Positions 1 through 64,000 of a stretch of DNA of 64,000 nt are shown piece by piece. The DNA is taken from assembly GCA_019057815.1 (NCBI GenBank), contig JAHLWR010000005.1, positions 32,001 to 96,000 on the forward strand. The letters are read 5' to 3'. A program made the position numbers and the translations under genes. The notes under the pieces were generated by a model. The model was not told the origin of the DNA and made no database searches. It saw nothing but the letters and a program-made list of their open reading frames with translations. Position 1 is the first letter of the stretch, and the number at the start of each line of letters is the position of its first letter. The DNA comes from Candidatus Heimdallarchaeota archaeon. Lineage in GTDB: Archaea; Asgardarchaeota; Heimdallarchaeia; Heimdallarchaeales; Heimdallarchaeaceae.

Positions 1-417
1 TGGTTTATTGCTTGTGAAGAAGAAATATCTAAACAATTCAACGATTTCACGATTATGGGCCACTATGATGCGTTGATTAAAGAAGAAGGACATTTAGCTG
101 TAATAGATTTTAAAACAACAAAGAATATCCCTACTCGTCTCTATGACAACCACTTAAAACAAGTGAATACTTACCTCCATTTGAAAGGTGTAGAAGTAGG
201 ATATGTGGTGTATATCGAAAAAAACTCTTTTAAAACAAAAACGTTTCCTATCTATGCAGACAAAATACTTTTTGAGGAAACATTACTTAAAACAAAACAT
301 TTGCACAAATGTTTACAAGAAGGAAAGATTCCAATGATGGAAAAAACACCCTTGTGCAACTATTGCGATTTCAAAAAAAAGTGCTTTGACTTGTATTTGA
401 AAGAGAATAAGAAGTAA
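1..417 (+). CDS. Cas4-like PD-(D/E)XK exonuclease, 5'-truncated by window edge
   Basis: Frame is open from base 1 (WFIACEEEISK...). RecB-type motifs GHYD..IDFKT and QxxxY; C-terminal CxxC-x5-C (LCNYCDFKKKC), typical of Cas4 Fe-S ligands. Confidence 0.75.
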   Translation, partial: WFIACEEEISKQFNDFTIMGHYDALIKEEGHLAVIDFKTTKNIPTRLYDNHLKQVNTYLHLKGVEVGYVVYIEKNSFKTKTFPIYADKILFEETLLKTKHLHKCLQEGKIPMMEKTPLCNYCDFKKKCFDLYLKENKK

Positions 418-501
418 CAAAGAGAGAAAATTTACTTAGTTTAAATACGAATGAATAGATAATTAGTTAGAATAAGTAGACCTCAGAAGTAAGTGGAAAA
501 A

Positions 502-744
502 ATGGAAAAATATGTGTCTGACCAACTACAAACAATATGTGATTGTTTAATAATAGAAAGATCATGTCCGCTGTGTCATAATACCCTTCTAAAAGAGTGG
601 GAGTTAGCAAATCGAACATTGGGTTTATGTTTTATCTGTGGAATGGTATTCTGGAGCGAAAATAGTGAGGTAATCAAGCAGTTATCTGGAAATAAGAAAT
701 CATGGGAAGGGGAAGCTTTACGTGCCGTAAATAGCTTCTACTAA
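502..744 (+). CDS. Small Cys-rich zinc-ribbon protein, paralog 1
   Basis: CPLC-x17-CFICG. ATG 502 chosen because MEKYVSDQ aligns with MEKIESDQ of the next ORF. Confidence 0.65.
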   Translation: MEKYVSDQLQTICDCLIIERSCPLCHNTLLKEWELANRTLGLCFICGMVFWSENSEVIKQLSGNKKSWEGEALRAVNSFY

Positions 745-857
745 TAGAATTTTTATTCTTTAAATATCTAGTTGAGACAAGTTTTCTTTTGTATTTATAT
801 ATGAAATTGTAGTAAAAATAATACCATATCTGTCATAGTTGTGAGGATGAGGGTAGA

Positions 858-1094
858 ATGGAGAAAATTGAATCTGACCAAGATTTCCTAGATTGCGCAT
901 TTTGTAAAGAGGAGCTAATCTGCCCCTTATGCAGTAATATTATATTAAGAGAGCTGGAAAAACAGGGAAGATTAATTGGTCTATGCTATGTGTGTGGAAC
1001 AGCTTTCTGGTGTGATACAAAAGAGATTATCAAAAAACTGGATGGTACCAGAGATGGATGGGGCATTCAGGCTCTACTTTGTACCCATCCTTAA
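858..1094 (+). CDS. Small Cys-rich zinc-ribbon protein, paralog 2
   Basis: CAFC, CPLC-x17-CYVCG. GTGAGG upstream and TTTATATA near 795. Colinear similarity to 502..744. Confidence 0.7.
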   Translation: MEKIESDQDFLDCAFCKEELICPLCSNIILRELEKQGRLIGLCYVCGTAFWCDTKEIIKKLDGTRDGWGIQALLCTHP

Positions 1095-1210
1095 TAATTA
1101 ATCAACTATTATTGTTAAAATATTCATAGAGAATCTTTTTATACTTCTTTTGAGTAAAAAAGAGTGAAAACGTTTTGAATCAAAAAAAAAGATATATCAG
1201 TGAGAGATTA

Positions 1211-2452
1211 ATGGATAGAATAAGAATGAAAGCAGTAATTTTAGCTGGTGGAAAAGGGATAGATCTTCATCCACTCACCCAAACCAGACCCAAACCAATG
1301 ATAACGTTATTGGGAAAACCTTTACTCGAATATCTTATAGTAGAATTAAAAGAAGTTGGTTTAACAGATATACTCATTGTAATAGGGTACAAAGGAGAAC
1401 AAATTCGGAATCACTTCAAAAAAGGAAGAGAGTTTGGAGTAACAATACAATACGCAGAGCAAGGAGAAAAAGAAGGAATCGAAGCAGCATTAATATCCGC
1501 AGAAGAGTCAGTCAACAATGATGCAGAGTTTTTACTACTATTTGGAGATATAGTGTCTGAGAATGGATTAATACAAAGAACATTGAATGCGTATGAGAAT
1601 ACTCAAGCCGATATGGCTATGGCGCTCACTTTACAAGGGGATAAGGGTGATTTCGGCATAGTAGAGATAGATTCGATGGGTTTTGTAAAGAAAGCAGGAT
1701 TAAAGGAAGAAAGGACAACATCATCTGGAAGTTATATTGATGCTGGATGTTTTGTTATGCGTTCAGATATCCTTGAAGACATAAAACAAGGAAAATCATT
1801 GACCCAAGCGATTAATACTAGAATAGAGAGTGGTGCAAAAGTAGCGGCCGCAATATGGGAGAAAGAATGGTATGACATAGGAAAACCTTGGAACATTATA
1901 CAAGCAAATATGATGTTGCTGTCCAAAGTTCAAGAATCAAGAATATCCAAAGGAGTAAAAATAGAATCTAATGTTGTACTAAAAGGTGTTGTAATAATTA
2001 AAGAAAATACAGTGATTAGTTCAGGAACCGTATTGAACGGTCCTATATATATTGGTCCCAACACCTATATCGGTAATAATGTCCTTATTAGGGATCACAG
2101 TTCAATAGGGGCGGAATCTTTGGTAGGATTTGGAAGTGAAATTAAAAACTCCGTTCTGTTTAATGGAACAAAAATTTACCGTCTATGCTATGTTGGGGAT
2201 AGTGTTATAGGAGCAGATACAATCTTATCATCAGGTGTTATAACTGTTAATACGGAGACTCCAAGGAAAAAGATAGAGATGACCATAGGTGGTAAGAAAA
2301 CAAAAACTAATCTTCAAAAACTGGGAGCAATCATTGGAGATAAATGTGAGATAGGTGTAAACACACTCATTTTTCCAGGAAGGAGAATCGATTCAGGTAG
2401 TATAATCTTACCCGGTACAAAAATAGAAGAAGATATAGAAAACAAAAACTAA
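1211..2452 (+). CDS. GlmU/GCD1-like sugar-phosphate nucleotidyltransferase with left-handed beta-helix (hexapeptide repeat) domain
   Basis: KAVILAGG..PLT..RPKPM N-terminus, WYDIGKPW, C-terminal hexapeptide repeats and KLGAIIGD. Start 1211 or 1226. Confidence 0.88.
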   Translation: MDRIRMKAVILAGGKGIDLHPLTQTRPKPMITLLGKPLLEYLIVELKEVGLTDILIVIGYKGEQIRNHFKKGREFGVTIQYAEQGEKEGIEAALISAEESVNNDAEFLLLFGDIVSENGLIQRTLNAYENTQADMAMALTLQGDKGDFGIVEIDSMGFVKKAGLKEERTTSSGSYIDAGCFVMRSDILEDIKQGKSLTQAINTRIESGAKVAAAIWEKEWYDIGKPWNIIQANMMLLSKVQESRISKGVKIESNVVLKGVVIIKENTVISSGTVLNGPIYIGPNTYIGNNVLIRDHSSIGAESLVGFGSEIKNSVLFNGTKIYRLCYVGDSVIGADTILSSGVITVNTETPRKKIEMTIGGKKTKTNLQKLGAIIGDKCEIGVNTLIFPGRRIDSGSIILPGTKIEEDIENKN

Positions 2453-2521
2453 AGGAACTTTGTAAGAAGAAAAAAGAAGAAAAAACAGAGGATTCTTTGG
2501 AATTTTCAGTGTACAAGTATC

Positions 2522-2800
2522 TCAATAATCGAAATCTATTATCTCAAGAAGAGTCATAATCTGAAGGAGTATAGTTCGTGCATGGGCAGGACAATTAGGA
2601 TCTTGGCTAATTTCATCCAATATTTCTATAGCATTGTTTGCTTTTACGGCTAAACTTAATTCAGGTTCAGTGTCCCTTATTATCTCAAGAGAGTTAACTG
2701 CTGCTCTTCTAATGTTTCGGGGAACTGTTGTATCTTCACTTACTCTCTCTAATAGCTGAATAGCTTCATTTACTTGCTGTAACGTTTCATCCTCGCTCAT
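2522..2800 (-). CDS. UPF0147 family protein
   Basis: DTTVPRNIRRAA and LDEISQDPNCPAHART match the archaeal UPF0147 signature. Confidence 0.9.
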   Translation of the reverse strand: MSEDETLQQVNEAIQLLERVSEDTTVPRNIRRAAVNSLEIIRDTEPELSLAVKANNAIEILDEISQDPNCPAHARTILLQIMTLLEIIDFDY

Positions 2801-3016
2801 TTTAACACCTCTACTAATGCAATCTCCGGTAACCTCAACATTATATTATTTTTTAATGCTTTCGGTTTATTAGAAATTTTAGACGTTTGTAGGTTAAATT
2901 GAACTAAATACTTGGAGAAAGGATTCCTAGTACTTATATTAAAAAAATAATTCAGTACAAGTTCTGAAGATTTTGTAACAATCAGATTTATAAAAGCAGA
3001 AATTTCTCTTTGATTT

Positions 3017-4885
3017 ATGGAAGAGAGGAAAAAAGAAGATAAAATTACATACCAATGGATGTTTCCTTTCTTCATAGGACTGTTATCTATTTTACTACGT
3101 ATTCCTAAAATACCACACATATATGGATATGATGGTTTTGAAATTATCTGGATGGCCCACGCAATCAAAAACGGGGCACTCATTGGCCAGCAAACTTGGT
3201 TAATTCATCCATTATCTTATCTTGGTTTTTACCCGTTTTCCCAATATCCAGTTGGATTACCTCTAATTTTAGCGGCATTTCTTGCAATTGGGATCCCTCT
3301 AACGTTTTCACTAGTTACAATTGATATTTTGTTAACAGTAATTTGTGTTATTGGAGCATATAAACTTTCAAAGATGTTTTTCCAAAAGGAGATTTACAAG
3401 AACACCTTTTTAATCATGATTTTATTAGGAAGTAAGGATTTTTATAATTATACATACTTTACTGTGCATCCAAGAGGAGTATTGTTGGCTTTATCGCCTT
3501 GGTTCTTGTATTTTCTTTTTAAAATAAGAGATGGAAAAAAACTCGTTTCATCAATCAAACTACTAGCATTATTTAGTGTTATGATTTTGTTTTATAGAAT
3601 CTCCTGGCTATACATTATTTATTTAATACCTTTCGCATTTATGGTAATCTTTTCTGTAAAGAAAATAGAAGAATATGGAATAAGAATCCTGGGAAGTAAA
3701 GTGTTGAAGATGGTGTTCCTTTTCTCTGTAATTGGAATAATGGTTGTGGGTTTTATTATAACACCTGATTTTGATGTTTCATTACAATCCCCGATTGTTG
3801 AAAGCACAACAATAATATCACAGATTGCTACTTTGGGAATGATTTACTTCTCAAGCCTTGGAATTATATCGTTGTTTTTACCAATAGGTTTGTTATCAAT
3901 TCTCTTCATTGATAAAAGCGTATGTGCAAAAAAAAGGATGTTCTTGTTGGTTACTATACTTTTTATGGCATTATCATGGAAGATTCCCGTTTATTCAATT
4001 GTTCTCTTTTTACCAATTTATGCTTGGATTAGCGTTTTGGGGATAAAAACAAGTGTAGACATGATTGAAAAAAGGGTGAAATTTAAATATTCTGCTTACC
4101 TAATCTGCTCTTCTGTAATTTTAGGTGCAGCAGTTGTGTTTCATATAATATACTCTTTAGCCATTGTGTCTGTAAAAATCACATACTTTGTTACTTTGGG
4201 AGCAATAATAATATATGGGGTTTTTGTCGCTTTTCAAAGGTATATACTCAAAATTAGGGTAAAACATTGGATGCAGATTTTCGTCTTTTCAATAATTATT
4301 GGTAATGTTTTCTTCCTTCAGACGACTTACGAAGGACAAGAGAGGTACACTAGTTTAGGGGTGGCTCCATTCACGGTTGATTATTCGCAAAATCACATAA
4401 CAGAAGACGAACTTCTTGTGATAAACTACATAAAAACAGAGGGAATCGAAGGGATTATTATTACATCTTCAACAGCTTTAGCGAGAAGAATAGGAGGAAT
4501 GGGTTTTTTACCAACAATTCCTGGTTATCATATTGAACATCCGCTTTATTATGGTTGGGTATCAGAAAAAGAAGTCATAAATAATACACAATTCAACTTA
4601 ACAGAGTTTATTGATTCATTTAGTCTTAAATATCAAGGTGCATCTTATGAGGATTACATATTATCACAAATTAGGCATCTAAACATTACAAGGGTGACCA
4701 CAATTATTACTCTAATTTCATTAAATATTCAGTATTTCGTAGCAATAAAAAACCCTAGTGATAATTCGATCTATCCATGTTTATTTCACCCTTATGGTAA
4801 TAGTAGTTATTACATTTTTGATTCATTAAACAGATTAAATCCAACATTTAGCACCGATTATCTTGCTGTTTTTAAAATCTACTAA
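3017..4885 (+). CDS. Polytopic membrane protein, possibly GT-C fold glycosyltransferase-like
   Basis: About 12-13 hydrophobic segments, acidic first loop (YGYDGF), YP.G motif, soluble C-terminal domain; adjacent to sugar-nucleotide enzymes. Confidence 0.5.
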   Translation: MEERKKEDKITYQWMFPFFIGLLSILLRIPKIPHIYGYDGFEIIWMAHAIKNGALIGQQTWLIHPLSYLGFYPFSQYPVGLPLILAAFLAIGIPLTFSLVTIDILLTVICVIGAYKLSKMFFQKEIYKNTFLIMILLGSKDFYNYTYFTVHPRGVLLALSPWFLYFLFKIRDGKKLVSSIKLLALFSVMILFYRISWLYIIYLIPFAFMVIFSVKKIEEYGIRILGSKVLKMVFLFSVIGIMVVGFIITPDFDVSLQSPIVESTTIISQIATLGMIYFSSLGIISLFLPIGLLSILFIDKSVCAKKRMFLLVTILFMALSWKIPVYSIVLFLPIYAWISVLGIKTSVDMIEKRVKFKYSAYLICSSVILGAAVVFHIIYSLAIVSVKITYFVTLGAIIIYGVFVAFQRYILKIRVKHWMQIFVFSIIIGNVFFLQTTYEGQERYTSLGVAPFTVDYSQNHITEDELLVINYIKTEGIEGIIITSSTALARRIGGMGFLPTIPGYHIEHPLYYGWVSEKEVINNTQFNLTEFIDSFSLKYQGASYEDYILSQIRHLNITRVTTIITLISLNIQYFVAIKNPSDNSIYPCLFHPYGNSSYYIFDSLNRLNPTFSTDYLAVFKIY

Positions 4886-4902
4886 GTAGTTAGGAAAATA
4901 GA

Positions 4903-5853
4903 TCAGGAGGTTGATAACCAATTGATGTAGTGTTTTATACCCCTTTTTATTGAGATTTTGGGAGACCACCCCGATTGCCTTAATTTTTTAACGTTCATAG
5001 AAGTATTAGGGACATCTCCTTTCCAACCGCCTTTCCAACCTCCACTTACATTAAAAGTAAAAGTGACATCCTTTAAATCCATTACATTAACGATCTCATT
5101 TGCAATATCAACTACTGAAATAGCTTCATCAGAGCTAACATTATAGTTATCATATCCCTTATTGATATTTTTGGATAGGTGTGTAAATGCCTCAATTGTA
5201 TCATTGATGTAAAGGTACGATTTTGTTTGTTTTCCGTCCCCAAGGATTTCAAGTTTTGAGGGGTCTTTATTCAATTTATGGAAAAAATCATACATGACAC
5301 CATGAGTAGATCGTGGACCAAAAATATTTCCCAAACGTAAGCAAACGATATTCAAATCATAGAGCGATGCAAAACTTGAACAATACATTTCAGCAGCAGC
5401 TTTAGCAGCACCATAATTGCTTATAGGTCTAAGAGGATAATTTTCAGGAGTAGGAAGTAAATCAGGTTCGCCATATATTGTTCCACTTGAACCAGCAAAA
5501 ACTAAATTTGGTATATCTTTCTTTCTCATTAATTCCAAAATATTAAAAGTACCAACAGTGTTGATTTCGAAATCAATTTGGGGATTAGTTACGCTTTTTT
5601 TTACATCAGGTTGAGCTGCTAGATGAAAAACGATGTCAAAATTTGTAGGTATAGATAGGAGATTATCTAAATCTCTAATGTCATACTGGTAAAAAGCAGT
5701 AGAGTGGGCTTTGATGTGTTTTTGAAGGTAGGTGGTAGTACCAGCTGAAAGATTATCTACAACAGTTACAATAATACCCTTTTCAACAAGGATGTCGACC
5801 AAATATGACCCAATGAAACCACAACCACCTGTGACTAAAGCGTTTATTACCAT
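4903..5853 (-). CDS. NAD-dependent epimerase/dehydratase (UDP-glucose 4-epimerase-like)
   Basis: VTGGCGFIGS, HLAAQP, YGAAK (YxxxK), GDGKQTKSY. Confidence 0.92.
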   Translation of the reverse strand: MVINALVTGGCGFIGSYLVDILVEKGIIVTVVDNLSAGTTTYLQKHIKAHSTAFYQYDIRDLDNLLSIPTNFDIVFHLAAQPDVKKSVTNPQIDFEINTVGTFNILELMRKKDIPNLVFAGSSGTIYGEPDLLPTPENYPLRPISNYGAAKAAAEMYCSSFASLYDLNIVCLRLGNIFGPRSTHGVMYDFFHKLNKDPSKLEILGDGKQTKSYLYINDTIEAFTHLSKNINKGYDNYNVSSDEAISVVDIANEIVNVMDLKDVTFTFNVSGGWKGGWKGDVPNTSMNVKKLRQSGWSPKISIKRGIKHYINWLSTS

Positions 5854-5874
5854 TTGTTATTCAACCATCTAAGT

Positions 5875-7164
5875 TTATTCAATAATTTTAGCAAAATCTT
5901 CGAGTGCACTCAGGAAAATTTCAATTTCGTTTATAGTATTGTATATATAAAGAGATGCCCTTATTATTCCTTCTCCTTTAGCTGGGCTCATTCCAATTTG
6001 ATATTGGAATGGGTGCACACACATATTTCCTGCTCTCATGAGTATTTTATGCTGAGGGAGCATATCGTTGAAGTATTCTGCAATGTCATTATGGTTTATT
6101 TCAGCAGATTTTGGTCGGAATGACACTAAAGCTGTCCTTTGCTTATAATCTAAAGGACCAAGCACATCAAATTTATCAATTTCCAATATTCCCTCTAGAA
6201 GTTTCTTTGAAAAGACTTGTTCTCTTTGACGTATATTGTCCATACCTATGTTTTGAAGATAGTCTACAGCAGCACTTGCACCCATCATTCCCCCATAGTT
6301 TTGTAACCCTGCTTCGAATTTTTGGGGTGGGGGGAGGTATTTGGCTGTAATTTGTCCGTTCTCATAAATTACATCCTCAATTACATCTCCACCAACAAGA
6401 AACATATCCAATTCTTCAAGAAGATCATATTTCCCATACAAAACACCAACGCCAGTTGGACCACAAGCTTTGTGAATACTTAACACACTGAAGTCAGTAT
6501 CTAAATTTTTCACGTCTAATTTTGCATGTGGAGCATATTGAGCCTCATCAGACACAACTAATGCGCCATGATCATGTGCGATTTCAATTATTTCTTTTAG
6601 AGGGGCAATTGTTCCAGTTAAATTTGATGCATGAACAAATGAAACTATTTTAGTATTATCATCAATCTGTTTCTCAAAGTCTGCAATATCAAACGTTCCA
6701 TCATTTTTCGCACGAACTAATCTGAATTCACTACCAACCTCTTTTGAGCGTTTTAAGAAGGGTAACATACCACTGTGATGCTCAAGTGTTGTTGTAACAA
6801 TATTTTGTTCTTTCTTCAAAGGGATAGTAGCAGCAATTATGTTTAACCCTTCAGTAGCATTTCTTGTCCAAATAATCTCATTTACATCACTAGCATTAAT
6901 GAATGATGTCATTTTCTTTCTTGCTTCTTCAGTTAACAAACTTGTTTCTAACCCAAGACAATGTGTAGACCTACCAGCCCCCCCACAAGCACCCAAGTAT
7001 TTATAATAATATTCCATGGCATTCCAGACTTGAACTGGTTTAAGAGCCATACATGCTGAATCAAAATATATCAAATTTTTTCCTTCATATAATTGATTAA
7101 GAACGGGAAAATCTTTTCTGATACGAGACCAAACTACCATTTTTACACCTTTATTATTTTTCAT
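5875..7164 (-). CDS. sufS: SufS-type cysteine desulfurase (class V PLP enzyme)
   Basis: IRKDFP, YFDSA, EHHS, SIHKACGPTG (PLP Lys), FEAG, RAGNMC catalytic Cys loop, RASLYIYN. Start may be 7140. Confidence 0.88.
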   Translation of the reverse strand: MKNNKGVKMVVWSRIRKDFPVLNQLYEGKNLIYFDSACMALKPVQVWNAMEYYYKYLGACGGAGRSTHCLGLETSLLTEEARKKMTSFINASDVNEIIWTRNATEGLNIIAATIPLKKEQNIVTTTLEHHSGMLPFLKRSKEVGSEFRLVRAKNDGTFDIADFEKQIDDNTKIVSFVHASNLTGTIAPLKEIIEIAHDHGALVVSDEAQYAPHAKLDVKNLDTDFSVLSIHKACGPTGVGVLYGKYDLLEELDMFLVGGDVIEDVIYENGQITAKYLPPPQKFEAGLQNYGGMMGASAAVDYLQNIGMDNIRQREQVFSKKLLEGILEIDKFDVLGPLDYKQRTALVSFRPKSAEINHNDIAEYFNDMLPQHKILMRAGNMCVHPFQYQIGMSPAKGEGIIRASLYIYNTINEIEIFLSALEDFAKIIE

Positions 7165-7399
7165 ATCCTGGATCGCTAACTAGTTCCCAAATAAAGCCGA
7201 TAGAAGACCATTTTCTTTCAACGATACCTTTTTCCACCAAAGATTTACCAGCTAAAACAACATCACCGCCAGAAGCGCAACCAGCGCACAGCTTGGGGAA
7301 AAGGTCCCTCATTGCCATTATTTCTTTAGTTGATGCTGGATTCTTTTTTTGAAGTATAGCCAATACACATTCAATGTTACGATCCTTATGTTCACCCAT
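7154..7399 (-). CDS. Small winged-helix-like protein with CxxC, overlapping the sufS start region
   Basis: ILQKKNPASTKEI..LVEKGIVERK..GFIWEL pattern of a wHTH; internal CAGC. Confidence 0.55.
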   Translation of the reverse strand: MGEHKDRNIECVLAILQKKNPASTKEIMAMRDLFPKLCAGCASGGDVVLAGKSLVEKGIVERKWSSIGFIWELVSDPGYEK

Positions 7400-7475
7400 A
7401 TTTACCAAGACTATAGAAAAGGAAAATCATTTAAATCATTCTATGTGAAAGAATGTTTCTAGTAATTAATATAAT

Positions 7476-8387
7476 TCAGAAAAAATCAGATAAAGATTTT
7501 TGCCTTTTTGCTCTTAAAGCTGTATTAGTAGAAGTAAGACTGTGTCCATATATTTGTGTTAGGTGTGTGCTGTAGTAACTATTACCAACTTTTGTAACTA
7601 GTATAGCTCCCTTTGTCCCAACTATTTCACCAGCGATGCTTTTGGTTTTACTGACATCATTGATTATAGGATTAACTGTCAAAAAAGGTATCTTTCCATA
7701 ATAAGGTGCTAATTCTGTTTCTACATGTAGAATATTAGAAGGACTTGATTTGTAATCAGTTTTTTGAAGATATAAAGAAACTTTTCTTGTTAACTCTCGA
7801 AAAGTGTCAATCGATTTTTTGGAATCATAGTTAAGCTTTTTACTTTTCTGATTAACCTTAACACTTTGAGATATTCCTAAGTTTGTTGCCAAATCTCGCT
7901 CAATCTTCCTTGCTTCAATTCCATTTATTGCTCTAAAAACTTCAGTTGCCACATCTGCACCTTGATTTATCCACCTTTTAAGAGGATTAAAAGAGACTCC
8001 GACTTTTGTTTTGTCCGCAATGAGTGCTAAATATACCGAACAGGCATGTGCTTTGCAATATTCATATGCTTCCTGATTTTCTGTGCAAGTACCAAAAGGT
8101 TTAGTTGGATCACAAAGAAGGAAACATCTTTGGAAGTCTTTCTGGCTGCAACCATAACATTGATTGAATTTTTTTTCGACATTATTGAGACAGAAATGAT
8201 ACTTCTCTGAATTAATTTTGTGCCCTACACAAATTTTGTCATCTGATATTGTAACATTAAAAAATTCTTGAGGTAATAGGGGTTTCTTTATAATAGTTTT
8301 GGAATCTTTTTCTATATCGCGAAGAAAGAGAAAAGAATAGGGAGTAGTTGTTGGATCCCATTTCATTGCGATAAAATGTTCTGCCAA
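7476..8387 (-). CDS. DUF2797 family protein with C-terminal PIP box
   Basis: Cys-rich N-half, VYLA..KVGV..RWINQGA, GEIVGTKG; ends QKSLSDFF. Confidence 0.8.
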   Translation of the reverse strand: MAEHFIAMKWDPTTTPYSFLFLRDIEKDSKTIIKKPLLPQEFFNVTISDDKICVGHKINSEKYHFCLNNVEKKFNQCYGCSQKDFQRCFLLCDPTKPFGTCTENQEAYEYCKAHACSVYLALIADKTKVGVSFNPLKRWINQGADVATEVFRAINGIEARKIERDLATNLGISQSVKVNQKSKKLNYDSKKSIDTFRELTRKVSLYLQKTDYKSSPSNILHVETELAPYYGKIPFLTVNPIINDVSKTKSIAGEIVGTKGAILVTKVGNSYYSTHLTQIYGHSLTSTNTALRAKRQKSLSDFF

Positions 8388-8406
8388 CTTAATCCCTACA
8401 CCTTAC

Positions 8407-9843
8407 TTATTTAGGTAAGATAATTATGTGTTCTTTGTTTGTTCTTAATTCTTCTTGACCTTGTTCAAAGAAAGTTAAAACCTTGTTTCCAAACGCCTTA
8501 GAAATGAAACCTTGCTCTATTAAATTATCAATAGTTCCTGAATCCACTGGTTCAACAACATCATTCTTTTTAACTATAAGAAGTCCAAGATCAACATATC
8601 GAAGTTTTCCTCCACTATAGAGTTCAACTGGTGTAACAATTTTTACTGTTTCACCCACAAGTATCTCTTTACGGAAAATCTTAGTGTGAATACTCCAACT
8701 TCCTTCTTTAGTTAATATAACAACTGAATCTCCTTGATGAATACCCTCGTTAAGCGCAAAATGTTCTCCCCGAGAAGAGCGAAAACTTCTTTCAATCACC
8801 ATAACATCCTTTGACCAGTTAAGTTGTCCCAAAACACGATACGTAGGAGCTGAAATTAAGCAATATTCCTGTAAATGGAGTATTGCGTTCTCTGAAAAAT
8901 CTCTTTCCAATATTGTTTCTTTAAGAAGAGAGGTAAGTTTTGTAGAGTCAACATCGGAAGACAATTTCTCTGCAAAAGTTGTGGTTAATTTGAGTTCAGG
9001 GGAGTAAGACATAAACCAATAGTAACTTGGAAGAGTTGGAGTAATTTCATTACGAATTTCACCCAGTTTATCTTTAGCAGCCTTAACAAACACTATGTGG
9101 GCAACAGCATGACCTGGTTGTAAAATACCCGGACCATAAGAAGAACCAGAAATAAGAAGATCTAACTCTTCTGCTTGTTGAATCAAATGGTCTATGTCTG
9201 CTTGAATTGCCTCAGAAGACGATTCTACTGCGCTTGTGCGCATTATCAATCCATGATCTCGAGGTCTTAATTGCTTCCCAAGTTCGAAAAGCCTATCTCT
9301 ATCATCCTTTGATAGTTTGCGGGAAACACGAACAAAATCAGCATCTCGCTCAAGAATAACAGCTTGACCAGGAAAATGTACTGTAGTAGAACAAACTGGA
9401 AGTTGATCTTCAAAGATATTTAGACTCTTTATTTGAACAACAATTTTTTGTTCTCGTCTATACTGTGCACCAAAAAGGATTGTATTAACATTCTCCCCAA
9501 TATCAACGATAGATAGATTCTTCTGATCATTTACGTGAACTACTGTCCCATTGTAAACAGCATGTAATTGAACTGGATGTTGAATTGTAATTGCATGTGG
9601 TATGGTTTCCCGAATAAGGGAAACTATTTCTGAAACATATTCTTCATCAGCCTCAATTGAGATACCATAGCCATCCATTACATCTGAAATCTCAATTTCG
9701 CTTGGATCATACTTTTGAGGAACCTTAAACAGCTTAGACTGTTCAGAGGTAGGTTGACATAATTTGTACTTTAGATTTTCAGTAATCAATTTAATAAGGG
9801 GTATATCATAAACACTTTTAACACGAAACATTGGACTAACCAT
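8407..9843 (-). CDS. FAU-1 (AU-rich RNA-binding ribonuclease; RNase E/G-like plus DUF402 domain)
   Basis: S1-like segment, VSRKL..RLFELG..GLIMRTSA (RNase G-like), C-terminal TPVELY..RYVDL. Confidence 0.8.
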   Translation of the reverse strand: MVSPMFRVKSVYDIPLIKLITENLKYKLCQPTSEQSKLFKVPQKYDPSEIEISDVMDGYGISIEADEEYVSEIVSLIRETIPHAITIQHPVQLHAVYNGTVVHVNDQKNLSIVDIGENVNTILFGAQYRREQKIVVQIKSLNIFEDQLPVCSTTVHFPGQAVILERDADFVRVSRKLSKDDRDRLFELGKQLRPRDHGLIMRTSAVESSSEAIQADIDHLIQQAEELDLLISGSSYGPGILQPGHAVAHIVFVKAAKDKLGEIRNEITPTLPSYYWFMSYSPELKLTTTFAEKLSSDVDSTKLTSLLKETILERDFSENAILHLQEYCLISAPTYRVLGQLNWSKDVMVIERSFRSSRGEHFALNEGIHQGDSVVILTKEGSWSIHTKIFRKEILVGETVKIVTPVELYSGGKLRYVDLGLLIVKKNDVVEPVDSGTIDNLIEQGFISKAFGNKVLTFFEQGQEELRTNKEHIIILPK

Positions 9844-9988
9844 ACAAAATCACCATAAATAGAAGAGAAATACAAGCAATTAAAAAGTTAATGAAATAAA
9901 AGAGATGACAAAACATCAAAATTTTATTGTTTTAGATCACTTAAAAAATTAAATTTCAAAGAATAAAGCATACACAAAATAACAAAAC

Positions 9989-10071
9989 TGGAGCCAGGAC
10001 GGGGATTTGAACCCCGGCGCCAAAAGGCAGAGGCTTTCGAAGCCACCGTCATACCACTAGACTATCCTGGC
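9989..10071 (-). tRNA. tRNA-Ser(CGA)
   Basis: GCCAGGA/TCCTGGC acceptor, anticodon loop TT-CGA-AA, long variable arm GCC-TTTT-GGC, T arm CGGGG-TTCAAAT-CCCCG, encoded CCA. Confidence 0.88.
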
Positions 10072-10133
10072 CTTAGAAATCACTCGAAATAAAAAAATAA
10101 AATTAAAAAATCCTTCGCTCACAACGTGAAACC

Positions 10134-10745
10134 TCACATTCGTATATACTTAGTACTTCCACAGTCTTTACATCCTTTTATCGAGCAATTAGAACAATAA
10201 TAAACCCCACATTTAGCACATTTTGATGTTGCTTTGATACTACAAGATATACAGCTCTTTGCTTTAAGTCGACGATGAATGAAAATGAAACCATATACAC
10301 CTAAAGCGAAGGCTCCGATACCACCAGCTACTTTTATAACAATCAAAAAAACACCACCAGCTGGCGAGCTAGTTCCAGGAGTTGAATCTTTTACTATTTC
10401 AATAATTGTTGTATTATGGTATTCATAAAGAGTAATCGTTTCATCTTCTTGTGAAACGTACCACGAAATTAGATCTTTAGTTTCTCCCAATTTCATGCCA
10501 AGTAATTCATTTATGAAGTTTTCATTGAAAGAATCTGGATTAACAACAATAGTCAATGGATAGTCGGGAGTGTAGATATAGGGCTCCCAGGTTTTGTGAT
10601 CGATTATCCGTGTACAAGTTACATTAACAGTATCATTATATTCAACACCTAGTTTATCATCGTAAGATTGAACAAGAAGACTTGGAAGTATTAAGAAATT
10701 GAACATCAACAAAACTACGACTGTATAAAAGGAAACCCTTTTCAT
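10134..10745 (-). CDS. Type I membrane protein: signal peptide, FKBP/SlyD-like domain, TM helix, 8-Cys zinc finger (paralog A)
   Basis: Hydrophobic N-terminus; VEYNDTVNV..PLTIVV..ELLGMKLGETK; TM followed by HRRLKAK; CISC-CAKC-CSNC-CKDC. Confidence 0.75.
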   Translation of the reverse strand: MKRVSFYTVVVLLMFNFLILPSLLVQSYDDKLGVEYNDTVNVTCTRIIDHKTWEPYIYTPDYPLTIVVNPDSFNENFINELLGMKLGETKDLISWYVSQEDETITLYEYHNTTIIEIVKDSTPGTSSPAGGVFLIVIKVAGGIGAFALGVYGFIFIHRRLKAKSCISCSIKATSKCAKCGVYYCSNCSIKGCKDCGSTKYIRM

Positions 10746-10799
10746 CGAGCTGAAAGAGAAAAGGAAACATAAAAGAATTTCGGAAACTGTCTTAATTTC

Positions 10800-11447
10800 T
10801 TACCTTTTGAAATGGATTAATGTACGGCTTTTACAAGCTGGACAACCATTAGAGTAACATCGTTCACAAAAAGCTTTGTTGCATTTTGTGCATTTTCCAA
10901 TGGCACTTTTCTTGCACACCAAGCAGCGTTTACCAAAAATCTTAGGATAATAACGATAACCAAAATAAACAAGACCTAAAACTGCACAAAAGCCCAGAAC
11001 GCCAAGACCTATTCGAAGGAAATAATAACCGAATTGACCAAGATTATCGTCCGGTTCTTCCGTCGTTGAAACACCGTTTATTTCATAAATTTCAAGATCA
11101 TAATAGTATAAAGTTTTACCCTCTAATTCAGGGTGGTAGGGATCAGAAAAAGTGAACCCTTCCTCAGGTAAGACAGTAATATCTTTAGGAGTATGAAGCG
11201 CCATTCCAATAAGAGCATTAAACAACCCTTCAGGGGTAACAATGTCTGGAACTAAGCGTTTCTTTACTGGGAATTCCCTATGATAATAATCGATAACTGC
11301 ATGATCAACTTCCAAACGATAACCGTAAGATAATAAATCTCCAATCTCAACATAAGGTGGAGCGGCTGCACACTGCTCAATATATGAGGGTAGAGTAAAA
11401 ATTATCATAGACAACAAAAATATAAGGGGAGCTTTGGTTCTAACCAT
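10800..11447 (-). CDS. Type I membrane protein: signal peptide, FKBP/SlyD-like domain, TM helix, 8-Cys zinc finger (paralog B)
   Basis: ATG 11447 (MVRTKAPLIFLL). VEIGD..Y..D..EGLFNALIGM..KDITVLPEEGF..HPELEGKTLYY..EIYEI; TM; CLVC-CTKC-CERC-CPAC. Confidence 0.8.
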   Translation of the reverse strand: MVRTKAPLIFLLSMIIFTLPSYIEQCAAAPPYVEIGDLLSYGYRLEVDHAVIDYYHREFPVKKRLVPDIVTPEGLFNALIGMALHTPKDITVLPEEGFTFSDPYHPELEGKTLYYYDLEIYEINGVSTTEEPDDNLGQFGYYFLRIGLGVLGFCAVLGLVYFGYRYYPKIFGKRCLVCKKSAIGKCTKCNKAFCERCYSNGCPACKSRTLIHFKR

Positions 11448-11655
11448 CAAGAGAAAAGAATCGTTTACAAATAAAAAACTATCGAATTCTTGAAAAAAAT
11501 GTAAAAACAAAAGTTACAGAGCAAAGTTGATAGAAAAATTACATAGAGTAAGAAGCGTTGCATATGTGAGGGGTTAAGTTAATCATCGATAAGTTTAAAT
11601 GAAAATTATTAAAAAAAAAATTGCACAATATGTGCCAAAAATATGAAAATAGACA

Positions 11656-11765
11656 GGGGCAGTAGTTTAGTCTGGTCAATGATCGTGGACTGTCAAGCGA
11701 GTTACAGCATCTGTAGCCAGTGCTGAACTCCATGGACCCGGGTTCAAATCCCGGCTGCCTCGCCA
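11656..11765 (+). tRNA. tRNA-Asp(GTC) with 32-nt intron at 37/38 (11696..11727)
   Basis: GGGGCAG/CTGCCTC acceptor, G73, CCA. Anticodon stem GTGGA/TCCAT, loop CT-GTC-A|C. T arm CCGGG-TTCAAAT-CCCGG. Confidence 0.9.
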
Positions 11766-11816
11766 GATATATTTTCCTGATATTTTCTATTCTCAGTCTC
11801 TATTGACCTCTTATCT

Positions 11817-12785
11817 TTAACTTCTCATCCGCTTTAGAATCCTTTCCACTAAGAATGTTATCCATGCTGATGGTTCTCCTTTTTGGCCAAAATCCCACCC
11901 TTTCCAAGCCCGCCATACCGATTCTGCTGTATACCTACCTTTTTCATCGGCTTTTTGTTTTATTATATCTACCATTTCAACTAATCTTTCATCGTTTCTT
12001 AACCAAGGAAATTGAGATAAAACTTCAGTAACATGCAAAATATCATACCATATTAAAGGGGCTTTTAATTTTTTGAATCGACTACCCATCCCAAACAAAT
12101 ATGGTTTCCTTTCTTTTCTTTTTTCCCATAATTCAAGTAAAGATTCTGCTCCAATCTTACATTCGTTACTATTTCTCCACTTTTTCATTTGAGAGAGAGC
12201 TTTAAGTACTACAAGATTAGCATAAGGGCAAGGATCAGTTTTTCTTCCAGGACCCCTGAACTTTCCTAAATCGTTAGATACAGCACAAGGCCATCCATTT
12301 TCTCTTATTAAAGTTACTATATACTTTGCCGATTGTTCAACATTTTTCTCCTCATCTAAACCAAATTTGGCAATAGCATACACAATTAATGGTGCATCAC
12401 AGAGCATCCACGAAAACTGATTTGTTCCAGATCCCCCAAATCTAATTGGTATATTTACGAGCACTTGAAAAACTCCTTCCTCAGATTTTCTATTGGAAAT
12501 TTTATCGATTACTAACTGGATACCATCGTCTTCTTGTGTTAACCCCAAATCAGCTGCTAAAGTTAATTTATGTAACAGGTGACTAGCATCATTGTGACGT
12601 TTTAACGGTGACCCAGGCCATAAATGGAGCTCTGCAACCATTTTCTTTATTTTAGAGTCCTTCAACATTATTTTTTTGGCAGAAACAACCTCTGGTGATT
12701 TTTCAGGCTGGTTAAGCAAATGCACACGAACATTATATTCGACCCAAGGTTCAGATTGAACCAACCATGCTATAACATCTTTCAT
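11817..12785 (-). CDS. Prenyltransferase/terpene-cyclase-like (alpha/alpha)-barrel protein of unknown function
   Basis: WL..EPWVEY, NGWPC, CPYAN, WYDIL, QKADEKGRY, PSAWIT repeats typical of this uncharacterised family. Confidence 0.6.
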   Translation of the reverse strand: MKDVIAWLVQSEPWVEYNVRVHLLNQPEKSPEVVSAKKIMLKDSKIKKMVAELHLWPGSPLKRHNDASHLLHKLTLAADLGLTQEDDGIQLVIDKISNRKSEEGVFQVLVNIPIRFGGSGTNQFSWMLCDAPLIVYAIAKFGLDEEKNVEQSAKYIVTLIRENGWPCAVSNDLGKFRGPGRKTDPCPYANLVVLKALSQMKKWRNSNECKIGAESLLELWEKRKERKPYLFGMGSRFKKLKAPLIWYDILHVTEVLSQFPWLRNDERLVEMVDIIKQKADEKGRYTAESVWRAWKGWDFGQKGEPSAWITFLVERILKRMRS

Positions 12786-13077
12786 AACAAAGAATTATAG
12801 GAATTCATTTATAAACTGTTTTTGTTATATTCTCTTAATTGTAAATTGAGTAATTCAAAGCTCAACGTTTTTGTTACATCTACTTCATTTTTTTTATTTT
12901 CCTTCTACTTTTTTTACTAAAAAGTTATTTTATCTAAGTTCAATTTTTCGAAAATTTTCGATTTTTTCAGCTTACACACCTATTTTTCCCGACAAAAATC
13001 AAAAATAATCCTTCTAAAAGCTATTTTTCGAAAATATTTAGGTCTAGAGTTTTAAGGGAATAGTCAAAATATACACT

Positions 13078-13644
13078 TTAGTCTAGGCCCACTTCTACAC
13101 GTTTCTTTTCAACAGCAGCCATAAGTTCTTTAGCAAAAGTTATGAAAGCATCTTCAACTTTTTCTCCTGTTTTAGCAGAAGTAATAAAGAATGATTCCTT
13201 TGGCAGTTTTAGCTCCTCCACTAGTTTGTAAGTTTCATCATCTGAAATTACAACTTGTTCCTTTAGATCTGCTTTATTTCCAACAACAAAGAAAATTACT
13301 TCCTCTTCCACACTATCTAACCCCTTTTTCCACAAATTCAAGGATGTTAATGTATTTTCTCTAGTGAGATCAAAAACAAGGAGGCACCCCTTTGCACCGC
13401 GATAAAATTTCTCTCTGACAGAGGCAAATCTTTCTTGACCACCTATATCACTTATCAAAAATAAAACTTCGTCATCACCGACAAACAGCTGTTTACTTAG
13501 AATATCAACGCCTATAGTCATCAGATAAGAAGCAGAGAATCTATTATGTACAAAGCGTGTAATAAGCGAACTTTTTCCTACTCCAGGATCTCCAAGTAAG
13601 ACTATTTTGAAGATGTATTTCCGTCCTTGCTTCTTCTCGACCAT
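13078..13644 (-). CDS. Rab-like small GTPase (Ras superfamily)
   Basis: G1 GDPGVGKS, G2 TIGVD, G3 DIGGQERF, FYRGA, G4 GNKAD, G5 TSAK; no C-terminal Cys. Confidence 0.95.
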   Translation of the reverse strand: MVEKKQGRKYIFKIVLLGDPGVGKSSLITRFVHNRFSASYLMTIGVDILSKQLFVGDDEVLFLISDIGGQERFASVREKFYRGAKGCLLVFDLTRENTLTSLNLWKKGLDSVEEEVIFFVVGNKADLKEQVVISDDETYKLVEELKLPKESFFITSAKTGEKVEDAFITFAKELMAAVEKKRVEVGLD

Positions 13645-13719
13645 TTAGTTTTTCCCCACTTGTTGTATTTTTAGTTTCTCTTTTTATTAATCTTGTGCTT
13701 TAAATTCCATATTGACTCT

Positions 13720-14124
13720 CTAGTTCTTGAATTTTTTAATAAACTCTTCAGCTGTTTTTTGCTCTAGCTTCCCTTGCTCTGGAAACTTAATAATACCATC
13801 ATTCGACCATCGTGGAATAAGATGGAAATGAACATGAAGGATAACTTGTCCTGCCGCTCTTTCGTTGCTTTGTAAGATGTTCACTCCTTCTGCTTCCGTA
13901 GTTTCCTTTAGTTTTTTTGCGATCATTGGTAATTTTTTTAAAAAAACCATATCCTCTTCTGGAACAGAGAAAAGAGTTTCATAATGCTTTTTCGGGATAA
14001 GAAGACTGTGCCCTTTTGAAATAGGGTTTATATCTAAAAACACTTTTACATCCTCATCTTCATAAAGTGTATAACTTGGAATCTCTCCTTTTATAATCAT
14101 GCAAAAAATGCAGTCATCTGCCAT
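13720..14124 (-). CDS. HIT family nucleotide hydrolase
   Basis: DCIFC, FLDINP..GH, AGQVILHVHFHLIPR. Confidence 0.95.
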   Translation of the reverse strand: MADDCIFCMIIKGEIPSYTLYEDEDVKVFLDINPISKGHSLLIPKKHYETLFSVPEEDMVFLKKLPMIAKKLKETTEAEGVNILQSNERAAGQVILHVHFHLIPRWSNDGIIKFPEQGKLEQKTAEEFIKKFKN

Positions 14125-14333
14125 ATATCATTCACCTTATTTGTTTTTTTAGTATTATATCCTACCTTTTTCAGTCTTTTGTTGAAATTCCCACACCTTT
14201 ATCTGGATAAACTCTGTAAGCTTCTCTACTACCCTGTATTTATCGCGATCATTATTACTTTCAATCTCATATAGTCAACATCTTTACTAAATAAACAAAG
14301 CCTTCCAGGAGCTGAAACGTCAATTTTTTCAGT

Positions 14334-15674
14334 TTACTCATTCCACTGATTTTGATAAAGTGTGGCTTTTTCTCTTAAATTTTGTAAATCTATAATTGTA
14401 AACTGATTATCCTTAAACAAAATCTTACCATCAACCATCACCATATTAACATCTTTCCCAGATGCAGAATAAACAAGATGTGAAATAGGATCATATAATG
14501 GAATACAGTTTACATCCGAAATATCAACTTGGAATAGATCAGCTTTTTTTCCAATTTCAAGAGAACCAATTTCTTTGTCCAAGTTTAGAGCTTTCGCACC
14601 CTCAAGTGTAGCCATCTTCAACACAACCTTTGAAGGAAGAACTCTTTCATTTAAGTGTTTAACTTTTTGCAGAAAGCTTGCTAATCTCATCTCTCTAAAC
14701 ATATCTAAATTATTGTTACAAGGCGCACCATCGGTGCCTAATCCAACAATAACATCCATGTCAAGGTATTTACTGACATCACAAATACCAGAAGCAAGTT
14801 TAGAATTACTGGAAGGGTTATGTGTTATTCGTGTATCAGTTTGTTTAATAAGACTATATTCAACATCATCTAACCATATACCATGTGCTAGAATCGTCTG
14901 GTTTCCTAATACATTGAGTTCATTTAACGCCCGTATGTATGACTTGCCATAATATCTTTCAACTTTAGCACATTCTTCTCTATTTTCAGATGCATGAGTA
15001 TGAATCATAATATCAGGATAGTTTCTCTGAATTTCAGAGAGATTTTTCATTAACTGCGGGGAACATGATAAGAGAAATCTAGCGTTGAGCGAATACTTTA
15101 TTCTATTTTTTTGGGTTTGGTGGTAATCTTCAATATCCTTTATCACATCTTCAACAATCTTCTCTGTATGTTCAATCATATCATCAGGGAAACCATTGTT
15201 TACATCCATAAGCATTTTACCAATTCGTGTTCTTATGCCACTATCAATTGCTGCTTGTATTCCATAATCCGAATGTTTTGTAGTCAACATATCATTACAA
15301 GTAGTTGTACCTGTCCTAATCATTTCAGCAAAACCGAGAAGTGAGGAAGTGTAGATTTCATCAACAGTAAAACTCTTTTCACCAGGTAAGATAACTTGTT
15401 GTAACCAATCTATAAGAGCTAAATCATCTGCTTTTCCTCTTAAAAGAGTTTGAACACTGTGACTATGGGTGTTTACCAATCCTGGAACAAGAATCTTATT
15501 TAAACCCTCTATTACTACATTAGCAGAAAAATCTTTGTGAATTTCTTTTCTTGATCCAATTGCTGTAATTCTATCATCCACAACATACACAGCACCATTT
15601 TTTATTACAGCATTCTTTGGATTACAGGTAATAAGATAATCAGCTTCAATAATTACATCAGACACTTTTACCAA
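14334..15674 (-). CDS. Amidohydrolase, MTA/SAH deaminase-like
   Basis: PGLVNTHSH, HTHASE, AHGIW, HNPSSN.KL.SG, LGTDG. Confidence 0.88.
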   Translation of the reverse strand: MVKVSDVIIEADYLITCNPKNAVIKNGAVYVVDDRITAIGSRKEIHKDFSANVVIEGLNKILVPGLVNTHSHSVQTLLRGKADDLALIDWLQQVILPGEKSFTVDEIYTSSLLGFAEMIRTGTTTCNDMLTTKHSDYGIQAAIDSGIRTRIGKMLMDVNNGFPDDMIEHTEKIVEDVIKDIEDYHQTQKNRIKYSLNARFLLSCSPQLMKNLSEIQRNYPDIMIHTHASENREECAKVERYYGKSYIRALNELNVLGNQTILAHGIWLDDVEYSLIKQTDTRITHNPSSNSKLASGICDVSKYLDMDVIVGLGTDGAPCNNNLDMFREMRLASFLQKVKHLNERVLPSKVVLKMATLEGAKALNLDKEIGSLEIGKKADLFQVDISDVNCIPLYDPISHLVYSASGKDVNMVMVDGKILFKDNQFTIIDLQNLREKATLYQNQWNE

Positions 15675-15678
15675 TGCA

Positions 15679-16395
15679 ATGATTACATTAAGCTTAATAA
15701 AGTCTATTTTTCAGATAAAGAGTGAGGAGAAAAGTTTGTCAGAGGTTTCTTTAGGAAAATTAACAGAAACAATGAAAACTTGCATAGCATGTCAGCTTCA
15801 TAAGAATCGTACTCAAGTGGTTCCAGGAATGTACGGACCAAAAAATGGACTGTGTTTGATTGGAGAAGCTCCAGGATATAATGAGGATCTCCAAGGACAA
15901 CCATTTGTAGGCAGATCGGGAAAATTACTAGATAAAATGCTCAATAATGTTGGTTTAGTACGAGGGGAAAATCTAAGTATATTGAATGTTGTTAAATGCC
16001 GTCCAACAATAAATGGTTCAAATCGGACGCCCACAGCATCAGAACTAAAATTTTGTGGTGAAAAGTGGTTAACTAAACAACTTCAAATTCTTAAACCAAA
16101 ATTAATTGTCACGCTTGGGGGAATATCTCTAAAATTCTTTTTCCCTAAAGCTAGTGTAACTCGTTCAGCTGGGACAATTATGGTTTCTACTGATGGATAC
16201 CCTATATTCTCAACATTCCATCCAGCTTATTTATTAAGGAATGGTAGGCCTGAATTGTACGAAAAATATGAGAGTCATTTCAAAGAAATTGCAAATATAA
16301 TGAATAAGGATTCAAGCACGATTTCTGAAATAGCGCCACTAGAGCCAGCAAAACCTAAAAGTCAGAAAAAAATGACTGATTTTTTTGGGAAGTAA
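15679..16395 (+). CDS. udg: Family 4 uracil-DNA glycosylase with C-terminal PIP box
   Basis: CIACQL, IGEAPG, PFVGRSG, NVVKCRP, FHPAYLLR; ends QKKMTDFF. True start may be later than 15679. Confidence 0.92.
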   Translation: MITLSLIKSIFQIKSEEKSLSEVSLGKLTETMKTCIACQLHKNRTQVVPGMYGPKNGLCLIGEAPGYNEDLQGQPFVGRSGKLLDKMLNNVGLVRGENLSILNVVKCRPTINGSNRTPTASELKFCGEKWLTKQLQILKPKLIVTLGGISLKFFFPKASVTRSAGTIMVSTDGYPIFSTFHPAYLLRNGRPELYEKYESHFKEIANIMNKDSSTISEIAPLEPAKPKSQKKMTDFFGK

Positions 16396-16448
16396 ATAAT
16401 ATACTCATGTTGGAAACTTTTTAAATTTCGTAATTAAACGTCAACAAG

Positions 16449-17846
16449 ATGAAAAAACTCGAAAAATTGTTTGGCACAGCAGGAATACGTGGCTTATTTG
16501 GAGAGAAAGTGACAGCTGATTTAATTATACAACTTAGCCAATCAATAGCAGAACTGCATCCAGAGAGTGGTATGCTTGTTGGTCATGATGCAAGAACATC
16601 GTCAGAAGTTCTAGCTCAGTATGCTTATGCATCACTTGCTATTGTAGGAAAGAGCGTTTTTCAAGTAGGACTGTGTTCTTTTCCCGTCATAGCTAACCTT
16701 ACAACAACTTCAAAACATGAGATTGCAATTTATATTACTGCTTCACATAATTTACCTGAATATAATGGGGTAAAAGTCTTGCAAAATGGGAGAGAGTTTA
16801 CTAAGGAAGAGCAAGATAAACTAGAAGAAGCGATTCGCACAAAATTAGATGCTAAAACTGCAATTATTCATAAAGAATGGCAAGGAATAGTTCCACAGCA
16901 GAAAATATATGACGCAGACAGACGATACATTAGGAGGTTAAAAAACTATCTTCAGTTTGAAGGAGATGGTAGAACAATAATTATAGATCCAGCTAATGGT
17001 CCTATGGGTTTACTCTCTCCTATATTATTCAGTGAACTAGGGTTTAGAGTTATATCCATAAATTCTCATGTAGATGGTTCCTTTCCAGGGCGACCAGGAG
17101 AACCTATTAAAGAAAACCTTCAACAACTCATAGGTTTATGCAAGTTAGAAAATGCTATAGGTATTGCACATGATGGAGATGGAGACCGCGTCAGCATTAT
17201 TGACGAAACTGGTTCCTTTATTGAACTCTCAAGAATTAACGCTTTGCTAGCCAAGTTTGCTGTTGAAGAAGAGGGAGAAGGAAATATCATACTAAGCATT
17301 GATTCTTCGACTTGTATTGATAATATTGTGAAATTAACAAATTCAAAAGTTATTCGTACTAATCTGGGTGAACTTCATGGGAAAGCTTCAGCAATGATTG
17401 CTAAAGGCGAAAAAGTCATTTTTGCTGCTGAACCTTGGAAACCCATTAATCCTAAATGGGGACTCTGGATAGACGGGCTGTATAGTGTAACAAAAATAAT
17501 AAAGTTCGTGACATTACATAGAACAACCATAGTCGAAGTAATGAAAACAATCCCAAATCCGATTTCAGAAAGAAAATCATACTTAATAAATGAAATAGAA
17601 GTTGACGAGATATATAAGAAATGCAAGAGAAAGCTTGAAGAATTATTAAGAGAGGAAAAAAAGGAAAAACTAACAATCGATGGACTCAGATATGATATGG
17701 TAGATGGGACGTGGATACTTGTTAGGAAATCTGGAACTGAACCAAAAATTCGACTATATTACGAATCTCTTACAATGAAAAGATTTGATTGGATAAAAGC
17801 AATAATAGAAGAGATTGAAAAAGAAGTTTTATTAGGAAAAGAGTAG
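16449..17846 (+). CDS. Phosphohexomutase (GlmM/PMM-PGM family)
   Basis: LFGTAGIRG, TASHN, DGDGDR, RKSGTEP. Confidence 0.93.
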   Translation: MKKLEKLFGTAGIRGLFGEKVTADLIIQLSQSIAELHPESGMLVGHDARTSSEVLAQYAYASLAIVGKSVFQVGLCSFPVIANLTTTSKHEIAIYITASHNLPEYNGVKVLQNGREFTKEEQDKLEEAIRTKLDAKTAIIHKEWQGIVPQQKIYDADRRYIRRLKNYLQFEGDGRTIIIDPANGPMGLLSPILFSELGFRVISINSHVDGSFPGRPGEPIKENLQQLIGLCKLENAIGIAHDGDGDRVSIIDETGSFIELSRINALLAKFAVEEEGEGNIILSIDSSTCIDNIVKLTNSKVIRTNLGELHGKASAMIAKGEKVIFAAEPWKPINPKWGLWIDGLYSVTKIIKFVTLHRTTIVEVMKTIPNPISERKSYLINEIEVDEIYKKCKRKLEELLREEKKEKLTIDGLRYDMVDGTWILVRKSGTEPKIRLYYESLTMKRFDWIKAIIEEIEKEVLLGKE

Positions 17847-17852
17847 ATTAGA

Positions 17853-18230
17853 ATGGTTTCAAATGTAATCAAGGAAGAATGGAAAATAGCAAATGAAAGA
17901 ATTCGTATGACACTAGTTATTCTTATATTTTGGGTTGTTTTGACAATACTTGGTATATCGGGTGCTATAAACCTAACCACGAATTATAACTACTTTTTAG
18001 TATATGCAATAATGTCACCATCAGCTATAGTCATCTTACTTCTCGGTATGGGAATACAAATTGAACCGCTCTTAAAAGTGATAATCAAGGGAAGAAAAAC
18101 AAAGGAAAATGTATGGTCACTGGAAGAAAAACTTCAGCCTAGTATTGAAAAAAGAACAAAAAGAAGCGAAATGTTTCAACTATTAGCCATCTTATTACTA
18201 CTAATTTCGCTAATTTTTGTTTCTATTTAA
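17853..18230 (+). CDS. Small membrane protein (3 TM), unknown function
   Basis: Three hydrophobic segments; begins 6 nt after the mutase stop. Confidence 0.6.
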   Translation: MVSNVIKEEWKIANERIRMTLVILIFWVVLTILGISGAINLTTNYNYFLVYAIMSPSAIVILLLGMGIQIEPLLKVIIKGRKTKENVWSLEEKLQPSIEKRTKRSEMFQLLAILLLLISLIFVSI

Positions 18231-18241
18231 CTAAGTTGGTT

Positions 18242-19228
18242 TTAACTTTCTCTATCAAGTTTTTTCTCAAATTTTGAAAGAGATTGGGGTATATCATCCT
18301 CTTTCAGTACTTTTGTAAACTCTAATGCAATTAGACCCATCAATCGTTCTCTATTTGATTCATCAGTTTTCATAAAAATGAAGCGCCCATTAGGAATTTG
18401 TTTTGCAATTTTAGGATACTCTGTTTGATTGTGGATTCTGTCTATAGTTCCATTAAGGACGAAAACCTCCTCTTTAATCCTATGCAAATTTCCATAGAGT
18501 TCAAAATCCTTTACTTCTTCCGCTCCTTTTTTCCATTTCCATGGAACTGCATTGTCTATAAAGGCGATGGTACGTTGCTTCTGAACTTTTTCTTTCATTC
18601 CAAAAGTTACTATTCTTTTTATTATTGGTCTTAACAAATTAGCAATAAAAATTGGTAGTATTGGGGAAACATAGCGTAGTATCCATTTTGGAAACCACAA
18701 AGTGTGCATAGGATCTGTTGCTAGAATCGTAGGAGCTGTTAGTATACCTTCGATAAGCCCGTGAAGAATAATGGATGAACCCCAACAAGTTCCGTGAAGA
18801 ACAAAGTCGCTATCGCTTAACTTCAAGTAATTAATTGCATCCTGAACATCCTTTGCTTTCTGACTCATGTCCATTCTGGCTTTTGTTTTATCTAAGATGC
18901 TACTACCTTTCTCTCTTGTTTCTATAAAGTAACATTCAACCTTATCGTGTATTGGTTCGTAGAAATCCTCATAAGCATGAGGTATTCCTCCCCAACCAGG
19001 GATTAATACCAAAGGTCTTTTGGAAACAGGCTTTATTGGTTTAATATGGAAAACCCTAATTTGACCATCATCAACAGGGATGTAGAAGTTGTTACTAACC
19101 TCATCACTCCAAAAATCAGGAGTTTTTATTCTTGTTGCATCAAGCATTTTAGCTACTTCTGCTTCATTTTCTTTTGTCGAGGTTATTTCTGGAGGTGTTG
19201 ACGAATCATCAACTAGTTTCTTTGGCAT
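18242..19228 (-). CDS. Alpha/beta hydrolase fold protein
   Basis: LVLIPGWGG oxyanion loop, ETREKGSS, nucleophile elbow GTCWG, NGTID. Confidence 0.8.
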   Translation of the reverse strand: MPKKLVDDSSTPPEITSTKENEAEVAKMLDATRIKTPDFWSDEVSNNFYIPVDDGQIRVFHIKPIKPVSKRPLVLIPGWGGIPHAYEDFYEPIHDKVECYFIETREKGSSILDKTKARMDMSQKAKDVQDAINYLKLSDSDFVLHGTCWGSSIILHGLIEGILTAPTILATDPMHTLWFPKWILRYVSPILPIFIANLLRPIIKRIVTFGMKEKVQKQRTIAFIDNAVPWKWKKGAEEVKDFELYGNLHRIKEEVFVLNGTIDRIHNQTEYPKIAKQIPNGRFIFMKTDESNRERLMGLIALEFTKVLKEDDIPQSLSKFEKKLDRES

Positions 19229-19760
19229 AGTTTACATTTAATTTAGTAGGTTTTAATTTTTCTCGTTGAAGTAATTAGACCCCCGTGTTGAATGGTGTTC
19301 TTTTGACAACTATCTACTGGATTCCAGTCGAAATATTGGTGTTGTAAATGCTACAGAGGTTATTGAAAGTAATCTACACCTCATTAGAAGAAATCAAAGT
19401 TATTAATCAGTTGTGAAGAGAAATCAAACAGTTAAACTAACATTAATAATCAGATTTCGTTCCTATTGTAGGGAGCAAAATAAACTTCCAAAACAGCTAA
19501 TTAATTGAAATAATATCTTATTAGAAGGGTGTTTGAAGGACAAAGCAACCTTGTTGTTTAGGTCACTTTCTGGGGAAGGGTCCTTACCACAAAGTAAATC
19601 TTACATCGGCTGAATCCTTGTTCTATGCAAATTTTCTCTGCTTATTTTTTAGTACTCATAATTTTCTACTTAGACTCAAGTAATTACTTTTGTTTTAAAG
19701 TAGGTAAAATTAACAAATTATTTCCTAAAAGGACAAGAAACAGATAATGGTTTTGTGGTG

Positions 19761-19768
19761 TTTATATA
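19761..19768 (+). promoter_or_regulatory. Putative TATA box of the small pilin gene
   Basis: TTTATATA about 30 nt upstream of ATG 19797; GTGAGG SD-like element at 19788-19793. Confidence 0.45.
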
Positions 19769-19796
19769 TAATTAAATAGAGAAAGAAGTGAGGAAA

Positions 19797-19967
19797 ATGA
19801 AAGTTCTACAATATATAAGAATGCTAAAATACAGAAAAAGAGGTTCTCCCATTCTAGAGGAGATTTTACTTATAGGCATTGCTGTTCTGATTTTCGTAAT
19901 TATCTTTGGTATAGTGGCTAGTTTGCTCGATTGGACAGAATCGGGTATAAAGGACTTCTTTTCATAG
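19797..19967 (+). CDS. Flp-sized type IV pilin-like protein (56 aa, not in ORF track)
   Basis: Hand translation MKVLQYIRMLKYRKRG|SPILEEILLIGIAVLIFVIIFGIVASLLDWTESGIKDFFS: basic leader, Gly(-1), Glu(+5), hydrophobic helix. Confidence 0.75.
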   Translation: MKVLQYIRMLKYRKRGSPILEEILLIGIAVLIFVIIFGIVASLLDWTESGIKDFFS

Positions 19968-20054
19968 AACTCGTTTAAAAACTTACTATAAATCATTTTC
20001 TTGGTGTTTTATGTGATTCTTTAGGATTATTTTTGAAGATCAACATTTCTCGTT

Positions 20055-20076
20055 GGGGGAAGTTATCTTCCCTTTT
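20055..20076 (+). terminator. Hairpin downstream of the pilin gene, possible terminator
   Basis: GGGGGAAG-TTAT-CTTCCCTT followed by T residues. Confidence 0.35.
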
Positions 20077-20142
20077 AGTGAAAAAATGTGGTTGCTCAAA
20101 CATTTACACAACAATATTTTTTAACGTTCCTTAAGAATTGAC

Positions 20143-21093
20143 TTGATGTCATTTGGTGTAGGGGTCATTTTATCTTTTACCGCTGCGATTGCTTGGGGTT
20201 CCTCTATGGTTATTTTTAAAGTGGGGATAAAAAATACTGACCCTTTAGTAGCAACATACATCAAAGGAATTGTTGCAGTACCTGTTTTGATATTATTAAG
20301 CTGGATCTTATTTGGTGTTGAATCCTTCGCACTACTTTTTACTTATCCTAATTCTTTATGGCTTCTTTTAGCGACTGTTAGTATAGCCTTTGGGGATTTT
20401 TTCTCACTTTTTGCTCTTAAGAAAATTAATGTTTCAATTGCGCAACCCATCTCTGCAGTTTACCCGTTCTTCACAACGCTTATTCTGTTAATAGCTAAAA
20501 TAGAAGAAATCACTTGGATAATAATTACAGGAACACTCGTAATTATCTTTGGTGTATCTATTATTTCATATTTCACTCAAAAAACAAGTAATCAAGAAGC
20601 AAAAAGGGAACATGATAAAAACAACGGAAAAAATACAATTTATGGAATCATACTATCTGTACTCGCAGCTACTTTTTGGGGATTAACAATTGTATTCACA
20701 AAGTTGATCTTGAATAGCGAAAGCGTCGAAGTCATATCGATGATGGGAATAAGGAATGGTTTAATGGTAGTGATTGCTTTCATACTCGTACTAATTCGTG
20801 CTACTATTAGAAGAGATAATTTCATGAAAAACATCTTTACTCAAAAGAAAGAAGCGTTTATTTTAATGGGAGGAGGAGCTATTGCGTGGTGCATAGGAGG
20901 TGTTTCATTTTTTACAGCTGTCACAATAATAGGAGCGGGAATCAGCACGCCGTTATCATCAATTTCACCGTTCATAGTCACAATTCTGAGTTTGGTTTTT
21001 CTTAAAGAGAAAATCACAAGAAAACAAATACTGGGCATAATTATCATTGTTGTGGGATCTATACTTCTCTCGTTGAATGAAAATTTTGGCTAA
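20143..21093 (+). CDS. EamA/DMT family transporter
   Basis: Two 5-TM repeats; AAIAWG, PISAVYPFFT, AATFWG, FLKEKIT. Confidence 0.9.
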   Translation: MMSFGVGVILSFTAAIAWGSSMVIFKVGIKNTDPLVATYIKGIVAVPVLILLSWILFGVESFALLFTYPNSLWLLLATVSIAFGDFFSLFALKKINVSIAQPISAVYPFFTTLILLIAKIEEITWIIITGTLVIIFGVSIISYFTQKTSNQEAKREHDKNNGKNTIYGIILSVLAATFWGLTIVFTKLILNSESVEVISMMGIRNGLMVVIAFILVLIRATIRRDNFMKNIFTQKKEAFILMGGGAIAWCIGGVSFFTAVTIIGAGISTPLSSISPFIVTILSLVFLKEKITRKQILGIIIIVVGSILLSLNENFG

Positions 21094-21222
21094 AGATTTC
21101 TTCGCACAATTAAAATCATTGTAAGCGCCTTTTCATAAGATAATTCAAAAATAAAATATTAAAAACAGACAAAACAAAAGTCATAAAACAGCTTACTTGA
21201 ATACAAACGAGGAGGTTAAATT

Positions 21223-21696
21223 ATGACAAAAGCAATAATTGAAACCAATAAAGGCATAATTAAAATCGAATTCTTTGATGAACATACACCCAATACAGTG
21301 AAGAATTTTACATCATTGGTGAGTTCTGGTTTTTATAATGGAGTAAGCTTTCATCGCGTAATTCCGGATTTTATGATACAAGGAGGAGATCCAGAAGGTT
21401 CTGGGCGAGGTGGTCCAAGATATAAAATTGCAGATGAAGTTGACAATCCTGTTCAAAAACATGTTAATGGAGCATTAAGTATGGCAAATTCAGGACCAAA
21501 TACAAATGGTTCGCAATTCTTTATTGTATTAAATTCAAATAGTTGTAAACACTTGGATAGGAAGCATACAGTTTTTGGGAAAACAATTGAAGGGATGGAT
21601 ACGGTAAAGAAAATAGTTCAAGGAGATAAAATACTCAAAGTAACAATAGAAGAGGAATCAAATCTTATCAAAAATCATACTCTACAAAAACTGTAA
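21223..21696 (+). CDS. Cyclophilin-type peptidyl-prolyl isomerase
   Basis: FHRVIPDFMIQGGDP, LSMANSGPNTNGSQFF, HLD.KHTVFG; GGAGG SD. Confidence 0.96.
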   Translation: MTKAIIETNKGIIKIEFFDEHTPNTVKNFTSLVSSGFYNGVSFHRVIPDFMIQGGDPEGSGRGGPRYKIADEVDNPVQKHVNGALSMANSGPNTNGSQFFIVLNSNSCKHLDRKHTVFGKTIEGMDTVKKIVQGDKILKVTIEEESNLIKNHTLQKL

Positions 21697-21699
21697 AGA

Positions 21700-22995
21700 T
21701 TAGTACCTTAATTGTAATGGCTTCAAATTTATCTTAGAGATTTTATTCTCAAGATACATTTTTAGTTCTTTTTTCACTTTCCTTCTTAAACTACCAAGTG
21801 TTATATTCTGTTTAGTTTGTTCATAATAATCGAGAATCTTTTCTTTAGACTCTTTCTGAAGGATAAGCACTCTGGAAATATTCCATGATGCTACTACATT
21901 AGATGGATTATACTTCAAGGAAAGAGAGAAGTGTTTTCTAGCTTTTTCAAAATCGGCATTAGAAAAAGCTTTGAGTCCTTGATTAGCTAACCGTAAAGAT
22001 TCTAAGACAATAACTTCTGGACTAAAGAAAGGTCTTAATTCGGGTTTTAAGCTCTTAAAGTAAGAGAACTCTGTCTCATCAAATTCATTCTCTAGAAGAT
22101 TGCGCGTGATTTTTTCATTCCAATGAGAATAAAATTCTAGTAATGATAGATTGAAATCATTAGTACTTTTTTTCCAGTTTACCCAATTTGAGAAGAAGAG
22201 AGAAGTAGCATTAATAGTAATTAAGTAGTCTAGAATATTTACTGAAATCCTTTCAGTAATACTGCTAGGAAGAAGACTTACGTATATTTTTGCAAGTTTT
22301 GGGTGGATAATTGAAAAACATGCAGTTAATAAAGTAATATCACTTATATTCATAGATCCCCTCTTTAGCAAAAAAGCCTCCAAGGGCTTACAACAATTAT
22401 TCTCAACGGATTCAAGGAATTCAGTATCACATTCTTCAAACTCTTTCAAAACCATCCATCGAAAAGATGTAATTAAATTCAACTTATTTTGCGAAACATC
22501 TTGAGGTTTCATCGCTTCTATTCTAAAACTCTTTTCATCATAATAACTAGTTTGTCTTTTCCTTCTTATTTTTTTAAAACCTGTAGAATGAAGCCTGTTT
22601 TTAAGAAATGTGGAAGTTAATCCTATTTTATGCACATTACCAGGTACGTCAACTCCAAAAAGGAATCTTAGAGTGCTAACTTTTCTCTTGGAGGATTGGA
22701 AAGGCAGTCCTATTACTAATCGAAATAGTGCAGGAGATTCGATTGAAAGTTCACCACCCGGTTCTAATACTCGAAACATTTCTGCTAAAAGGAAGGGTAG
22801 TTGAGTAACATCAAAGTGTTCTACAATGTGTGATGCTTCTATTACACTTATACTATTATCCTCATAAGGTAAAGACAGAATGTCAACTTCTTTATCTGCG
22901 ATTCCTGATTCAAATTTATCTATGTTTTCATAACCAGGTTTGTAAAAAATCCCACACCCTAAATTCAATTTAATAACACAATCATCACTTCTCAA
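21700..22995 (-). CDS. Class I SAM methyltransferase domain fused to helical/TPR C-terminus
   Basis: LNLGCG, LPYEDNS..ASHIVEH, RVLEPGG; TPR-like GLKAF..FEKARKHF..SLKYNP..N. Confidence 0.75.
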   Translation of the reverse strand: MRSDDCVIKLNLGCGIFYKPGYENIDKFESGIADKEVDILSLPYEDNSISVIEASHIVEHFDVTQLPFLLAEMFRVLEPGGELSIESPALFRLVIGLPFQSSKRKVSTLRFLFGVDVPGNVHKIGLTSTFLKNRLHSTGFKKIRRKRQTSYYDEKSFRIEAMKPQDVSQNKLNLITSFRWMVLKEFEECDTEFLESVENNCCKPLEAFLLKRGSMNISDITLLTACFSIIHPKLAKIYVSLLPSSITERISVNILDYLITINATSLFFSNWVNWKKSTNDFNLSLLEFYSHWNEKITRNLLENEFDETEFSYFKSLKPELRPFFSPEVIVLESLRLANQGLKAFSNADFEKARKHFSLSLKYNPSNVVASWNISRVLILQKESKEKILDYYEQTKQNITLGSLRRKVKKELKMYLENKISKINLKPLQLRY

Positions 22996-24056
22996 TGCTT
23001 TATCTTCTCCTTTATTCGTTCTTTTTTTGGTGGTTTTATGTCAAATTTCTCTTCTTCGATTCTTCTCATACAATATGGTGTATTATGTAATTGACCAGTA
23101 AAATGTAGTGAAACTGAGTTACATCCCCCTTTACAATCCAAACCATAGAAACAGTCTTTACAATTTTCTCCTAATTGACTTTGATCAAATGAACGATTAT
23201 ATGCAAAAGAATTAGAATCTTCCCAGATATCTACAAAACTCCTTTCTCTTACATTACCTTCAATATACTGATTATTACCCATTGAAAGACAACCTACTAT
23301 TGAACCATCAGACGTTATACCAATAGAGGAAATACCAGCAGTGCAACCTTTCCATTTCTTACTCTTTGGAAGCAGATGAGAATGATATCCATAACAATGA
23401 GCACCTACAACAGGCATATCATTGAACTTGTTCTTGACATTTTCTGAAACAATAAACATGGCTGAAGCATAATACTCTTCAACATCAATAGCCAACGAAC
23501 GATCGAAATTACCAAAAGGTTCTGCAATTTGTATTTGCCAATTAACTTCTCGCTTTTTCAAAAGAGATCTAAGTTTTAAAAGATCTGAGAAATTGGTTTT
23601 GCTTATTGTTGTAATAACAGTAACTTGAATATTTTCCTTGAGAAGCATATCAATAGCTTCTAAAGCTACTTTAAAACTTCCATCTCTTCTTATCGAATCA
23701 TGTGTTTTTTCAATCCCATCTAACGATATCCCTACAACAGTTGGCTCTAGACGGGAAAGTTTGTCTACTATATTGGGAACTAACAAACCATTAGATACAA
23801 ACGCAAGATTCATACCCAAATCTTTTACACACCAAGAAATATCATGCCAATCTGGATGAACAAATGGTTCACCACCCATTAAACTAACCATATCACAATT
23901 CGCTTGAGCTAGTTCCTCACAAAGACTGAAACATTCTTGAGTAGACAACTCATTAAGTCTTGAACTACCTGCACTTGAACCACAGTGTTTACATCGCATA
24001 TTACAAGCTAAAGTTAGTTCCCAAACTGCGCACCCTAGTTTTCTCATTAATTTCAC
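22992..24056 (-). CDS. Radical SAM/SPASM domain protein
   Basis: CNMRCKHC, GGEP, ISLDG..HDSIR; SPASM cysteines CTAG..GC..CKDC..CKGGC..YC. Confidence 0.93.
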   Translation of the reverse strand: MKLMRKLGCAVWELTLACNMRCKHCGSSAGSSRLNELSTQECFSLCEELAQANCDMVSLMGGEPFVHPDWHDISWCVKDLGMNLAFVSNGLLVPNIVDKLSRLEPTVVGISLDGIEKTHDSIRRDGSFKVALEAIDMLLKENIQVTVITTISKTNFSDLLKLRSLLKKREVNWQIQIAEPFGNFDRSLAIDVEEYYASAMFIVSENVKNKFNDMPVVGAHCYGYHSHLLPKSKKWKGCTAGISSIGITSDGSIVGCLSMGNNQYIEGNVRERSFVDIWEDSNSFAYNRSFDQSQLGENCKDCFYGLDCKGGCNSVSLHFTGQLHNTPYCMRRIEEEKFDIKPPKKERIKEKIKH

Positions 24057-24328
24057 TTAATCAATGCTAATTAAATATAATTACTTCGCTGAAGGATTAG
24101 GTTGAAAATTTATAAGTATTATTCTTAAATAGATAGGGATTCGTATATATCAATAGAATATTGCATTTATTACACTATCACCCTCTATCCACAAGTTTCG
24201 TTGGTACGGGAACATCACACTGTTTATTAAAAATTTAGAGGAAGAATGTAAATGGAATTAATTAACTAATTTCATTTCTTATTAAAAGATAATTAAAAGA
24301 TTTTTTGCTGAGTAACATAAAAACTCAA

Positions 24329-24865
24329 CTATTCTTTGGTATAAACGCCATATTCTACAGCTTGCCCAAGTTCCATCAATTCTTCAAAGACAGATGTCCC
24401 GCCAGTTAATTTATGCAATGAAGCAAAAAGCAGAGCTGAAAAAATCAGACCAAATATAGAAATAAGAGAATAAATCAAATAATGTTTTCTTTTAAATTCA
24501 GTTCGTCTTGAAGAGAGGAAGACAGCACTTGGAACAAACTGAATAAGGTAGTTAATAGGGTTAGCAAGAACAAAGACCATATCTTTTGCAAAACTATAAG
24601 GATAGGTTGGATGTCCCCAATCGTAAGCAAAACTGCCATGTGTCAAGAATTTGGGAATATGATAAACACTAGCAAGTCCTCCAAACATAAGATAAGTAAT
24701 GAAATTAGTAAAAATAAAAAAAATCTGAGTAAAGAACTGAATTAATACAAATAAACGGGGAGAGGACATATTTCTAATCTTCTTGAATTTTCTGACAGAG
24801 TCATAATCCACACCAAGTTTCTTTGTAACATCATTGAGTTTCTTCTCGTTGATAAGAATCACCAT
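24329..24865 (-). CDS. Hypothetical membrane protein (about 3 TM)
   Basis: 178-aa ORF with three hydrophobic segments. Confidence 0.55.
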   Translation of the reverse strand: MVILINEKKLNDVTKKLGVDYDSVRKFKKIRNMSSPRLFVLIQFFTQIFFIFTNFITYLMFGGLASVYHIPKFLTHGSFAYDWGHPTYPYSFAKDMVFVLANPINYLIQFVPSAVFLSSRRTEFKRKHYLIYSLISIFGLIFSALLFASLHKLTGGTSVFEELMELGQAVEYGVYTKE

Positions 24866-25066
24866 TTACAAATAATTTTCTTGTTATATATTAGTCAGAA
24901 GAATTAATAAAATTTTCTCATAAAAATACATTATACTCTATTTAAGCTTATATTTTAATTTCTTGTTTAACTAATTAATCCTACAAATCACAAAACAACA
25001 GAAAAAGGAAGAATTACTCGAATTAGAAATAAAAGAAAGCACTTCAAATATAAAAAAGGTTTTTTT

Positions 25067-25221
25067 TGGTGGCTTGGGGGGGTATTTCGCCCTTTTCTTC
25101 ACGAGCAATAGAGTTTCGATCCCCCGACCTCAGGATTTCTCATCCTGAGATTTTACTGGCATTCTAGCCCTTTGTTACAAGATTATGAGTCCTGCGCTCT
25201 AGCCAGCTGAGCTACCAAGCC
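25067..25221 (-). tRNA. tRNA(CAT), probably elongator Met (Ile2 not excluded), with two introns: 37/38 (25137..25183) and 59/60 (25084..25114)
   Basis: GGCTTGG/CCAAGCC acceptor, A73, CCA. Anticodon stem CAGGA/TCCTG. Strict BHB at intron 1 (CTCA/TGAG, 3-nt bulges). T stem GGGGG/CCCCC interrupted by 31 nt. Removing both introns gives 77 nt. Confidence 0.88.
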
Positions 25222-25239
25222 ATGTTTTATTTTAGTAAC

Positions 25240-25788
25240 TTATTTCTTTCTAAGGTACTCTTTTACTAAATCCTCACCTTTTCCTATCTTATAACTACAA
25301 GGAGTGGGGAATCTATCTGATGCTCTTTTTAGTGCATCCAACGCCTCATGATATTTCTCTGGATGGATTCTTACTGTTATCAGTTCTTGACCAACTTTTA
25401 CTCTTGCTGCTCTATCTGTTGACTTTCCGAAAGATCTTCTCATTCCATCCTGTATTCTATCAGCTCCAGCTACTGCCATCATTTTATTTTCTCTCAAAAT
25501 GTGGTGAGGATGGATTCTTATTGTCATATGGTAATATTCTGTTCCTATATTTCTTTGCAATTGCCTATTAACAGCTATTCTTGAGGCTTCTAAAGCAGTG
25601 TGCCTTATTTGACATCTTTCCTTTGCCACTAGATGAACATGAACTGGAAAATCACCTTGCCTATTTCCAGCATCATAAGAACGTATTCTTGAGTCAGGAA
25701 CACCTCTCACGAACTTACCTACTCTTGTATTTGCTGGACCTCTTACATGAGTATAACATCTTGCAGGTCTTTTACCCATTTTTCTCAC
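25240..25788 (-). CDS. rpl10e: 50S ribosomal protein uL16 (L10e)
   Basis: GKRPARCY, QIRHTALEASR, RENKM..AGADRIQDGMR.SFGK. Confidence 0.97.
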   Translation of the reverse strand: MRKMGKRPARCYTHVRGPANTRVGKFVRGVPDSRIRSYDAGNRQGDFPVHVHLVAKERCQIRHTALEASRIAVNRQLQRNIGTEYYHMTIRIHPHHILRENKMMAVAGADRIQDGMRRSFGKSTDRAARVKVGQELITVRIHPEKYHEALDALKRASDRFPTPCSYKIGKGEDLVKEYLRKK

Positions 25789-25792
25789 CTTA

Positions 25793-26362
25793 TTACCGTG
25801 CAGATAGAGCTATGCGCTCGATTTCTCTTCTCTTCTTAACTGCAACACTTGCTGCATCATTGTTTGCAGCAAGAATCAATTCGTCCGCTACTATCTCTTC
25901 AGCACTTTTTATATTGTTGAAACTTTTTTGATAAATAGCAGCTGTTATGTATCGTAATGCGAGATCAACTCTTCTAAGAGGGGAAATATCCACTGATTGA
26001 TGTGTTGCAACTCCTCCATAGCTTATACGAGTTGTTTCCTCTCGTGGAGCAACATTACAAATCGCATCAACTAAAGCTTGTACTGGACTTTTTCCCGTCC
26101 TTAAATTAATTATCTCAAATGCTACTTTTATAATGTTTATTGCTCTTTGTTTCTTTCCGGCATTCTTTCCTTTTCTCATTAGTTTGTTTACAAACCTTTC
26201 AACTATGTTCATTTCTGCTTTCTTGAATCGTTGATCTTGATATCTACCGCTTGAATGAGGTAGATACACAGGCTTGAGAGAGATATATCTTCTTAGACCA
26301 GGATCATTTACTTCAACTTCTTCGAAATCCCATTTGCCGAAAAGCTGAATTTCTTCGCTCAT
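25793..26362 (-). CDS. rps7: 30S ribosomal protein uS7
   Basis: [45 protein letters not shown]. Confidence 0.97.
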
Positions 26363-26521
26363 TTTAGAATCCTCTTTCAACTAATTTAGGCAAGGCATGT
26401 TTAGTTTAAAAATCTGATGTTGAAAGACAGAATGATATAAAACTAGTACGACGTTTAATTCTATTAGTTAAAAATGTTGAATATCAAGAAAAAAAGAAGA
26501 AGATTTGCTTCTTTCATAACT

Positions 26522-27583
26522 TTAACACTTTAGCTTCTTTATCAACCATGGAAATAGTAGTATTATGATTGGCCCAAGCAGTGAATAAACTACCAAATCA
26601 ACAATTGGTTTGGTCGTTGTTACAGGATCAGGATCATAAAATACGTTATCGTATAAGTAAATAAGTGTTATAACAACAATTCCAAAAATTACTCTAACTA
26701 TAATCTTCCACCATTTGTCTACTTTATTCTCAAAGTTTACAAAATTATCTTCTAATATATATGACATTGATACAGTAATAAAAAAGGTCAAATATTTTAG
26801 ATTACTAAACATATACTCTTTTTCAGCTTGAACTCCTAAGTCGTGTAAGAAGATTATTGGTAATGCAATTACAACAAGTAGTAAGCCAATATATAACATT
26901 TTTATAACAGTTGACTGTTTTTCCAAGTGATTCTCAATAGGTTGTTTTATTGTAAGATATATAGCTATAATAATCAAACCCAAACCAAAACCCATGAGCA
27001 CATCTGTAAACCAGTGGACAACTAAATATATTCTTGAAAAACCTATTAACAAGGGTAATATTATGGCAACAGTTATCATTCCCCATTTTGTTATGAAAGA
27101 TGTTAATACACCCCAAAAAGTAGAACTTATTTGAGCATGACCACTAGGTAAACCGTAGGAAGGCTCACCTGGATCAGTATATCCCCAAGATGTATTGGGT
27201 CTGTCTAGACTAAAAGCAGCTTTTGAGGATGCATTAATTACTGTTGAGGAAAATACTAAAAAAATAGCTCTGTAAGCTTTCTTTTTATCCCAAGCATAAT
27301 AAAGAATTAATAGAACGCCAATATATATAATTGATTCTCCAAGATAAGTTATTACTTTCATTATTGATTCTAAGGTACTATTGTCAATACTAAAGAAAAA
27401 ATCTGCAATTGCTTTATCAACAGGATTAGCTCTGTTTGGATGATACGCATAAACTATAACTAATGATGCGGTTATTAATGCTACTCCTATTCCTAGTATT
27501 ATTATTGCAACGATGTTTTTCTTTTTCATAGTGCGCAAAATCGTCATCGGTTGCTGATAAATGTTTCTTCTTTCTTGACTCAA
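26522..27583 (-). CDS. PAP2 superfamily membrane phosphatase
   Basis: K-x6-RP, PSGH, SRIYLVVHW..D motifs; multiple TM segments. Confidence 0.92.
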   Translation of the reverse strand: MSQERRNIYQQPMTILRTMKKKNIVAIIILGIGVALITASLVIVYAYHPNRANPVDKAIADFFFSIDNSTLESIMKVITYLGESIIYIGVLLILYYAWDKKKAYRAIFLVFSSTVINASSKAAFSLDRPNTSWGYTDPGEPSYGLPSGHAQISSTFWGVLTSFITKWGMITVAIILPLLIGFSRIYLVVHWFTDVLMGFGLGLIIIAIYLTIKQPIENHLEKQSTVIKMLYIGLLLVVIALPIIFLHDLGVQAEKEYMFSNLKYLTFFITVSMSYILEDNFVNFENKVDKWWKIIVRVIFGIVVITLIYLYDNVFYDPDPVTTTKPIVDLVVYSLLGPIIILLFPWLIKKLKC

Positions 27584-27912
27584 AGGTGTTACAAAAAAAA
27601 GTAGTCATAACGTATTATTTTTGTATTGTTCATGTACATGATATAGTGTTTAAGAGCGCAATATGTTTATAATCAGCAATATCAACATTGAGTAAGATTT
27701 TAACAATAAGTAAATGTTTTTTATTAGTAATCACCTTACTTGAAGTTACTATGAACAGATTATTATTTATATCACAGTCAAGTATTTTCTTTGCATTCTT
27801 GTTCACAACAAACATTACTAAGAAATATAACACATAATATTAGTCACTAAAAAGTATCATCATTTTTTATCATTGTAAAATAATCACAATGAGATATTTT
27901 TTGTGGAGTGAT

Positions 27913-28902
27913 TTAGCTAGGTCTAGAAACATTTCCTTGATGCTTTTGAAATTTAATTGATGTTATTAACACTGCCAAGACGATCATTTCAGCTCCTATT
28001 GCTGTCCACATCTCTGGGATAGTTGAGAATATAATCCACTCCAGCAGAAAGGCAATAACTACTTCAAGTAACATGAAGACACTACTTTCGCCTTCTTTTG
28101 CTTTCTTTAGACCTTCCATATAAAGTGCAAACGCAACTACAGTGCACACAATAGCTAAATACACTACAGCACCAATTGACTTCCATGTGAATCCTGCGAC
28201 AATTGTGTTCCATGATTTATTTATTAGTACAAATGGTGTTATTAACACCAAGAATACTGCGGACCACACTGTTGTTCCAAAGAACACAGTCATTCCTGTT
28301 AGTTCTTCATTTTTTTCTAGATGTTTCTTGGAAATAATTATGTATACGGTCCAAAGCACCCCCGAACACAGGGTTAACAAATTCCCCTTTATTGAATCAA
28401 CTGTGATTTCTTTAAAATTCATATTAGTTGTAACAAAAAATGCACCTAAAAGTCCAAGCATTGCGCTAGCAATCACTTTTATTGTATGTTTTTCCTTTAG
28501 GAAATAGGGTGCCAATAGTGGTACTAAAACAACATAAAAGTTTACAAACAATGATGCGTTTCATGCTGTTGTATACTGTTGTCCTAAGAATTGAAAGAGG
28601 AAAGATAAAGCGTTACAGAAGCCTATCAATATTATTACTCGTGATGTTATAAGCTTTTTAAGCCTCTTTATTTTCATTATTGCAAAAGGCAAGAAAAGCA
28701 ACGTTGCTAGACCAAACCTAAGAGAAGCAAAAACTATAGAGTCAATACCTTCTTCGAGTCCCCATCTAATAGCCACAAATGAACTCCCCCATAGGACTGC
28801 AGCAATTGCTACCAAAGAATTTCCTGGGAGAGAAAGTAGTTTCACAATGTATTTCCTAAAAGAATTTCTATTGAAAAACATTTCTTTGTCAGAAAAAACC
28901 AT
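27913..28902 (-). pseudogene. EamA/DMT transporter interrupted by one in-frame TGA (28561..28563)
   Basis: Both ORF-track halves are in the same frame: ..GQQYTTA*NASLFVNFYVV..; joined they give a complete two-repeat EamA protein. Confidence 0.75.
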
Positions 28903-28993
28903 TCTTCCTACTTTTTAGCTATAAATACATTATTAGGTTTTGGTAACTTTTTTCTATTAGGTTTATATATCAATCTCTCTTTGTATTAGTAGA

Positions 28994-29941
28994 ATGACCC
29001 GTGAATCTGTCCTTCTCTTGCTTTTAAAGTACATGGGATACATAAATGGTCGTGTTATGTTCCAAAAACTGCTGTTTCTTTTGGAAAAAAACTATCATAT
29101 AATTACGGGTTATAATTTTGTTCCTTTTAAATATGGTCCATATTGTCAAGCAATCCAAAAGGATTTACACCATTTGAATGATTATGGTTATATTGACCAT
29201 GAAGAACTCACTAAGAATGATAATGAAATTCTTCATCGTTATCAGTTGACGGAAATTGGTGAACAGCAACTATTGGAAAATGAAGTTCCTCACATCTATG
29301 ACCAAGTTGTTCAAGACTTATGTTATGATTTCAAGAATTACAGTGTAAGACAATTAGTTGAATATGTTTATGAAAACTATCCGGAGTATACAGTACACTC
29401 AGAAATTATCGAACAATTTAAACCAAAACCAAAACAAGAAGAATTTACCTCAGCTGATATGCTTCTTGATCGTAAACCAATAATTGTACCCTCTTTTGTT
29501 AATTGGTTAGATGAAGAGATCAACAAAGCCACAAAAAGATTGGGAATTTCCAATGAACCTCTAGAAAAGAAAGTAGATGACCTTGAAGTTGATGATTTGA
29601 TAATTGAAATGCTTTATATTGCATACGAAGACATAATGGCTAAAACACAAGAAGTTTCCACACAGCTCATGGTAGAAAATTATAGTGAAGCTGGTGAAAT
29701 AAATAACAAGTGTTATTTCATTATGGACATTCTGGATAAACTTCTTGGTTCGCTTCAAGAAGGTGATGTAATTGGGGTATACACAGAATTTGCCAATACT
29801 CGAACAAATCTTCAAATGCTTGATGAGCTTATAGCCCTACATAAATCTTCTCTACGTTCTGACCTTGTACGATTACTTTTCGAATTCATAGAAGATGTCA
29901 ACTATCTATTGGATAGTATCGACCACATTGTGTATCTTTAG
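28994..29941 (+). CDS. DUF4065/SocA/Panacea (YwgA)-like N-terminal domain plus acidic helical C-terminal domain
   Basis: GRVMFQKLLFL, YNFVPFKYGPY, YQLTEIG, LVEYVYENYPEY. Confidence 0.7.
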   Translation: MTRESVLLLLLKYMGYINGRVMFQKLLFLLEKNYHIITGYNFVPFKYGPYCQAIQKDLHHLNDYGYIDHEELTKNDNEILHRYQLTEIGEQQLLENEVPHIYDQVVQDLCYDFKNYSVRQLVEYVYENYPEYTVHSEIIEQFKPKPKQEEFTSADMLLDRKPIIVPSFVNWLDEEINKATKRLGISNEPLEKKVDDLEVDDLIIEMLYIAYEDIMAKTQEVSTQLMVENYSEAGEINNKCYFIMDILDKLLGSLQEGDVIGVYTEFANTRTNLQMLDELIALHKSSLRSDLVRLLFEFIEDVNYLLDSIDHIVYL

Positions 29942-30005
29942 AAGTTTCACCTCTCTTTTAACCGCTATTTTTCGAAAAAAAGAAGAAAAATAGGAGAGAA
30001 TTATT

Positions 30006-32720
30006 TTATTCATTTTCCTTTTTTATTGTTGCTTGTGCAGCAGCTAACCTAGCAACAGGAACTCTATATGGAGAACAACTAACATAATCTAAGCCAATTC
30101 GATAACAAAAATCTATAGATTTTAGTTCACCACCTTGTTCTCCGCATATACCTATCTCAAGATTGGGATTGGCTTGTTTTCCTTCATCTACGCACATCTT
30201 CATTAGACGACCGACTCCTGGTTGATCTATTGTCACGAAAGGATCATCAGCAATTATGTCCAGTTCCAAGTATCGTGCTATGAGTGATCCAGTATCATCT
30301 CTACTGAAACCTAGTGCCATTTGATGTAAATCATTTGTTCCAAAAGAGAAGAATTGCGCTCCATTTTCACCGCCCGCTATCTCTCCAGCAGTTAAAGCGG
30401 CACGAGGAACTTCAATCATTGTTCCAACAAGGTAGTCAAATTCTATATCTTCTTCTTCCATTACTTGTTTTGCAACCTTATCTACTATTTCCTTTTGATG
30501 TTGAAATTCTTTTGAAAAGCCAATAAGTGGTACCATAATTTCTGGCATTACGTCTTTTCCTTTTTTCTTTACTTTTGCAGCAGCACGAAATATTGCCTCG
30601 CTTTGCATTACAGTTACCATCTGAAGAGTGATTCCCAATCTACAGCCACGAAGTCCAAGCATTGGATTTTGCTCATGCATTGATTTTACAACTTCAAGGA
30701 GTTCGTATTTGTCCTTCAACATATCTTCGCTCTTGCCTTCTAAACGTTCTTCATATATTTCAGTTATGAGTTCTTCAATACTTGGTAGAAATTCATGTAA
30801 CGGAGGATCTATGAGACGAATAATAACAGGTTTTCCTTCTGCGACTTCAAATAAACCTTCAAAATCTGCTTGTTGTAGGGGTTCAAGTTTGTCTACTGCT
30901 TCTTGTCGTTCTTTCTCTGTTTTAGCTAAAATCATATCTCTAACTAGAGGGATATTATCGAAAAACATATGCTCTGTCCTACAAAGACCTATTCCCTCTG
31001 CTCCAAAATCAAGCGCTTTTCTGAATTGATCAGGTTTATCGGCATTTGCTTTTACGCTAATTTTTGCTATGTTATCACACCATTCAAGTATCTTTGTCAT
31101 ACCTTCTGGCAAAGAAGCTGGTGTTGTAGGTAATTTTCCTTTATATACAAATCCATCAGTACCATCTATTGTAATCCATTCACCTTCTCTGATTATCATA
31201 CCTTTACCATGTAATTCTGTTTTTTCAATATCAATGAAAATACCGCCTCGTTCACTTCCCACTATACATGCTTTACCTATTTGACGAGCAACAATAGCTG
31301 CGTGAGATGTTAAACCACCTTTCATTGTGAGTATTCCTTGACTTGCTGCCATGCCATGAAAATCTTCAGGTGTTGTTTCAACACGAACAAGAATGACATC
31401 ATCACCACGATCAGTGGCGTCTTTAGCTCTATCAGCATCAAAATAAGCTTTACCGCTTGCAGCAGCAGCTCCAGCAGCTAGTCCTGAACCAATAACACTG
31501 GATTCCATTTCATGTTTAATTTGTTGAATAGGTGCATTTGGGTTAATTTCAGGCCAATTTACTGAAGGAAATAAACAATTATCTACATCACTTGGTTGGA
31601 TGCGCATTATTGCTTCTTCTTTACTTATTACCCCCTCTATTACAAGATCATAAGCAATTTTTCCTGCTGCAACACCTGTTCTTTTACCATTTCGAGTTTG
31701 GAGAATATACATTTTTCCTTGTTGAATTGTAAATTCCATATCTTGCATGTCATGGTATAGTTTCTCCAGTGTTTCAGATACCTCAAAAAGTTGATTATAA
31801 ACCTCGGGCATAATCTTTGTCAATTCTTCAATGGGTTGAGGAGTACGAATCCCTGCAACTACATCTTCTCCTTGAGCATTAATGAGATATTCACCATATA
31901 ACGTTCTATCACCATTTGAGGGGTTACGAGTAAAAGCTACACCAGTTGCTGAGTCATTACCCATATTACCATAAACCATTGTTTGAATATTTACTGCTGT
32001 TCCCAAATCATGGGGTATTCCTTGATGGTTTCTATAATCTATTGCACGTTTGGTATTCCAACTACGAAACACTGCGCGAATAGATTTATTCAATTGCTCT
32101 TTTGGGTTTTGAGGGAAGGATTCACCTAATTTTTCTTTATATAGATTCTTATTAATCTCAACAAGTTTCTTTAATCCTTCAGTAGGAATATCGGTATCAG
32201 ATTCAACACCATATTCTTTCTTCATTTTTTCAAGTTCTATTTCAAAATGGCGTTTAGAAAGACCCATAACGACATCTCCGTACATATAAATTAGTCTACG
32301 GTAGCTGTCATAGGCGAATCTTTCATTATTAGTTTCTTTCGCTAATCCTTCGACTGAAATATCATTCAACCCTAAATTAAGGATTGTATCCATCATCCCT
32401 GGCATAGAAATCGCTGCTCCAGACCTAACAGAAACAAGTAAGGGATCATTGTCACCACCTAATTTTTTTCCATTGGTTTCTTCCAATGCTGCTAGAGCTT
32501 TGTCTATTTGTTCAGATAGTCCTTCGGGATATTCTTCATTATTTTCTAAAAAGTGCAAACATGCACTTGTGGAAATGATAAAACCTGGAGGAATGGGAAG
32601 ACCCAGAGAAGTCATTTGAGTAAGATTAGCGCCTTTTCCACCCAAGAGTTTCTTCATTTCAGCGTTTCCTTCACAATTTTCTTGACTGAAAAATTTATAG
32701 ACATACTTATTATTTATCAT
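30006..32720 (-). CDS. ppdK: Pyruvate, phosphate dikinase
   Basis: LGGKGANL, SVRSGA..SMPGMMDT, GEDVVAGIRTP, GGLTSHAA (phospho-His), GIGLCRTEHMF, FSFGTNDL, GICGE. Confidence 0.98.
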   Translation of the reverse strand: MINNKYVYKFFSQENCEGNAEMKKLLGGKGANLTQMTSLGLPIPPGFIISTSACLHFLENNEEYPEGLSEQIDKALAALEETNGKKLGGDNDPLLVSVRSGAAISMPGMMDTILNLGLNDISVEGLAKETNNERFAYDSYRRLIYMYGDVVMGLSKRHFEIELEKMKKEYGVESDTDIPTEGLKKLVEINKNLYKEKLGESFPQNPKEQLNKSIRAVFRSWNTKRAIDYRNHQGIPHDLGTAVNIQTMVYGNMGNDSATGVAFTRNPSNGDRTLYGEYLINAQGEDVVAGIRTPQPIEELTKIMPEVYNQLFEVSETLEKLYHDMQDMEFTIQQGKMYILQTRNGKRTGVAAGKIAYDLVIEGVISKEEAIMRIQPSDVDNCLFPSVNWPEINPNAPIQQIKHEMESSVIGSGLAAGAAAASGKAYFDADRAKDATDRGDDVILVRVETTPEDFHGMAASQGILTMKGGLTSHAAIVARQIGKACIVGSERGGIFIDIEKTELHGKGMIIREGEWITIDGTDGFVYKGKLPTTPASLPEGMTKILEWCDNIAKISVKANADKPDQFRKALDFGAEGIGLCRTEHMFFDNIPLVRDMILAKTEKERQEAVDKLEPLQQADFEGLFEVAEGKPVIIRLIDPPLHEFLPSIEELITEIYEERLEGKSEDMLKDKYELLEVVKSMHEQNPMLGLRGCRLGITLQMVTVMQSEAIFRAAAKVKKKGKDVMPEIMVPLIGFSKEFQHQKEIVDKVAKQVMEEEDIEFDYLVGTMIEVPRAALTAGEIAGGENGAQFFSFGTNDLHQMALGFSRDDTGSLIARYLELDIIADDPFVTIDQPGVGRLMKMCVDEGKQANPNLEIGICGEQGGELKSIDFCYRIGLDYVSCSPYRVPVARLAAAQATIKKENE

Positions 32721-32938
32721 ATAAGCACCAGTATATTTCAATACTTATCTTAATTTAAGTTAAGCAAATGTCCTAGTCTAGTTTTTTAACATTATGATAG
32801 CGTGGTAATTTTCAGAAAGACTAGTTACGCTACTTTCATACTTAAAACTGCCTAATAGTATTTGAAACATTGTTTTTTACAAAAAAAGGAATTCTTTCCA
32901 AAGATAAAGTTTAACAAAAACATCTGTTTTTATTTCTT

Positions 32939-33751
32939 ATGAAACAAAAACTTATTTTGCTGACGAACGACGATGGAATATTTTCTTTAGGCTTACATTC
33001 TTTGCATAAAGAGCTAAGTAATTTTGGAAAAGTTTTTTGTGTTGCACCTGGAAACCCAAGTTCTGCTATATCAAAAGCACTTACTTTCCACAAACCAATT
33101 CGTTTCTCAACCCATACATTTGAAGACGGAACGACAGCTTACAGCACCACAGGTGCTCCAGCAGACAATGTTCTACTTAGTTTTCATCTTCTGAAAGGGA
33201 AACCAGACATAGTTGTGTCTGGCATAAACTATGGGGATAATTCATCTATACATTCTATACTCACTAGCGGTACATGTGCTGCTGCCTTTGAAAGCGCTTT
33301 TAATGGTGTACCAGCTATCGCTTTTTCAGTAGATGTTGAGCACGATGTTCAATTAATTGAACAAAAAGGCATTAGTTTTGACTATATTGCTATGATTTCA
33401 AGTAAAATAGTAAAGTTCACACTCGAAAAAGAATGGCCAAAAGATCTAGCATTTCTCAATATTAATTTTCCAACAAATGTTACAGAGCATACAAAAATCT
33501 ATGTCACTTCTCCAACTTTGTATAAATATGATAATTATATGATTGAAAAAGACGATCCAAGAGGATTACCTTATCTTTGGTTATGGGGAGAGATGAAAAA
33601 AACGTTTCCTGAAGGAACAGACACATGGGCGGTCAAACACAAAAATGGGATATCTATCACACCAATAGGTCTCAATCTTCATGAGAAGACAGACCAATCT
33701 TTGAATCTATCACGTTTTATCCAGGAACAAGTTAAGGATATCCTTATCTGA
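32939..33751 (+). CDS. surE: 5'/3'-nucleotidase SurE
   Basis: ILLTNDDG, G.PAD, VVSGINYG.N, SGT. Confidence 0.95.
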   Translation: MKQKLILLTNDDGIFSLGLHSLHKELSNFGKVFCVAPGNPSSAISKALTFHKPIRFSTHTFEDGTTAYSTTGAPADNVLLSFHLLKGKPDIVVSGINYGDNSSIHSILTSGTCAAAFESAFNGVPAIAFSVDVEHDVQLIEQKGISFDYIAMISSKIVKFTLEKEWPKDLAFLNINFPTNVTEHTKIYVTSPTLYKYDNYMIEKDDPRGLPYLWLWGEMKKTFPEGTDTWAVKHKNGISITPIGLNLHEKTDQSLNLSRFIQEQVKDILI

Positions 33752-33906
33752 ACTCTTAATTTTTCAACGCCCTTATATATTAATTACATACTATTATAAT
33801 TGCTAATTAAACAAGCGAGTTTAGCGCCTTAATTATCAGTACTAAAAGAACCCCACTGACTATCCCTAGGTATGTTTAGAATTAGTATAATCTCTCAAAA
33901 CAATAG

Positions 33907-35364
33907 TTGATACAACATTTCTTCAGTAGTAGAGAATGTGTGGTGAATGGTTTGTCACGGCTTGAATCCAGAGAATACCAGAACGTTATAGTAAATAGAA
34001 TCAAGGAACTTGCTTCAAAAAATAATAGTGTTGTTTTGGAACTTGATTGTGGAATGGGTAAACGAGTGCTTTCATATCGTTTAGTCACAGAGGTTTTTGG
34101 TGACAAGAAAATTGTTTTTTTCCTTCAGACTCATTCGTCACTCCAAGAAACCGTGTATTACCTAACTAATGAATACGGTGGTGTTAATGGATTAAATGTA
34201 ATAAAAAGTGGTTTGGATAAGAATTATCGTAAATATTTGCTAGAGAACAACCGTGTTATTTTAACTCTTCCCACAGTTTTTCTGAATACGATAAGGGCAT
34301 TTCCAGAACTTGCTGGAATGTTTGAAATTGCAATTATTAATGAAGTCGATGAAATCATCCGTCGTTTCACACACCGCAATGTTCTATGTGTTCCTTGGAA
34401 TAGGTTAATCCCATCATTAACAAATGCTATGTTCATAGGAATGAGCGGTACTTTGCGAGATGATCACTTGGTTCTTGATGAGAGTCAGCTTCAACTTAGA
34501 AAGGAACTAAGTACTATTAGGGAATTCATTCCTAATAGCGCTCTTATCACCATTGAAGAATTTATAGACACAGATTTGAGAGACTACATCAAATACTCAG
34601 AAGTGCACATATTACCAGTAAAAGACTCGAGAACAGCAGAGATAATATTGAAACTTACAGCACTAATTGATAAAACTAAGGAAGAAATAATGCATACAGT
34701 GAGGGAATTTTCACCACAAGATTTTCAAAAACTCCAGCAAAATTTCTTTCAACAGCTACCATTCTTACCAATTGAAACTGAATTGGTAGAAAAATTTAAT
34801 CGACTTCTTCTTTTAAGAAAGTATGTTTATTCTATGCCAGCTAATACTTATCGCAATTACTTGATGCGATATGGTTTTGAGAAGAATGAGCTTCAAGAAC
34901 TCCCACCAATTAGTGGAAAAGAAATAATAGTTATAAAAATGGCCAAAAAGCACAATAAAACAGCGGTTTTGTGTTCTTTTCTATCAACTGTAAATTCTCT
35001 TACAAAACAATTAGAAAAGGAAAATATAAGGACATTTCAAGTTACAGGCAAAATTAAGAATAAAAATACAATTATTAATAATTTTAAGGAATCACAAGAG
35101 CAATCAGCTCTAATTCTCTCACCAGTTGGTGAAAGAGATATTGATATCCCTCAAACCGATTTACTTATTGTATATGATTTAGTAAATTCACCGAAAACAG
35201 TTTACCAGAAAATGAAACGAAGCCGTGGTGGGAAAGTAGCATTGCTATTTTATGAGAATACACCAGAACGGGGTAAGGTTAAACAAGTAGTAAGCGAAAT
35301 TGCTGTACGTTACCCGTGGTCTCTTATTTTCACAAATAACAATGAATCAGCGAGGAAGATATAA
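33907..35364 (+). CDS. SF2 helicase-like protein (Hef/FANCM-like core) with degenerate motifs
   Basis: REYQ Q-motif, LDCGMGKR, IINEVD, GMSGT, VGERDIDIP..LIVYD, YQKMKRSRGG. True start probably near 33943-33952. Confidence 0.75.
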   Translation: MIQHFFSSRECVVNGLSRLESREYQNVIVNRIKELASKNNSVVLELDCGMGKRVLSYRLVTEVFGDKKIVFFLQTHSSLQETVYYLTNEYGGVNGLNVIKSGLDKNYRKYLLENNRVILTLPTVFLNTIRAFPELAGMFEIAIINEVDEIIRRFTHRNVLCVPWNRLIPSLTNAMFIGMSGTLRDDHLVLDESQLQLRKELSTIREFIPNSALITIEEFIDTDLRDYIKYSEVHILPVKDSRTAEIILKLTALIDKTKEEIMHTVREFSPQDFQKLQQNFFQQLPFLPIETELVEKFNRLLLLRKYVYSMPANTYRNYLMRYGFEKNELQELPPISGKEIIVIKMAKKHNKTAVLCSFLSTVNSLTKQLEKENIRTFQVTGKIKNKNTIINNFKESQEQSALILSPVGERDIDIPQTDLLIVYDLVNSPKTVYQKMKRSRGGKVALLFYENTPERGKVKQVVSEIAVRYPWSLIFTNNNESARKI

Positions 35365-35460
35365 ATAACAGAGATACTCTTGATTCATAATCTTTTTAAT
35401 GTGTTAAAAACCCCTCCTCCCGAAGATATGTTCATTTTTGTCCTTATAAGGTGTTTTTAA

Positions 35461-38400
35461 ATGGGAAAGAAAATAAAGAAGGTTAATACCAATAAACGTT
35501 GGGTTCTTATGAACTCAATGTTTGATGAACTAGGCTTAGTTCGCCAACATCTAGATTCTTTTAATGATTTCATTGAAAAAGGATTACAGTCCGTTATTAG
35601 TGAAATAAAAGCAATTGAACCTGAAGACTCGGAGTTTTATGTTGAATTAGAAAAAATAGAAGTAGAAGAGCCAACAGTCCGTGAAGCAGATGGTTCTCAG
35701 AGTCCAATTTATCCAATGGAAGCAAGAATACGCAATCTAACTTATGCTTCACGCTTGTTTTTACACATGAAGCCTATTCATAAAGACCCTTTGACAGGTC
35801 TTGAAACACCAAGAGAATCAACTAGTGTTTTTATTGGTTATTTACCAATCATGTTAAAATCAAAAAAATGTGCGCTCTACAATTTATCCGACGAATCCTT
35901 GATTAAGCTAGGAGAGGATCCCAAAGATCCTGGTGGTTATTTCATCATTAATGGCAGTGAAAGAGTTATAGTTACACAAGAAGATTTAGCCCCAAATCGC
36001 ATTCTTATTGAAAAACTTACAAGTAAGGGGAACGTAACCAGTGAAGGTAAAGTTTTCAGTGTAATTCATGGTTTTCGTGCTCCTGTTAGCGTAGAACATA
36101 CTTCAGATGGTCAATTACGTGTTAGTTTTCCAAGTATGCCTAGAAAAATCTCCTTAATTCTTTTAATGAGAGCATTAGGTATAGAGAGAGACGACATGAT
36201 TGCGATGATTATTAGCCCAACTCCTAAACTACGATCGCGTGTTATGTCTATCCTCATGAGAGAATCTTCTGAGATAGTCTCAACAGAAGAATCATTGGAT
36301 TATATTGGAAAACGTGTAGCTGTAGGACAGACCAAAGAATATCGTATTAACCGAGCTATGCAAGTTTTGGATAAATATTTACTCCCCCATTTAGGGAATG
36401 ATGAAGATTCCAGAGTGAAAAAAGCCTTTTTCCTAGCTAGAATGGCTCAACGTTTATTAGAATTAGAAAGTGGTATCCGAACAGAAGACGATAAAGATCA
36501 TTATGCAAATAAAAGATTGAAATTGGCAGGAGACCTTCTGTTAATGCTTTATCGTGTAGCGTTTCATGCACTATGTAGAGACATTAAATACCAATTAGAA
36601 AGAGTTACAGTAAGAGGCAGAAAACCCAATCTTAAAACAGCCGTTAGAGCGGATCTTATTACAGAACGATTAAGGCATGCTCTGGCTACCGGTAATTGGA
36701 CAGGAGGTAAATCTGGTGTTAGTCAACTACTAGATAGAACTAATTACATATCTGCACTCAGTCACCTTCGAAGAGTTGTTAGTCCATTAAGTAGAAGCCA
36801 ACCACACTTTGAGGCTAGAGATCTTCATCCAACACATTTTGGCAAGATATGTCCAAATGAGACACCTGAAGGACCCAACTGTGGTCTTGTGAAAAATCTG
36901 GCTTTACAAGCCTATATTAGCGTTGGTATAGATTCTCAAGAAGTTGAGAGGAAATTAGTTGAGGATTTAGGTCTTAATAGAGTTGTACCTAAAGATGTTA
37001 CAATACCTAGTTCGGAAGTTGCAAAGCTTATTACTAATCCAAATTACTATAAAATTTTCATTAACGGAAGCTTCTTAGGAGTAATAAAAGACGGTATTGA
37101 ATTTCGAAAAAAAATCATTGATGAACGAAGAAAAGGTAATTTCCATCATGAAGTAAATGTAGCATACTATGAAGATACAAAAGAACTAATGGTCAATTGT
37201 GACGCGGGAAGAGTGCGTCGTCCTCTATTAATTGTTGAAAATAGTTCGCCGCATTTAACTAAAGAGATGTATAGCTGGATTAAAAGCGGAAAATGGGAAT
37301 GGAGCGATTTACTCAGAAATCAAGTTGTTGAATATGTGGATGCGGAAGAAGAAGAAAACTTATACATAGCTATTTCTGAAGATGATTTAAATCCTGACAT
37401 ATCACACATGGAAATAGCACCAAGTACAATTTTAGGAATATGTGCATCTCTTATCCCCTATCCAGAACACAATCGTTCTGATCGTAATGTATATGAAGCA
37501 GGGATGGCAAAACAAGCTTTAGGACTATTTTCAGCTAACTACATGCACCGTTTAGATACAAGAGCACATATACTTCATTATCCCCAAAAACCGCTTGTTA
37601 AAACACACGGGATGGATGCGATACATTTCCAACAACGACCTGCTGGTCAAAATTTTGTTGTAGCTCTTCTATCTTATGAAGGATACAATATGGAAGATGC
37701 TATCTTAATAAATAAAGCTGCTATTGAAAGAGGATTGGGTAGAAGTACGTTCTTTAGAACATATGACGCTGAAGAGAGGAAATATCCTAATGGACAAGAA
37801 GATACTTTTGAAATTCCTGATGAAACAGTAAGGGGCTACAAAGATGAATCTGCGTATGTTCATTTAGGTGAAGATGGTATAATTGAACCTGAGATAGGAG
37901 TCGATGGTACAAAAGGTGAAGTTTTAATCGGAAGAACAAGCCCTCCAAGATTTTTAGAGGAATATACAGAATTTGACGTCCCCCCTCAAAACAGAAGAGA
38001 AACAAGCAAAGCAATGAGACATGGGGAAATAGGCATCTCAGATTTAGTAGTTTTAACCGATACTAATGAAGGTAATAGATTGGTCAAGGTTAAAGTAAGA
38101 TCTGAAAGAATCCCTGAAATCGGGGATAAATTCGCTTCACGACACGGTCAAAAGGGTGTAATTGGTTTGATAATTCCTCAAGAAGATATGCCATTCACAG
38201 AATCGGGTATTGTTCCCGATATCATCGTCAACCCACATGCAGTCCCTAGCCGTATGACGGTAGGACACTTGATGGAATTATTAGGAGGGAAAGTAGCTTC
38301 TCAAAAAGGAGAAGCAATATATGGAACAGCCTTCAGCAATACTCCTCTTGATGAATTACATAATGCGTTAAAAGAATCAGGTGTTCATCCCTACGGTAGA

Positions 38401-38859
38401 GAAGTGATGTATGATGGTAAAACAGGTAATAAATTAGAGGGTACAATCTTTGTAGGTTGCCAGTTTTATCAAAAACTTCACCATTTAGTTTCTGATAAAA
38501 TACATGCACGCGCTAGAGGCCCCATCCAAATGCTCACTCGCCAACCAACAGAAGGGCGTGCAAGAGAAGGAGGTCTTCGTTTCGGAGAGATGGAACGAGA
38601 TTGCCTGATCGGTCACGGTACATCAATATTACTCAAGGAAAGGTTGCTAGACGAATCAGATAGAACAGAGGGGTTAATATGTTCTAAATGTGGCTTCTTG
38701 GCCATGTATGATAAAAATCGAGATAAATATCATTGTCCAATTTGTAAGGAAGAAACTACTGTTTCCAAAGTTATTATTAGCTATGCATTTAAATTGCTTT
38801 TACAAGAACTAATGAGTTTAGGCATAGCACCACATGTGGAACTTGAAGATATAGCATAA
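35461..38859 (+). CDS. rpoB: DNA-directed RNA polymerase subunit B (Rpo2), unsplit
   Basis: GGYFIINGSE, ETPEGPNCGLVK, GYNMEDA, GDKFASRHGQKG, RQPTEGRAREGGLRFGEMERD. Confidence 0.99.
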   Translation: MGKKIKKVNTNKRWVLMNSMFDELGLVRQHLDSFNDFIEKGLQSVISEIKAIEPEDSEFYVELEKIEVEEPTVREADGSQSPIYPMEARIRNLTYASRLFLHMKPIHKDPLTGLETPRESTSVFIGYLPIMLKSKKCALYNLSDESLIKLGEDPKDPGGYFIINGSERVIVTQEDLAPNRILIEKLTSKGNVTSEGKVFSVIHGFRAPVSVEHTSDGQLRVSFPSMPRKISLILLMRALGIERDDMIAMIISPTPKLRSRVMSILMRESSEIVSTEESLDYIGKRVAVGQTKEYRINRAMQVLDKYLLPHLGNDEDSRVKKAFFLARMAQRLLELESGIRTEDDKDHYANKRLKLAGDLLLMLYRVAFHALCRDIKYQLERVTVRGRKPNLKTAVRADLITERLRHALATGNWTGGKSGVSQLLDRTNYISALSHLRRVVSPLSRSQPHFEARDLHPTHFGKICPNETPEGPNCGLVKNLALQAYISVGIDSQEVERKLVEDLGLNRVVPKDVTIPSSEVAKLITNPNYYKIFINGSFLGVIKDGIEFRKKIIDERRKGNFHHEVNVAYYEDTKELMVNCDAGRVRRPLLIVENSSPHLTKEMYSWIKSGKWEWSDLLRNQVVEYVDAEEEENLYIAISEDDLNPDISHMEIAPSTILGICASLIPYPEHNRSDRNVYEAGMAKQALGLFSANYMHRLDTRAHILHYPQKPLVKTHGMDAIHFQQRPAGQNFVVALLSYEGYNMEDAILINKAAIERGLGRSTFFRTYDAEERKYPNGQEDTFEIPDETVRGYKDESAYVHLGEDGIIEPEIGVDGTKGEVLIGRTSPPRFLEEYTEFDVPPQNRRETSKAMRHGEIGISDLVVLTDTNEGNRLVKVKVRSERIPEIGDKFASRHGQKGVIGLIIPQEDMPFTESGIVPDIIVNPHAVPSRMTVGHLMELLGGKVASQKGEAIYGTAFSNTPLDELHNALKESGVHPYGREVMYDGKTGNKLEGTIFVGCQFYQKLHHLVSDKIHARARGPIQMLTRQPTEGRAREGGLRFGEMERDCLIGHGTSILLKERLLDESDRTEGLICSKCGFLAMYDKNRDKYHCPICKEETTVSKVIISYAFKLLLQELMSLGIAPHVELEDIA

Positions 38860-38869
38860 AATATCTCTT

Positions 38870-39325
38870 TTACCCTATTTTTTTTACTTTGTTTTTTTTA
38901 TCATCAGTTATTTTTTTCAGTAATAAATTGTAGTCTTCAGATTTGACGGTTCTTTCAATATAAGAACCGATTTTTTCACCTATTATTTTAGCAAGTAAGT
39001 GATAACACACAATATTAGTCCCTCGGCTTAAAGATCTTATCTGAAAGTCTTTGCACTCACAAAAATTGTTGTCAATAACTAGATAGTTTTTTCTTGTTCC
39101 TTCTACTTTCCATAGCTCTATTTCCTCAGTTAGAACTAATTTAAGTAGCTTTTTTTCTTTCAGAATTCGGACTGCTTTTTCTCCTCTTGAGCCAAAAGCA
39201 GAAATTATTTCATTTTCAGCTGCTTCAGATAAAATAGTCTCCTTTTTTATGAAATTAAAAATCTCAACAAGGAATTCACTTTCTGAGGAATTTTTGTTTC
39301 TCATCATATTAATTCTTGTTTTCAT
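38870..39325 (-). CDS. SWIM zinc-finger protein
   Basis: FCECKDF..CYHLLA (CxC-xn-CxH); FGSRGEKA N-terminal motif. Confidence 0.82.
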   Translation of the reverse strand: MKTRINMMRNKNSSESEFLVEIFNFIKKETILSEAAENEIISAFGSRGEKAVRILKEKKLLKLVLTEEIELWKVEGTRKNYLVIDNNFCECKDFQIRSLSRGTNIVCYHLLAKIIGEKIGSYIERTVKSEDYNLLLKKITDDKKNKVKKIG

Positions 39326-39419
39326 TATTTTATTACCTTTACGGATAAATTTACATTAAAAATATGATTTTTATAACAAAATTTGATTATAAAAAAAATA
39401 TTGGTGATATTGTTCAATC

Positions 39420-39854
39420 TTATTGCTGTATCAATACATCAGCCATATCAAAAAATCTAAGAACTAGATTCTTGACTTTATTAATCTTCTTACCATTTCT
39501 CCCTATTGCTCTTCCCTTATCTTTGCTGTCAACTGTTATTGTAGCAATTTTACCATTTCTTCTTTCTTGAATAACAATATTTTTTATTACAATTGGATGG
39601 AAACAATTTTTGATGAATTTAGTTAGGTTGGATGAGTGTTCAATGATTTCTACATCTTTTGTAATTAGTTCCTTCAACCTATTAATATTAACCCCTCGTT
39701 TTCCAATAGCTAGACCCGCTTTTCCCTCTGGAACCACATAAACAATCTTATTGTCCTCCTCGTCAATAATACAATCCAAAACATCTACATTAATTATTGC
39801 TTGATAGGTTGTGATATATTGCATTTCTGTTTGGGAGAATTTGACGCTAGGCAT
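39420..39854 (-). CDS. nusA: Archaeal NusA
   Basis: Two KH motifs (AIGKRGVNI, AIGRNGKKI). Confidence 0.95.
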   Translation of the reverse strand: MPSVKFSQTEMQYITTYQAIINVDVLDCIIDEEDNKIVYVVPEGKAGLAIGKRGVNINRLKELITKDVEIIEHSSNLTKFIKNCFHPIVIKNIVIQERRNGKIATITVDSKDKGRAIGRNGKKINKVKNLVLRFFDMADVLIQQ

Positions 39855-40100
39855 TTTTTTTCATCCATTTTCAGACTTTACCCAATTTTGTGTATTATTG
39901 GAGTTTACATTTTCTAGAGTAAAAGTACCCTTTTTAGAGATTGTGGTTTCGATGCGCTCTTCCAACTGTACTAGGTATAACATTCACAAATTAGTATCTT
40001 AATAATATGTGTTTCCTTGGTTTGTTTACCATTTCTGACATTTCATTCAATAATATTCTGAAAAGAAAGAAGGAATTACTTGTTCATTGCTAACTCAATT

Positions 40101-40412
40101 CTATTCAATTGCTTTTAATATATCGCTATCTCCTAACTCATATATTGTTAAAGAAGATACAAAATGTGGTCTTCCACAAACAGCTCCTAAATCCAAAGTT
40201 GATCCTTTGTATTCTAATACAGGTATTTCCGAGAGTCCTGCATAGTATTCAATTTCTTCTTTTATGGTTTGTGGCGTATTATTGGCAATTACAACTAATT
40301 TAGCTTGTTTATTTAACAAAGCCTTTTTTGTTGATTCAACACCATATGAGATTTTTCCTGTGTCAACAGCTATTCTAATGCTTCGATCAATGTCCATAAT
40401 GCACACCAACAT
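40101..40412 (-). CDS. rpl30e: 50S ribosomal protein eL30
   Basis: AVDTGK, AKLVVIANN.P, LGAVCGRPH, GDSDIL. Confidence 0.97.
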   Translation of the reverse strand: MLVCIMDIDRSIRIAVDTGKISYGVESTKKALLNKQAKLVVIANNTPQTIKEEIEYYAGLSEIPVLEYKGSTLDLGAVCGRPHFVSSLTIYELGDSDILKAIE

Positions 40413-40515
40413 TCACTATTATTTCGAGGGTTTTCCTTAAATTCTTAAATATTTTTACTACTGACACATTTGTTTATGTGTTAAAAACTTTTTTTAGTTT
40501 TTGATGAATGCCTAC

Positions 40516-41412
40516 TTAAATCTCGATAGCACCTGAAAAAAGAACATCCCAAGCTTTACTCCATCTTTCAGGATGGGCCACATCAATCCAGAAAACGTTT
40601 TTTGGGCACACATATGCCTTTACTTGTTTATCCCTTATAAGTTTAGGAATAATATCGCTAGAAATAGATTTTCCCTCTGAATCTGCAAGATAATCCATAA
40701 TCTCTGGCTTAAAAATGTAAATCCCTGTGTTAATATATCCACGTATCTGGGATTTTGAAGGGGTTTCCTCAAATTTTGTAACAAGATTTCCATCCTCACT
40801 AGTATCATCAGTATAAAAAACACCATAATCAGAATAAAATCCCTTTTCATCGGACTTTCCTATTGCTTGATAATAGTTACTCACCTTAATTCCGCACAAT
40901 GTTGCGATACAATCGTTACTTTTATCTTTATGAAATTCAATAATGTTTGATAAATTAATGTTTGTCAATATATCAGAATTCATCACAAGAAAATTATCAG
41001 TAATCAAGTTTTTCGCATTAAATATTGCCCCTGCTGTGTCTAGTGCGGTTGCTTCGCTCACATAACTTAGATTTAACCCATTCCAGTTTTGCCCAAAATA
41101 TTTCATTACACGGTTTCCAAGTTTACCTATGAGTAAAACAACATCGATTATTCCGTATTTTCCTAGAAGTTCAAGATTATATTCTAGTAGAGGTTTGTAG
41201 CCAACTGGAATCATTGCTTTGGGTATTGATTTGGTTATAGGTCTTAGTCTGGCACCCTCACCTCCTGCTAAAATAAATGCTTTTATTTTTCTTAACTCAA
41301 ATTCTTTTTCTATTAATCGTATGAGAAAATCCTTTATTGACCCAGGACCTTTTTTCTCTTTGATAGCGCTCCAAATTCGTTCAGGAAACTCCACTGTAAA
41401 TTTATGAACCAT
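40516..41412 (-). CDS. Sugar-1-phosphate nucleotidyltransferase with N-terminal ribbon-helix-helix-like extension
   Basis: ILAGGEGARLRPIT..PKAM, DTAGA, MNSD, INTGIY, WIDV; about 40 extra N-terminal residues. Confidence 0.85.
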   Translation of the reverse strand: MVHKFTVEFPERIWSAIKEKKGPGSIKDFLIRLIEKEFELRKIKAFILAGGEGARLRPITKSIPKAMIPVGYKPLLEYNLELLGKYGIIDVVLLIGKLGNRVMKYFGQNWNGLNLSYVSEATALDTAGAIFNAKNLITDNFLVMNSDILTNINLSNIIEFHKDKSNDCIATLCGIKVSNYYQAIGKSDEKGFYSDYGVFYTDDTSEDGNLVTKFEETPSKSQIRGYINTGIYIFKPEIMDYLADSEGKSISSDIIPKLIRDKQVKAYVCPKNVFWIDVAHPERWSKAWDVLFSGAIEI

Positions 41413-41546
41413 TTTTATTCAACCAAGCAAAGATAGTTTCTTCATTCACAAGATATTCTATCCTACTTTTTAGTTTTGCCTTTCAATCTGTTGATTAACC
41501 AATAGATTTTTTTAATTCCATTCGTTTCATATTTTAATTTATCTCT

Positions 41547-42662
41547 TTGGTGATACAACTGTTTAACAAGATATCTTCAACAAAGTATAGTCTTGAACGC
41601 CTAAAGAAACAACAAGACATTGCTGATAAATACAACATTAGCTTGGACCAAATTCTTGATTTAAGTGGGGGACAGAATCTTTTCATTCCACCACATCATA
41701 TACAGAAGATTATAATGAAGGAGATACAATCAATTGATCCTAGAGATAGCTATCCCATCGATTATTATGCTTTTATTGATGAATTATCTCGATTCGTAGG
41801 TGTGAAACCATCAGCGATTTATCCAGGATTAACCCACAGTCAGCTAATTCAAAGAATGTTATCAACGATTACAAATCCAAACGATAACATCTTGTTATTT
41901 TCTCCAGATAAGGAAATCTATTTCCAAATTGCAAACAACCAGAGACTAAACATTGATACAATTAGTTTAACAGAAAAATTTGAACTAAATGTGGATGAAA
42001 TACTTGATAAAATTAAGCAAACTAATGCAAAAACACTAATTTTCTCTTCACCTCACTATCCAACAGCCAATCAATTCGATGAACAACGTTTGTTATTACT
42101 CGTAAAAGAAACAGAAATCCCAATAATTGTAGACGAATCTTATGTTGAGTTCGGTAAATATAGCCTTGTAAAACAAGTTCAATACTATAATAACTTGTCA
42201 ATTGTCAGATCTTTTTCCAAAGCATGGGGATTAGGAGCCTTTTCATGTGCATATTTAGTATCGGACACTTCAGCAGTAAATAATTTGAAAGAGAGATATT
42301 TTATTGAAGAGATACCTCCAATACATCTTTTAGTCACTACTGATGTTTTACGAGCACCCTATCGTTTTGTTGAGCTTATTAATGGCTTCATATTGGAAAG
42401 AAAAAGAGTAATTGAACATCTGAAAATGTTGAGTGGAATCAAGGTTTATAAAAGTGACACCAACTTCCTTTTTATACAATTTAAAGAGAATATAAAAACG
42501 TTATATGATCAGTTATGTAGTAAAGGTATAATCGTACAAACTTTTGATTCTGCTACCTATTTCAAAGATAAGGAAAAGTCATTTTTAGCAACATTGGGAG
42601 ACAATAATGTCAACGATAGATTCATTTTAGCTTTAATAGAAACACTTGAATCGATTCTTTAA
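41547..42662 (+). CDS. HisC-like class I/II aminotransferase (divergent)
   Basis: VDESYVEF, RSFSKAWGL, SDTNFLF. Confidence 0.8.
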   Translation: MVIQLFNKISSTKYSLERLKKQQDIADKYNISLDQILDLSGGQNLFIPPHHIQKIIMKEIQSIDPRDSYPIDYYAFIDELSRFVGVKPSAIYPGLTHSQLIQRMLSTITNPNDNILLFSPDKEIYFQIANNQRLNIDTISLTEKFELNVDEILDKIKQTNAKTLIFSSPHYPTANQFDEQRLLLLVKETEIPIIVDESYVEFGKYSLVKQVQYYNNLSIVRSFSKAWGLGAFSCAYLVSDTSAVNNLKERYFIEEIPPIHLLVTTDVLRAPYRFVELINGFILERKRVIEHLKMLSGIKVYKSDTNFLFIQFKENIKTLYDQLCSKGIIVQTFDSATYFKDKEKSFLATLGDNNVNDRFILALIETLESIL

Positions 42663-42665
42663 CTG

Positions 42666-43208
42666 TTATTTTTCAACCCTAAAACGGTTATACTTTCTTT
42701 TTAAAGCACTTCCACAATCTTGACATTCCTTCATTTTGGTTTGAAAAATACCTCCACACCCTATGCATTTCCAATAGTATTTTCGCTTAGATTTAATTTT
42801 AAATAGAGGAGCTTTGAATGGTATTCCATGGGTGACACAGACGTTTTGCACTGCTTTGTCATCGCTAATTATCACTGATTCAGGATAATCAAAATAAATA
42901 GCAATAACATCTATATCGTATGTTGATAAGTTAGGAAAATCACCAGATTCTTCTGCATACTGTCTTGCTTTGGATAAAGCTTCGGAAGATGGCGTAACAA
43001 ATCTGATTTTATTTTCAGCTTCTAACAAACTCAAAGTTAGATTAGCTTTTATAGAACGCATTTCTTCTTTCAGGTTAAAGGGTATTAAAAATTTCTCGTT
43101 GTCTTTACTAGTCTCTTCAGAAGGAAGTATATGAATGATTACAGTTGAATCAAGAATATAACAAGGAGCATTGTCATTATCATTTACCTTGTTATTCATT
43201 AATATCAT
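42666..43208 (-). CDS. nob1: Nob1 PIN endonuclease
   Basis: ILDST, GDFPNLS..D, SDDKAVQN, C-terminal CIGC..CQDCG ribbon. Confidence 0.9.
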   Translation of the reverse strand: MILMNNKVNDNDNAPCYILDSTVIIHILPSEETSKDNEKFLIPFNLKEEMRSIKANLTLSLLEAENKIRFVTPSSEALSKARQYAEESGDFPNLSTYDIDVIAIYFDYPESVIISDDKAVQNVCVTHGIPFKAPLFKIKSKRKYYWKCIGCGGIFQTKMKECQDCGSALKRKYNRFRVEK

Positions 43209-44031
43209 CGGGATCTAGTTTTAATAATTTTTCTCTAACACGTTCTACATAATTATCAGAGAAACGTACAAATTTCACTTTTTTCTCGGATTTTGTTACA
43301 GTAATTGACTCTCCATATTTGAGTTTGCAATATATTTCACCATCAATAACAACAGTTCCATCTCTATACTTACTTGCATTAACAACTTTAATTTCTGTTT
43401 CAGGAGGAACAACTAAAGGGTAAACTCGTCCTAAGAATGGGCAAATGGCTACTATTGAAAATGCATCAACGGTTGGCATTATTAATGGACCGCCTGCTGA
43501 GCGAGAGTATGCGCTTGAGCCTGTTGTACTAGCTACAATTATTCCATCACCATTGAATGTGTATAGCTGTTCGCCATTTATTGAAACTTTTAGTGTAATT
43601 ATTCGACCAGTTTTATCAGGTATAACAATTACATCGTTTACAGCTACAAGATTTGAGCAATTTGCTGCTACAACTGAAAGGGTCGTATATTCCTCATAGA
43701 AGAATTCGTTACGCTCAAATTTCTCAATAGCTTTAATCAATTCATCAGGTTCTATTTCTGTTAAAAAACCCACCCTCCCGCAGTTAACTCCTAAAATAGG
43801 TAAGTTAATCCAGCGATTAAGTGTTTTTAAAATTGTTCCATCCCCACCGAAAACCAGAATCACATCGATTTTTTGATTAGATTCATCGAATTGCGCTTTT
43901 CCACTGTCTAGATTCGAATCGAGAATTACATTATAACCTCTCTCTTTTAGCTTATTAAATGCGTTCAATGCTGTTTTCACAGCTTTTTCTCGTTTTGAAC
44001 TAGTTACTAGAAAGTGGGAAACATCTAACAC
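43192..44031 (-). CDS. nadK: NAD(+) kinase
   Basis: GGDGT, GRVGFL, ND, DG..S.TGSSAY..SAGGP. GTG 44031 preferred over 44169 to avoid overlap with the upstream gene. Confidence 0.93.
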   Translation of the reverse strand: MLDVSHFLVTSSKREKAVKTALNAFNKLKERGYNVILDSNLDSGKAQFDESNQKIDVILVFGGDGTILKTLNRWINLPILGVNCGRVGFLTEIEPDELIKAIEKFERNEFFYEEYTTLSVVAANCSNLVAVNDVIVIPDKTGRIITLKVSINGEQLYTFNGDGIIVASTTGSSAYSRSAGGPLIMPTVDAFSIVAICPFLGRVYPLVVPPETEIKVVNASKYRDGTVVIDGEIYCKLKYGESITVTKSEKKVKFVRFSDNYVERVREKLLKLDPDDINE

Positions 44032-44086
44032 TACTTCGCACCTTGAACCAATAGAATGCAAGTGATTAAAAAAGGTTAGGAAAGAA

Positions 44087-45253
44087 CTATTTCCTTTTTT
44101 TAAGCTTTGCGATAAAATAACCAATTGTTCTATCTTTTCCCGGGATAAAACGCTGAACAGGGAATTCAAATTCCTTTGATGTTTCCATTTTTGAAAAACG
44201 GAATCTTTGCTCTATTATTTTAAAATTAAGTTTTTGGATAGCGTAATCAATTACTTCCTCATTTTCTTCTTTTGTAATAGTGCAAGTGGAATAAAGTAAT
44301 TCACCACCTTGTTTCAACAACTTCTTACAAGCAAAAAGGATTGCTTTTTGATAATTAGCACTTGACTGTATATCTTTTAACTTTAAACCAAAAAATAACC
44401 GGGGACGCAAACCTAGTGCTGTGCAAGGCGGATCTACCATAATTTTATCGAATTTCTGCGACCACTCTTTACTCAATTCAATTATGTCCCCAGCAAAGAT
44501 TGAAATGTTTTGTATTTTAAATCTTTGAATCTTATCTATTAGTTTCTGAAGCCTTCTTTTTGATCTGTCAACAGCAACAATTTTCGCTTGGTCTTTTGTT
44601 AGTTCACTTAAATGAATAGTCTTGTTTCCAGGTGCTGCACAGCAATCAAGAATACAATCATAAGGCTTTGGATCAAGATTAATACTAGCTAAATAAGCAG
44701 GAAAACTTTGAAAATAAATAGGTAAATGATGCATGTCTAATTGTTCAACACTAGGTACTTGAAAAGGCGATAGAACGTTTCTTGCTGCGACACCTTTTTT
44801 TACCTTAAGCATATCAGAGTGATTCATTGAAGAAATCGCTTTAGCGACGTTTATTCCTTGTTGACTAGTAACAACGATTTCATCATTTCTTTTTACTTTG
44901 TTAGCTCTTTTAACACCTGGAACAAAAATATCGGAACCCTGATAAATCATCTCTGCTGCTCTGTTGTCGACTACAATTTGCTTCTGTATATCAGATAAAT
45001 CTAGTTCAAATGGCCCTTTAGGTTCAATAACAATTATATTTGGAAAAACTGAATGCTGCTGCGCTTTATAACCACAATTTTCTAAATAATCCAATGTCCC
45101 CCCAATTTGAGATAAATCACCATACACATGAAGAGTATAATCTTCCATTGGAGTTATTACTTTACGAAGGTAATTCTTTTTAGAACCAGGATCCAATAAA
45201 GTAGTTAGATAATTTTGGAGTTCTTCAGAAATTATGGGGAGATTATGCTTCAT
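44087..45253 (-). CDS. PUA-containing RNA m5C methyltransferase (RsmB/NOP, NSUN6 type)
   Basis: PUA (GSDIFVPGV), DCCAAPGNKT, DPPC, YSTC. Confidence 0.92.
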   Translation of the reverse strand: MKHNLPIISEELQNYLTTLLDPGSKKNYLRKVITPMEDYTLHVYGDLSQIGGTLDYLENCGYKAQQHSVFPNIIVIEPKGPFELDLSDIQKQIVVDNRAAEMIYQGSDIFVPGVKRANKVKRNDEIVVTSQQGINVAKAISSMNHSDMLKVKKGVAARNVLSPFQVPSVEQLDMHHLPIYFQSFPAYLASINLDPKPYDCILDCCAAPGNKTIHLSELTKDQAKIVAVDRSKRRLQKLIDKIQRFKIQNISIFAGDIIELSKEWSQKFDKIMVDPPCTALGLRPRLFFGLKLKDIQSSANYQKAILFACKKLLKQGGELLYSTCTITKEENEEVIDYAIQKLNFKIIEQRFRFSKMETSKEFEFPVQRFIPGKDRTIGYFIAKLKKRK

Positions 45254-45270
45254 GTTGTGATTTACTCACT

Positions 45271-45768
45271 TTAACACTCTAATTTATGGAATTCAACTTT
45301 GTTTGTTGTAGTTTCAAGTATTGCAAAAGTTGCTTCACCAAATAAGTTTCCATAGAGTTCTCCAGGATTTATCAGAATTGTCTTTCCATGTGTTTTTATT
45401 TCTTTTTTGTGCGTATGTCCAACAATTACATAGTCATACAATTGTGATTTTAGTAGAGCTTCTACAATCAAATCACTAGTACCATGATAAAGCGCAAACG
45501 TTTTATCAGCTAACTCTATACGACCAACATACTTAAAGTAGTGACCAATATCTGCAATTAATTCTCTAAGATAGTCTTCATCGCCTAGATTGTTCCCCGC
45601 ACACACATAAAATCTACCCTTAAAATCTGAAAATGGAAGCACACAAAATGGAGAAATAAGGTCACCAGCATGTAAAATAGCTTCAATATTATGATCTTTG
45701 AAAATTTGTATGGTCTTCTTTAAGTTTTCAAGATTATCATGTGAATCGCTTATAATACCTATTTTCAT
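45271..45768 (-). CDS. Metallophosphoesterase, MJ0936/YfcE/Vps29 family
   Basis: SDSH, HAGD, GNN, YHG, GHTH, INPG. Confidence 0.92.
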   Translation of the reverse strand: MKIGIISDSHDNLENLKKTIQIFKDHNIEAILHAGDLISPFCVLPFSDFKGRFYVCAGNNLGDEDYLRELIADIGHYFKYVGRIELADKTFALYHGTSDLIVEALLKSQLYDYVIVGHTHKKEIKTHGKTILINPGELYGNLFGEATFAILETTTNKVEFHKLEC

Positions 45769-45810
45769 ATTTATTACCTAACCAACAAAACCTAATATTA
45801 AATTGTCTTC

Positions 45811-45895
45811 TGGTGCGGGGAGGGAGATTCGAACTCCCGAACCACTAAGGACTAGGATCTGAACCTAGCATCTTTGACCACTCGACAATCCCCGC
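45811..45895 (-). tRNA. tRNA-Leu(CAG)
   Basis: GCGGGGA/TCCCCGC acceptor, A73, CCA. Anticodon arm CTAGG-TTCAGAT-CCTAG; long variable arm. Confidence 0.95.
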
Positions 45896-45961
45896 TAGTG
45901 TATTTAGAAAATTTACCGAATGTTTAAATTCTTTTTTGTGTTGAACTTACTTAGTGATTAA

Positions 45962-47248
45962 ATGAGCTTCCGAGAATATCTTAAAACTCTCCGAGATAAT
46001 AACCTACTAGTTGAAATAAATGATAAGATAGACCTTGAATTGGCAATTACGAAACAGCTTCAGATTAATGAAGAGAAGGCTACACTATTTACCAATATTA
46101 AAGAATCTAAATATCAATTAATTGGCAATCTGATTTCTTCAAAAGATCAACTTGGGAAGATACTCGAAACACAAAATCTTTATCATAACAAGTTTCAAGG
46201 GTATGTGGAAAACCCAAAAACACCCGAAAAAATAGAATTTAATCCAACATTCAAAAATGAAATAATAGTTAATCTCTTTGAACTCCCAATTCCAAAATTT
46301 TTCTCTTCTGATGGAGGACGATATTTAACAGCTGGAATTGTTTTTGCTAAATTTCCAAATAGCGAAGAAGTAAATGGTAGCATTCATAGAATTATGATAA
46401 TAGGTAAAGATAAGGGAGTTATACGTCTTGTACCACGTGATTTATTTCAAATTCATGTAGAAAATTCAAAAAGTGGAAAAGATACCTCAATTGCTATAAT
46501 TGTAGGTTGTCATCCCGCAATAGCCTTAGCAACTTCTTTTCAACGATCTTATGGGGAATCTGAATTGCCTTTAGCAAATGCCCTCATGAATGGTTCCTTG
46601 AAAACTGCCAAAACGCCTAAGTATGGAATTGAAATTCCTGCTGAAACAGAATTTGTATTAGAAGGGAAAATATCAGCTACAGAACAACACAACGAGGGTC
46701 CATTTGTTGACATCACTGGAACAAAGGATACTGTTCGAACCCAACCAACGATTACAATTGAAAAAATATTCCATCGTGATAATCCAATCTTTCAAACCAT
46801 TTTACCAGCTTATAAAGAACATCTTATTCTTATGGGTTTTCCACGAGAGGTGCAAATTTATGAACGCGTATCAAAAATAGTCAAACAAGTTCATGGTATA
46901 TATTTAACAGCTGGAGGGTGTGGTTGGTTACATGCTGTAATATCAATTACACCGAAAAAAACTAGGCGCACAAAAAACATAGGACATGCTGCCTTTGCTG
47001 CTCATCCATCGTTAAAATGGTGCACATTAGTAGATAAGGATATAGATATTTATAATAGAAAAGCTGTTGAATGGGCAACAATAACACGAGCTGGGGAAGG
47101 AGATATAGTAGTAATTAATAGTGTTACAGGTTCAAGTCTTGATCCTTCAAGAAATAAAACGAACAATACTACAATCAAGGTAATAGTTGATGCAACGAAG
47201 AAAGGAGAACAAAAAAATGAAGACTATGAAAGAATTATTCCTTTTTAA
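45962..47248 (+). CDS. UbiD family prFMN-dependent decarboxylase (possibly anhydromevalonate phosphate decarboxylase)
   Basis: DGGRYLTAG, SIHR, EFVLEG, EGPFVD.TG, VD.DIDI, SSLDPS. Confidence 0.9.
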   Translation: MSFREYLKTLRDNNLLVEINDKIDLELAITKQLQINEEKATLFTNIKESKYQLIGNLISSKDQLGKILETQNLYHNKFQGYVENPKTPEKIEFNPTFKNEIIVNLFELPIPKFFSSDGGRYLTAGIVFAKFPNSEEVNGSIHRIMIIGKDKGVIRLVPRDLFQIHVENSKSGKDTSIAIIVGCHPAIALATSFQRSYGESELPLANALMNGSLKTAKTPKYGIEIPAETEFVLEGKISATEQHNEGPFVDITGTKDTVRTQPTITIEKIFHRDNPIFQTILPAYKEHLILMGFPREVQIYERVSKIVKQVHGIYLTAGGCGWLHAVISITPKKTRRTKNIGHAAFAAHPSLKWCTLVDKDIDIYNRKAVEWATITRAGEGDIVVINSVTGSSLDPSRNKTNNTTIKVIVDATKKGEQKNEDYERIIPF

Positions 47249-47437
47249 TCAAGACGCTGCTTGAAGATTCAGAAAGAGTAAGTTGTTTAAACACTACTTA
47301 TGAGATATTTTCTTTGTACAATAGAACTATTTGTTATTATATAGAGCTTATTTATCTAATATTACTTACATAACAACGTCACATCTATTGAAAAAGATAT
47401 ATAAAGAAACTTTGAAATTGCCATTAGAGGTTAAAAT

Positions 47438-48748
47438 ATGAAAATAATGAATGACTTATCAAACTCTGATCCTGAAGTGGCGGATACACTCTTAAGAGAG
47501 TTGAAACGCCAGGAAGAGGGAATAGAGTTAATCCCTTCTGAAAATTACACTTCTCGAGCTGTTCTTCAGTCTATTGGGAGTGTTTTTACCAACAAATATT
47601 CTGAAGGCTACCCTAAAAAGAGATATTATGGTGGAAATGAAATTGTTGATGAAGTTGAAATCATTGCCATTGATCGAGCAAAAGAGCTTTTTGGTTGTGA
47701 ACATGTTAACGTGCAACCCTATTCTGGATCTCCTGCAAATCAAGCAGTCTTCTTTGCTTTATTAAACTTGAAGGATAAGTTTATAGGCTTCAGTCTTACT
47801 TCTGGTGGCCATCTTACTCATGGCAGTCATGTAAACTTTTCTGGGAAAAATTACGTTTGTGTTAGTTATGACGTTAATAGAGAAACAGAAATGTTAGATA
47901 TGGAAAATATTCGCAAATTAGCTCTAGAAGAAAAGCCGAAGATGATTATTTCAGGTTTAACAGCTTATCCACGAGAAATTGATTTCAAGGCTTTTCAGGA
48001 AATTGCTGAAGAAGTTAATGCTTATCATTTAGCAGATATTTCACATATAGCAGGTTTAGTAGTAGGTGATGCCCATTCAAGTCCTGTTTCTCATGCTGAT
48101 GTAATTACAACTACAACTCACAAAAGTCTAAGGGGCCCACGTGGAGCAATTATCATGTGTAAAATAGAGGACAGATTACATGACCTTCATCATCCCAACT
48201 CTAAGAAAAATTTGTCGCAGTTAATTGATTCTGCGGTGTTTCCAGGATTACAGGGGGGGCCTCATGATCATACAACAGCAGCTAAGGCTGTAGCTTTTGG
48301 TGAAGCGCTTAAACCTGAATTCAAGGATTACGCTAAACAAATTGTAAAAAACGCTAAAAGTTTAGCTGATGATTTAATGTCTCTTGATATGAAACTAGTG
48401 ACAAATGGGACAGATAACCACTTAGTTCTCATTGATTTACGTCCAGAAGGTCTAACTGGTAAAGGAGGTCTTATACAGAATGCTTTAGACGATGCAGGAA
48501 TTACAGTGAATAAGAATACAGTACCTTATGAACCTTCAAGTCCTTTCCATCCCTCAGGACTCAGACTAGGCACCCCTGCTATAACAACTAGAGGCATGAA
48601 AGAATCTGAAATGACGGTTATAGCTGAGGGTTTAGCAAAAGTTATAAAATCTAAAGGTGACCCAGAAGTAAGTGTGGTGGTAAAGGAAAGCATTTTAGAA
48701 CTCACTAAACAATTTCCACTTTATCCAGGGTTATCTATTCTGAAATAA
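47438..48748 (+). CDS. glyA: Serine hydroxymethyltransferase (bacterial-like sequence)
   Basis: LIPSENY, NKYSEGYP.KRYYGG, GGHLTHG, TTTHKSLRGPRG, VFPGLQGGP. Confidence 0.98.
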   Translation: MKIMNDLSNSDPEVADTLLRELKRQEEGIELIPSENYTSRAVLQSIGSVFTNKYSEGYPKKRYYGGNEIVDEVEIIAIDRAKELFGCEHVNVQPYSGSPANQAVFFALLNLKDKFIGFSLTSGGHLTHGSHVNFSGKNYVCVSYDVNRETEMLDMENIRKLALEEKPKMIISGLTAYPREIDFKAFQEIAEEVNAYHLADISHIAGLVVGDAHSSPVSHADVITTTTHKSLRGPRGAIIMCKIEDRLHDLHHPNSKKNLSQLIDSAVFPGLQGGPHDHTTAAKAVAFGEALKPEFKDYAKQIVKNAKSLADDLMSLDMKLVTNGTDNHLVLIDLRPEGLTGKGGLIQNALDDAGITVNKNTVPYEPSSPFHPSGLRLGTPAITTRGMKESEMTVIAEGLAKVIKSKGDPEVSVVVKESILELTKQFPLYPGLSILK

Positions 48749-48800
48749 ATTTTATTAGTACAGAGATTTTTCTTTTTCTCTTTTTTTCTTTCTTCATTTA

Positions 48801-49133
48801 TTACATTATTTCTTTTAGCTGTAGATAAATAAACTCCCATATTCCCTTAAACAAACCTTCATTTGAAACATTAATTGAAAGTAGAACCATCTTCTCTGTC
48901 ATCTTTGAAAGTCTTTCTCCCATTCCTCTTACCATTAACTCGTTCTTAATACCAGAAATAAACATAGTAGATGGTGGTAAAATATCGCTTCCTGGTATAG
49001 ATAGCCCTATTGTTCCTAGTTTAGGTTCACCCTCATATACATAAATCGAAATTGCATTATCCAAAAGAAAAGCAAACATTCCAAGATCAATTTCATCAAC
49101 TTGAAAAGTTTTCATAATTATCCTTTCATCCAT
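48801..49133 (-). CDS. Proteasome assembly chaperone PAC4/PSMG4-like protein
   Basis: KLGTIGLSIP..PSTMFISG..GERLSKMTEKMVLLSIN resembles the PAC4 pattern. Start uncertain (49133 or 49115). Confidence 0.6.
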   Translation of the reverse strand: MDERIIMKTFQVDEIDLGMFAFLLDNAISIYVYEGEPKLGTIGLSIPGSDILPPSTMFISGIKNELMVRGMGERLSKMTEKMVLLSINVSNEGLFKGIWEFIYLQLKEIM

Positions 49134-49189
49134 AGTTTTTGATATGTTATAAAATAAAAAAATGTGTTGGATTGAAACCAATTAAATTT

Positions 49190-50218
49190 CTAACAATAAT
49201 TAGTGTCAGTCACAATTGTATAATTCTTATAATAGTCTCTTAAACACTCTTTTTGCTCTTTATTATCCCCTGTTTTTTGTAATTCTGCAGCAAGTAACAA
49301 GTTCCCTGCTAACATACTTACAGTTGCAGGACCAGATCCTCCAGGAACTGGAGAAATATAACTTGTCTTTGATTTTACAGTTTTAAAATCCACATCACCA
49401 ACGAGTTTTCCGTCAAGGAAATTCACCCCAACATCAACAACAACTGCGCCCTTTTTCACCATATCAGCTGTAATTAAATGTGCTTTGCCAACTGCTGCTA
49501 TTAAAATATCAGCTTGACGAGTATGTCTCCCAAGTTGCTTTGTTCGTGAATGACAAATGGTGACCGTACAATTTTCTTTTAACAGGAGATGCAACACAGG
49601 TTTGCCCACAATCATGCTTCTCCCCACAATCACAGTATGTTTACCTTCTAACGATATCTCATAATATTTCAGCAACGCAAGAACTCCCAAAGCTGTTGCT
49701 GGAACAAGATTAGGAATAGCTTTAGCCCAAGCATGAACATTTCCAGGTGATAAACCTTCAACATCTCTTTCAATACTTATAGATTCTATAACCTTATCCG
49801 CATCTATGTGTCTAGGTAAAGGTAGTTGGACAAGAATTCCATCAACATTAGAATTATTATTTAGAGAGTTAATAGTGTTCAATAAATCACGCTCATTGAT
49901 ATCCTTAGAAAGCCTTAAGACCTCTGAATCAAGACAAAGAGTGGAAAAAAATCTTGACTTAATCCTTAGGTAAGATTCAGATGCTGGGTTTTCACCTACC
50001 AATATTGTTACAAGTTTAGGTAGTCGCCCATATTTTCCTTTAAAACCTATACAACGCGGTTTTAAAACCCTCTCTGCATATTCATCAGCAAATTTACGTC
50101 CATTCATAACAATTGTATCCGAGTCATTAGGTAAGAACATTACATCACCACACATTGCAGTAATACGGGGGATACAAGAATATATTAATGGATTCTTATC
50201 TAAAATATTTTGGCTCAT
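49190..50218 (-). CDS. folD: Methylene-THF dehydrogenase/cyclohydrolase
   Basis: GENPAS..Y, GILVQLPLP, GRSMIVGKP, TVTICHSRT, GDVDF, PVPGG.GP.T. Confidence 0.95.
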   Translation of the reverse strand: MSQNILDKNPLIYSCIPRITAMCGDVMFLPNDSDTIVMNGRKFADEYAERVLKPRCIGFKGKYGRLPKLVTILVGENPASESYLRIKSRFFSTLCLDSEVLRLSKDINERDLLNTINSLNNNSNVDGILVQLPLPRHIDADKVIESISIERDVEGLSPGNVHAWAKAIPNLVPATALGVLALLKYYEISLEGKHTVIVGRSMIVGKPVLHLLLKENCTVTICHSRTKQLGRHTRQADILIAAVGKAHLITADMVKKGAVVVDVGVNFLDGKLVGDVDFKTVKSKTSYISPVPGGSGPATVSMLAGNLLLAAELQKTGDNKEQKECLRDYYKNYTIVTDTNYC

Positions 50219-50364
50219 TACTGGAAGAAAAAAAAGCTCCTTCTAAATAATTGTCCAAAACTATTGGTTTGAAATCAAAAGCTTTTTATCAATTATCTTA
50301 AGCAAATTTTTAGTCCAATATATTTAGTGTAGAGATTCAAAGTTTTTTGGAGTATTAGAATAGA

Positions 50365-54277
<3,913 letters not shown>

Positions 54278-54416
54278 ACTTTTTTTTTCATTCTTCTTAC
54301 TATTTTTAATATTAGTTTAACATCAAAAGTTTTTTAATGAACTGAGGAAGGGAAAACTTGAGAGAAAGCTGGAAGATGTTCTCCCACTTAAGTTAAAAAA
54401 AATATACATAATTAAA

Positions 54417-54869
54417 GTGACAATAATGACTGGATCCAAATCTCCAAAAGGAGAGTTTGCTGCTAGAAAATTACGAAATAAAAGGAAACATTTCCGTTGG
54501 AAAGACATTCACTATAAAAGAAGAGCGTTGAGATTAGACAAAAAGGCGGACCCTCTCGAAGGGAGTCCAGCAGCAAGAGGAATAGTGGTAGAAAAATATG
54601 GTGTGGAGAGTAAACAACCAAATTCAGCTCTGAGAAAATGTGTAAGAGTAAGGTTAACTAAAAATGGAAAGCAAATAGGAGCATTTGTCCCACACGATGG
54701 AGGGTTACTATATATAGATGAACATGATGAAGTTTTAGTATGTAGCATAGGAGGCGCACAAAAGGGAGCCAAGGGTGATATTCCTGGTGTTAAGTGGCAA
54801 GTTACCCATGTTAACGATGTTGCGGTTAATCAACTTGTTACTGGGCGTAAACAAAAACCTCAAAGATAG
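54417..54869 (+). CDS. rps12: 30S ribosomal protein uS12
   Basis: [19 protein letters not shown]; start 54417 or 54426. Confidence 0.98.
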
Positions 54870-55151
54870 TTTTTTCTTCTACTATTTCATCTTAATATTC
54901 TTTCCTACTTTGTTTAAAAGAAGAAATTCTTGATATTGTCGTCAAGTACCACATCAACAATTTCAAATTTTATTAATTCAAACCAAAAGAGTTTAAATAT
55001 TCTTATGTAGTCCCAATATTAGAAACAAGCAAAGTGTTATTAGCTCTACACTCTTCAACGCTTCCTTAATTATAGATTACACTTGCGCTAAAAAGACAAC
55101 TTTGACTTCCCTAAGAGGTAAAATCAAGAGAAATAAATAGGAGATTAATAT

Positions 55152-55565
55152 ATGTCAGAACATGATGTAAAACCAATTAAAGCTGGTCAAGTTAAAACAG
55201 GATATTACATTATCCACAACGATGATGTATATCTGGTTAGGGATATTGAAAAGTCCAAATCAGGAAAGCACGGACATGCCAAATCTAGGATGAAAATTGA
55301 AAACGTTTTCACGGGAAGTAAAACTGAAATAGCTATTCCTGCAGATACAAAACTACTATCTCCAATCATAGACAAAAGGATAGCCCAAATTATCTCTCTA
55401 GGTAGAGATAGTATACAATTAATGGATTTAGAAACCTACGATACATTTGAAGCTTCACTCCCTACAGAAGAAGAACTAAAAAAACTGATTGTAGAGGGTG
55501 CTGAAGTAGAATATTGGAATGTTATTGGAAAACGCAAAATCATGCGTGTTAAAAGCAAAGCATAA
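55152..55565 (+). CDS. eif5a: Translation factor aIF5A/eIF5A
   Basis: SKSGKHGHAK hypusine loop, QLMDLETY. Confidence 0.97.
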   Translation: MSEHDVKPIKAGQVKTGYYIIHNDDVYLVRDIEKSKSGKHGHAKSRMKIENVFTGSKTEIAIPADTKLLSPIIDKRIAQIISLGRDSIQLMDLETYDTFEASLPTEEELKKLIVEGAEVEYWNVIGKRKIMRVKSKA

Positions 55566-55595
55566 ACATCCAAAATGCACTGGATGTTTCTTTTT
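55564..55595 (+). terminator. Hairpin plus U-tract after eif5a
   Basis: AAACATCCA-8 nt-TGGATGTTT followed by CTTTTT. Confidence 0.5.
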
Positions 55596-55676
55596 CCTTC
55601 TGTAGATTATTTAACATTTTGTACTTGTGAATCATAACTTTCAATAAGATAATTATTCAATTATTTAATTAATACT

Positions 55677-55782
55677 GGGCCGGTAGATCAGAGGAAGATC
55701 GTCTCGTTCGCAACGAGAAGGCCTCGGGTTCAAAAATTTGTTTTCTGCGCGAAACAAAGTGAATATCCCGACCGGTCCACCA
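55677..55782 (+). tRNA. tRNA-Ala(CGC) with 31-nt T-loop intron at 59/60 (55735..55765)
   Basis: GGGCCGG/CCGGTCC with G3:U70, A73, CCA. Anticodon arm TCTCG-TTCGCAA-CGAGA. BHB TTCA/TGAA with 3-nt bulges. Confidence 0.92.
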
Positions 55783-55988
55783 TATAAGCCCTTCCCCTTA
55801 AAACAGCGATTTTTCAAATGTTAAGCCTTTCTCTTGTTTTAGACCGTTAAACCACTATTTAGAGGGGGGTCATTTGCCAGTTTATTATTAGAGGGGCTAA
55901 TTAGTTTATTTTCGAAACCTTAAAGAATGCGAAAAAGATTAAACACATATAACATCAAAGAAATATAAAATAATTTAGAGGAATAGTT

Positions 55989-57365
55989 ATGAAAGACGTT
56001 TTATCCTTTGTGCGAACTATTCGAGACCCCATATATGATGAAGTACGACTGACAGAGATAGAAAATAAAATTATTGACACGCCTATCTTTCAAAGGTTAC
56101 GATGGATTAGTCAACTATCTGGAGTTAGAGAAGTTTATCCTTCCGCAGTACACACTAGATTTACTCATAGTGTAGGAGTGATGTATTTAGCGGGACGTTA
56201 TGCACAAGAAGTTTTTAAATATCATGATGATGTAACAGAAAAAACACAGCTTGCTCGTTTAGCGGGACTTCTACACGATATAGGCCATGGTCCGTTCAGT
56301 CATACATATGATGATGTGGTATTCAAAAGAGTTTATCCAAAAGAAGCTCATGGTCATGATAAACATAGGGATAAAATTGTAAAATCTGAATTTATCAAAC
56401 CTCTTCTTGAAGAGTTCATTAATCCAGAAGAGCTAATGAAAATTTGGGATGGCAGAAGTGAATTATTACATCCTTTACTTCAGGGAGTATTAGGTGCCGA
56501 TAGATTAGACTTTATGCTTAGAGATTCAACTTTCGCGGGAACACTTCACTTTGGAATAATTGCAATTAATAGAATTATTAACAACACAACAATTCAACAA
56601 CATCAAGGTAAAGATGCCATACATTATAATTGGAAAGTACTTGATGACATTTATTCATCACTTATCGGTCGTTTCTTTGAATATAAGAACGTGTATTTCC
56701 ACAAAACTGCACGAGCAGCAGATATAACCATTCATGCAATGTTAAGCGAAGCTTGTGAGCCATTAGGATTAGTTGAGCGCACTAATAATCTTTCGAAATA
56801 TATCTATTTGAACGAGTACACTCTTGTAGGAGAAATTTTTGCTAATCAGTCTAATGAGCTTGTTAAGGCAAAAGCACATTTAAAAGACCTTCTAGATCGA
56901 CGACTCCATAAAGCTGTATGGGAAAAAATTATTGATGAATCTACTGCAAAATCTCTTGGAATCACCATTAACGAGCTTTGTAAACTTACAGCTCAAGAAT
57001 CTTTTATCAAAAATGTAATCAAATATGCAAAGGACAATAATCTCAAGTTGAAACATGAAATGAAGATTGATTCTACCTATAAACTTTCAACAATCAATGA
57101 ACTGGAATTTCAAACTTCAAACATTTATATCTATGATCCACATAATCGCATTAGCTCAGGAACCAAGTCTTTTACACTTAGTAAGGCATTGAATACTACT
57201 AAGTATATATCAACTTTTTCAGGATCAAGCGCTTATCGAACACTATTTACACTATTTAGAGTCTATGCTCATCCAGAAGATGTTAAGACTGTTAACCAAA
57301 TATGGAATGATATCAGATCACAAGAAGATGAATCATCAATGAATGTATCTCTAACTTCATATTAA
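55989..57365 (+). CDS. HD-domain phosphohydrolase, SAMHD1/YwfO-like (putative dNTPase)
   Basis: IRDPIY, FQRLRWISQL, HTRFTHS, LLHDIGHGPFSH, ADRLDFMLRD, VYFHK. Confidence 0.92.
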   Translation: MKDVLSFVRTIRDPIYDEVRLTEIENKIIDTPIFQRLRWISQLSGVREVYPSAVHTRFTHSVGVMYLAGRYAQEVFKYHDDVTEKTQLARLAGLLHDIGHGPFSHTYDDVVFKRVYPKEAHGHDKHRDKIVKSEFIKPLLEEFINPEELMKIWDGRSELLHPLLQGVLGADRLDFMLRDSTFAGTLHFGIIAINRIINNTTIQQHQGKDAIHYNWKVLDDIYSSLIGRFFEYKNVYFHKTARAADITIHAMLSEACEPLGLVERTNNLSKYIYLNEYTLVGEIFANQSNELVKAKAHLKDLLDRRLHKAVWEKIIDESTAKSLGITINELCKLTAQESFIKNVIKYAKDNNLKLKHEMKIDSTYKLSTINELEFQTSNIYIYDPHNRISSGTKSFTLSKALNTTKYISTFSGSSAYRTLFTLFRVYAHPEDVKTVNQIWNDIRSQEDESSMNVSLTSY

Positions 57366-57372
57366 GTTGAAA

Positions 57373-57762
57373 TTAACGACTAACAGATAAATTTTCTTTA
57401 TACACTTCTGTCGCTTTGTTTACTAATTGTATCCCTGATTTCATGCGTGAAAACAAATAATTAAGAGAAGTTGCCGCGCGCTCTATTTCTTCCTCTGCGA
57501 CATATTGTTGGCTTTGTGATATTGAGTATAATCCAGTGTTAGCGAATGTAACAGTCTTATTTTTGCATAGGTTACGAATGCGATTAGATACTCTTTCAGA
57601 AATAACAGAATAACCATTAAAATACCAATCTAAATCATCTAGTTCATCTTCTTTTGCTCTAATTAGAAATAAACTACTATGTATAATTTCCTCGTTTCTC
57701 GGTAAAATTTTTTTTACAACACCAAGTATATAACGGTCAACTATATTGCATTCCCCAGTCAT
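57373..57762 (-). CDS. Small winged-helix protein, distantly YwgA/DUF4065-like
   Basis: IHSSLFL..WYFNGYSVISERV..L..YSIS loosely parallels QKLLFL..YGPYS..L..YxLT. Confidence 0.45.
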   Translation of the reverse strand: MTGECNIVDRYILGVVKKILPRNEEIIHSSLFLIRAKEDELDDLDWYFNGYSVISERVSNRIRNLCKNKTVTFANTGLYSISQSQQYVAEEEIERAATSLNYLFSRMKSGIQLVNKATEVYKENLSVSR

Positions 57763-57834
57763 TAGAGTATACTATTGTCTATCACTCAAAAATTTCTGTA
57801 ATACGTCTTTTTCTGCTTATGGGGAAAATTTAGT

Positions 57835-59247
57835 TTAATGGGAATGTACAAAAGTAAAAGCGCTTTCTAGACATTCACAGATTTTTGATTTCAGTGTTAC
57901 CTCACTTAGTAGGTCATTATACGATAAGAAAAGCACATTATATTCATTCAATATCTTGAAAGCACCATTTTCTAAAACATCTGCAATGGTAATGCAGAGG
58001 AATTTATTCCTTAAACCCGCAATAGAGGAAAGTTCATCCAATATTTCGTAAGCTTGGGTTTGATTTAAAATTCCTTTAAAGATTCTAACAAAAATATAAA
58101 AAGAACCTTTTCTTAACACTAAATCATTGTTTTCCTCGAATATAATCGTCTCTTTAAAATCGAAATCTTTCAGAATGTTGCTGACGCGATGCTTGATGAA
58201 TTCATTGTCTAGTCCATTGTTTAATGGTTGTGTAGAAGGAATAATGACATCATCAATATTGGTGCAAAGGTTTTGGGAATTTTCATTATTCTGTATCTCA
58301 ATAACATTCTGTTCCACTCGAACATTCACAAAATCGTTATCAGGAACAACGTCCGCTTTTAGGGATGGAAAAGGCTTGTTTTGGTGCACTGTTTTAGATA
58401 AGAGATGTTGGGGAATATTAGGTGAAAGTGGTTCTTTAGGTTTCTTTTTTATTTTATAATTATGATCCTTGGGGGGCTTCTTTTGTAGTAAATCATTGAT
58501 CTTAATTACGTCACTTAATGCACCTTCGTGCTTAATCCAGGGAACAAGGAATCTAAAATTAGTCAAATGCCTTGAAACAGATTTTTTTGAAAGTAAAGAG
58601 AGTTTAGAATCAATTTTAGTTGAATTTGCTTTAATAAATCTGCAAAATACTTGATTTTTGCGCTTTATCTCAAGTAAATTATAATCCTCTGATATAAAAA
58701 AGATACTCCATCTAAGGGAATTGTTATCACCGCTTTTAGTATTTGGAAATTGTGTCACAATTACCGAGAAAACATCTGTTTGGATAAGAGATTTAGTAAG
58801 TTTAGTGAGTGCTTTTTGCGTTTGTGCTGCTTTTTTGTTAACAGAAGACAATATATAGGTTAAGAAATATTTCTTTGTTCCATCTTCAAACAATATTTCA
58901 AGTGCATAGTCCTTTTGAACTATTTTTTTAATAGAAGGTGTAAAAAAATTGTTTGTGTTATTCAACAGTTTGAGAGAATAATTAGAAGACAAACGGTGTA
59001 CAAGATTATGAATATCTGTAGATTTTTTGTTGTTTGTTGAAAAATCATATATTATTAGAAATTGTGAATCACTTGATAATTTAATAGAAAACAAAATGTT
59101 CTTAGAAATAAGTTCAGTAATCATGTTTGTTATAACTCTTTCATTCTCCACAAAAGGTATTTCAAGAACACTTATGAATAATGTATCTTTTGGTTGTTTC
59201 CACTCGATAATATTACTGTTAGTTTTCATTGCATCAGCATTAGCCAT
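57835..59247 (-). CDS. Hypothetical protein with C-terminal Mrr-like restriction-endonuclease-fold domain
   Basis: C-terminal ILKDFDF..DLVL..IFVRI..CITIAD..AFKIL..YNVLFL..DL; Pro/Asn-rich linker. Confidence 0.5.
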   Translation of the reverse strand: MANADAMKTNSNIIEWKQPKDTLFISVLEIPFVENERVITNMITELISKNILFSIKLSSDSQFLIIYDFSTNNKKSTDIHNLVHRLSSNYSLKLLNNTNNFFTPSIKKIVQKDYALEILFEDGTKKYFLTYILSSVNKKAAQTQKALTKLTKSLIQTDVFSVIVTQFPNTKSGDNNSLRWSIFFISEDYNLLEIKRKNQVFCRFIKANSTKIDSKLSLLSKKSVSRHLTNFRFLVPWIKHEGALSDVIKINDLLQKKPPKDHNYKIKKKPKEPLSPNIPQHLLSKTVHQNKPFPSLKADVVPDNDFVNVRVEQNVIEIQNNENSQNLCTNIDDVIIPSTQPLNNGLDNEFIKHRVSNILKDFDFKETIIFEENNDLVLRKGSFYIFVRIFKGILNQTQAYEILDELSSIAGLRNKFLCITIADVLENGAFKILNEYNVLFLSYNDLLSEVTLKSKICECLESAFTFVHSH

Positions 59248-59338
59248 TGTAAAAACCCAATAACTGGTTTGCCTTTTATAATATATACTAATAATATTAT
59301 ATAAACTCCAAAAAACAGGGTTTTGTATCGTTCGGACA

Positions 59339-60751
59339 TTAATTTTCCAATAAGAGAGCCAAAACAGATATTGTGTCTCCTACCCCAACAAGTTGTTGTG
59401 CAGATTTTACTATAATTGTTGGGATTCCAACTACTGTGAATGAGTCTGTACTTACAATACCATCTTCAATCTCATCTATACTTTTGTATTCTAATCTTAG
59501 GAAAGTGATTAGTCTTTCTATTTCGTCATAGCCACTTTTGGAAATACTACAAGGTACCTTATTAATTTCAACAATAGAACAAATCGAGCTATTTTTTGCT
59601 TTGACTGCTGCAAAAACAGCTGAGAGAATTAAAGCTTGTTTCCGTTTTATTGCATATTTTTCATGTAATCTCGATGAAATAGTGAGATAATAACCCAAAT
59701 AGTGTAGATGAATACGAAGATGTGGATATTTTACCCAAATATTCAATATTCCCTCAAACAGATTTATTGAAGACATTTCGTTTCGTAACTTTTTGTAAGT
59801 TGTAACATTAGTAGTTTCTAATATCGAAAGAAGTTCTTGTTCATTTAAACCAATTGAATTTACTAAGGGTAGTAAACGTTGGAAAATAATTTCTATGAGC
59901 CTTTTATCTCTTGTAGCTGCAAATTCAATATGTATTTTCAGATCTGGATTGAGCTTTTTCCATTCCTTGAACATCGAGATTATGGGTGCAATGATATCAT
60001 AGTGTGTTGTATTGTCTTGAGTTTCTGGGTTTACGAGATGGAACCCTGAAACAATCGCTATCGAATATTTTTGAATGTTTTCAAGACTATATTTCTTAAA
60101 GCAGTTTTTTATTTCGAGTAAAGAGTTAACCGTGTCATGAGAGGCTATGAATCTATTTTGCCTTGGACATTCAATAGAATTGGATGCAGCTAGGTGGTAT
60201 ATTCCCTTATCGAATTCAAATATATAGTGAATTAACCTTTTATTTTCAAAATCTTGAAGTTTGGTAATAGATTGAACTAAGCATACGCCCTTAGAATCAA
60301 ATGATATATTGATTTTATCATGTAATAAACCACTAAAGCTTTCATCATAAACTGGAAGACTTAGTAATACATCAGCTAATTCTAGTTTTGTTAAAAGATT
60401 AGCCATTATACCTGCTTGACCCCCTATTTTAATCTCATCAATAACAAAAGTATTTTCTATCCAGTCACAAACATCTTTAGCCACAATTAATTTTTCATCT
60501 GCTTTTCCCCCTTCAATAGCATTTAGTAAACATAAAATAAAGGACTCAATTGAATTTATATCCGTTGGAATTTTGTTTTGTAATAAAGTTCCATTCAGAT
60601 TCTTTGATTTTAAACCTCGTAGTGTGTCAGTTCCAATTCTAATTATCTTATCGATATTAACATTAAAACCAATTATTACTTGTTGCGACTCCTTTTTTTT
60701 TGATAGAAATGATTCAATCGTACTCGAATAGAGTTTATTCCACGTTTCCAT
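59339..60751 (-). CDS. ADP-dependent glucokinase/phosphofructokinase
   Basis: GFNVNID, GGQAGIMAN, HYIFEF, NRFI, HIEFA, SIGLNEQEL, VGVGDTIS. Confidence 0.92.
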   Translation of the reverse strand: METWNKLYSSTIESFLSKKKESQQVIIGFNVNIDKIIRIGTDTLRGLKSKNLNGTLLQNKIPTDINSIESFILCLLNAIEGGKADEKLIVAKDVCDWIENTFVIDEIKIGGQAGIMANLLTKLELADVLLSLPVYDESFSGLLHDKINISFDSKGVCLVQSITKLQDFENKRLIHYIFEFDKGIYHLAASNSIECPRQNRFIASHDTVNSLLEIKNCFKKYSLENIQKYSIAIVSGFHLVNPETQDNTTHYDIIAPIISMFKEWKKLNPDLKIHIEFAATRDKRLIEIIFQRLLPLVNSIGLNEQELLSILETTNVTTYKKLRNEMSSINLFEGILNIWVKYPHLRIHLHYLGYYLTISSRLHEKYAIKRKQALILSAVFAAVKAKNSSICSIVEINKVPCSISKSGYDEIERLITFLRLEYKSIDEIEDGIVSTDSFTVVGIPTIIVKSAQQLVGVGDTISVLALLLEN

Positions 60752-60951
60752 GCTCGTATAGTGAGTTGACGATAATCTTATAAAGTCTTTTTTACAAGAA
60801 AATGATGAGTGTGATTACTTGGACTGGCGATAGCTTTTCCTGATTTTTGTACAGAATCTATAAGGTTAGTTTACAGCTCTTCCTCTATAACTCACACTTT
60901 CAGTATGTATTTCTCAAAGAAGTGTTTGTTTTGACAAAAAACTTAGGGGGT

Positions 60952-62058
60952 ATGAATATTGGAAAAAAAACGGAATACAGCAGTATTCTTGAAGAATTTG
61001 GAATCTCAAAGATTAAGAAAGAGCTCTCACGCATTGGTACAGATCACCTTTTCTTCCGAAGAGGTATTGTTTTCGCCCACAGGGATTTTGATAAAATTCT
61101 AAATCGCATAGAGCAAAAAAAGGAATGGGCAATTATCAGTGGGAGAGGACCATCCAATGATTTAACTTATGGTCATCTTATCTTATTTGAACTCATTAAA
61201 TACTTGCAGGAGAAATACCAGTGTCAATTCTTCTTACCTTTTTCAGATGACGAAAAATACGTCTTTAGGAAAATTGATTCACTAAAATCAGCATATAATT
61301 TGGCTTTGAAAAATGCCATTGACATATTTGCTCTTGGTTTTCAACCTAATCAAGTACATGCATATATTTCAAGTTCTACTCCAAGAATTGCATATCTAGC
61401 TTTAACATTCTCAGTCAATCTTACATATAATTCCATTAAATCTGCTCTTGGTTTAATTGGAGATGAGAATATAGGCACACCATACTATTCGTGCATCCAA
61501 GCAGCGCATATACTCCACCCAACAACTGATTACGACCTCCCTGTTGTGGTACCAATAGGACTTGACCAAGACGTGTTCATGAGACTTACAAGAGATGTAG
61601 CAAGGAAAAGAAGAATTACCTTACCAGCTTCATTATACATTAAATACCTAAAAGGATTGGATGGTAGTCCAATGTCCTCTTCCAATCCAGAAAACTGCAT
61701 TTTCCTTAGAGATGGTTCCCAAATTGTAAAAAAGAAAATCTTAAGAGCTTTTACTGGGGGAAGAGCAACGATAAAAGAACAAAGGGAACTAGGTGCTAAC
61801 CCAGAGATTTGTACTATTTATGATTTTTTTGAGAAACTCTTCATTAAGGACGATAAAGAGCTAGCAGATATATGTAGAAGATGTAAAAATGGGGAAATCA
61901 TTTGTGGTCTCGATTGTAAACCTAAACTTATTAGTTTAATTCACGAATTCCAAAAACAATTTGAACAAAGAAAGAAAGGTATAATTAAGAATCTTCACAG
62001 ATATTTTGATCACGAAATAGATATGTCAGAAATCAACGTTAAAAGTGATTCCAAGTGA
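60952..62058 (+). CDS. trpS: Tryptophanyl-tRNA synthetase (archaeal/eukaryotic type)
   Basis: FFRRGIVFAHRDF, GRGPS, DDEKY, PIGLDQD, AFTGGR; ATG 60952. Confidence 0.92.
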   Translation: MNIGKKTEYSSILEEFGISKIKKELSRIGTDHLFFRRGIVFAHRDFDKILNRIEQKKEWAIISGRGPSNDLTYGHLILFELIKYLQEKYQCQFFLPFSDDEKYVFRKIDSLKSAYNLALKNAIDIFALGFQPNQVHAYISSSTPRIAYLALTFSVNLTYNSIKSALGLIGDENIGTPYYSCIQAAHILHPTTDYDLPVVVPIGLDQDVFMRLTRDVARKRRITLPASLYIKYLKGLDGSPMSSSNPENCIFLRDGSQIVKKKILRAFTGGRATIKEQRELGANPEICTIYDFFEKLFIKDDKELADICRRCKNGEIICGLDCKPKLISLIHEFQKQFEQRKKGIIKNLHRYFDHEIDMSEINVKSDSK

Positions 62059-63170
62059 ATGAAGAAAAAGAGAACCGTAACCCATTTAGAAGGGTTTCTC
62101 ATATTTCCCCAGTTAAAGATATCATCGAATACTCCTTTAGTCGGTCCCAGTCTGCTATCGCAAAAAAACAAAAAAAACGTAGAACACGTGAAGAGAAAAT
62201 CGCGGCTAATGAAAAGGCAAAAGTCTCAGTTTTAGCGACAGAATTTATAACAAGATTAGACAATATAGTGATAAAATTTCCTTCAATAGACCAACTACAC
62301 CCATTTTATAAAGAAATTTGTGATTTAATTGGAGGTACAGACAAAATAAAAAAGATTCTCGGGAGAATTAGTGGAATTTCTAGACAAATCGAAAAAATTA
62401 AAGTAGAACTAATAGAAAAACTTGATCAGACAGATCACCCGGTCACAATGGCAGAAATAAGAAGAGAAGCTGGTGGAAGGTTTGTTTCTCTAGTTAAAAA
62501 AGCTCAAGGAGATATTAAACAGTTAATTAGATTTATAAAACAATTGAAAGCTGTACCCGATTTTGACGTTTCTCTACCTACAGTGGTTGTTGCAGGAGCT
62601 CCAAATGTGGGAAAATCCTCACTTGTAAGAGAAATATCAACAGGAACACCAGAAATAGGAGAATATCCCTTCACAACAAAGAAAATTATCTTTGGACACT
62701 GGGATTTACTCTATACAATTGCCCAAGTTGTAGATACACCAGGTTTGTTAGATAGACCATTTAAAGAGAGAAATATAATCGAACTCCAAAGTATTACTTC
62801 AATTCGTCACATCGCAGATATTATTGTATTTATGTTTGATTTATCAAAAGAAACTGCACTTCCACAGCAAGAGCAGTTGAATCTATTTAATGATATTATA
62901 GAAAAATTCCCAGAAACACCAGTTATCAAAGTCTTAAACAAAGTTGACATTTTGTCACCAACAAAGATTGAAGAAACACAAATATCTTTAAATCAAGACT
63001 TCAACATCTCAACTTTAACAAAAGAAGGCATACCAAATTTTACTATTAAACTAAAAGAAGCATTAGATCAAGTTATAAAAACCAATGAGAAATTCAAAAG
63101 CTTACTGCAATTGGAAATAGCAGAAGAATATATCTATAAAAGTGATGAAAAAATGGATTACGACATTTAG
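62055..63170 (+). CDS. NOG1/GTPBP4-like ribosome biogenesis GTPase
   Basis: LHPFY, GAPNVGKSS, YPFTTK, DTPGLLDRP..ERN.IE, NKVD. Confidence 0.95.
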   Translation: MNEEKENRNPFRRVSHISPVKDIIEYSFSRSQSAIAKKQKKRRTREEKIAANEKAKVSVLATEFITRLDNIVIKFPSIDQLHPFYKEICDLIGGTDKIKKILGRISGISRQIEKIKVELIEKLDQTDHPVTMAEIRREAGGRFVSLVKKAQGDIKQLIRFIKQLKAVPDFDVSLPTVVVAGAPNVGKSSLVREISTGTPEIGEYPFTTKKIIFGHWDLLYTIAQVVDTPGLLDRPFKERNIIELQSITSIRHIADIIVFMFDLSKETALPQQEQLNLFNDIIEKFPETPVIKVLNKVDILSPTKIEETQISLNQDFNISTLTKEGIPNFTIKLKEALDQVIKTNEKFKSLLQLEIAEEYIYKSDEKMDYDI

Positions 63171-63320
63171 TAATTTTTCTAAAGATAGTTCATTACTAGA
63201 GAAAAAATCTATGGTTTTGTAGGTAAAACCGCTAAAGTTGAGTGCTAAAAAGTTGAACCAATAGATGCGAGATTCAAATCCTGTTTGGAACATTCTTAAA
63301 CAACTCCAATTACAAGTTGT

Positions 63321-64000
63321 TTACACGAACATTCCTTTATCTGTGTCGTTTTCTTTTCCTGTCTTTGTTTTACTAGCTTGCAACAATGATTGTATTTCCT
63401 TTTCAATTTTTTCCGCTTGTTCAAGTAACCCCTCAACCTCAATTGGTGTATTAAGTACTTTGCTTATCTCTTCAACTGCTACGCTAGCAGCTACTGGGTC
63501 AGGTCTTGATCGTTCTGCATATGGCAATAGAGATAATGCAGGGAAATTCTTTAATTCATAAAACATCAACAGATACGCCAATGGTCCTGTAACATACAAA
63601 CCCTCGTCTAAGATTGGCAAGTCTAAAGATGGATTTTCTTTGAGGAAATTTTGAGTATAAATTACTTTCAGTCTGTTTTCGTCCTGTAGTCTCCTATCTA
63701 GACCACCAACAAGTATTGTTTGCTTGAATTTTTCTTCTATTGACCATTCAACAATTGTTTTTGTAAATTTTAGATGTTCTGTTTTTATCGGTTCAAAGAT
63801 TGGTAGAACAATTACAAGATCATCTTTTCTATATATTTCAAATGGAAATGTGATTTTTTTATTTTTGATCGTGATAAATTGAGGAAGATTATCAGTAATA
63901 ATAAAACCTATTCTCTCTGCTCCTAATTTGTCAACAATGTGGCTTATAGATATAAAACCACATTCACCAATGCCGTGCCAACCGTTCAAAAGAGTGCAAC
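63321..64000 (-). CDS. PAC2 family proteasome assembly chaperone (PbaA/PbaB-like), 5' end beyond window
   Basis: GWHGIG..G, PFEIY, VGGLD, GPLA, PDPVAA; frame stays open to the window edge. Confidence 0.88.
   Translation of the reverse strand, partial: CTLLNGWHGIGECGFISISHIVDKLGAERIGFIITDNLPQFITIKNKKITFPFEIYRKDDLVIVLPIFEPIKTEHLKFTKTIVEWSIEEKFKQTILVGGLDRRLQDENRLKVIYTQNFLKENPSLDLPILDEGLYVTGPLAYLLMFYELKNFPALSLLPYAERSRPDPVAASVAVEEISKVLNTPIEVEGLLEQAEKIEKEIQSLLQASKTKTGKENDTDKGMFV

Follow-up and report, generated by a model that had tools for sequence, protein, structure and literature searches.

Putative membrane-tethered folding helpers with a common cytoplasmic B-box-like finger in a Heimdall-class Asgard archaeon

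Two tandem proteins of a Heimdall-class archaeon, together with a third protein encoded elsewhere in the same genome, are best explained, at moderate confidence, as folding helpers tethered to the membrane on its extracytoplasmic side, all with the same kind of docking finger in the cytoplasm. The FKBP-type domains of the tandem proteins (paralogs A and B) would lie outside the cell, each tied through one transmembrane (TM) helix to a cytoplasmic finger. Since a TlpA-like thiol-disulfide oxidoreductase is attached to the same cassette of linker, TM helix and finger, the finger would serve as a tag that positions extracytoplasmic folding helpers at a fixed membrane site. The likeliest site, by analogy with human FKBP11, would be where proteins emerge, at the ribosome-bound Sec translocon or in its vicinity. 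No relatives of eukaryotes closer than the Heimdall-class archaea are known, and their handling and folding of secreted and membrane proteins has, to our knowledge, hardly been studied.

Results

Gene layout of the locus

The window is the whole 64,000-nucleotide stretch of DNA that was analysed. A sequence-only reading of it had placed two co-oriented paralogs between a tRNA-Ser gene and a tRNA-Asp gene, and both open reading frames (ORFs) were recovered at exactly those positions on the minus strand:

9989 to 10071, minus strand: tRNA-Ser(CGA), downstream flank (ARAGORN; Rfam, 56 bits)
10134 to 10745, minus strand: paralog A gene (P0001), 203 aa, with signal peptide, degenerate FKBP-like ectodomain, TM helix and finger (ORF and translation)
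10800 to 11447, minus strand: paralog B gene (P0002), 215 aa, with signal peptide, FKBP domain, TM helix and basic B-box-like finger (ORF and translation)
11656 to 11765, plus strand: tRNA-Asp(GTC) with a 32-nt intron, upstream flank, divergent (Rfam tRNA, 42 bits; ARAGORN with introns)

The tRNA-Asp(GTC) gene was missed by ARAGORN under default settings and was recovered by Rfam and by ARAGORN -i. The start of paralog B is the ATG at 11447, and a longer TTG-started frame reaching 11510 is unnecessary. A and B align over their full length with 28% identity (E 2e-14), and orthologs are 44-90% identical for B (n = 15) and 40-91% identical for A. Both proteins have the claimed order of ectodomain, single TM helix and cytoplasmic cysteine tail: a signal peptide and an FKBP-like ectodomain precede the single TM helix, and behind the helix come basic juxtamembrane residues and the motif CxxC-x7-CxxC-x4-CxxC-x4-CxxC. 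The neighbours here are genes for a small GTPase, an RNase E/G-like protein and a DUF2797 protein, while the single-copy clade has an AAA-VWA cluster, and comparison of the window locus with the loci of relatives gave no functional link that was consistent across the clades compared.

Signal peptide, TM helix and topology

The segments on which the topology was judged are as follows:

11364 to 11447, minus strand: B signal peptide, aa 1-28, predicted cleavage C-A-A|A-P (hydropathy; A28 and A29 invariant or nearly so among orthologs)
10959 to 11033, minus strand: B juxtamembrane FG motif and TM helix, aa 139-163 (hydropathy, AF2 helix 134-171, conservation)
10278 to 10355, minus strand: A TM helix, aa about 131-156, preceded by a conserved DSTPGTSSPAG linker (hydropathy, linker/TM listing)

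Each protein begins with a hydrophobic segment preceded by basic residues, and a second hydrophobic segment (about 131-156 in A, about 141-163 in B) is followed by a K/R-rich stretch. The same pattern was found in every family member, with a signal-like N-terminus, an acidic or Ser/Thr/Pro linker ahead of the TM helix and K/R behind it. The predicted cleavage of the signal peptide in B draws on the hydropathy profile, on small residues at -1/-3 and on the positive-inside rule. An eight-cysteine finger requires a reducing compartment, so this was also counted in favour of a cytoplasmic finger. By such sequence logic A and B would be type-I membrane proteins with FKBP-type domains outside and the finger inside, as the favoured explanation has it, and the N-out/C-in topology proposed earlier agrees with the signal-like N-terminus and with the residues on either side of the TM helix.

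Among B orthologs F139 and G140 are invariant and R145 nearly so. A charged residue near the outer TM end (R in B; K/E in A and in the thioredoxin type) was considered as a paralog-pairing site and rejected, as K/E/A/T/Y/S/I occur there across A-type members.

Paralog B as an FKBP

11073 to 11363, minus strand: B FKBP-fold ectodomain, aa 29-125, with the SlyD-type motif PxGL..A..GM......PEEGF and without insert-in-flap

The AF2 model of B had a pLDDT of 81 overall and of about 90 across the FKBP domain (aa 31-125). Foldseek matched the model with probability 1.00 to FKBP13, SlyD delta-IF, MjFKBP26 and the FKBP11 chain of 9n9j, with TMt 0.77-0.79 and rmsd 2.5 A for FKBP13 and TMt 0.70 for SlyD delta-IF. 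Twelve of the 15 B orthologs matched Pfam FKBP_C (PF00254) at E up to 0.1 (best 6.1e-8), distant single-copy family members carry FKBP_C annotation, and the B-type profile searched against PDB found wheat FKBP73 (2.7e-5) and MjFKBP26 (1.3e-4). P0001 and P0002 themselves had no FKBP_C match even at E 10, phmmer of B against PDB sequences returned only noise (eS17, eL43, PHD), and direct Pfam and NCBIfam scans of A and B gave sub-threshold matches only (B-box, PHD-like, trigger-factor FKBP region). The assignment of B to the FKBPs therefore comes from its orthologs and its fold, because the direct family scans of the window proteins stayed below threshold.

In the profile matches to solved FKBPs the motif PGL..A..GM..GE....PPE.GF is aligned and the pocket positions stay hydrophobic or acidic. 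According to the HMM alignments, the FKBP12 pocket sites Y26, F36, D37, F46, V55, I56, W59, Y82 and F99 correspond to Y, I, E/D, V, V, x, L, F and Y in B-type proteins, so by alignment the B-type pocket is SlyD-like and retains its pocket character. No insert-in-flap was found after PEEGF in B: the model runs directly into the last strand, and the best SlyD matches are delta-IF constructs. Thus the FKBP/SlyD-like core without insert-in-flap, first noticed in the letters alone, was borne out for B by the model, the Foldseek matches and the FKBP_C matches of the orthologs. B is a SlyD-type FKBP that lacks the chaperone insert, and it probably still acts as a proline isomerase or at least as a peptide-binding helper.

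Paralog A as a degenerate copy

10389 to 10664, minus strand: A ectodomain, aa 28-119, with LLGMKLGETK kept and three N-x-T sequons (alignment of A-type with B-type)

Aligned with B-type proteins, A-type proteins lack 11 residues of the flap/80s loop, including PEEGF, and also the segment holding the equivalent of FKBP12 Y82; A gave a weak match (0.037) to the trigger-factor FKBP region. The fold check supported the FKBP reading by Foldseek for B, and A is FKBP-derived solely through its homology to B. The alignment marks A as degenerate, and it is the more degenerate of the two, as had been suspected. Because the flap is lost, the PPIase activity of A may be weak or absent, and A figures in the favoured explanation as an old, conserved, catalytically degenerate copy of the FKBP. 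Co-folding of A with B (mature chains, with alignments and without controls) scored 0.00, which bears neither for nor against a heterodimer.

The cytoplasmic finger

10803 to 10958, minus strand: B cytoplasmic tail, aa 164-215, with basic juxtamembrane YPKIFGKR, 8-Cys finger at aa 175-205 (10833-10925) and C-terminal KSRTLIHFKR
10137 to 10280, minus strand: A cytoplasmic tail, aa 156-203, with finger at aa 165-195 (10161-10253) and C-terminal GSTKYIRM

The tail is the most conserved part of B (0.67-0.75 vs 0.50 for the FKBP domain), and its model had a pLDDT of 80. All eight cysteines are invariant in the 15 B orthologs; across 53 aligned family tails seven of the eight are invariant, and much of the family has S, H or D at the sixth ligand. 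The net charge is +13 for B residues 163-215, +10 for A residues 153-203 and +4 to +14 across all 53 tails.

The family tail profile matched PML B-box1 (9.6e-4), the piggyBac CRD (1.1e-3) and the ANCHR B-box (7e-3). Pfam ANCHR-like_BBOX and zf-B_box matched weakly (best 19.8 bits vs a cut-off of 27), none reaching the gathering score. Against the B-box1 consensus, C-x2-C-x6-17-C-x2-C-x4-8-C-x2-3-C/H followed by two His, the finger agrees at ligands one to six and has CxxC as its last pair. Foldseek with the tail alone found nothing at E <= 0.001 (lowest E at least 0.067). VIA-align of the tail against 48,161 chains gave a top Z of 4.0, with PML B-box1 at Z 3.9, tied with ZZ and RING; the structure matches were nearly all binuclear cross-brace fingers (RING/U-box, ZZ, B-box, piggyBac CRD). 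The binuclear treble-clef class proposed at first sight is supported, with cross-brace folds making up nearly all of the matches; structure search cannot decide between B-box, ZZ and RING as the sub-class. As part of the favoured explanation, the finger would be a strongly basic, putatively zinc-binding cross-brace binuclear fold of about 45 residues, whose closest matches, all of them marginal, are B-box1, the ANCHR B-box and the piggyBac CRD.

A His in the first knuckle (CxHC) was considered as compensation for Ser at ligand 6, and thereby as proof of cross-brace wiring. This candidate was rejected, since the association occurs in a single clade only, and in Kariarchaeaceae-type members the His and the Cys are present together.

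Comparison of the tail with RING, FYVE and B-box fingers supported the cross-brace class, with B-box1 the nearest by sequence profile, and showed neither the RING spacing nor the FYVE motif. This bears on the original proposal that ectodomain and TM helix are joined to a RING-like E3 ligase or a FYVE-like lipid binder, that the protein is coupled to the ubiquitin system of Asgard archaea and that A and B work as a heterodimer, which we now consider very improbable. The cross-brace fold itself, for which the weak structure matches include RING and U-box chains, would fit a ligase, as would the CPxC[K/R] ending, because in RING E3s the last knuckle is followed by a 'linchpin' residue, and the genome encodes three UQ_con (E2-like) proteins. 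However, in the RING consensus ligands 2 and 3 are separated by x9-39 and ligands 4 and 5 by x2-3, and two of the tail spacers (x7 and x4 in the series x7, x2, x4, x2, x4, x2) do not fit. Only four residues lie between ligands 6 and 7, which means one helical turn (aa 33-36 of the tail model) at the site of the E2-binding helix, and the frequent S, H or D at ligand six also speaks against a RING. The E2-like genes are unlinked, on contigs C11 and C38 vs C12 for the A/B locus, with none of them near that locus, and no E1, E2 or ubiquitin gene was found as a neighbour in the four loci compared (L001, L002, L006, L007). Within the favoured explanation, and judging by these sequence features, the finger is not a RING-type ubiquitin ligase. 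The lipid-binding version fails on the FYVE motifs: neither WxxD nor R(R/K)HHCR nor RVC was found in the 53 aligned tails, and FYVE chains appeared only at E of at least 0.12.

The same cassette on a thioredoxin

A third protein of this genome, P0171 (contig C36), has a TlpA-like thioredoxin ectodomain joined to the same linker-TM-finger module. Pfam matches were all above cut-off (AhpC-TSA 5.1e-17, Redoxin 6.5e-16, Thioredoxin_8 5e-10) and a WCSPC motif is present, so P0171 combines a thioredoxin fold and a CxxC active site. Over the last 81 residues P0171 shares 47% identity with A (2e-25) vs 30% with B; its tail spans aa 220-270. These three proteins are the only finger carriers in this genome; the family is confined to one class (Heimdall-type), and two or three tandem copies occur in the window's own family. 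For the prokaryotic fingers treated by Burroughs, Iyer and Aravind in 2011 the partners are said to be membrane-associated peptidases; our family profile search retrieved no peptidase-linked proteins.

Because the same module sits on a TlpA-like thioredoxin, the best reading of the finger is a docking or assembly tag in the cytoplasm that several extracytoplasmic folding catalysts share, not the output of a sensor. This counts further against the E3/FYVE model and weakens the earlier idea of a receptor with a folding-sensor ectodomain. A transmembrane sensor or regulator, in which the ectodomain senses unfolded or proline-rich ligands and the finger holds or releases nucleic acid or a cytoplasmic regulator like a membrane-tethered factor, would suit the very basic tail and a degenerate paralog serving as pseudo-enzyme sensor, and one of the best tail matches is the piggyBac CRD, a cross-brace finger that binds DNA. 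We nevertheless hold it to be quite unlikely, since the tail shared with an oxidoreductase with intact CxxC fits catalysts better, and there is neither a conserved adjacent regulator gene nor a cleavage or release module.

Somewhat less unlikely is that the finger works as a clustering or membrane-attachment tag, self-associating or binding acidic lipid head groups and so gathering FKBP and thioredoxin ectodomains into a surface folding patch. The B-boxes of TRIM proteins and PML self-associate, the nearest sequence matches of the tail are B-box1 domains, a tail with so much positive charge suits a membrane face that is acidic, and the finger is common to three proteins and repeated in tandem in the window's family. 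But conservation of the non-cysteine residues of the B tail (0.67-0.75) exceeds what charge alone requires, and no FYVE-type lipid motif is present.

Discussion

Our explanation of tethered folding helpers with a docking finger is built on folds, topology logic, conservation, distribution and the shared cassette, and from these we infer that the proteins are enzymatically active, that the finger binds zinc and which cytoplasmic partner it has. In a more specific form, which we offer tentatively and regard as rather unlikely, the basic B-box-like finger would dock the FKBP, its pseudo-enzyme partner and the thioredoxin onto the translating ribosome or Sec translocon, as a dedicated co-translational folding station of Heimdall-class Asgard archaea. 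If so, this station would work much as FKBP11 and TMX-type thioredoxins do as accessory factors at the ER translocon of eukaryotes, with a different cytosolic module.

Several points were counted against the favoured explanation as a whole: the neighbours give no link, P0002 has no Pfam FKBP_C score, the flap of A is lost and the finger matches are marginal.

An FKBP or thioredoxin joined across the membrane to a cytoplasmic B-box-like finger has a layout otherwise known from ER-resident, translocon-associated eukaryotic factors. If the finger docks on the ribosome or translocon, the archaeal lineage nearest eukaryotes would have possessed, or evolved in parallel, a co-translational recruitment of luminal-side folding helpers, and a prokaryotic B-box-type finger would have a function outside the ubiquitin system. 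If it is a clustering tag only, the family would still be a clean, small and testable case of domain-cassette shuffling between two kinds of folding enzyme.

The joining of a thioredoxin ectodomain to the linker-TM-finger cassette in P0171 is new in this analysis. The architecture had been called undescribed, and in the literature searched, which for the 2011 prokaryotic B-box work means a paraphrase (PMC4506424), we found no description of FKBP-TM-finger or thioredoxin-TM-finger proteins. As paraphrased, that work links the B-box, AN1 and LIM fingers of prokaryotes to the folding and stability of membrane proteins and to their proteolysis, not to ubiquitin (Burroughs, Iyer, Aravind 2011; PMC4506424).

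Comparison with known systems

Human FKBP11 (FKBP19; PDB 9n9j) has, like B, a signal peptide, a non-cytosolic FKBP, one TM helix and a short conserved basic cytosolic tail, and Foldseek aligned 156 columns of the B model with its chain, TM helix included. It is an adaptor, a TM FKBP that binds ribosome-associated translocons by a conserved positively charged C-terminal helix beside uL22 and rRNA (PMC12804085). The FKBP11 tail is thus a basic helix where A and B have a putative zinc finger, which limits the analogy to layout; the identity to B is only 20%, FKBP11 has no tandem degenerate paralog, and the two are compared by layout, not as orthologs. Eukaryotic FKBPs are reported to be closer to bacterial FKBPs (PMC7016017), so no claim of ancestry is possible.

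SlyD and the archaeal short FKBPs (T. thermophilus SlyD, M. jannaschii FKBP26) share with B the motif PGL..A..GM..GE....PPE.(A/G)F and Leu at the FKBP12 Trp59 position. However, they are cytosolic and have the insert-in-flap, whereas A and B are predicted to be exported and membrane-anchored, lack the insert and end in a putative zinc finger. B-box1 and ANCHR-like B-boxes (PML, MID1, ZFYVE19) and the piggyBac CRD are cross-brace fingers with the same spacing of the first six ligands, CxxC-x7-CxxC-x4-CxxC (profile E 1e-3 to 7e-3). B-box1 ends in His/His, but the A/B finger ends in CxxC four residues further on and forms the C-terminal tail of a predicted archaeal type-I membrane protein. The TlpA/ResA thioredoxins and eukaryotic TMX resemble P0171 in having an extracytoplasmic or lumenal thioredoxin fold, a CxxC and one TM tether. 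TlpA and ResA are N-terminally anchored, whereas P0171 has a C-terminal TM anchor and the zinc-finger cassette that it shares with paralog A.

Gene pair and membrane topology

Two minus-strand ORFs separated by a 54-nt spacer fill the interval between a tRNA-Ser gene and a tRNA-Asp gene, and their products, paralog A (P0001) and paralog B (P0002), align end to end with 28% identity (E 2e-14). The sequence-only reading was therefore correct in their position, orientation and paralogy. The tRNA-Asp(GTC) gene was missed by default ARAGORN, and it was recovered by Rfam and by ARAGORN with introns permitted.

9989-10071, minus strand: tRNA-Ser(CGA), downstream flank (ARAGORN, Rfam)
10134-10745, minus strand: paralog A gene, ORF of 203 aa
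10800-11447, minus strand: paralog B gene, ORF of 215 aa
11656-11765, plus strand: tRNA-Asp(GTC) with a 32-nt anticodon-loop intron, upstream and divergent (Rfam, ARAGORN -i)

Both N-termini have basic residues followed by a hydrophobic stretch, and a second hydrophobic stretch was found at about aa 131-156 in A and at 141-163 in B. A signal-peptidase site between C-A-A and A-P is predicted in B, which fits A28 and A29, the invariant small residues closing the first stretch in B orthologs. Throughout the family, the TM helix is preceded by an acidic or Ser/Thr/Pro-rich segment and followed by a K/R-rich one. The ectodomain of A has three N-x-T sequons, and an eight-Cys zinc site requires a reducing compartment. 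Together these point to an FKBP domain outside and a finger inside, whether or not cleavage of the N-terminal segment takes place. A charged residue lies in the outer third of the TM helix (10959-11033 in B, 10278-10355 in A), and in B orthologs it is a nearly invariant Arg (R145); many A-type and thioredoxin-type members have K or E at this position, and others an uncharged residue.

Ectodomains

Pfam FKBP_C gave no match for P0002 itself and was matched by 12 of 15 B orthologs (best 6.1e-8). The AlphaFold2 model of B, built from the ortholog alignment, had a pLDDT of about 90 over aa 31-125, and Foldseek matched it with probability 1.00 to FKBP13/FKBP2 (rmsd 2.5 A, TMt 0.77-0.79), to SlyD delta-IF (TMt 0.70), to MjFKBP26 and, over 156 columns, to the FKBP11 chain of 9n9j. 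The ectodomain profile found wheat FKBP73 (2.7e-5) and MjFKBP26 (1.3e-4), and profile alignments placed the family motif PxGL..A..GM..G......PPEEGF on the SlyD/archaeal motif. The ectodomain has no insert-in-flap, so the FKBP-like core lacking this SlyD insert, as read earlier from the sequence, was borne out. The position of FKBP12 Trp59 is Leu in the family, and the remaining pocket positions are still hydrophobic or acidic. Paralog A retains LLGMKLGETK and has an 11-residue deletion that takes out PEEGF and the flap, which agrees with its description as the more degenerate FKBP. It is conserved in other genera with 40-44% identity; A is an old, selected copy and probably non-catalytic.

Cytoplasmic finger

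The layout CxxC-x7-CxxC-x4-CxxC-x4-CxxC is exact in A and in B. Seven of the Cys do not vary over 53 family tails, the exception being ligand 6 with C, S, H or D. The tail profile matched PML B-box1 (9.6e-4), the piggyBac cross-brace CRD (1.1e-3) and the ANCHR/ZFYVE19 B-box (7.4e-3), and further the TRIM2 and MID1 B-boxes, while all Pfam matches of the finger (ANCHR-like_BBOX, zf-B_box, AN1, PHD-like) were sub-threshold. Foldseek with the tail-only model (pLDDT 80) gave no significant match. Cross-brace binuclear fingers, spread over ZZ, RING/U-box, B-box and piggyBac CRD, made up nearly all of the weak Foldseek matches and of the VIA-align list, in which the best Z was 4.0. The class, a cross-brace form of the binuclear treble clef proposed before, is therefore secure and the sub-class is not, with B-box1-like as the best label. 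No FYVE motif was found in the finger, and the idea of a FYVE-like lipid-binding finger is not supported. The proposed RING-like ligase ranks last and is highly improbable, because the finger departs from RING spacing in two spacers, has a single helical turn where RINGs have the E2-binding helix, and the three E2-like genes of the genome are all on contigs other than that of the pair.

The family alignment (including P0034-P0057 and P0173-P0179) also showed tail variants. In one clade, zinc ligand 6 is Ser, a loop of 12-13 residues separates knuckles 1 and 2, and the first knuckle contains His (CxHC). Some other tails have His or Asp at ligand 6, and in Kariarchaeaceae-type tails CxHC occurs together with Cys as ligand 6, the second knuckle being Cx4C.

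All 53 tails are basic, with a net charge of +4 to +14 over about 52 residues (B +13, A +10, the thioredoxin P0171 +13). Among B orthologs, mean pairwise identity without Cys columns was 0.67-0.75 for the juxtamembrane segment, finger and C-terminus versus 0.50 for the FKBP domain. The tail is thus the most constrained part of B, and this constraint fits a specific, acidic cytoplasmic partner.

The same cassette on a thioredoxin

In the window's own genome the family profile retrieved B, A and one further protein, of 270 aa and encoded outside the window, and the tail-only profile found the same three proteins only.

Contig C36 35009-35821 (= L005:1498-2310), minus strand: P0171, 270 aa

After a signal peptide, P0171 has a TlpA-like thioredoxin domain (AhpC-TSA 5.1e-17, Redoxin 6.5e-16, WCSPC motif), followed by the linker, TM helix and 8-Cys finger as in A and B. 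The last 81 residues of P0171 and of A are 47% identical (gapless, 2e-25) versus 30% for B, so the cassette was transferred between a degenerate FKBP and a thioredoxin. Tail-only matching frames of 267-277 aa were found in many genomes of the window's family, and one homolog is annotated 'thiol-disulfide isomerase/thioredoxin'. Next to P0171 are genes for a SPASM-domain protein and for a protein of 429 aa without Pfam family.

One cytoplasmic module common to two unrelated extracytoplasmic folding catalysts argues for a docking or assembly tag rather than a sensor output. A sensor or regulator, in which the ectodomain would signal through the finger, is therefore improbable. A clustering or lipid-attachment tag ranks ahead of it and is itself rather unlikely. 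Ranked first and, on balance, probable are membrane-tethered surface folding helpers that would be docked by their common cytoplasmic finger.

Distribution and gene neighbourhood

When 1.84 billion representative proteins were searched with the profile, 194 matched, about 70 of them with the finger; the others were mostly the FKBP part alone (ordinary FKBPs, many exported) and a few fragments. Named members are from 'Candidatus Heimdallarchaeota' and 'Kariarchaeaceae', where the annotation reads hypothetical protein or FKBP-type PPIase. In a survey of 400 genomes of the phylum, the match was full-length in 29/30 of the window's family, in 1/1 and 12/12 of two sister families and in 6/22 of a fourth family, also of this class; outside the class the FKBP part alone matched. 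Two or three adjacent copies are the rule in the window's family, and none are found in single-copy clades; in one relative the paralogs are on either side of the RNase E/G-like and DUF2797 genes. Some members of the window's family have the FKBP-TM-finger gene three times in tandem, as at G038:C5:18035-19994, G019:C154:13266-15225 and G020:C18:4126-6082. In other genomes, several of the second copies have one in-frame TAA, which may be decay or assembly error.

The conserved order in the window's family is Ras/Arf-like GTPase, B, A, RNase E/G-like, DUF2797. The genes do not keep a fixed orientation, and synteny extends over the whole region, so the order is not evidence of a functional link.

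8407-9843, minus strand: RNase E/G-like (FAU-1-type) protein, flanks the pair
11817-12785, minus strand: 322-aa ORF between the GTPase and the tRNA-Asp/B gene
13078-13644, minus strand: Ras/Roc/Arf-family small GTPase (Ras 8e-43), flanks the pair

The 322-aa ORF had no Pfam family at E <= 0.001, and it looks like an insertion into the conserved order since the GTPase directly adjoins B in the relative L002. In a distant clade with single copies, a conserved trio lies divergently from the FKBP-finger gene: a protein of about 169 aa without family, an AAA+ protein (MoxR/AAA_5-like, about 512 aa) and a VWA-domain protein (about 461 aa), retained across members less than 50% identical. No neighbour was common to all clades among the loci compared.

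L006:182-3715, L007:776-5829, L008:539-4087, L009:1-2089: loci with the FKBP-finger gene and the trio

Comparison with known systems

A literature search found no description of FKBP-TM-finger or thioredoxin-TM-finger proteins, in line with the earlier impression that the architecture is undescribed; the novelty lies in the combination of components that are each of a known kind. Among known proteins, human FKBP11 comes closest in layout, and it also appeared among the Foldseek matches of B. Its FKBP domain is luminal and is joined by a single TM helix to a cytosolic tail, conserved and positively charged, that binds the ribosome beside uL22 and rRNA; FKBP11 is a ribosome-binding adaptor at the secretory translocon (PMC12804085). 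Prokaryotic B-boxes are reported to have roles in folding, stability and proteolysis of membrane proteins (PMC4506424). The docking-finger reading was ranked first on this layout and these roles. By analogy with FKBP11, the ribosome or translocon would be the most attractive candidate docking partner, a tentative proposal of low probability. A published report places eukaryotic FKBPs nearer to those of bacteria (PMC7016017), so the likeness to FKBP11 is analogy, not ancestry.
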